IMG/VR virus record: IMGVR_UViG_3300020440_001398
Coordinates: 1-25,170 of that record
Strand: one strand, 5' to 3'
DNA: 25,170 nucleotides
Source of the DNA: a virus
Taxonomy: Duplodnaviria; Caudoviricetes
Notes under the pieces: model-generated
The model's database searches: none
Told to the model about the DNA's origin: nothing
The model's input: the letters and a program-made list of their open reading frames with translations, nothing else
Shown here: positions 1-25,170 of the stretch, piece after piece
How positions within the stretch are numbered: position 1 is the first letter of the stretch
Layout: each line of letters opens with the position of its first letter
Translations under genes and position numbers: made by a program

Positions 1-1203
1 GGTTGGGAAGAATGGTCCGGGGAACAATACCATCGTGCGGCACAATCCGCAAGGCAATGGTATTATGAAAACTATAAGCCAGTAGATCTTTATCCTGCTG
101 TTTGGCAATGGATGGAGCAAAATGATTACACTAAAGAACAAATTAGACATGCTAAGTCAGCACCTAGTTACGAACTAAGTATTACAGCTGGCATCACAGC
201 AAAATTACTTATGAACGGGATGCCTGATTATAACGAGAAACATGACAAGTATTGGGAGAGTCTTCCTGGTACAATGGGAAATACCGCTCCTGCTTCAAAG
301 TTTTTAAAAGAACGAATTAAATGTGCTATAGAAGCAGGTTCAAAAGTTGTAGAAGAAAAAAAAGAAATTGAAAAAGAAAAAGCAAACGTATATGTTCCTA
401 CTATACAAGAACGTATTAGAGACCAAGCATATATTCAAAGTGAAGCAATAGACGAATGGTTGGAAGGTTGGATAATTGACCCAAAGTCGTTTGACCCGAA
501 AGGGTTTGACTTTAAAAAACATTTTTCAGAAATGAATGTTACACAAGCACATGCTAGAAAATTAAAAACATTTTTCGAACATGAACTAGATGACTATAAA
601 GAACTAGAAAGATATCCAACAGCAGGACAACTGAAAAAAATGGATGAAAACGAAGCTGACCAGTGGCTACAACTAAAAGAAGGGTATGGACACTTTAAGA
701 AAGCTGATATCAAAAAACTTTTTATAGCCGTAGAAGGCTTGTTACAAGCGTTGGATTTTGTGATTGAGACAGCCAAAGCAACACGAGCTCCAAGAAAGAG
801 CAAACCTAAGAGTGCTACTAAACTTGTAGAAAAACTAAAATATTTGAAAATTGACAACAAATTCAAACTTGCAAGTATATCTCCAGATCAAATTATAGGT
901 ACAAGCGAGCTTTGGGTATTCAATGTCAAAACACGTAAACTAGGAAAGTATATTGCTAAGAATATAGATCCAAAAGGGTTCCAACGTGATGGTAGTGGTT
1001 TGAGTGTTAAAGGTACTACTATACAAGGATATGATGAAGAACAAAGTATTCAAAAAACATTACGCAAACCTGAACAACAACTTAAAGAGTTTAAAGATGC
1101 AGGAAAAGTAAAATTACGTAAGTTCTTAGATGATATTCCTACTACAGACACAAAACTGAACGGTAGATGTAATCCTGAAACTATACTTCTTAAAGTAAAC
1201 TGA
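1..1203 (+). CDS. Conserved phage hypothetical protein, 5'-truncated by the window edge
   Basis: Frame 1 is open from base 1 (GWEEWSGEQYHRAAQ...) into the ORF called at 112, so the real start is probably upstream. Lys-rich C-terminal half (RAPRKSKPKSATKLVEKLKY...LWVFNVKTRKLGKY) resembles hypothetical proteins of large T4-like phages. Function unknown. Confidence 0.75.
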   Translation, partial: GWEEWSGEQYHRAAQSARQWYYENYKPVDLYPAVWQWMEQNDYTKEQIRHAKSAPSYELSITAGITAKLLMNGMPDYNEKHDKYWESLPGTMGNTAPASKFLKERIKCAIEAGSKVVEEKKEIEKEKANVYVPTIQERIRDQAYIQSEAIDEWLEGWIIDPKSFDPKGFDFKKHFSEMNVTQAHARKLKTFFEHELDDYKELERYPTAGQLKKMDENEADQWLQLKEGYGHFKKADIKKLFIAVEGLLQALDFVIETAKATRAPRKSKPKSATKLVEKLKYLKIDNKFKLASISPDQIIGTSELWVFNVKTRKLGKYIAKNIDPKGFQRDGSGLSVKGTTIQGYDEEQSIQKTLRKPEQQLKEFKDAGKVKLRKFLDDIPTTDTKLNGRCNPETILLKVN

Positions 1204-1209
1204 TAAATA
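1202..1209 (+). promoter_or_regulatory. Late-type promoter GATAAATA
   Basis: TAAATA core (1204-1209) resembles the T4 late promoter TATAAATA and recurs before several structural genes in this window. ATG at 1215 lies 5 nt after it. Confidence 0.65.
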
Positions 1210-1214
1210 TTAGC

Positions 1215-2312
1215 ATGAGTATACATGACATAAGAACAGGATTAACTGCTTTGACTAATGCCGTAGATGCACTACAAAGCGCACCGCCACCATCACCTGA
1301 AATACTAGACAGAGCTTTGTCTGGTAATAAAATTAACGGTGGAATGATAACAAACTTCAGTTCAAAAGGAATAACGGACGAAGCTACAGTTAATCAAATT
1401 CTTACTGTACACAATGATGGTATTACTGTAAAAGCAATACAAACACAATCTATAGACAATTCTCTTACAGTAAAAGGTGATTTAACTGTTCAAGGCGAAG
1501 TACATGCAACAAGGTTACATGTGGATGAAGTTAGTGCAGATGTACGTAATGAAAGATCTTCGTCACTAGAATTTACTGCAACATCAGGAGCACATAGTGG
1601 CAAAGGCTTACTATGGACTGGTGCTGAAGATTATACAAAACAATTTGTGTTTCGTAACCAACCAAACAGAATGTGGAGTAGCGACGATATAGATATTGAT
1701 CGCGAAAAAGTATATCGTATAGAAGGCATTCCTGTACTAACACTTACAACACTAGGAAGAAGTGTAACTGAAAGTAACTTACAAACTCTGGGAACATTAC
1801 AGTCATTAGAAGTACAAGGTAATGTTAACATAGACGGAGTTGTGTATTGGGATACTGATAGTGAAAGACTTGGTATAGGAACTGATGCTCCTAACGGTAT
1901 GTTAGCTCTAAAGAACATAGATCATGAATTTATAATAGACAATACTATTGATAAAAAATTTAAATTAGGAACTTGGACTACAAGTGCATTACAAATTGTT
2001 ACAGATGACACTACACGTATAGAAGTAGCAGCAAACGGAAATATTAGTCTCAATGGCAGAGTAAATATTACACACCCGATAGGAGTTGGTGTTAATAACT
2101 TTGCAGATGATGTAGATATTACTACAGCTAGAGCTGTAAGAATACAGAACAAAAAATTTGAAACTGGCACATCAGTGCCTAGTACAGGTAACTATATAGT
2201 CGGAGACATAATATGGAATCAAAATCCTACTCCAACAGGCTTCGTTGGATGGATATGTGTAAGAGCTGGTACTCCGGGAGAATGGAAAAAGTTTGGTCAA
2301 ATTCAAAGTTAA
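1215..2312 (+). CDS. Putative virion structural / tail-fibre-like protein
   Basis: Gly/Thr/Val/Asn-rich beta-repeat character (RLGIGTDAPNG). C-terminal GDIIWNQNPTPTGFVGWICVRAGTPGEWKKFG motif is typical of phage tail fibre/spike termini. Late-type promoter upstream. Confidence 0.6.
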   Translation: MSIHDIRTGLTALTNAVDALQSAPPPSPEILDRALSGNKINGGMITNFSSKGITDEATVNQILTVHNDGITVKAIQTQSIDNSLTVKGDLTVQGEVHATRLHVDEVSADVRNERSSSLEFTATSGAHSGKGLLWTGAEDYTKQFVFRNQPNRMWSSDDIDIDREKVYRIEGIPVLTLTTLGRSVTESNLQTLGTLQSLEVQGNVNIDGVVYWDTDSERLGIGTDAPNGMLALKNIDHEFIIDNTIDKKFKLGTWTTSALQIVTDDTTRIEVAANGNISLNGRVNITHPIGVGVNNFADDVDITTARAVRIQNKKFETGTSVPSTGNYIVGDIIWNQNPTPTGFVGWICVRAGTPGEWKKFGQIQS

Positions 2313-2324
2313 GTTCTTAATACA

Positions 2325-2588
2325 ATGTGGGAATTCTTAGCAAAAATATTACCGGCGATAGCTTTACTGTTAGTGTTAATTGTACACTTTTCTGATTTAC
2401 AAAATACCTTTGATTACATAATGATAGCTATTTCTGTTGCCTTTAGTGTAACAGCAGTTATATGGTGGTGGTGGATAATGATGTTTGCTAGAAAACTTAC
2501 TGAAGTAAATAATAAAAGTTTAGACCGCTTTGAGGAAATAGCAAAAGAATTAAAAGACCTACGAAAAGAGATCAATAAGAAGAAATAA
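2325..2588 (+). CDS. Small membrane protein (2 TM helices plus charged coiled-coil tail)
   Basis: Two hydrophobic stretches (ILPAIALLLVLIVHF; YIMIAISVAFSVTAVIWWWWIMMFA) followed by a charged heptad-like C-terminus. Packs tightly between neighbours. Confidence 0.65.
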   Translation: MWEFLAKILPAIALLLVLIVHFSDLQNTFDYIMIAISVAFSVTAVIWWWWIMMFARKLTEVNNKSLDRFEEIAKELKDLRKEINKKK

Positions 2589-2589
2589 A

Positions 2590-3165
2590 ATGTTTGTACT
2601 AGGTAACGGAGAAAGCAGAAAACCAATTAATGTAAATGCGTTGCCAGGTCCTACTATAGGATGTAATGCTATTTGCCGAGACTACTTTGTGGATCATCTA
2701 ATATGTGTAGATCGTAGAATGGTCGAACAAGCCCATAATAATTACTCCCAAAACTTTAACAAAATTTACACTAGAACAGACTGGTTAGATAATTTTGAGC
2801 ATATTAAAAATCTATTTGCAGTTCCTGAAGTGCCTTACGGAATAGAAGTAAGAGCAGATGAACCCTTCCAATGGGGGAGTGGGCCATATGCTGTATTGTT
2901 AGCAACACTGATGAGTAAGGAAATTCATATGATAGGTTTTGATTTGTATGGTAAAGGGCAACTTGTAAATAACATATACAAAGATACTGAACACTATGAT
3001 GCTTCAAACAAAAGTGCAGTTGATCCTAGATATTGGAAACATCAAATAGGTAAAGTAATAGAATCAAATCAGCACATAAAATTTATCATATATCAAAGCG
3101 AATGGGATTTGCCAAAACAGTGGAATTTTGCTAATGTTTCACTTGACAGCCTAAGAAACTTATAG
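2590..3165 (+). CDS. Cst-II/Maf(DUF115)-like Rossmann-fold transferase (sialyltransferase-like)
   Basis: Motif order VLGNGESR...IGCNA...GSGPYAVLLA...KEIHMIGFDLY parallels Campylobacter Cst-II (IAGNGPSL...RCN...TSG...KEIYLSGIDFY). Confidence 0.55.
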   Translation: MFVLGNGESRKPINVNALPGPTIGCNAICRDYFVDHLICVDRRMVEQAHNNYSQNFNKIYTRTDWLDNFEHIKNLFAVPEVPYGIEVRADEPFQWGSGPYAVLLATLMSKEIHMIGFDLYGKGQLVNNIYKDTEHYDASNKSAVDPRYWKHQIGKVIESNQHIKFIIYQSEWDLPKQWNFANVSLDSLRNL

Positions 3166-3171
3166 TATAAT
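3143..3171 (+). promoter_or_regulatory. Consensus sigma70 promoter for the queD operon
   Basis: TTGACA (3143-3148), 17-nt spacer, TATAAT (3166-3171): perfect consensus. A late-like TAAGTA follows at 3171-3176. Confidence 0.85.
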
Positions 3172-3183
3172 AAGTATAATACA

Positions 3184-3235
3184 TAGAGGACTTAGCGTCA
3201 ACCCTCCTAATTCTGCCGCTGTAACATAGGAGAAT
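3184..3235 (+). ncRNA. Candidate cis-regulatory pseudoknot RNA (preQ1-I-riboswitch-like) in the queD 5' UTR
   Basis: P1: GAGG 3186-3189 / CCUC 3203-3206. Loop UAGCG 3193-3197 pairs with CGCUG 3217-3221 (H-type pseudoknot). CUCCUA 3204-3209 is complementary to the SD region UAGGAG 3227-3232. Lies between promoter and queD. Confidence 0.5.
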
Positions 3236-3239
3236 AAAC

Positions 3240-3716
3240 ATGGCTTTTTATAGCACAAAAACATACGGACACAACATTGGACTTTCAGCAGTGTTCAGAC
3301 AACCTAATGCAGATCATTCACACTGTCATCTGCTTCACGGATACAGTCTGCAATTTAAATTTACATTTGGATGTTCAGACCTTGACAACAAAAACTGGGC
3401 AGTAGACTTTGGTGGATTGAAACCATTGAAGGCTTGGCTCGAAGATAGTTTTGATCACAAGACATGTGTAGACATTAACGATCCACACAAACAAGACTTC
3501 TATGATTTGCAAGACAAAGACTTGTGCGAAGTAAGAGAATTTGATGGTGTTGGTGCAGAGATGTTTGCAAAACATGCTTATGATTTTGCTACACAACTTG
3601 TTGAAAAAATGACCAACGGACGTTGTTGGGTTGAATCTGTCGAGTGTGCAGAGCATGGTGCTAACAGTGCTATCTATACTCCCTTCGAATCTCAGAAGAT
3701 TAGATTTGATGGCTAA
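3240..3716 (+). CDS. queD: 6-pyruvoyl-tetrahydropterin synthase / 6-carboxy-tetrahydropterin synthase family (QueD-like)
   Basis: T-fold PTPS/QueD motifs: HCHLLHGY, W.VDFGGLK, FDHK, GAEMFAK, VESVECAEH. Strong SD AGGAGA at 3228-3233. Confidence 0.85.
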   Translation: MAFYSTKTYGHNIGLSAVFRQPNADHSHCHLLHGYSLQFKFTFGCSDLDNKNWAVDFGGLKPLKAWLEDSFDHKTCVDINDPHKQDFYDLQDKDLCEVREFDGVGAEMFAKHAYDFATQLVEKMTNGRCWVESVECAEHGANSAIYTPFESQKIRFDG

Positions 3717-4533
3717 GATTGATAAAAGCAAATATACCAAAGAAGAAATTAAAGCAATGAAAGCAGCAAAGCGTGAGCGTAAGGCTGCTAAATTGTTAAA
3801 AAACTCTGTGAAGAACTTTCCTGCTTCAAAAGATAAGAATATTTTAGTCCTAAAACACGGACAAAAATACAGTGCCGATTATGTGAACAAAATGTATAAT
3901 ATGGTTACTGCTAATCTTGAATATGATTTCAACTTCTATTGTATTACTGAAGATCCTGTCAATCTTAATCCTAAAATAAATGTTATTCCTTTACCCACTG
4001 TTGCAGTTACCGGTTGGTGGTACAAGCCGTATATATTTTCGGCAGATTTACCTATAGAAGGAACTATCCTTTATCTAGATTTAGATCTTGTTGTAACAAA
4101 TAGTTTGGATAGACTGTTTGATTTTTATCCGGGAGAATATTGTATTATTAGAGACTTCACTCGAAGTATGCGTCCTAATTGGGAAAAGTATAATTCTAGT
4201 GTAGTAAGATTTGAAAAGGGACAACTTGATCACGTTTGGCAACGTTTTCAAAAAGAACATCTTTTAATCATGCGTAAATTTTATGGTGATCAAGACTATC
4301 TGTGGGAAGTTACTCAAGGTAAAGCAAAAGTATTTCCAGACCCCTGGGTAAGAAGTTGGAAGTGGGAAGTACGCAAAGATAAAAGATTCAAGCCAGGCCA
4401 GACTCGAGGAAATAGAGAGCTACAAGATATTGAACATGTTAAAGCACCAGAGGACTGTTGTATTGTTGCATTTCATGGTGATCCTAATCCTCATAATTGT
4501 CATGATCCGTATATAGTAGAAAAATGGAAATAG
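3709..4533 (+). CDS. GT-A fold (GT8-like) glycosyltransferase
   Basis: DxD motif in ILYLDLDLVV, plus YNSSVVRF, GDQDYL and VAFHGDPNPH. Likely start is ATG 3709, overlapping the queD stop, rather than the 3631 ORF-finder start. Confidence 0.8.
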   Translation: MAKIDKSKYTKEEIKAMKAAKRERKAAKLLKNSVKNFPASKDKNILVLKHGQKYSADYVNKMYNMVTANLEYDFNFYCITEDPVNLNPKINVIPLPTVAVTGWWYKPYIFSADLPIEGTILYLDLDLVVTNSLDRLFDFYPGEYCIIRDFTRSMRPNWEKYNSSVVRFEKGQLDHVWQRFQKEHLLIMRKFYGDQDYLWEVTQGKAKVFPDPWVRSWKWEVRKDKRFKPGQTRGNRELQDIEHVKAPEDCCIVAFHGDPNPHNCHDPYIVEKWK

Positions 4534-5063
4534 AAACTTTTGATAATTTAATACCAATGAATATACAAGAAGAACTGTTAGCACTACATACTGACAATTA
4601 TTTTCCCTGGTACTTCCAATCACAAACAGCAGATTATAACGACAAATTTGCAAATTTTAAAGATGTTGAATGTTTTCAATTTAGTCATGGATCTTTTTAT
4701 AATGGAGAAAAACTAAGTGAAGTTTTCGACTACACAAAAAAAATTTTAAACTATATAGATGGTGCTTTTGATATTTTAAGGATAAAGTCAAACTTCACAA
4801 CTAACATTACTAATTATAAAACAGGCGACCATCAACCTATTCATATAGATAGTAACACAGATAATGTGTCTTTGCTTTATTATGTTAACGACAATGACGG
4901 AGGAACATTATTTTTTGATAATAACAATAATGTTGTAAAAAAAGTAAATGCAAAGAAAGGCAGACTTTTAGTCTTTCCTGCCAATATGAAACATGCAGGA
5001 TTCAATCCTATTAAACATCAATACAAGATTGTAATAAATTATGTTCTTGACAAAAACAAATAA
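4524..5063 (+). CDS. 2OG-Fe(II) oxygenase superfamily protein
   Basis: HxD (PIHID), LLYYVNDNDGGTLFF, KKGRLLVFP, distal His (KHAG) and KIVIN strand, the pattern of phage prolyl-hydroxylase-like oxygenases. Confidence 0.85.
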   Translation: MEIETFDNLIPMNIQEELLALHTDNYFPWYFQSQTADYNDKFANFKDVECFQFSHGSFYNGEKLSEVFDYTKKILNYIDGAFDILRIKSNFTTNITNYKTGDHQPIHIDSNTDNVSLLYYVNDNDGGTLFFDNNNNVVKKVNAKKGRLLVFPANMKHAGFNPIKHQYKIVINYVLDKNK

Positions 5064-5075
5064 AGGTGTTATTAT
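5047..5075 (+). promoter_or_regulatory. sigma70 promoter with extended -10 for uvsE
   Basis: TTGACA 5047-5052, 17-nt spacer, TG at 5067-5068, TATTAT 5070-5075. Expected +1 coincides with ATG 5082. Confidence 0.75.
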
Positions 5076-5081
5076 ACTAAC

Positions 5082-6155
5082 ATGATGAATCACAAACGCA
5101 TAGGCTTTGCATGTAAATACATGCATCCAGATCAAACACAGAAAAAGAAACTTCTCGAGGAAATACAGCGACCGCTAAATACTCGTAGCACAACAGTACA
5201 ATGGCTCAATAGGCAGACACGTGATGTTGCTGAAGAACGCTTATGGGAACTAATGGTTCACAACATTGCGTCATACAAGAGGTTGATTGAATATGTTGGA
5301 AGCCTTCCTCCAGAACTTCGTATGGTCAGATTGGGTAGCGATGTCCTTCCTGTTTATACCGAGCCTACTTGGTGTTATTATTGGCGCAAGCCCGATGTTA
5401 TTGCGTATTGCGAAAGAGAGTTTGCCAAGGTCGGTGAAACAGCAAGAACCCTCGATGTCCGATTATCGATGCACCCAGGCCAATTTACTGTACTTGCAAG
5501 CGACAACCCAGAGATTGTCGAAAGATCTATAGAGGAGTTTGAATATCATGTTAATTGCATCAGATGGATGGGCTATGGCCAATCGTTCCAAGACTTTAAA
5601 TGCAACGTCCATATATCCGGTAGGCAAGGTCCAGCCGGTATCAAACACGCAGTCAACAACAGACTTTCTCCAGAAGCGAGAAACACGATTACGATCGAAA
5701 ATGACGAAAACAAATGGGGTCTCGATTCAAGCATCGAGCTCGTCGACACCTGCGCATTGGTACTCGACATACACCATCACTGGTGCCGTGAAGGTGAATA
5801 TATACGTGCCACCGACGATAGATTTAATCGCGTGATAGATTCGTGGCGTGGTGTGCGTCCTGTGATACATTATTCATACAGTAGAAACGAACACTTGCCA
5901 GATGGCTACAATCATATAGGTATGCCCGACATGACTACATTAATAGAGTCAGGCTACAAGAAAGCAAAATTACGTGCTCACAGCGATTACTATCCAAACA
6001 ATGCTGTAAATGACTGGGCATTGTCGTTTTTGCCATATGCAGATATTATGTGCGAAAGCAAGTGTAAAAACCTTGCAAGTATAAATTTATATAAATACTA
6101 TATAGGAGACAAACATGAAAACAAAAGGCATAAAAAAGAACTTGTCCTTGGATAA
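5082..6155 (+). CDS. uvsE: UV damage endonuclease (UvdE/UvsE family)
   Basis: RIGFACK N-terminus, RLGSD, RLSMHPGQF, IENDE, VLDIHHHW, HYS, RAHSD and DIMCESKCKN motifs of the UVDE TIM-barrel family. Confidence 0.92.
   Translation: MMNHKRIGFACKYMHPDQTQKKKLLEEIQRPLNTRSTTVQWLNRQTRDVAEERLWELMVHNIASYKRLIEYVGSLPPELRMVRLGSDVLPVYTEPTWCYYWRKPDVIAYCEREFAKVGETARTLDVRLSMHPGQFTVLASDNPEIVERSIEEFEYHVNCIRWMGYGQSFQDFKCNVHISGRQGPAGIKHAVNNRLSPEARNTITIENDENKWGLDSSIELVDTCALVLDIHHHWCREGEYIRATDDRFNRVIDSWRGVRPVIHYSYSRNEHLPDGYNHIGMPDMTTLIESGYKKAKLRAHSDYYPNNAVNDWALSFLPYADIMCESKCKNLASINLYKYYIGDKHENKRHKKELVLG
6090..6097 (+). promoter_or_regulatory. T4-type late promoter TATAAATA
   Basis: Exact TATAAATA inside the uvsE 3' end, followed by SD AGGAG (6104-6108) and ATG 6115. 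Confidence 0.7.
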
Positions 6156-6285
6156 AATTAAAGGGATCCGTATTGATACAGGGCCTGTAACATATGTCCC
6201 TGTTGTAAAAGAATATAAATTTCCAACGCCTGAAAAATCTATAAAAGCTAAAGATAATATTAAAAAAGACGGCTGGAAATATTAG
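6115..6285 (+). CDS. Small Lys-rich hypothetical protein (56 aa), missing from the ORF track
   Basis: Translated by hand: MKTKGIKKNLSLDKIKGIRIDTGPVTYVPVVKEYKFPTPEKSIKAKDNIKKDGWKY. Has a late promoter and AGGAG SD. Its stop overlaps the SD of the next gene. Confidence 0.75.
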   Translation: MKTKGIKKNLSLDKIKGIRIDTGPVTYVPVVKEYKFPTPEKSIKAKDNIKKDGWKY

Positions 6286-6293
6286 GAGTTAAA

Positions 6294-6455
6294 ATGAAAA
6301 ATTGGATCAAATCAAGAATTGAGGAACGCACATCAATGGATGGTGCTGTTCTAATAGGATTAGGACTAATTGTATTGATTGCAGGACCTTTTGCTAAACT
6401 AGCTGCTTATGCAGCAATAGCATATGGTGCATGGACTATTTGGAAAAAAGACTAA
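6294..6455 (+). CDS. Small two-TM membrane protein (53 aa, holin-like), missing from the ORF track
   Basis: MKNWIKSRIEERTSMDGAVLIGLGLIVLIAGPFAKLAAYAAIAYGAWTIWKKD. SD AGGAG at 6284-6288. Hydrophobic hairpin with a basic C-terminus. Confidence 0.75.
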   Translation: MKNWIKSRIEERTSMDGAVLIGLGLIVLIAGPFAKLAAYAAIAYGAWTIWKKD

Positions 6456-6739
6456 AGTTTACTTATATCTAAACCACTACTGGCTGGTAAATCCCAGATG
6501 TGTTTTCTTGTGACTCCCATCTTTTGAGCAAACTTTTTACTATCGCAACTACCACATACATGAAAATAATTATTGTTTATCCTATTAGGATCCATACTAC
6601 TTCGTAGTCTTTCAAATTCTGTATTACAATTATCACAGCGTAAAACTAACATAGTGCGGTTGCGAGTATATTCGTGCTTGACTCCGCATTTACTATGTCT
6701 AGTGTATCGCTTTGCTACCAAAAATTCTTTTATATACAT
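6452..6739 (-). CDS. Metal-binding (CxxC...CxxC) basic hypothetical protein
   Basis: RCDNC and VCGSC pairs. Fills a gap with no credible + strand gene. Own TAAATA promoter on the minus strand. 4-bp convergent stop overlap with 6294-6455. Confidence 0.7.
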   Translation of the reverse strand: MYIKEFLVAKRYTRHSKCGVKHEYTRNRTMLVLRCDNCNTEFERLRSSMDPNRINNNYFHVCGSCDSKKFAQKMGVTRKHIWDLPASSGLDISKL

Positions 6740-6744
6740 AACTA

Positions 6745-6780
6745 TATTTACATTAAGTTTATAAAAAGCAACGATAAATA
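6745..6780. promoter_or_regulatory. Back-to-back late-type promoters
   Basis: TATTTA at 6745-6750 (TAAATA on the minus strand) and GATAAATA at 6773-6780 on the plus strand. Confidence 0.6.
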
Positions 6781-6799
6781 CATTTATAAAGGAGCCAAA

Positions 6800-7174
6800 A
6801 TGACTGTTTGCACACTGACTGACGCCGCAAAAACACAGATAGATACTATCTGTACAGAAAATAATGCTATTGCAGTAACATTAAATATGAAGGGTGGAGG
6901 ATGTGCCGGCTTTGAATACGACTGGGGTACTATTAGCGATGCACGAGATATACAAGACGGTGATGAGATTATACCAACAGACGAAGGCTTTAGTTTAATT
7001 ATAGGTTCACACAGCATTATGTTTATGATAGGAACTGTGGTAGACTACAAAAAAGATATTATAGGTTCGATGTTTGATATTACAAATCCTAATGCACAGA
7101 GTAGTTGCGGGTGTGGTGTAAGTGTTAACTTCGATATAGACAAATTACAAATACCGCTTGAGATGGAGCAATAA
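6800..7174 (+). CDS. iscA: A-type Fe-S cluster carrier (IscA/SufA/ErpA, HesB family)
   Basis: GGGCAGFEY and NPNAQSSCGCGVS supply the three conserved Cys. Start reassigned to ATG 6800, after SD AAGGAG, instead of 6674. Confidence 0.9.
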   Translation: MTVCTLTDAAKTQIDTICTENNAIAVTLNMKGGGCAGFEYDWGTISDARDIQDGDEIIPTDEGFSLIIGSHSIMFMIGTVVDYKKDIIGSMFDITNPNAQSSCGCGVSVNFDIDKLQIPLEMEQ

Positions 7175-10100
7175 ATGGCAAAACAAGATATTAATATTGG
7201 TGTAGAGGGTAATGATGGTACTGGCGATAGTATTAGAGAATCGTTTCGTAAAACCAATGAAAACTTTCAAGAACTGTATGCAGTTTTTGGAGTTGGTGGA
7301 CAAATTACATTTACAACGCTAAGTGACACACCAGATGAACTTACACCTAACACAATACCATTAGTAAATGATGCAGGGACATTAATTAATTTAGTTACAC
7401 TAGCATCAAATAGTGCATTGGGTGGAGGAGCAACAGATACAATTACATTTAGTTATGATACAGCAGGCAAACTAATTATTTCTAGCTCGTTTACAAAAAT
7501 GAGTGATGACCTAAGTCCTACTCTAGGTGGCCCATTAGATGCAGGTGGTTTTGGTATTGCAAACGTTGGCATAAGCACAGCAGAAGCAGAACGTCTTAAC
7601 ACTACACACGATAATCTATCAGGACTTACAATTGACGATTTAGTAATTACCAAAGGATATGCAGACCAAAGATACATAACATCTGGATTGCCATTACGAG
7701 TAGCAAATGAACCAGCCGGTAAATTGCATTACACTTGGGAAATTAGTCAATATGTAAATGATAGTATAGAAATTATAAGCCATTACAATGTAGCTCAGGG
7801 CTTAGTAGCAGGTGGCCATGGTTTAGAAAGTGGGCAAAACGGAACTGCTGTTGTGTTTAATGCTGAAGATACTGATCCCAATAACTTAGTATCAGGCACA
7901 ACATATTATCTAAGAGTTGTTACACCCACAAGAATATACTTGTATACAGAAGCAAATAAAGCATATGCAACGACAGACGTACAAGCAGATGCAGATACAT
8001 TTAAAATTAACCCTTCAGGTACTATTGCAACAGATGACACGCATACAATAGTAGATGCAGCATTAGATATTACACTAGCAGGCAACTTCTTATCTGATAC
8101 TAGTATGCCAAGGAATTCTACTGTACGTAGACAAGGTGATACAATGACCGGTGAGTTGTATCTAAATGATCACCCAGGCGAACTAGCAGGAGAAGGCGCA
8201 CCTAATGGTCCTGAAGATTTACAAGCTGCAACAAAATACTATGTAGACAACACTGCATACAGTTCACCAGAAGTATTATTTGTTAGCACACAAGGCAACG
8301 ACTTAATGAGTGGTGTGCCAGCAGGTAAAGAAGGTACATCATTAACATATGCATTTAGAACAATTAATAAAGCAGCCGAACGTGCTGAAGAATTAGTAAG
8401 AAGTGCTCGAAAAGAGCCGGGCAACTACATGCAAACACTAACACACTCTGGTTTTACAAAAGATAGTGTTGTTATAAATTCTGACGTAGATGTACCTGTT
8501 TACGAACAAGCAAGGAATCTCTTAGATAGGAACACAGATTACATTGCTGCAGAAGTAGTTGGTTTTATTAATAAAACTTTTCCTGACTTTGCTTATAATT
8601 CTGCAACATGTGCTAGAGATACAAAGTTAATAATTAATGCTATTGCCCTGGATATCAACAGAGGACTTACAGCAAATTATCTTACAAGACAAGCTGCTGA
8701 AAGTTACTTTTCCGGTGTTAGTGCAAGGTTAGCAATTACAACACAATTAACTCAAACTGTTGCAGGTATTGTAGCAGCAAGGGACATATCAACCGCTTTA
8801 TTGACAAACGATTTATACAATCAAAAAAATATCAGCAATATAACAGTCGCAGCGATTCCTGTAGTAACAACTACCACTGCACACGGACTAGTTGATAAAG
8901 ACATTGTTGTGTTTAGAGACATAAAAGGTATGATTGAAATTGTCAATAATACTAAAAAATATGTTAGAGTTACAGGCACACAAACATTTGAACTTTACAA
9001 TGATAAAGATCTCACTACACCATTTGATACATCGACATTCACTGGATTTACATCAGGTATACTTGGTCAAGTATTCCAGACAGAAGAAGATCAGTTTTTA
9101 GATCTCGGCACAATTTTTACAATTACTACAGCAGGAAATGTAACTGTTTTTGCTGGAGAAACACTTACACAAGCAGGTAGTGGAGCAACAGGCGTTGTAC
9201 AAACATCCGTAACTAACGGCACAACAATAAAATTAGAACAAACTACAGGAACTTTCAATACAGGTAATAATTTCACTGGATCAATAAGCGGTGCATTAGG
9301 ACCTGATAGTGTTCCTACAGTTATTGCAAATGACTTTGATGCTGATGCAAATGCTATAGCCGCAATCCAAGATAAATTTGACTTAGTAAACACAATAATA
9401 CAAAACGGATTAGACGCAGGTGGAGATATTGTATATGGAAGTACATATAAAATTGTTGTAACAAATGGTGCAGCTTCTTATACAGATCAAACGTTTCCTA
9501 GCAACACTGATGCATTACCAGGTAAAGTGATAAGAGGTAAACGATCTGAAGCTATCGGACAAATTGTTAGTTTCACTAACGATGTAGGTGCAGAAGCAGC
9601 AACTGACCCACAGACGGGTGCAAGTGAACCTGGACCCACAGTATTCCAAGTACACTTGTTAAGTGCAAAAGATTTTGAACCTGAAGAGCCGCTAGAGTAT
9701 GGTAACATAGTTGCTAGAAAGCAAGTTACTATTATGGTTGAAACAGGTATATATGAAGAAGACTATCCTATTAGGTTGTCTAACAATGTATCACTTAAAG
9801 GTGATGAGTTCAGACGTGTAATTATCAAACCTAAAACAGAAACAGATTCAAGAGTACCTAGAGTATCGCAAAGTAAATGGGCAAACTTGTATTTCTACAG
9901 GGATAATACATTTGATGGATTAACTATTAACAACGGTGGTACACCATTCTTTAACCAAGACGGGATATCGCAAGGTAAATTTGGTTACCATTATCTAGCA
10001 GAAGGCGGTAAACCATTAAATCTAGGACCTACAGTTACAAACGTAGGCGGTTATACAACTGCAAGTAATATTATTTTAGAAAACAAAGATTACATTATTG

Positions 10101-13100
10101 AAGAAACTATTAGATTTATAAGTGATAGGTTTCCTGAATTAACTTATTCTCAAGCTAAATGTAGACGAGACACAGCGTTAATAGTAGACGCAATAGTTAA
10201 AGATCTAAAAGATGGCGGCGAAGTCATGACCCTAGAAGTACAAGGATCATATCATTCGTTACTGACAAACGGAGATTATCTTACACAATTAGGTGATAGT
10301 TCACAAGAAATTGCAACCGAAGCCGCAATTGATAACATCAGTACACTTTCAAATGCATTGTTGTCAGGTGTTGCTCCAAACTATACTGTAGTAGATGCAC
10401 AATTTACACCTACTGATGCAACATATGATCCTCTTACAGGTGTTTTAGTTGCAACAATAGGCACACATAGTTTATCTGTAGGACAATATATTGAAATTGA
10501 ACTTAATGGATTTACGTTCACTTGTGCATCAGATGGAAACGTAACACCAGTTACTTTTCCTAGAGCAACAGATCCAGCATTCCAAACTAAACTAGAAATA
10601 ACTGCAAAAACTGCAACAACTATTACAGTTAATGTAGGAACTTCATCTGAAACATCAGCACACACTTTTGTCAGTGCAGCAACCAACGCAATAACATTTG
10701 GTGAATACACAGCAGGTGCGGCAGCAGTTATTGCAGCTGAGCCGGTTGATATTTCGCTAGGTGCAGGTGAATCAGGAACAGCGGCAGTAGTCGGTCAATT
10801 AATTGACAAAATAACTTTTGTATTTGATCCCCAATATAATCCACCTAAACGTAATGATGCACTAGATGTATTTTTGATGAGTGATGCTACAATTATTCGT
10901 AACGTAACTGTGCAAGGTCACGGTGGCTTTATGTGTGTACTAGATCCGCAAGGACAGGTTCTTACTAAATCACCCTACATTCAAACAGCATCTAGTTTCT
11001 CAAAGAGTATAAACAAAAAAACTTTTGCTGGCGGCATGTATGTTGATGCTTATGTAGGTAACTTACCTACAAGAATTACAGGCCAACCAGAGACAGCAGA
11101 TAAATTTAAACTTACTGTACAAAGTAATCCAGGTGAAGGACTAAGGCTGCGTCCACCTGAACTACCTTGTCCTTTCTATGTTGAAGGAAGACGGTATCAG
11201 GTAAATGCTATATCAGATTATGATCAGGGACAAGGTACTGCCACAATTTATCTAGATGCTAACAGTAATAAAGGTGACGGATATGATGTAGAACAATTTG
11301 ACGATTCAAGTGTTGAAAGAGATATTTTCTTACAGACAGCTGGTAACAGATCAATGCTAGCCAATGACTTTACACAGATTAATGATTTAGGCTACGGCTT
11401 AATTGCTAACAATGCTGCATTCTCAGAACAAGTGTCAACATTTACATACTACTGTCAAACAGCTATGTATGCTAATAATGGTTCTGAAATTAGAGGACTT
11501 AACTGCTCTAATGGCTACGGTAACTTTGGTTTGATTGCTGAAGGTGCTGATCCTAACGAAATTCCGGATCAAGTTACACTTAAAAATGATATGGTACAAC
11601 CAGCAAAAGCATTTACTACAGGAACATTTGCTAACGCATTAGACGATCCTAGTATCACAGTTACAGATCTAAAAACTCCGCCTTCTGCGAACAGTTTGAT
11701 TACGATTGATCATGGTGGTGCAACGGGTACATTAAATTATGTTGTTTCTACAGTTACAAATCTAAGTGACGTTGACGGTGACGGAATATCAGGAGAAGCC
11801 GGAGATGTAATTGTTACTGGTGTTAGTGCTTTAGACAACGGGACACTAGCAGGGACAACAGCATCTCTAGGAACATTCGGCGGAATTGCAACAAACAATA
11901 CAGGATCTGGTACTGGACTTACAGTAGATGTAACTATTACAGGAGTTGGTGCAATAGGCGGCTCAGGAGCGGCAGTTGTAGCTATATCAACACCCGGTAG
12001 TGGATACTCCACAAGTGATACTATTACAATCAGTGGTAGTAACTTAGGAGGCAGTTCTCCTACTAATGATTTAACAATTAATGTAAGTACAATTTTTGGA
12101 ACTGTAGCTGGTGTACACAATAACTTTGTTTATAAATTAGATCTTAAAGCAGATGATGTAAGTGCAGACGACTTTTTTGGAACACTTCAAGCAACGGTTG
12201 CTAACAATACAATTATTGAATATAGAGATAGTTTTAATTTTATATTTGATAGTGTAGGTGATCCAACAGGACTTGTTACTAGACCAAGTACAGCAATTAA
12301 CTTTGATGAAAGCGATAACACAACCTATAGAAGTATTGCATTCAGTAATAAAGATAGTTTTAGTCAAGACTTAGCATCAGATGAAATTTTAACAACATTT
12401 GAAGCTGGCTTCGATTTTGTACAATTAGCAGTAAAAACAGATCAACTAAGTGGTGGTTACGGATCAGCACAAGGTGATACAAAATTAGCAATAGCTCAAT
12501 TAACATCTAGTGATTTAAATATATTCGACGATACTGAAAGAGTTACACGAGACAGTTCAACACAAGCAGGACTATATCCAGGAGATCCAGGTTACAGTGC
12601 CACAGGTGGTATGCGTTTCTTATGGGACGGTAAAACACATGGTATAACAAATTATACACCTGTTGCAGAATTTACACTAACTGGTAGTGTGAGTGTAACA
12701 GCAGGTGAAACTATTACACAAGCTACTACAGGTGCTACTGGTGTTGTACATGCTAGTGTATCTAGTAATACGATAGAATTAGAAAATGTAACAGGAACTT
12801 TTAACACCTCAGATCAATTGACAGGATCAACCAGTGGAGCATTAGGTGCTAATAGTGTACCCACTACAATCAACCTGACTAGTTGGGCATATATTAATTT
12901 TGTTGACATTGCTGGTACAAATATTAATAGTGGTTATAGTGGCGCCGGATTAAACAGTGCGATTCCTGCAGCTGAAAGAACACTATCAGCAGGATTAGCA
13001 AGTGGTGCTACAAGCGAAATCACAGTAAGTATTTCACTTATGAGAGCAACTGGACACGATTTTACACAAATTGGTACAGGATCTTTTAACGATAGTAACT

Positions 13101-15703
13101 ATCCAAACGTTATTTTAGGACAGCCTGTAAACTCTCTAGCAGACTTTTACACAGATTCAGAAACGGCTAGTACTGCTCAGGTATGGGAAAGACGTAAAGG
13201 GCGAGTGTTCTTTGTGAGCACGGATCAGAACGGTTTCTTCCGAGTTGGTAAATTCTTTAGTGTGGACCAAGCAACTGGTGATATTACATTTGCTGGTGAA
13301 ATTGGTCTTTCTAATGCAAACGCACTTGGCTTTAAGAAAGGTGTTACAATTAATGAATTCTCAGCAGACGATAGCTTTGCAGACGATTCAGGACAAGCTG
13401 TTCCAACAGAAAAAGCCATCGGCGGATACATAAACAGAATATTAGGATTTAATGTCAAATCAGGCGCACAAATTACAAGTAGTGGAAATAGAATTGGTAC
13501 AGGATTTCTTCCTCTGAATGGACTCAGTCCAATGGAAGGTAACTTAAATTTAAATTCAAACAAGATTCAAAATCTAGGATTACCTGCAAGTGGAAGCGAT
13601 GCTACAAATAAAAATTATGTTGACGATAACGCTAACGCATTTGCTACAGTAAAACAGATGCGTGATACAACTTTAGGTACAGTTGGTCAAAATGAACTAG
13701 TAGTATTCAGCGGCAAACAGATTTTGTATACTGAACCTGAAACAGGCGGAACGTTTTCTGCGGGTAACACTATACAAAATGATCCTAGCACTCCAACTGC
13801 AACAGGCACTATTGTTGAAATAACAACTGTTACTGATGAACAGTTTGGAAGCATTAGAAAAATTGTTTATACTGTCGGGACAGGAACTTTTGATCCTGAC
13901 AGCGATACTATATATAACGGAGTTGCACAGGCAGTAGGATTGACTACTGCACTACAAGCAGATGTAGGTGGTCCGTTCCCGGAGATTGCAAACGCAACAG
14001 AAGCAACAGCAAGCGATGTAAATGTTACTATTACAAGAACCGCTTTAGGTACAGAATATAATTTACAAATCGAATCTGATGCTATTATAAATGCTGATGT
14101 GAATTCAAGTGCAGCTATCGCACAAAGTAAACTGGCAATGAACACGGCAGGCACAAGAGCCAATGCTACAGGAATTAGTCAAAGTGATTTAGGTGTTGCA
14201 ACATTTAAGGACACAGAGTTTACTCATACAAATGGATTTGTAGAATTACAAACTAGTTCAAGTGGTGCAACTGGTATAGCACCTAGCAAACTACAACACA
14301 TTGCAACTGATAGTGTACTAGGTAGAAGTGCTGCAGGATCAGGAGCGGTAAGTGCAATAACATTTGATACAATTTTATCAGAAGGTGGCGCGGTTAGAGA
14401 CAGTGAACTAGGTGCTTTTGCAAATAGTGGAGATGAAGTTCTAATCAGAACAGCGGCTGCAACATATAGTACTATTGAAGTTACTACAACTGGTGAAAAT
14501 AGTAAGATTGTAAAAACACAATCAGATGGTAATATTAGAGCGCAAGGATTAATACTAGGTGGTGCTGATACATATGAAGTTGCAACAACAACTGGTACTG
14601 GTACAACACTAACCTTAAAAACACCAGGACAGGCTGTAATACTTAATGCTACAGGAACAACGAGTGCATCTCTTGTTACTGAATTTCCAGGTATTATCGA
14701 TGTAGGTAGTACAGGACAAACTACTGAAAGTAACTTCCAAACTGCTAGTAGTTATACAGGAGAAGGTTTTGTATCAACTGATTGGTTGTACAGTAACTTT
14801 ATTGAAGCCTTAACTGAGAGAAATGCTACAAGTACAGGTATTGGTCTTGGAGCAGGTGGCGGATTTACTGAAAGTGCAGCAAATACAATAGTATTTGTCA
14901 CTAACGGTACTGTTGAAGCAACAATTAATGACTCAGGTATTCAAGCTGATAATATATCAAGTTTAACTTCAGATACTGACCTTAATCTAAACGGTAATGG
15001 AACAGGTAATGTTAATATTACTGACAGTTTAGATGTTGACACAATTACTGCATACAGTGGCACAAACACTTTATTGACACTACAAGGAAAAGGAACTCAG
15101 GGTGTTTATGTAAATAGTTCATTGACAGTTGAAGGCACATCAGTATTACGTGGTAGCATTACCTTAGGTAATGCAACTTCAAGAACAGTAACATTCAACG
15201 CAAGAGCAAATAGTGATTTTGAACCAGACGCAACAGCAAATAATAGGAACATAGGTAACTCAGCCAGAAAATGGAACACAGTATATGCAAGTGTGTTTGA
15301 TGGAACTGCAACTTCAGCACAATACGCTGACTTGGCAGAGAACTATCTAGCAGACGCAGACTATGAAGAAGGTACTGTACTAGTATTTGGTGGTGACGAA
15401 GAAGTAACACAAACAAATACAAAAGGCAACACAAGAGTTGCTGGAGTTGTTTCGACTAATCCTGCACATTTAATGAATTCAAATCTTGAAGGTGAGTATG
15501 TTACAGCATTAGCACTACAAGGTCGTGTACCATGTAAGGTACTAGGACGGGTAGCCAAAGGCGACATGCTGGTTACAGCAAGTATTCCAGGTTATGCAAT
15601 AGTAAACAATTCACCAGGTGTTGGACAAGTCATAGGTAAAGCAGTAGGTGCTAAACAAGATGACGGCAAAGGCACAGTTGAAGTTGTGGTAGGGAGAGTA
15701 TAA
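7175..15703 (+). CDS. Giant (2842 aa) tail fibre / baseplate-attached virion protein
   Basis: N-terminus MAKQDINIGVEGNDGTGDSIRESFRKTNENFQELY matches the T4 gp9/gp10 N-terminal motif. Gly/Thr/Ser-rich beta repeats and ATKxYVD fibre motifs. C-terminal YADLAENY...VAGVVS...LQGRVPCKV...KGDMLV domain resembles a Peptidase_G2-type intramolecular chaperone. Confidence 0.8.
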   Translation: MAKQDINIGVEGNDGTGDSIRESFRKTNENFQELYAVFGVGGQITFTTLSDTPDELTPNTIPLVNDAGTLINLVTLASNSALGGGATDTITFSYDTAGKLIISSSFTKMSDDLSPTLGGPLDAGGFGIANVGISTAEAERLNTTHDNLSGLTIDDLVITKGYADQRYITSGLPLRVANEPAGKLHYTWEISQYVNDSIEIISHYNVAQGLVAGGHGLESGQNGTAVVFNAEDTDPNNLVSGTTYYLRVVTPTRIYLYTEANKAYATTDVQADADTFKINPSGTIATDDTHTIVDAALDITLAGNFLSDTSMPRNSTVRRQGDTMTGELYLNDHPGELAGEGAPNGPEDLQAATKYYVDNTAYSSPEVLFVSTQGNDLMSGVPAGKEGTSLTYAFRTINKAAERAEELVRSARKEPGNYMQTLTHSGFTKDSVVINSDVDVPVYEQARNLLDRNTDYIAAEVVGFINKTFPDFAYNSATCARDTKLIINAIALDINRGLTANYLTRQAAESYFSGVSARLAITTQLTQTVAGIVAARDISTALLTNDLYNQKNISNITVAAIPVVTTTTAHGLVDKDIVVFRDIKGMIEIVNNTKKYVRVTGTQTFELYNDKDLTTPFDTSTFTGFTSGILGQVFQTEEDQFLDLGTIFTITTAGNVTVFAGETLTQAGSGATGVVQTSVTNGTTIKLEQTTGTFNTGNNFTGSISGALGPDSVPTVIANDFDADANAIAAIQDKFDLVNTIIQNGLDAGGDIVYGSTYKIVVTNGAASYTDQTFPSNTDALPGKVIRGKRSEAIGQIVSFTNDVGAEAATDPQTGASEPGPTVFQVHLLSAKDFEPEEPLEYGNIVARKQVTIMVETGIYEEDYPIRLSNNVSLKGDEFRRVIIKPKTETDSRVPRVSQSKWANLYFYRDNTFDGLTINNGGTPFFNQDGISQGKFGYHYLAEGGKPLNLGPTVTNVGGYTTASNIILENKDYIIEETIRFISDRFPELTYSQAKCRRDTALIVDAIVKDLKDGGEVMTLEVQGSYHSLLTNGDYLTQLGDSSQEIATEAAIDNISTLSNALLSGVAPNYTVVDAQFTPTDATYDPLTGVLVATIGTHSLSVGQYIEIELNGFTFTCASDGNVTPVTFPRATDPAFQTKLEITAKTATTITVNVGTSSETSAHTFVSAATNAITFGEYTAGAAAVIAAEPVDISLGAGESGTAAVVGQLIDKITFVFDPQYNPPKRNDALDVFLMSDATIIRNVTVQGHGGFMCVLDPQGQVLTKSPYIQTASSFSKSINKKTFAGGMYVDAYVGNLPTRITGQPETADKFKLTVQSNPGEGLRLRPPELPCPFYVEGRRYQVNAISDYDQGQGTATIYLDANSNKGDGYDVEQFDDSSVERDIFLQTAGNRSMLANDFTQINDLGYGLIANNAAFSEQVSTFTYYCQTAMYANNGSEIRGLNCSNGYGNFGLIAEGADPNEIPDQVTLKNDMVQPAKAFTTGTFANALDDPSITVTDLKTPPSANSLITIDHGGATGTLNYVVSTVTNLSDVDGDGISGEAGDVIVTGVSALDNGTLAGTTASLGTFGGIATNNTGSGTGLTVDVTITGVGAIGGSGAAVVAISTPGSGYSTSDTITISGSNLGGSSPTNDLTINVSTIFGTVAGVHNNFVYKLDLKADDVSADDFFGTLQATVANNTIIEYRDSFNFIFDSVGDPTGLVTRPSTAINFDESDNTTYRSIAFSNKDSFSQDLASDEILTTFEAGFDFVQLAVKTDQLSGGYGSAQGDTKLAIAQLTSSDLNIFDDTERVTRDSSTQAGLYPGDPGYSATGGMRFLWDGKTHGITNYTPVAEFTLTGSVSVTAGETITQATTGATGVVHASVSSNTIELENVTGTFNTSDQLTGSTSGALGANSVPTTINLTSWAYINFVDIAGTNINSGYSGAGLNSAIPAAERTLSAGLASGATSEITVSISLMRATGHDFTQIGTGSFNDSNYPNVILGQPVNSLADFYTDSETASTAQVWERRKGRVFFVSTDQNGFFRVGKFFSVDQATGDITFAGEIGLSNANALGFKKGVTINEFSADDSFADDSGQAVPTEKAIGGYINRILGFNVKSGAQITSSGNRIGTGFLPLNGLSPMEGNLNLNSNKIQNLGLPASGSDATNKNYVDDNANAFATVKQMRDTTLGTVGQNELVVFSGKQILYTEPETGGTFSAGNTIQNDPSTPTATGTIVEITTVTDEQFGSIRKIVYTVGTGTFDPDSDTIYNGVAQAVGLTTALQADVGGPFPEIANATEATASDVNVTITRTALGTEYNLQIESDAIINADVNSSAAIAQSKLAMNTAGTRANATGISQSDLGVATFKDTEFTHTNGFVELQTSSSGATGIAPSKLQHIATDSVLGRSAAGSGAVSAITFDTILSEGGAVRDSELGAFANSGDEVLIRTAAATYSTIEVTTTGENSKIVKTQSDGNIRAQGLILGGADTYEVATTTGTGTTLTLKTPGQAVILNATGTTSASLVTEFPGIIDVGSTGQTTESNFQTASSYTGEGFVSTDWLYSNFIEALTERNATSTGIGLGAGGGFTESAANTIVFVTNGTVEATINDSGIQADNISSLTSDTDLNLNGNGTGNVNITDSLDVDTITAYSGTNTLLTLQGKGTQGVYVNSSLTVEGTSVLRGSITLGNATSRTVTFNARANSDFEPDATANNRNIGNSARKWNTVYASVFDGTATSAQYADLAENYLADADYEEGTVLVFGGDEEVTQTNTKGNTRVAGVVSTNPAHLMNSNLEGEYVTALALQGRVPCKVLGRVAKGDMLVTASIPGYAIVNNSPGVGQVIGKAVGAKQDDGKGTVEVVVGRV
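9125..12875 (+). repeat. Internal duplicated ~65-aa domain in the giant protein (copies at about 9125-9325 and 12670-12875)
   Basis: AGETLTQAGSGATGVVQTSV...IKLEQTTGTFNTGNNFTGSISGALGPDSVPT vs AGETITQATTGATGVVHASV...IELENVTGTFNTSDQLTGSTSGALGANSVPT. Confidence 0.8.
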
Positions 15704-16245
15704 TGGCAAAGCAAATTGTAAACATTGGTTCCAGCGTAAACAAAGGAGACGGTGATCCACTACGCACAGCATTTGATAAAATAAATGATAATTTTGATGA
15801 ACTGTATGCGGCAACTACACTAGACCTAGACAGTATAGGATCTAACATGATACCTACTACTGACGGGACATTTGCTCTTGGAAGTGCGTCTAAACAATGG
15901 AGTGACCTATATGTAAAAGATTTTGTTTATATTGGCAATGCTAGACTACAAGCAGATGCCCAAGGTAACCTAGTTGTCAACGGAGCAAGCATAAAAGTAG
16001 ACGGTGATGTTACAGGAAGTATTTTTGGAGACGATAGTACATTACTTGTAGATGCTGTTAATAATAAGATTGTCGGATCTGCTGAACCTACTAGTTTTAA
16101 AGCCCCAATGTTAACACAGGCAGAAATAGATGCATTAACGGTAGCAGAAGGTTTATTCGTTTACAACACTACAACAGGAAAATTCCAAGGCTATGCGGCA
16201 GATGCTAATAATGATAGTACAGCTGGATGGGCTGATTTACACTAA
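15703..16245 (+). CDS. Short tail/baseplate protein with gp9/gp10-like N-terminus
   Basis: MAKQIVNIGSSVNKGDGDPLRTAFDKINDNFDELY. Shares GSIFGDDSTLLVD and YNTTTGKFQGY modules with the next gene. TAATG coupling with the upstream gene. Confidence 0.75.
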   Translation: MAKQIVNIGSSVNKGDGDPLRTAFDKINDNFDELYAATTLDLDSIGSNMIPTTDGTFALGSASKQWSDLYVKDFVYIGNARLQADAQGNLVVNGASIKVDGDVTGSIFGDDSTLLVDAVNNKIVGSAEPTSFKAPMLTQAEIDALTVAEGLFVYNTTTGKFQGYAADANNDSTAGWADLH

Positions 16246-17217
16246 ATATACATATAGGAAAAGAAAATGGCAGTTAGATATCCGCTAGTAATAGACACAA
16301 CAGATAATAATAAGATTAAAGAACTACCGTTAAATGATAGTTTAAATCTTAGCACAAATAGTATTGTAAACGCTGTCAACATAACAGCCAGTGGAACATT
16401 GACTGTTGCAAACTTAGTGGTTGATAGCAATAGTGTATCAATCAATGGCAACCCTATAGCAACTGTTGCACTAACAAACAGTTATACAGATTTAAGTAAT
16501 AAACCTTCATTGTTTGATGGACAGTATAGTTCACTCACAGGACGTCCTACTATAGTATCAACAACTGAAGACTTAGCAGACGTATCAAGCACACAAGCAA
16601 CAAATGGACAAGCATTAATTTATAATTCTACAAGCGGAGTATACGAGCCTGGAAGTATAGCAGATGCTGCTTTAGACTTAACAAGCCAAAGTATTTCAGA
16701 ACTAGCTGATGTTGCAGTAATCAGTATAGCCACTAACCAAGTGTTAAAATGGACAGGTGCGACATTCGCTAACAGTAATATTGCCTTCGGCGAACTTACA
16801 GGTACGCCTACTACGCTTTCAGGTTATGGCATAACAAATGCATATACAAAAGCAGAAGTTGACGCACAAATATCTGCTCCCCCAGGAGACCTAAAAGGAT
16901 CAGTGTTTGGTGATGATAGTACTTTATTAGTAGATGGCGTCAATTCTAAACTAGTTGGTCCTATTGATACTAACGGTGGACAGGCAAGATTTTCTTCACT
17001 GGTCAACCAATATAGTGATTTAGCTGATATAAGTCCTGTAACATATCACGGTATGATAGTCCATGTACACAGCGAAGGTGCTTGGTATGGAGCTCATGCA
17101 GGCGGATGGTATAAAATTGCAGATGTTGTAAACAGCCTTGCAGGAGACCTAAAGGGCAGTGTTTTTGCAGATGACAGTACAATACTTGTTGATGCAGTCA
17201 ATGGAAAAATTGTTGGT
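16003..17217 (+). repeat. Three copies of the GD(L/V)xGS(V/I)F(G/A)DDSTxLVDxVNxKxVG module (16003-16077, 16885-16959, 17143-17217)
   Basis: Direct comparison of translations. Nucleotide copies differ mainly at synonymous positions. Confidence 0.85.
16243..16248 (+). promoter_or_regulatory. Late-type promoter TAAATA overlapping a stop codon
   Basis: CTAAATATACATATAGGAA closely parallels GATAAATATACATAAGGAG at 20440. Confidence 0.55.
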
Positions 17218-18147
17218 GACGCTGAATCACAAATAACAACAACACGCAGAATAAATTTAGAAAAAATTAATGCATCTGATCCAGAACCTCAGTTTTCATT
17301 AAAAAGCGAAACAAACACTGGTGGGTTTGGTACTTCTATTATACAAGTTTGGAATACCCATACAGGTACATATGGTCAAGAACTTACATTTAATAGATCA
17401 AACGGAACCTATGCAACTCCAACGGCAGTACAAAACGGTGACTTTTCAGGTAGTATTACAATTAGAGCCCACGACGGAAGTGACTATACTACAATAGGTG
17501 CTATGCACGTAGTCACAGATAGAATAGGTGGAACAGATGATATTGATAGTGAAATAAACTTTTTAACTAGAAACGGTGCATATGCAAGTACTTATGGTAC
17601 TATGCTTAAATTAGGCAAAGGTGCTACAGTAAGCGGATTTGTACAATTTGGTTCATACACTACAGCAGAACGAAACGCCCTTACACCTGCTAACGGAATG
17701 GTTATATATAATACAACTGTTAACAAATTCCAAGGATATGAAAACAGTGCTTGGGTGGATATTACAGGTTTAGGCGGCGATAGTATAGGCAACTTTACAT
17801 TCTCTAGCAGTATAATTGACACAGACGATTCAAGTGGAATTACATTTACTCCAGCTGTTACAATGAATAGTGATTTAACTGTAGAAAATGATTTACGTGT
17901 AACTAATGTAGTTTATGCAGAAAGTTTTCAATCAACAGGAACAGGTTCGCCTACACTTACAAGTAACAGTACAATCACTCTAAGTGCAGTTGATAGAATA
18001 AACATTGCCAGAGGTCCGATTAATCAAGCAAGTTTTACAACAACAGAACGTGATGCAACATCTGCTATAAACGGTGATATGATATACAATACTACTACAA
18101 ATAAATTCCAAGGTTATGCTAATGGTGCTTGGGTCGACCTACATTAA
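16267..18147 (+). CDS. Modular tail fibre protein
   Basis: SYTDLSNKP, PTTLSGYGITNAYTKAEVD and L.DV...GQ.L.(Y/W) fibre repeats. Two GDLKGSVF modules, two YNTT.NKFQGY...WVD modules and one His-rich module. Confidence 0.75.
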   Translation: MAVRYPLVIDTTDNNKIKELPLNDSLNLSTNSIVNAVNITASGTLTVANLVVDSNSVSINGNPIATVALTNSYTDLSNKPSLFDGQYSSLTGRPTIVSTTEDLADVSSTQATNGQALIYNSTSGVYEPGSIADAALDLTSQSISELADVAVISIATNQVLKWTGATFANSNIAFGELTGTPTTLSGYGITNAYTKAEVDAQISAPPGDLKGSVFGDDSTLLVDGVNSKLVGPIDTNGGQARFSSLVNQYSDLADISPVTYHGMIVHVHSEGAWYGAHAGGWYKIADVVNSLAGDLKGSVFADDSTILVDAVNGKIVGDAESQITTTRRINLEKINASDPEPQFSLKSETNTGGFGTSIIQVWNTHTGTYGQELTFNRSNGTYATPTAVQNGDFSGSITIRAHDGSDYTTIGAMHVVTDRIGGTDDIDSEINFLTRNGAYASTYGTMLKLGKGATVSGFVQFGSYTTAERNALTPANGMVIYNTTVNKFQGYENSAWVDITGLGGDSIGNFTFSSSIIDTDDSSGITFTPAVTMNSDLTVENDLRVTNVVYAESFQSTGTGSPTLTSNSTITLSAVDRINIARGPINQASFTTTERDATSAINGDMIYNTTTNKFQGYANGAWVDLH

Positions 18148-18156
18148 GGAATAGCT

Positions 18157-19728
18157 ATGAGCGAAAAAGAATATATTGTAACATTAACAGCTGATGCAGA
18201 TCCTAGTAGTTTTCAGGCTGAAATGACAAATAGTACAGGCGATAGTAATATACCTTCTCGTACTGTTGATGTAGCCAATTCCAGACTAGGTTCAAAAAGA
18301 AATACACATTATTCATTAAGCGATGCAGAAGCAAGTAATTTAAAAAATGACAGTAGAGTATTAGATGTTGCTATACCGCCACAACAAGATACTAATTTAG
18401 AAATAGGGTTACATGCAAGCGAAAATGTTAATTATTATAAGGGCACATCTGATAACGGACAATATTATGATTGGGGTAAACACCGACATAGCATTACTGA
18501 AGAAACGCAAGCATGGTATCCAACTTTAGCAGGAAAATATGATTACATATTAGATGGTACAGGTGTAGATGTTGTCATACAAGACAGTGGACTACAAGTA
18601 GACCACCCAGAATTTAATGATGCATCTGGAGTAAGTAGAGTACAACTTATAGATTGGTATGCTGCAAGTGGACTAAGCGGATCACAGAGTGCAAACCACA
18701 ACAGAGATAGAGACGGACATGGAACACATGTTGGTGGTACAGCCGTAGGTTTAACTTTTGGATGGGCAAGAAATGCTCGTATATATGGATTAAAAGTAAA
18801 TGGTTTAGAAGGCTCAGGCGATAGCGGCACAGGTATTTCTATAAACGATGTTTTTGATGTTATAAAATTATGGCACCGCAATAAACCTATTGATCCTATC
18901 ACAGGAAGAAAACGTCCTACTATAATAAATGCAAGTTGGGGATATAGTACTCCGGCAAGTTCTTTGAACAGTGTATCATATAGAGGTGTAACTTACACTA
19001 GTGGAAATGATGCAAGTTTTAATTCATCTCCTAATACACATATGAGAGACACTTACGGAATTTATCCATACATTTCAAATTCTGCGTATAGAGCGCCTGT
19101 AAGAGTTGCAAGTGTAGACACAGATGTACAAGAATTAATTGATGAAGGTGTACATGTGTGCATAGCCGCAGGAAACAATAGTTTCAAAGTAGATGTAAGT
19201 GGAGGCGATGATTATAATAATTCATTTGATAGGGGATCAGGTGATGTTTTTTATCATAGAGGAAGTTCACCTTATAGTACAGAAGCATTTATGGTAGGAA
19301 GTTTGTTAAGTGAAAATGCTACCGGTGATAAGAAAGTAAACTTTAGCACTACAGGCCCAGGAGTAGACATTTATGCTGCTGGTGATGAAATATTAAGTTG
19401 TACAAGCAACACAAACAAGTTTGCAGATGCAGCCTATTGGGGGAACAGTAGTTTTAGACAGTGTAATATTAATGGCACAAGTATGGCAAGTCCGCAAGTA
19501 TGCGGAGTAGGTGCCTTATATCTACAAGCTAATCCAGGTATATCACCTGCAGAACTTAGAACAATGATACACAATGATTCATCAGCAACAATGCCAGCAG
19601 GCACACTTACAGGTTATGGTAGTACAGATAATGCTATGGGAGGACCTCAAAGAGTGCTCGTACAAAGATATAATACTGCTGTTCCATACGTGAATAACAT
19701 AACTGGTAAATACAATTTAAGGAATTAG
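18157..19728 (+). CDS. Subtilisin-like serine protease (peptidase S8)
   Basis: Complete catalytic set: VVIQDSG (Asp), GHGTHVGG (His), AAGNN (oxyanion Asn), NGTSMASPQV (Ser). N-terminal EYIVTL resembles an I9-like propeptide. Confidence 0.9.
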   Translation: MSEKEYIVTLTADADPSSFQAEMTNSTGDSNIPSRTVDVANSRLGSKRNTHYSLSDAEASNLKNDSRVLDVAIPPQQDTNLEIGLHASENVNYYKGTSDNGQYYDWGKHRHSITEETQAWYPTLAGKYDYILDGTGVDVVIQDSGLQVDHPEFNDASGVSRVQLIDWYAASGLSGSQSANHNRDRDGHGTHVGGTAVGLTFGWARNARIYGLKVNGLEGSGDSGTGISINDVFDVIKLWHRNKPIDPITGRKRPTIINASWGYSTPASSLNSVSYRGVTYTSGNDASFNSSPNTHMRDTYGIYPYISNSAYRAPVRVASVDTDVQELIDEGVHVCIAAGNNSFKVDVSGGDDYNNSFDRGSGDVFYHRGSSPYSTEAFMVGSLLSENATGDKKVNFSTTGPGVDIYAAGDEILSCTSNTNKFADAAYWGNSSFRQCNINGTSMASPQVCGVGALYLQANPGISPAELRTMIHNDSSATMPAGTLTGYGSTDNAMGGPQRVLVQRYNTAVPYVNNITGKYNLRN

Positions 19729-19730
19729 TA

Positions 19731-20435
19731 ATGGCAATACAATCAATTAACATAGGTAGCATAGCAAACGACGGTACTGGTGATGATCTTCGCGAAGCTT
19801 TCAATAAAGTAAATGCAAACTTTCTAGATTTAGATACAAAGTTAAGCATAGCAGAAGGCAGTGATGCAGAAAATTTAGGACTAGGCGAAGGTATATTTGC
19901 ACAAAAAAGTGACAACATTCTACAACTTAGGAGTATTGTAGCAGGATCTAACATAAGTTTAAGTGGTGGCGGAAATAGTATTACAATAAGTGGCGATGCT
20001 GCTATGAAACAACTTATTGTTGTAAGTGACAGCGGCAGTGTTGTACTAGGTACCGGCAACCAAACTATCCGTATACAGGGTGGTACAGGATTAACTACTA
20101 GAGTCACGTCTGAAGACGTATTTATTGATATTGAAGGCACTAATTTAGTTGCATCTGATACTGCTCCGGTACTAGGTGGTAATTTAAATGCAAACAGTAG
20201 AAATATATCTGCCGCAGGTACAATAACAGCAACATCATTTGTTGGACCTTTGACTGGTTTAGTAAACGGAATTGATGTAAGTGATCTAGATAAATTTGTT
20301 TTAGGATTTGACTTTGGTGCTATTGTTCCTGTAATAAATAGTTTTTCACAGTATTTTGCTGCAAACACAGACGTTGATCTAGGATCATTTACAATACCAA
20401 ATGCCTCAGTAATTGACATGGGTGCTATTGCTTAA
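19731..20435 (+). CDS. Tail/baseplate protein with gp9/gp10-like N-terminus
   Basis: MAIQSINIGSIANDGTGDDLREAFNKVNANFLDL. DTAPVLGGNLNAN motif resembles DLSPTLGGPLDAG in the giant protein. Confidence 0.75.
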   Translation: MAIQSINIGSIANDGTGDDLREAFNKVNANFLDLDTKLSIAEGSDAENLGLGEGIFAQKSDNILQLRSIVAGSNISLSGGGNSITISGDAAMKQLIVVSDSGSVVLGTGNQTIRIQGGTGLTTRVTSEDVFIDIEGTNLVASDTAPVLGGNLNANSRNISAAGTITATSFVGPLTGLVNGIDVSDLDKFVLGFDFGAIVPVINSFSQYFAANTDVDLGSFTIPNASVIDMGAIA

Positions 20436-20439
20436 CTCC

Positions 20440-20447
20440 GATAAATA
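20440..20447 (+). promoter_or_regulatory. Late-type promoter GATAAATA
   Basis: Intergenic, followed by SD AAGGAG and ATG 20464. Confidence 0.7.
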
Positions 20448-20463
20448 TACATAAGGAGTATAC

Positions 20464-23013
20464 ATGGCCGACTTTTGGACAATACCATCAGATAAAACAA
20501 TCGCAACAATAGAGGAACGTGTAACGGTTAAAATACCATTACCTCTAAATGGTAGATATCTACCATTAGCTACTTCAGGATTAACAATTACAGTAATATC
20601 AGGAAATATTCCTAAAGGAATGAGACTTTCAGGATACGAAATAATCGGAACACCATTTGAAGTTGCCCGTGATGTCAAATATGAATTTTGTGTAAGAGCA
20701 ACACACAACGGTCAAATTACAGATCGTACGTTTAGTATTATTGTTACAGGAGCTGACGAACCAGTTTGGACAACACCAGAAGGTAGTCTACCGGTAGGTT
20801 CAAATAATGCATTTTTTATTATAGATAGTGCTCCGTTAGACTACCAGCTAATTGCAGTAGACCCAGATGTAACAGCAGGAGATAATTTAGAATATACTAA
20901 AATAGCAGGTGAGATTCCGCCAGGCATTACACTAACAAAAGATGGTAGGTTAGCAGGAGTTGTAGAACCTATCCTAGCATTAGAAGTCGAAGCTGGCTCT
21001 GGATTATATGACGAGAACAATTATGGAAGTTTTCCATATGATTTTGGAGAAAGGTCAGGTAATGGTTTTGATAGTTTCTTTTATGATCTAGGCATTTATG
21101 ACTTATCTATTCCTACACGTTCTCCAAAAAAATTAAATAGATATTACGAATTTACAGTCAGAGTATCTGACGGTGATAGCATTACTGACAGAACTTTTAA
21201 AATTTACGTTGTAGGTGATGATTTCCTTAGAGCAGACAATACTATAATGCAAGTTGCTAATGGATTGTTTACAGCAGATATCTCTAATGTAAGAGTGCCA
21301 ATTTGGTTAACGCCTACCAACTTTGGTTTTAGGAGAGCAAATAATTTTGTTACACTTTACCTAGACGTAATTGATCCTAATCCAGATACTGGTATAATTA
21401 CATATAGCCTTCAATCTTTAAATGATGATGGAAGTACAAGCACACTTCCACCAGGATTGGAGTTAGATACGCAAAGTGGAGAACTAGCAGGAAAGGTTCC
21501 TTATCAACCTGCAATTACAATAGAATATAAGTTTACAGTACGAGCAACACGTTCTGAAGTTAATAGTACCGACCAACCATTTAAAGATAAAACTTTCACA
21601 GTGAAACTTTTAGGAGAGATAGACAGTGTATTAACTTGGAATACTGCTTCTGAACTAGGTACTATAAGTTCTAATTATATAAGCACACTTTCAGTAAATG
21701 CAAGTACAACAGTTCCTAATGCTAATTTATTGTATATTTTAGAAAGTGGTAGTTTGCCACCTGGATTGAGACTAGGCCCAGATGGAGAAATAATCGGTAA
21801 GATTAATAGCTTCGGTACAGTAGATACACCTGGCTTAACTGTGTTTGATAATCAAAATTTAGTAATTGATGGAAATACAACATCTATTGATAGAGAATTT
21901 ACATTTACAGCATCCGTAAGAGATCATTTTGGATTTAGTAAAATTCAAAGAACATTTACGGTTACAGTTATTGATCCAGATGATAAGTTATACAGTAATA
22001 TTAATGTTCGTCCATTACTCTCAGAATCACAACGTAAAAATTTAACCGAGATTATTACTGACAGTAGAATTTTCGATAACGATAAAATATATAGACCTAA
22101 TGATCCAAACTTCGGATTACAAAAAAATTTACAAATGTTAATTTATGCAGGAATAGAAACAAAACTCGTTAATAGATATGTTGCAGCTATGGCACGTAAT
22201 CATAAACGCAAGAATTTTAAATTAGGTGAAGTTAAAACAGCTATAGCAAAAAATCCAGGGAGTGATTCTATAGTATATGAAGTTGTATATATAGATGTAA
22301 TTGATCCTGCAGAAAGTCCAACAGGTATAAAAACACGCAGTAATTTTACAATTAGAAATAAAGCAGAAAACACAATTGATGTTGATCGTTATACCTCAGA
22401 TGGGTACACTATTGAAGGGGAGTCATTAGATTTATCTGATCCTGATTCTTTGACATTAGGTACTAGACGTTTTTCTAATATAGAAGTAGATATATTACCA
22501 AAATTAAAAATTACATTAAGAGACAGCACAATAGCTGCTGTTGATACAGGTGATGGATTTGCTGTTGGAGTAAGGTCTGGTTTAGATATTATATCTCCTG
22601 TTACTCAAGGTTCGTTTGATACAAATAGATTTAGGCCAGTACCCGAAAACACTATAAGAGTTGATTCAGAAATAATTACTATAGATGGGGCTAATGATAC
22701 TAAAAGATTTATTTCTAGTATAGATAATATGCGAGATAGAATTAAATCAATAGGCGAGACTGAAATAAACTTCCTACCTTTGTGGATGAGAACATCTCAG
22801 CCTGGAAGTATTGCTAGATTAGGTTTTGTAAATGCAATACCTTTAGTGTATTGTAAGGCAGGACAAAGTATAAGTATTAAAAATGCTATTGACAATGCAA
22901 ATATAAAATTTAATCAGTTTGACTACGACATTGATAGATATGTGATAGATAGCACAGAAGGCGTATCAGATGAAAAATATATCATGTTCGCAAATTATAA
23001 GTTCAACGTCTAA
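20464..23013 (+). CDS. Virion protein with putative Ig (He_PIG/cadherin-like) repeats
   Basis: Four repeats of G.(I/L)P.G(M/I/L).L...G.(I/L).G followed by (Y/F).FTVR...DRTF.(I/V).V strands. Confidence 0.7.
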   Translation: MADFWTIPSDKTIATIEERVTVKIPLPLNGRYLPLATSGLTITVISGNIPKGMRLSGYEIIGTPFEVARDVKYEFCVRATHNGQITDRTFSIIVTGADEPVWTTPEGSLPVGSNNAFFIIDSAPLDYQLIAVDPDVTAGDNLEYTKIAGEIPPGITLTKDGRLAGVVEPILALEVEAGSGLYDENNYGSFPYDFGERSGNGFDSFFYDLGIYDLSIPTRSPKKLNRYYEFTVRVSDGDSITDRTFKIYVVGDDFLRADNTIMQVANGLFTADISNVRVPIWLTPTNFGFRRANNFVTLYLDVIDPNPDTGIITYSLQSLNDDGSTSTLPPGLELDTQSGELAGKVPYQPAITIEYKFTVRATRSEVNSTDQPFKDKTFTVKLLGEIDSVLTWNTASELGTISSNYISTLSVNASTTVPNANLLYILESGSLPPGLRLGPDGEIIGKINSFGTVDTPGLTVFDNQNLVIDGNTTSIDREFTFTASVRDHFGFSKIQRTFTVTVIDPDDKLYSNINVRPLLSESQRKNLTEIITDSRIFDNDKIYRPNDPNFGLQKNLQMLIYAGIETKLVNRYVAAMARNHKRKNFKLGEVKTAIAKNPGSDSIVYEVVYIDVIDPAESPTGIKTRSNFTIRNKAENTIDVDRYTSDGYTIEGESLDLSDPDSLTLGTRRFSNIEVDILPKLKITLRDSTIAAVDTGDGFAVGVRSGLDIISPVTQGSFDTNRFRPVPENTIRVDSEIITIDGANDTKRFISSIDNMRDRIKSIGETEINFLPLWMRTSQPGSIARLGFVNAIPLVYCKAGQSISIKNAIDNANIKFNQFDYDIDRYVIDSTEGVSDEKYIMFANYKFNV

Positions 23014-23017
23014 AAGA

Positions 23018-23025
23018 CATAAATA
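23018..23025 (+). promoter_or_regulatory. Late-type promoter CATAAATA
   Basis: Intergenic, followed by GGAG and ATG 23045. Confidence 0.65.
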
Positions 23026-23044
23026 CTAACGGAGAAACAAAAAT

Positions 23045-23614
23045 ATGGCAACTACAACAAGTTCAAGTGCAATACAAGGTATAGATGCATTATATCCTGT
23101 GGCCGGTGTGGATAATGATTCACAGGGGTTTAGAGATAATTTTAATATAATTAAAACACAATTAAACAATGCTGCCACTGATTTGACTACACTGGATACA
23201 AATACTGCAAAGTTAAACGCAAATAATGATTTTAGTGCTAATAATATAACAGATGCAAACTTTATTGCTAACACACACGAAGTTAATAACATTGGATCCT
23301 TGTCTGCAAGCCAAAACATAAACTGGACTGATGGAGACTATCAAACTCTTACAGTTACAGCCAACCCAATTACATTGTCTTTTACTAGTTGGGGCGCAAC
23401 AGGTAAACTTTGTAAAGTAAGGCTACAAATTGCTACTGATAATACAGCTAATGTTGTTAATTTTAATGCACTGGGCGGAACAATTTTTAAAGGTCCGGGC
23501 TTTCCAGTATCATTCACAATTAGTGCTACAACCAAAAGAGCAATAGTAGATTTTTGGACTACTAATGCTGGTCAAACTGTTTTTGCTGACTATGTAGGTG
23601 AGTTTAGCTCGTAA
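23045..23614 (+). CDS. Putative virion structural protein
   Basis: YPVAGVDNDSQGFRDNF N-terminal motif, short coiled coil, then a beta-rich domain. Late promoter upstream. Confidence 0.6.
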   Translation: MATTTSSSAIQGIDALYPVAGVDNDSQGFRDNFNIIKTQLNNAATDLTTLDTNTAKLNANNDFSANNITDANFIANTHEVNNIGSLSASQNINWTDGDYQTLTVTANPITLSFTSWGATGKLCKVRLQIATDNTANVVNFNALGGTIFKGPGFPVSFTISATTKRAIVDFWTTNAGQTVFADYVGEFSS

Positions 23615-23847
23615 TGAGTCATCCTCTACTAGAGAATCTTACAGTATTATCTGATACAGACTTGCAAGAACGTCTTTCAAGTATTTCAACAAAGTATTGG
23701 CAGACTCAAAATCCAGACGTTCGTTCGCAAATGATTGTTATAATCGATGAGCTTAAATACGAATTAAAGCTAAGATCATCTAAACCTGTAGAAAATTCTG
23801 AAGATGATGGCGATAATTCTCTTGACAATTTAATTAATATCAGTTAA
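23614..23847 (+). CDS. Small helical hypothetical protein
   Basis: TAATG-coupled to the upstream gene. Amphipathic helical pattern with an acidic tail. Confidence 0.65.
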   Translation: MSHPLLENLTVLSDTDLQERLSSISTKYWQTQNPDVRSQMIVIIDELKYELKLRSSKPVENSEDDGDNSLDNLINIS

Positions 23848-23850
23848 AAT
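23822..23850 (+). promoter_or_regulatory. sigma70 promoter for the DnaE-like fragment
   Basis: TTGACA 23822-23827, 17-nt spacer, TAAAAT 23845-23850. Expected +1 coincides with ATG 23857. Confidence 0.75.
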
Positions 23851-23856
23851 ACATGT

Positions 23857-24378
23857 ATGCTTATGAAAACAGACTCTCTCGGTATTCCGCGATTCACAAA
23901 TAAAGATCTTATAGACATGATCTATACAGGTCATTCAGACAAAGTGCATGTTGTGCTTTGTGACGAATCAGATGATATAGATAAATTTAACAAGGCTATG
24001 GAAGAACAAGGTCTTAGTAAACTACAAAAATATATCCCATTAAATGTAGACGAAAAGACTTTTGACGGTGTATGTCAAAGTGAATGGTTTATGCCTGACG
24101 CATACAAAGCCATTAATATACATAATTATATCATGCCAAAATGCCTATCACCAGAAGAAGCTACAAGAGTAGAAGAAGAACTACAAGCGTTTAAAGAACG
24201 TGACATGTATGATCTTTTACGCTATATGATTTATCTTGTGGACTTTATGCGTGAGAACAATATTGTATGGGGTGTAGGACGTGGATCAAGTGTAGCAAGT
24301 TATGTACTATATTTGATAGGCGTACACAAAATAGATTCGATCCAGTTTGGCCTGGATTGGAGAGAGTTCTTAAGATAA
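23857..24378 (+). CDS. dnaE: DNA polymerase III alpha (DnaE, family C) partial palm-domain protein
   Basis: RVEEELQAF...LLRYMIYLVDFMRENNIVWGVGRGSSVASYVLYLIGVHKIDSIQFGLDWREFLR aligns by eye with the DnaE segment RLETEL...GPGRGSGAGSLVAYAL.IT.LDP..FDLLFERFL. Only 173 aa. Confidence 0.85.
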   Translation: MLMKTDSLGIPRFTNKDLIDMIYTGHSDKVHVVLCDESDDIDKFNKAMEEQGLSKLQKYIPLNVDEKTFDGVCQSEWFMPDAYKAINIHNYIMPKCLSPEEATRVEEELQAFKERDMYDLLRYMIYLVDFMRENNIVWGVGRGSSVASYVLYLIGVHKIDSIQFGLDWREFLR

Positions 24379-24381
24379 GTA
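24374..24381 (+). promoter_or_regulatory. Possible late-promoter variant GATAAGTA
   Basis: One mismatch to GATAAATA. Overlaps the dnaE-fragment stop, upstream of SD AGGAGG for 24406. Confidence 0.4.
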
Positions 24382-24405
24382 ACAATATAACTAGGAGGTA
24401 TAATT

Positions 24406-24735
24406 ATGCCAATGAAACAAACAGGACGTAAAGTCTATAAAACTATGCAAGGTAAATCTATTGATATGGATTTACTGCGTCAAAAAAACGAACTTACTCC
24501 AGCAGTAGGAAATGCTCGTGTCAATGCACGGGGTGACGAGTTAGGCCCAGGTGGTAAAATTATTCGCACTAGAGAACAAATACTTGCTGATCACAGAGCT
24601 GAAAACCCAGGAGTAACTGACGAATTACCTGTAGCTAAAGACGAACAGGTTGAACCTTCACCAGATCCACTAGAAGTTACCAACGAGGATTGGGTAGAAG
24701 ATGATGATGGCAACTTTGTACAAAAAGGTGACTAA
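24406..24735 (+). CDS. Conserved phage hypothetical protein
   Basis: Strong SD AGGAGG. Motif-like core AVGNARVNARGDELGPGGKII. Acidic C-terminus. Confidence 0.7.
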   Translation: MPMKQTGRKVYKTMQGKSIDMDLLRQKNELTPAVGNARVNARGDELGPGGKIIRTREQILADHRAENPGVTDELPVAKDEQVEPSPDPLEVTNEDWVEDDDGNFVQKGD

Positions 24736-25089
24736 ATGGCAATTAACATAAACCGTATTAAGGCAGATATAAGACCTATTAAAAATAGAGTGCTTGTATG
24801 TGATATGCACTTCGGAGAACAAAAGACAGCAAGTGGTTTGATCATTTCAAACGACGACGGAACCTCTAGAGGAATATATCCTCGTTGGGGTAAAGTTTAT
24901 GCTAAAGGTCCAGACAACACAGATGAATATTCTATAGGAGACTGGATCCTTGTTGAACACGGTCGTTGGACTAGAGGTGTTGATATTGATAATGGTAAAC
25001 AAGAACTTACTGTAAGAATGGTAGAGGCAGAAAGTGTATTAGCATTTTCTACAGAAAAACCAGCAGATGTATACATTGGAAATGAATAG
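24736..25089 (+). CDS. groES: Co-chaperonin GroES (Cpn10; functional analogue of T4 gp31)
   Basis: IRPIKNRVLV, mobile loop EQKTASGLII, G(K)V.A.GP and IGDWILV motifs. Confidence 0.85.
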   Translation: MAININRIKADIRPIKNRVLVCDMHFGEQKTASGLIISNDDGTSRGIYPRWGKVYAKGPDNTDEYSIGDWILVEHGRWTRGVDIDNGKQELTVRMVEAESVLAFSTEKPADVYIGNE

Positions 25090-25097
25090 AGGCTAAA

Positions 25098-25170
25098 TTG
25101 AATATTGATTTAAATAAGTATAAAGAATTTGTTGAAGAAGTAACAAGCGAACAGAGCAACAATGTTACAC
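25098..25170 (+). CDS. Start of a probable MazG-like nucleotide pyrophosphohydrolase (3'-truncated)
   Basis: SD GAGG then TTG 25098: (M)NIDLNKYKEFVEEVTSEQSNNVT. Resembles the KYxEFVxxVTS N-terminus of phage MazG-like proteins, but only 24 codons are visible. Confidence 0.45.
   Translation, partial: MNIDLNKYKEFVEEVTSEQSNNVT

Follow-up and report, generated by a model that had tools for sequence, protein, structure and literature searches.

The control of biosynthetic genes that phages carry themselves is seldom assigned to their own RNA, and the locus described here raises the question of whether the untranslated leader of a phage queD-like gene forms a riboswitch and, if so, what it senses and in which direction it acts. 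The DNA analysed (hereafter 'the window') comprises 25,170 nucleotides, positions 1 to 25,170 of the IMG/VR virus record IMGVR_UViG_3300020440_001398 (Duplodnaviria; Caudoviricetes). An original prediction, made from the sequence alone, had proposed that the leader forms a small preQ1-like pseudoknot, either a variant or a new class of translational riboswitch, by which the phage tunes its own pathway.

The virus and its relatives

The record carries UvsE, IscA-like and GroES-like genes and long structural genes together with the PTPS-family gene, and large aquatic phage contigs (up to 519 kb) display the same gene order as the window. Some of its other genes are unusual in their own right. 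A stand-alone protein of 173 amino acids (23857-24378) corresponds to only a portion of the NTPase domain of DNA polymerase III alpha; despite this piece, the large contigs related to the window encode a family B polymerase. The sole likely real minus-strand gene (6452-6739) encodes a protein of 95 amino acids with two CxxC motifs, which is divergent from the IscA-like gene and for which a Pfam search gave no match. Two phage contigs (L330 and L339) have been binned into Bacteroidota metagenome-assembled genomes in GTDB, which is either a weak hint to the host or a binning error. The notion that the leader motif occurs across phages with different replicative polymerases was dropped as unsupported, family B polymerase being encoded by 11 of the 12 large contigs.

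Promoter and leader

The gap at 3166-3239 (74 nt) is, as originally claimed, the longest in the window among internal gaps between plausible genes (longer stretches at the two edges of the window are open-ended). The claim of a perfect sigma70 promoter likewise stands: of 43 promoter matches in positions 1-12000, the one just upstream of the leader is the sole 12/12 match, with its -35 box placed inside the last codons of the upstream open reading frame (2590-3165). We infer a transcription start at about 3177-3179; the leader between promoter and queD-like start measures about 60 nt and is untranslated, and no sense-strand terminator was found. Of 253 leaders, 107 have a similar promoter 8-16 nt upstream of the GG of the motif (45 nt examined). 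The RNA runs, covered as assembled contigs with small shares, could not show expression, and the start of one relative's RNA contig at 3183 is no evidence of a transcript start.

Every pairing originally listed for this leader, that of AUUCU-g-CC (3210-17) with GGAGAAU (3229-35) among them, is present in the sequence, as is C3202 (Table 1). Folded alone, the leader is no more stable than shuffled versions of itself (z -0.30; 74 of 200 shuffles as stable), so the single sequence provides no evidence of structure and the case rests upon comparison.

Table 1. Coordinates of the promoter, leader elements and downstream gene in the window
Feature	Position	Strand	Basis
Sigma70-type promoter, TTGACA-17-TATAAT	3143..3171	+	12/12 consensus match; consensus match only
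P1: GAGG 3186-89 with CCUC 3203-06	3186..3206	+	Covariation; 13/13 tree-independent pairs
L1: A3190 (variable, U6 equivalent), conserved C3191 and U3192	3190..3192	+	Base tally, 156 leaders
P2a: UAGCG 3193-97 with CGCUG 3217-21, pseudoknot helix	3193..3221	+	Covariation
P2b: C3199-G3215 and A3200-U3214, with U3198.C3216 mismatch; candidate ligand site	3198..3216	+	Covariation, tally
L2: A3201 (variable) and C3202 (preQ1-I specificity cytosine equivalent)	3201..3202	+	Base tally
L3: CUAAUUC, conserved A3210, U3212 and C3213	3207..3213	+	Base tally
Predicted OFF helix 1: CUCCUA 3204-09 with UAGGAG 3227-32	3204..3232	+	Lowest-energy fold, -9.0 kcal/mol
Predicted OFF helix 2: P2 3' strand 3215-3222 with start-codon region 3238-3244	3215..3244	+	Suboptimal, -8.3 kcal/mol
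PTPS/QueD-like gene, 158 aa, CxxxHGY for CxxxHGH	3240..3716	+	PF01242, E 7.9e-13

Anatomy of the pseudoknot

The leader at 3186-3221 is an H-type pseudoknot with a core of 36 nt, built from P1, P2a and a P2b of two base pairs. The first two helices are those originally drawn and are borne out by the comparison; P2b had been missed and is an addition to that model, its variable pair being A-U in 34 and G-C in 10 of 45 diverse leaders. A U3198.C3216 mismatch, kept as U.C in 150 of 156 leaders, separates P2a from P2b. In the same 45 leaders, one pair of P1 is A-U in 31, U-A in 13 and C-G in 1, and entire P1 variants such as GCGG/CCGC and CCGG/CCGG occur; the pair at the floor of the presumed pocket, G3189-C3203, is G-C in 33/33 protein-selected rows. 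The sequence of P2a is free while its pairing is kept, with 8-26 double changes at each of its five pairs (45 rows).

Whereas P2a drifts in sequence, the unpaired bases are 90-99% conserved in leaders that were selected by their protein. C3202 is a cytosine in 155/156 leaders; C3191 and U3192 are kept in 142/156 and 140/156; and A3210, U3212 and C3213 each reach 151/156. Position 3190 varies widely (A 60, U 50, C 39, G 7). These tallies cover 156 distinct leaders from four protein-selected sets, aligned by a pairing parse that fixes no more than the G-C of the floor and the outer C-G of P2b. That anchored parse, which replaced a structure-only parse with a background of 103/300, accepts 87 of 1000 background windows, and a few of the 156 rows are therefore false.

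Covariation and distribution

The check named with the original prediction, covariation of the pseudoknot upstream of homologous queD genes, gave a strong result: across 45 diverse leaders the covariation score was 0.570 versus 0.155 after shuffling (0/500), with slid controls at or below 0.189, and across 33 protein-selected leaders drawn from the best 80 homologue loci it was 0.364 versus 0.134. P1, P2a and P2b were the only helices to covary. When the A-U/U-A switch in P1 was followed over a QueD tree of 194 rows, both sides changed together in all 13 independent pairs. Hundreds of uncultured phages keep the pseudoknot by means of compensating base changes, and a cis-regulatory RNA family of uncultured phages is real and well supported.

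The element is tied to one gene. Two pattern scans of viral contigs that took no account of gene content, with estimated totals of about 140 and about 540 matches, of which at least 239 were counted, placed the motif upstream of a PTPS homologue in 235 of the 239 matches listed (156 distinct); the three distinct exceptions shown correspond to a contig end, a QueD of another subfamily and a mis-picked start. A looser scan returned 120 matches, 87 of them with the helices and 82 of these before PTPS; six matches parsed as unstructured also precede PTPS. The element always lies on the sense strand, 18-42 nt from the start codon, and each of four large contigs that bear it holds one copy, beside a single PTPS gene. 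No second match to the model was found near folE in five large contigs or at four folE loci. A distance of 90-170 nt separates the motif from the PTPS homology downstream of it in a number of contigs (L617, L627 and L635; also L596, L620 and L575), which points to long extensions at the N terminus or to a short reading frame upstream.

The downstream proteins range from about 30% to more than 90% identity with that of the window, and the QueD subfamilies that carry the element are only about 30% identical over their aligned part. Among the best 80 of 596 confirmed protein-selected homologue loci the element is present at 66 and absent from 14, and in a second subfamily, with the canonical CxxxHGH, the model matches 12 of 80 loci and fails at the other 68; the element is thus dispensable. 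At element-less loci that were inspected, the promoter lies directly upstream of the ribosome site.

A pattern search of GTDB genomes, for the GGACU long-L3 form only, returned 21 matches, of which two score 53-58 bits and precede PTPS, and the remaining 19 are without the helices; both true copies lie among the same phage genes as in the window and are therefore read as phage contigs in bins. In cultured phages, the element occurred at none of the seven queD loci considered out of 108 records with a homologue, and blastn of one leader against cultured phages gave chance matches only. Two cultured jumbo phages, Achromobacter phage Motura (L475:1455-1481) and Sinorhizobium phage Phosso (L474:1462-1481), have different hairpins in gaps of 67-88 nt before queD, with no match to the model.

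Expression platform

The Shine-Dalgarno sequence (AGGAG, 3228-32) lies 3' of the end of P2 at 3221 and hence outside of it, so that the manner in which preQ1-I riboswitches turn genes off is inapplicable here. Instead, two alternative folds are predicted to close the ribosome site. OFF helix 1 breaks P1 and covers the Shine-Dalgarno; OFF helix 2, the form that covaries in the family, engages the start codon. In the window the P2a 3' strand adds just -1.4 kcal/mol to the OFF fold, but both closed folds exclude the pseudoknot, and the same logic should therefore hold in this sequence.

Family-wide, duplexes between the P2a 3' strand and the start region have a mean energy of -6.05 kcal/mol, versus -4.54 when partners are permuted (0/2000; 123 distinct pairs) and -2.89 when their letters are shuffled; these permutation tests of the platform ignore kinship. 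A CAU able to pair with the start codon occurs within 10 nt in 172 of 253 leaders, versus a mean of 55 and a maximum of 77 in shuffles. The -1 pair that flanks this anti-AUG is C-G in 94, A-U in 34 and U-A in 27, and for its C-G form both sides co-change in 8/8 tree-independent pairs; the tree tests were without significance for the A-U (p 0.63) and U-A (p 0.22) forms and for the +5 pair (p 0.5), and the -2 position showed no covariation. The same strand is used against the Shine-Dalgarno in a second type of platform (CCUAUG/CAUAGG, compensated as CCUAUA/UAUAGG) and in a third (ACUCC/GGAGU). Over 127 protein-selected leaders, the P2a 3' strand adds -3.63 kcal/mol to the OFF fold, versus -2.66 when swapped among leaders (best of 60 swaps, -3.07). 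Blocking the aptamer raised accessibility in 212 of 253 leaders, a rise that is partly built into the method. In one subgroup, a conserved irregular stem between motif and start codon (AAACUUACUC or AAACUUGCUAC with GGCAAGAG or GACUAGAG; L352, L375, L394 and many others) prolongs the anti-start-codon helix over the Shine-Dalgarno.

The two helices originally proposed to hide the Shine-Dalgarno, while present in the window, do not serve as the family-wide platform and were set aside in that role, since they hardly covary (P1 3' strand with Shine-Dalgarno, -4.56 versus -4.45 kcal/mol permuted, 58/2000; end of L3 with Shine-Dalgarno, 173/2000) and the covarying platform uses the P2a 3' strand. 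As the P2 3' strand competes with helices over the start codon or ribosome site, formation of the pseudoknot would turn translation on, and the three designs, all of which compete with P2, indicate ON control. In the absence of ligand, the competing helix would block initiation; binding would stabilize P2 and free the ribosome site, so that QueD is made.

Relationship to known riboswitches

Searches of Rfam with the window, at E values up to 10, returned no preQ1 family (including preQ1-I, RF00522) and no relevant family of any other kind; a search with 3120-3300 alone also gave no relevant family, its best hit (U6 snRNA, 15.5 bits) being due to chance. The guanidine-III riboswitch, a compact H-type pseudoknot and translational ON switch, resembles the element in both architecture and predicted direction, but differs in its conserved loop bases and gene context, and no Rfam match connects the two.

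The likeness to preQ1-I is closer. In both, a small H-type pseudoknot precedes a que gene, with P1 closed by a G-C floor pair, a cytosine just 5' of the 3' strand of P1 (C3202) and an A-containing L3; a conserved C ends L3, as in type I of that class (relevant passages of PMC11625349). According to the same passages, class I recognition relies upon the specificity C, U6, A30 and the G5 floor. In the element, by contrast, the first base of L1 is variable where preQ1-I conserves U6; U3212 occupies what appears, from our mapping of positions, to be the place of A30 (L3 ends in U then C in 151/156 leaders, with adenines only at -4 to -6); a long variable P2a extends beyond the U.C mismatch; and the Shine-Dalgarno stands outside P2 with predicted ON control, rather than buried in P2 or replaced by a terminator with OFF control. 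The element is also found on phage contigs only and lacks an Rfam match. Because it departs from preQ1-I in three defining features and has no Rfam match, it is not filed under that class. The original proposal of a preQ1-like variant or new class thus survives in its shape, floor pair, specificity C, translational wiring and candidacy for a new class, and fails in its membership of preQ1-I.

Classes II and III of preQ1 riboswitches, in which a single U performs the work of U6 and A30, are likewise pseudoknotted and use one C and one U for a guanine-like base, but their HLout folds are larger and contain U-A-U triples and additional helices, none of which is seen here (as presented in part of PMC11625349). 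THF-II, as described in passages of PMC9881143, reads a pterin or 7-deazaguanine with a C and a U (C22 and U44); as predicted for the element, its translational control falls on a pterin-pathway gene, and its conserved C and U face each other between stacked helices, an arrangement that U3198.C3216 or C3202 and U3212 of the element may resemble. It is, however, a rod-like hairpin before folE that acts as an OFF switch, as opposed to a pseudoknot before queD with predicted ON control, and again no Rfam match links them. The idea that guanine-II riboswitches occur in phages found no support, the word 'phage' being absent from PMC9295807. No description of the motif was found in the literature searched, and the supplements of PMC10690425 that were covered, among them the table of domains lying up to 25 bp downstream, contain neither a PTPS/QueD entry nor any of six motif words; its alignments, outside that scope, may hold the motif unnamed.

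The gene product and its pathway

The product of the gene at 3240-3716 scores 34.7 bits against TIGR03367, below the cut-off of 89. Alignment to solved QueD structures places a Phe and a Tyr at two histidine positions of E. coli QueD, both of which we take to be zinc ligands. For the second of the two this role is described in part of PMC10516641, and the signature of QueD (PTPS-I) is given as CxxxHGH in passages of PMC5041015 and PMC10516641. CxxxHGY takes its place in the window protein and in 174 of the 175 distinct proteins encoded downstream of the element, which may be zinc-poor or zinc-free QueD enzymes judging from these substitutions. With both histidines replaced, activity is assigned from context, an example being a gene of phage BcepGomr, 55% identical, that lies within a queE-queC-queD-folE-tgt cluster.

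The pathway was surveyed in 12 large contigs that bear the motif and range in completeness from 44 to 100%. FolE is encoded in 11 of the 12, a QueE-like protein in all five tested (one weak), weak and divergent QueC-like PP-loop proteins in seven of 12 and a QueF-like gene in two of 12. DpdA was found in none of the 12, in a search that could miss distant DpdA types, and TGT in none of five. The divergent QueC-like proteins (L324:1480-2316, L325:1438-2091, L467:1477-2199 and L468:979-1722) have a C-terminal cysteine cluster, with several in one genome and some adjoining radical SAM genes. A phosphoribosyltransferase is present in nine of 12 large contigs (G003-G014), in eight of them no further than about 4 kb from folE, and another lies in the que cluster of BUCT-ZZ01 (loci noted: L321:2522-3046, L323:3052-3507 and L471:2887-3330). 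Such an enzyme could convert 7-deazaguanine bases to nucleotides that are then incorporated during replication.

Candidate ligand

By analogy with THF-II, we infer a pocket in which a C and a U do the reading within a class I scaffold: C3202 would read the Watson-Crick face of the ligand and U3212 its N2/N1/N8 edge; with that mode of reading U6 would be dispensable. The U3198.C3216 mismatch may provide a second or alternative site. Such a pocket would fit any base that presents a guanine-like face and has its N8-H or N9-H free, as do reduced pterins, guanine, CDG, preQ0 and preQ1.

Predicted ON logic argues against feedback by the end product of the pathway, and for a substrate or a signal of sufficiency. 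The substrate of QueD is dihydroneopterin triphosphate, the product of FolE that is shared with folate synthesis (passages of PMC5041015 and PMC10516641), which makes a reduced pterin a tentative first guess. As QueD would draw dihydroneopterin triphosphate off folate synthesis, a phage so equipped would make QueD only when pterin is plentiful. If the element is a riboswitch, a reduced pterin (dihydroneopterin triphosphate or a folate-type pterin, for example) would be the leading candidate, at somewhat short of even odds; guanine or a guanine nucleotide is possible but doubtful, CDG, preQ0 or preQ1 a lesser prospect still, and some other ligand improbable.

Weighing the alternatives

The features by which riboswitches are generally recognized, a conserved structure in the 5' leader, association with one metabolic gene and a mutually exclusive expression platform, are all found at this locus. 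The reading that best joins them, to which we assign a probability of roughly 0.62, is that the pseudoknot serves as aptamer in a translational ON riboswitch for queD, one that is uncatalogued and restricted to phages and that binds a small guanine-faced ligand, most likely a reduced pterin. That a small molecule of some sort operates the switch is quite likely; that it represents a new class, with ON logic and a ligand other than preQ1, is somewhat favoured. All of the structural evidence would also fit with a pseudoknot stabilized by a protein, be it an RNA-binding protein of the phage or of its host, ribosomal protein S1 or QueD itself, that flips the same two states in place of a metabolite, and the confinement of the element to phages in the searches made agrees with such a device. 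The autoregulation of T4 gene 32 through a leader pseudoknot is a precedent. Yet conservation falls on unpaired pyrimidines dispersed about the helix junction and placed as in the preQ1-I pocket (relevant passages of PMC11625349), rather than on a single-stranded run; the element occurs once per contig and only before PTPS; and, given ON logic, autoregulation by QueD would amount to a positive loop. A protein-operated switch is consequently judged unlikely.

A true preQ0 or preQ1 riboswitch, forming a fourth type of class I and sensing the product of the pathway, would account for the H-type scaffold, the floor G-C, the C before the P1 3' strand and the terminal C of the tail, which is shared with type I (part of PMC11625349), and these phages do encode FolE, QueE-like and divergent QueC-like proteins, two of them with a QueF-like gene as well. 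It is nevertheless improbable: the equivalents of U6 and A30 are not kept, no Rfam preQ1 model matches at E values up to 10, the position of the Shine-Dalgarno outside P2 and the ON wiring would have the product raise its own synthesis, and bound preQ1 switches are presented as gene-off only in the relevant passages of PMC11625349. A structure that does not switch at all, acting as a 5' stability cap or as a translational enhancer that keeps the ribosome site open, would suit both the dispensability of the element and its position right where the inferred transcript begins, but a constitutive opener would have no reason to retain, in three designs, a covarying helix that shuts the start codon, and a tie to one enzyme is not expected of stability caps, which leaves little room for it. 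The poor fold of the single sequence (z -0.30) is what an element acting as DNA, or chance pairing in an intergenic gap, would predict; covariation, with double changes and G-U pairs in crossing helices that invariably lie on the sense strand, refutes this, and next to no weight is given to it.

Implications

A phage-encoded ON riboswitch for queD, should it be substantiated, would provide a handle on the role of the FolE-QueD-QueE pathway in jumbo phages in which DpdA was not detected. In its boldest form, which we regard as rather doubtful, a phage-only class would set a rewired pocket in a scaffold like that of preQ1-I, sense a pterin pathway intermediate (a reduced pterin or dihydroneopterin triphosphate) and turn queD on, so that a jumbo phage divides the host's pterin pool between folate and 7-deazaguanine. 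If the scaffold is indeed related to that of preQ1-I, it would show a small aptamer changing its ligand and reversing its logic. New riboswitch classes are rare, and one that is confined to phages would show viruses reading the metabolites of their hosts through RNA of their own.
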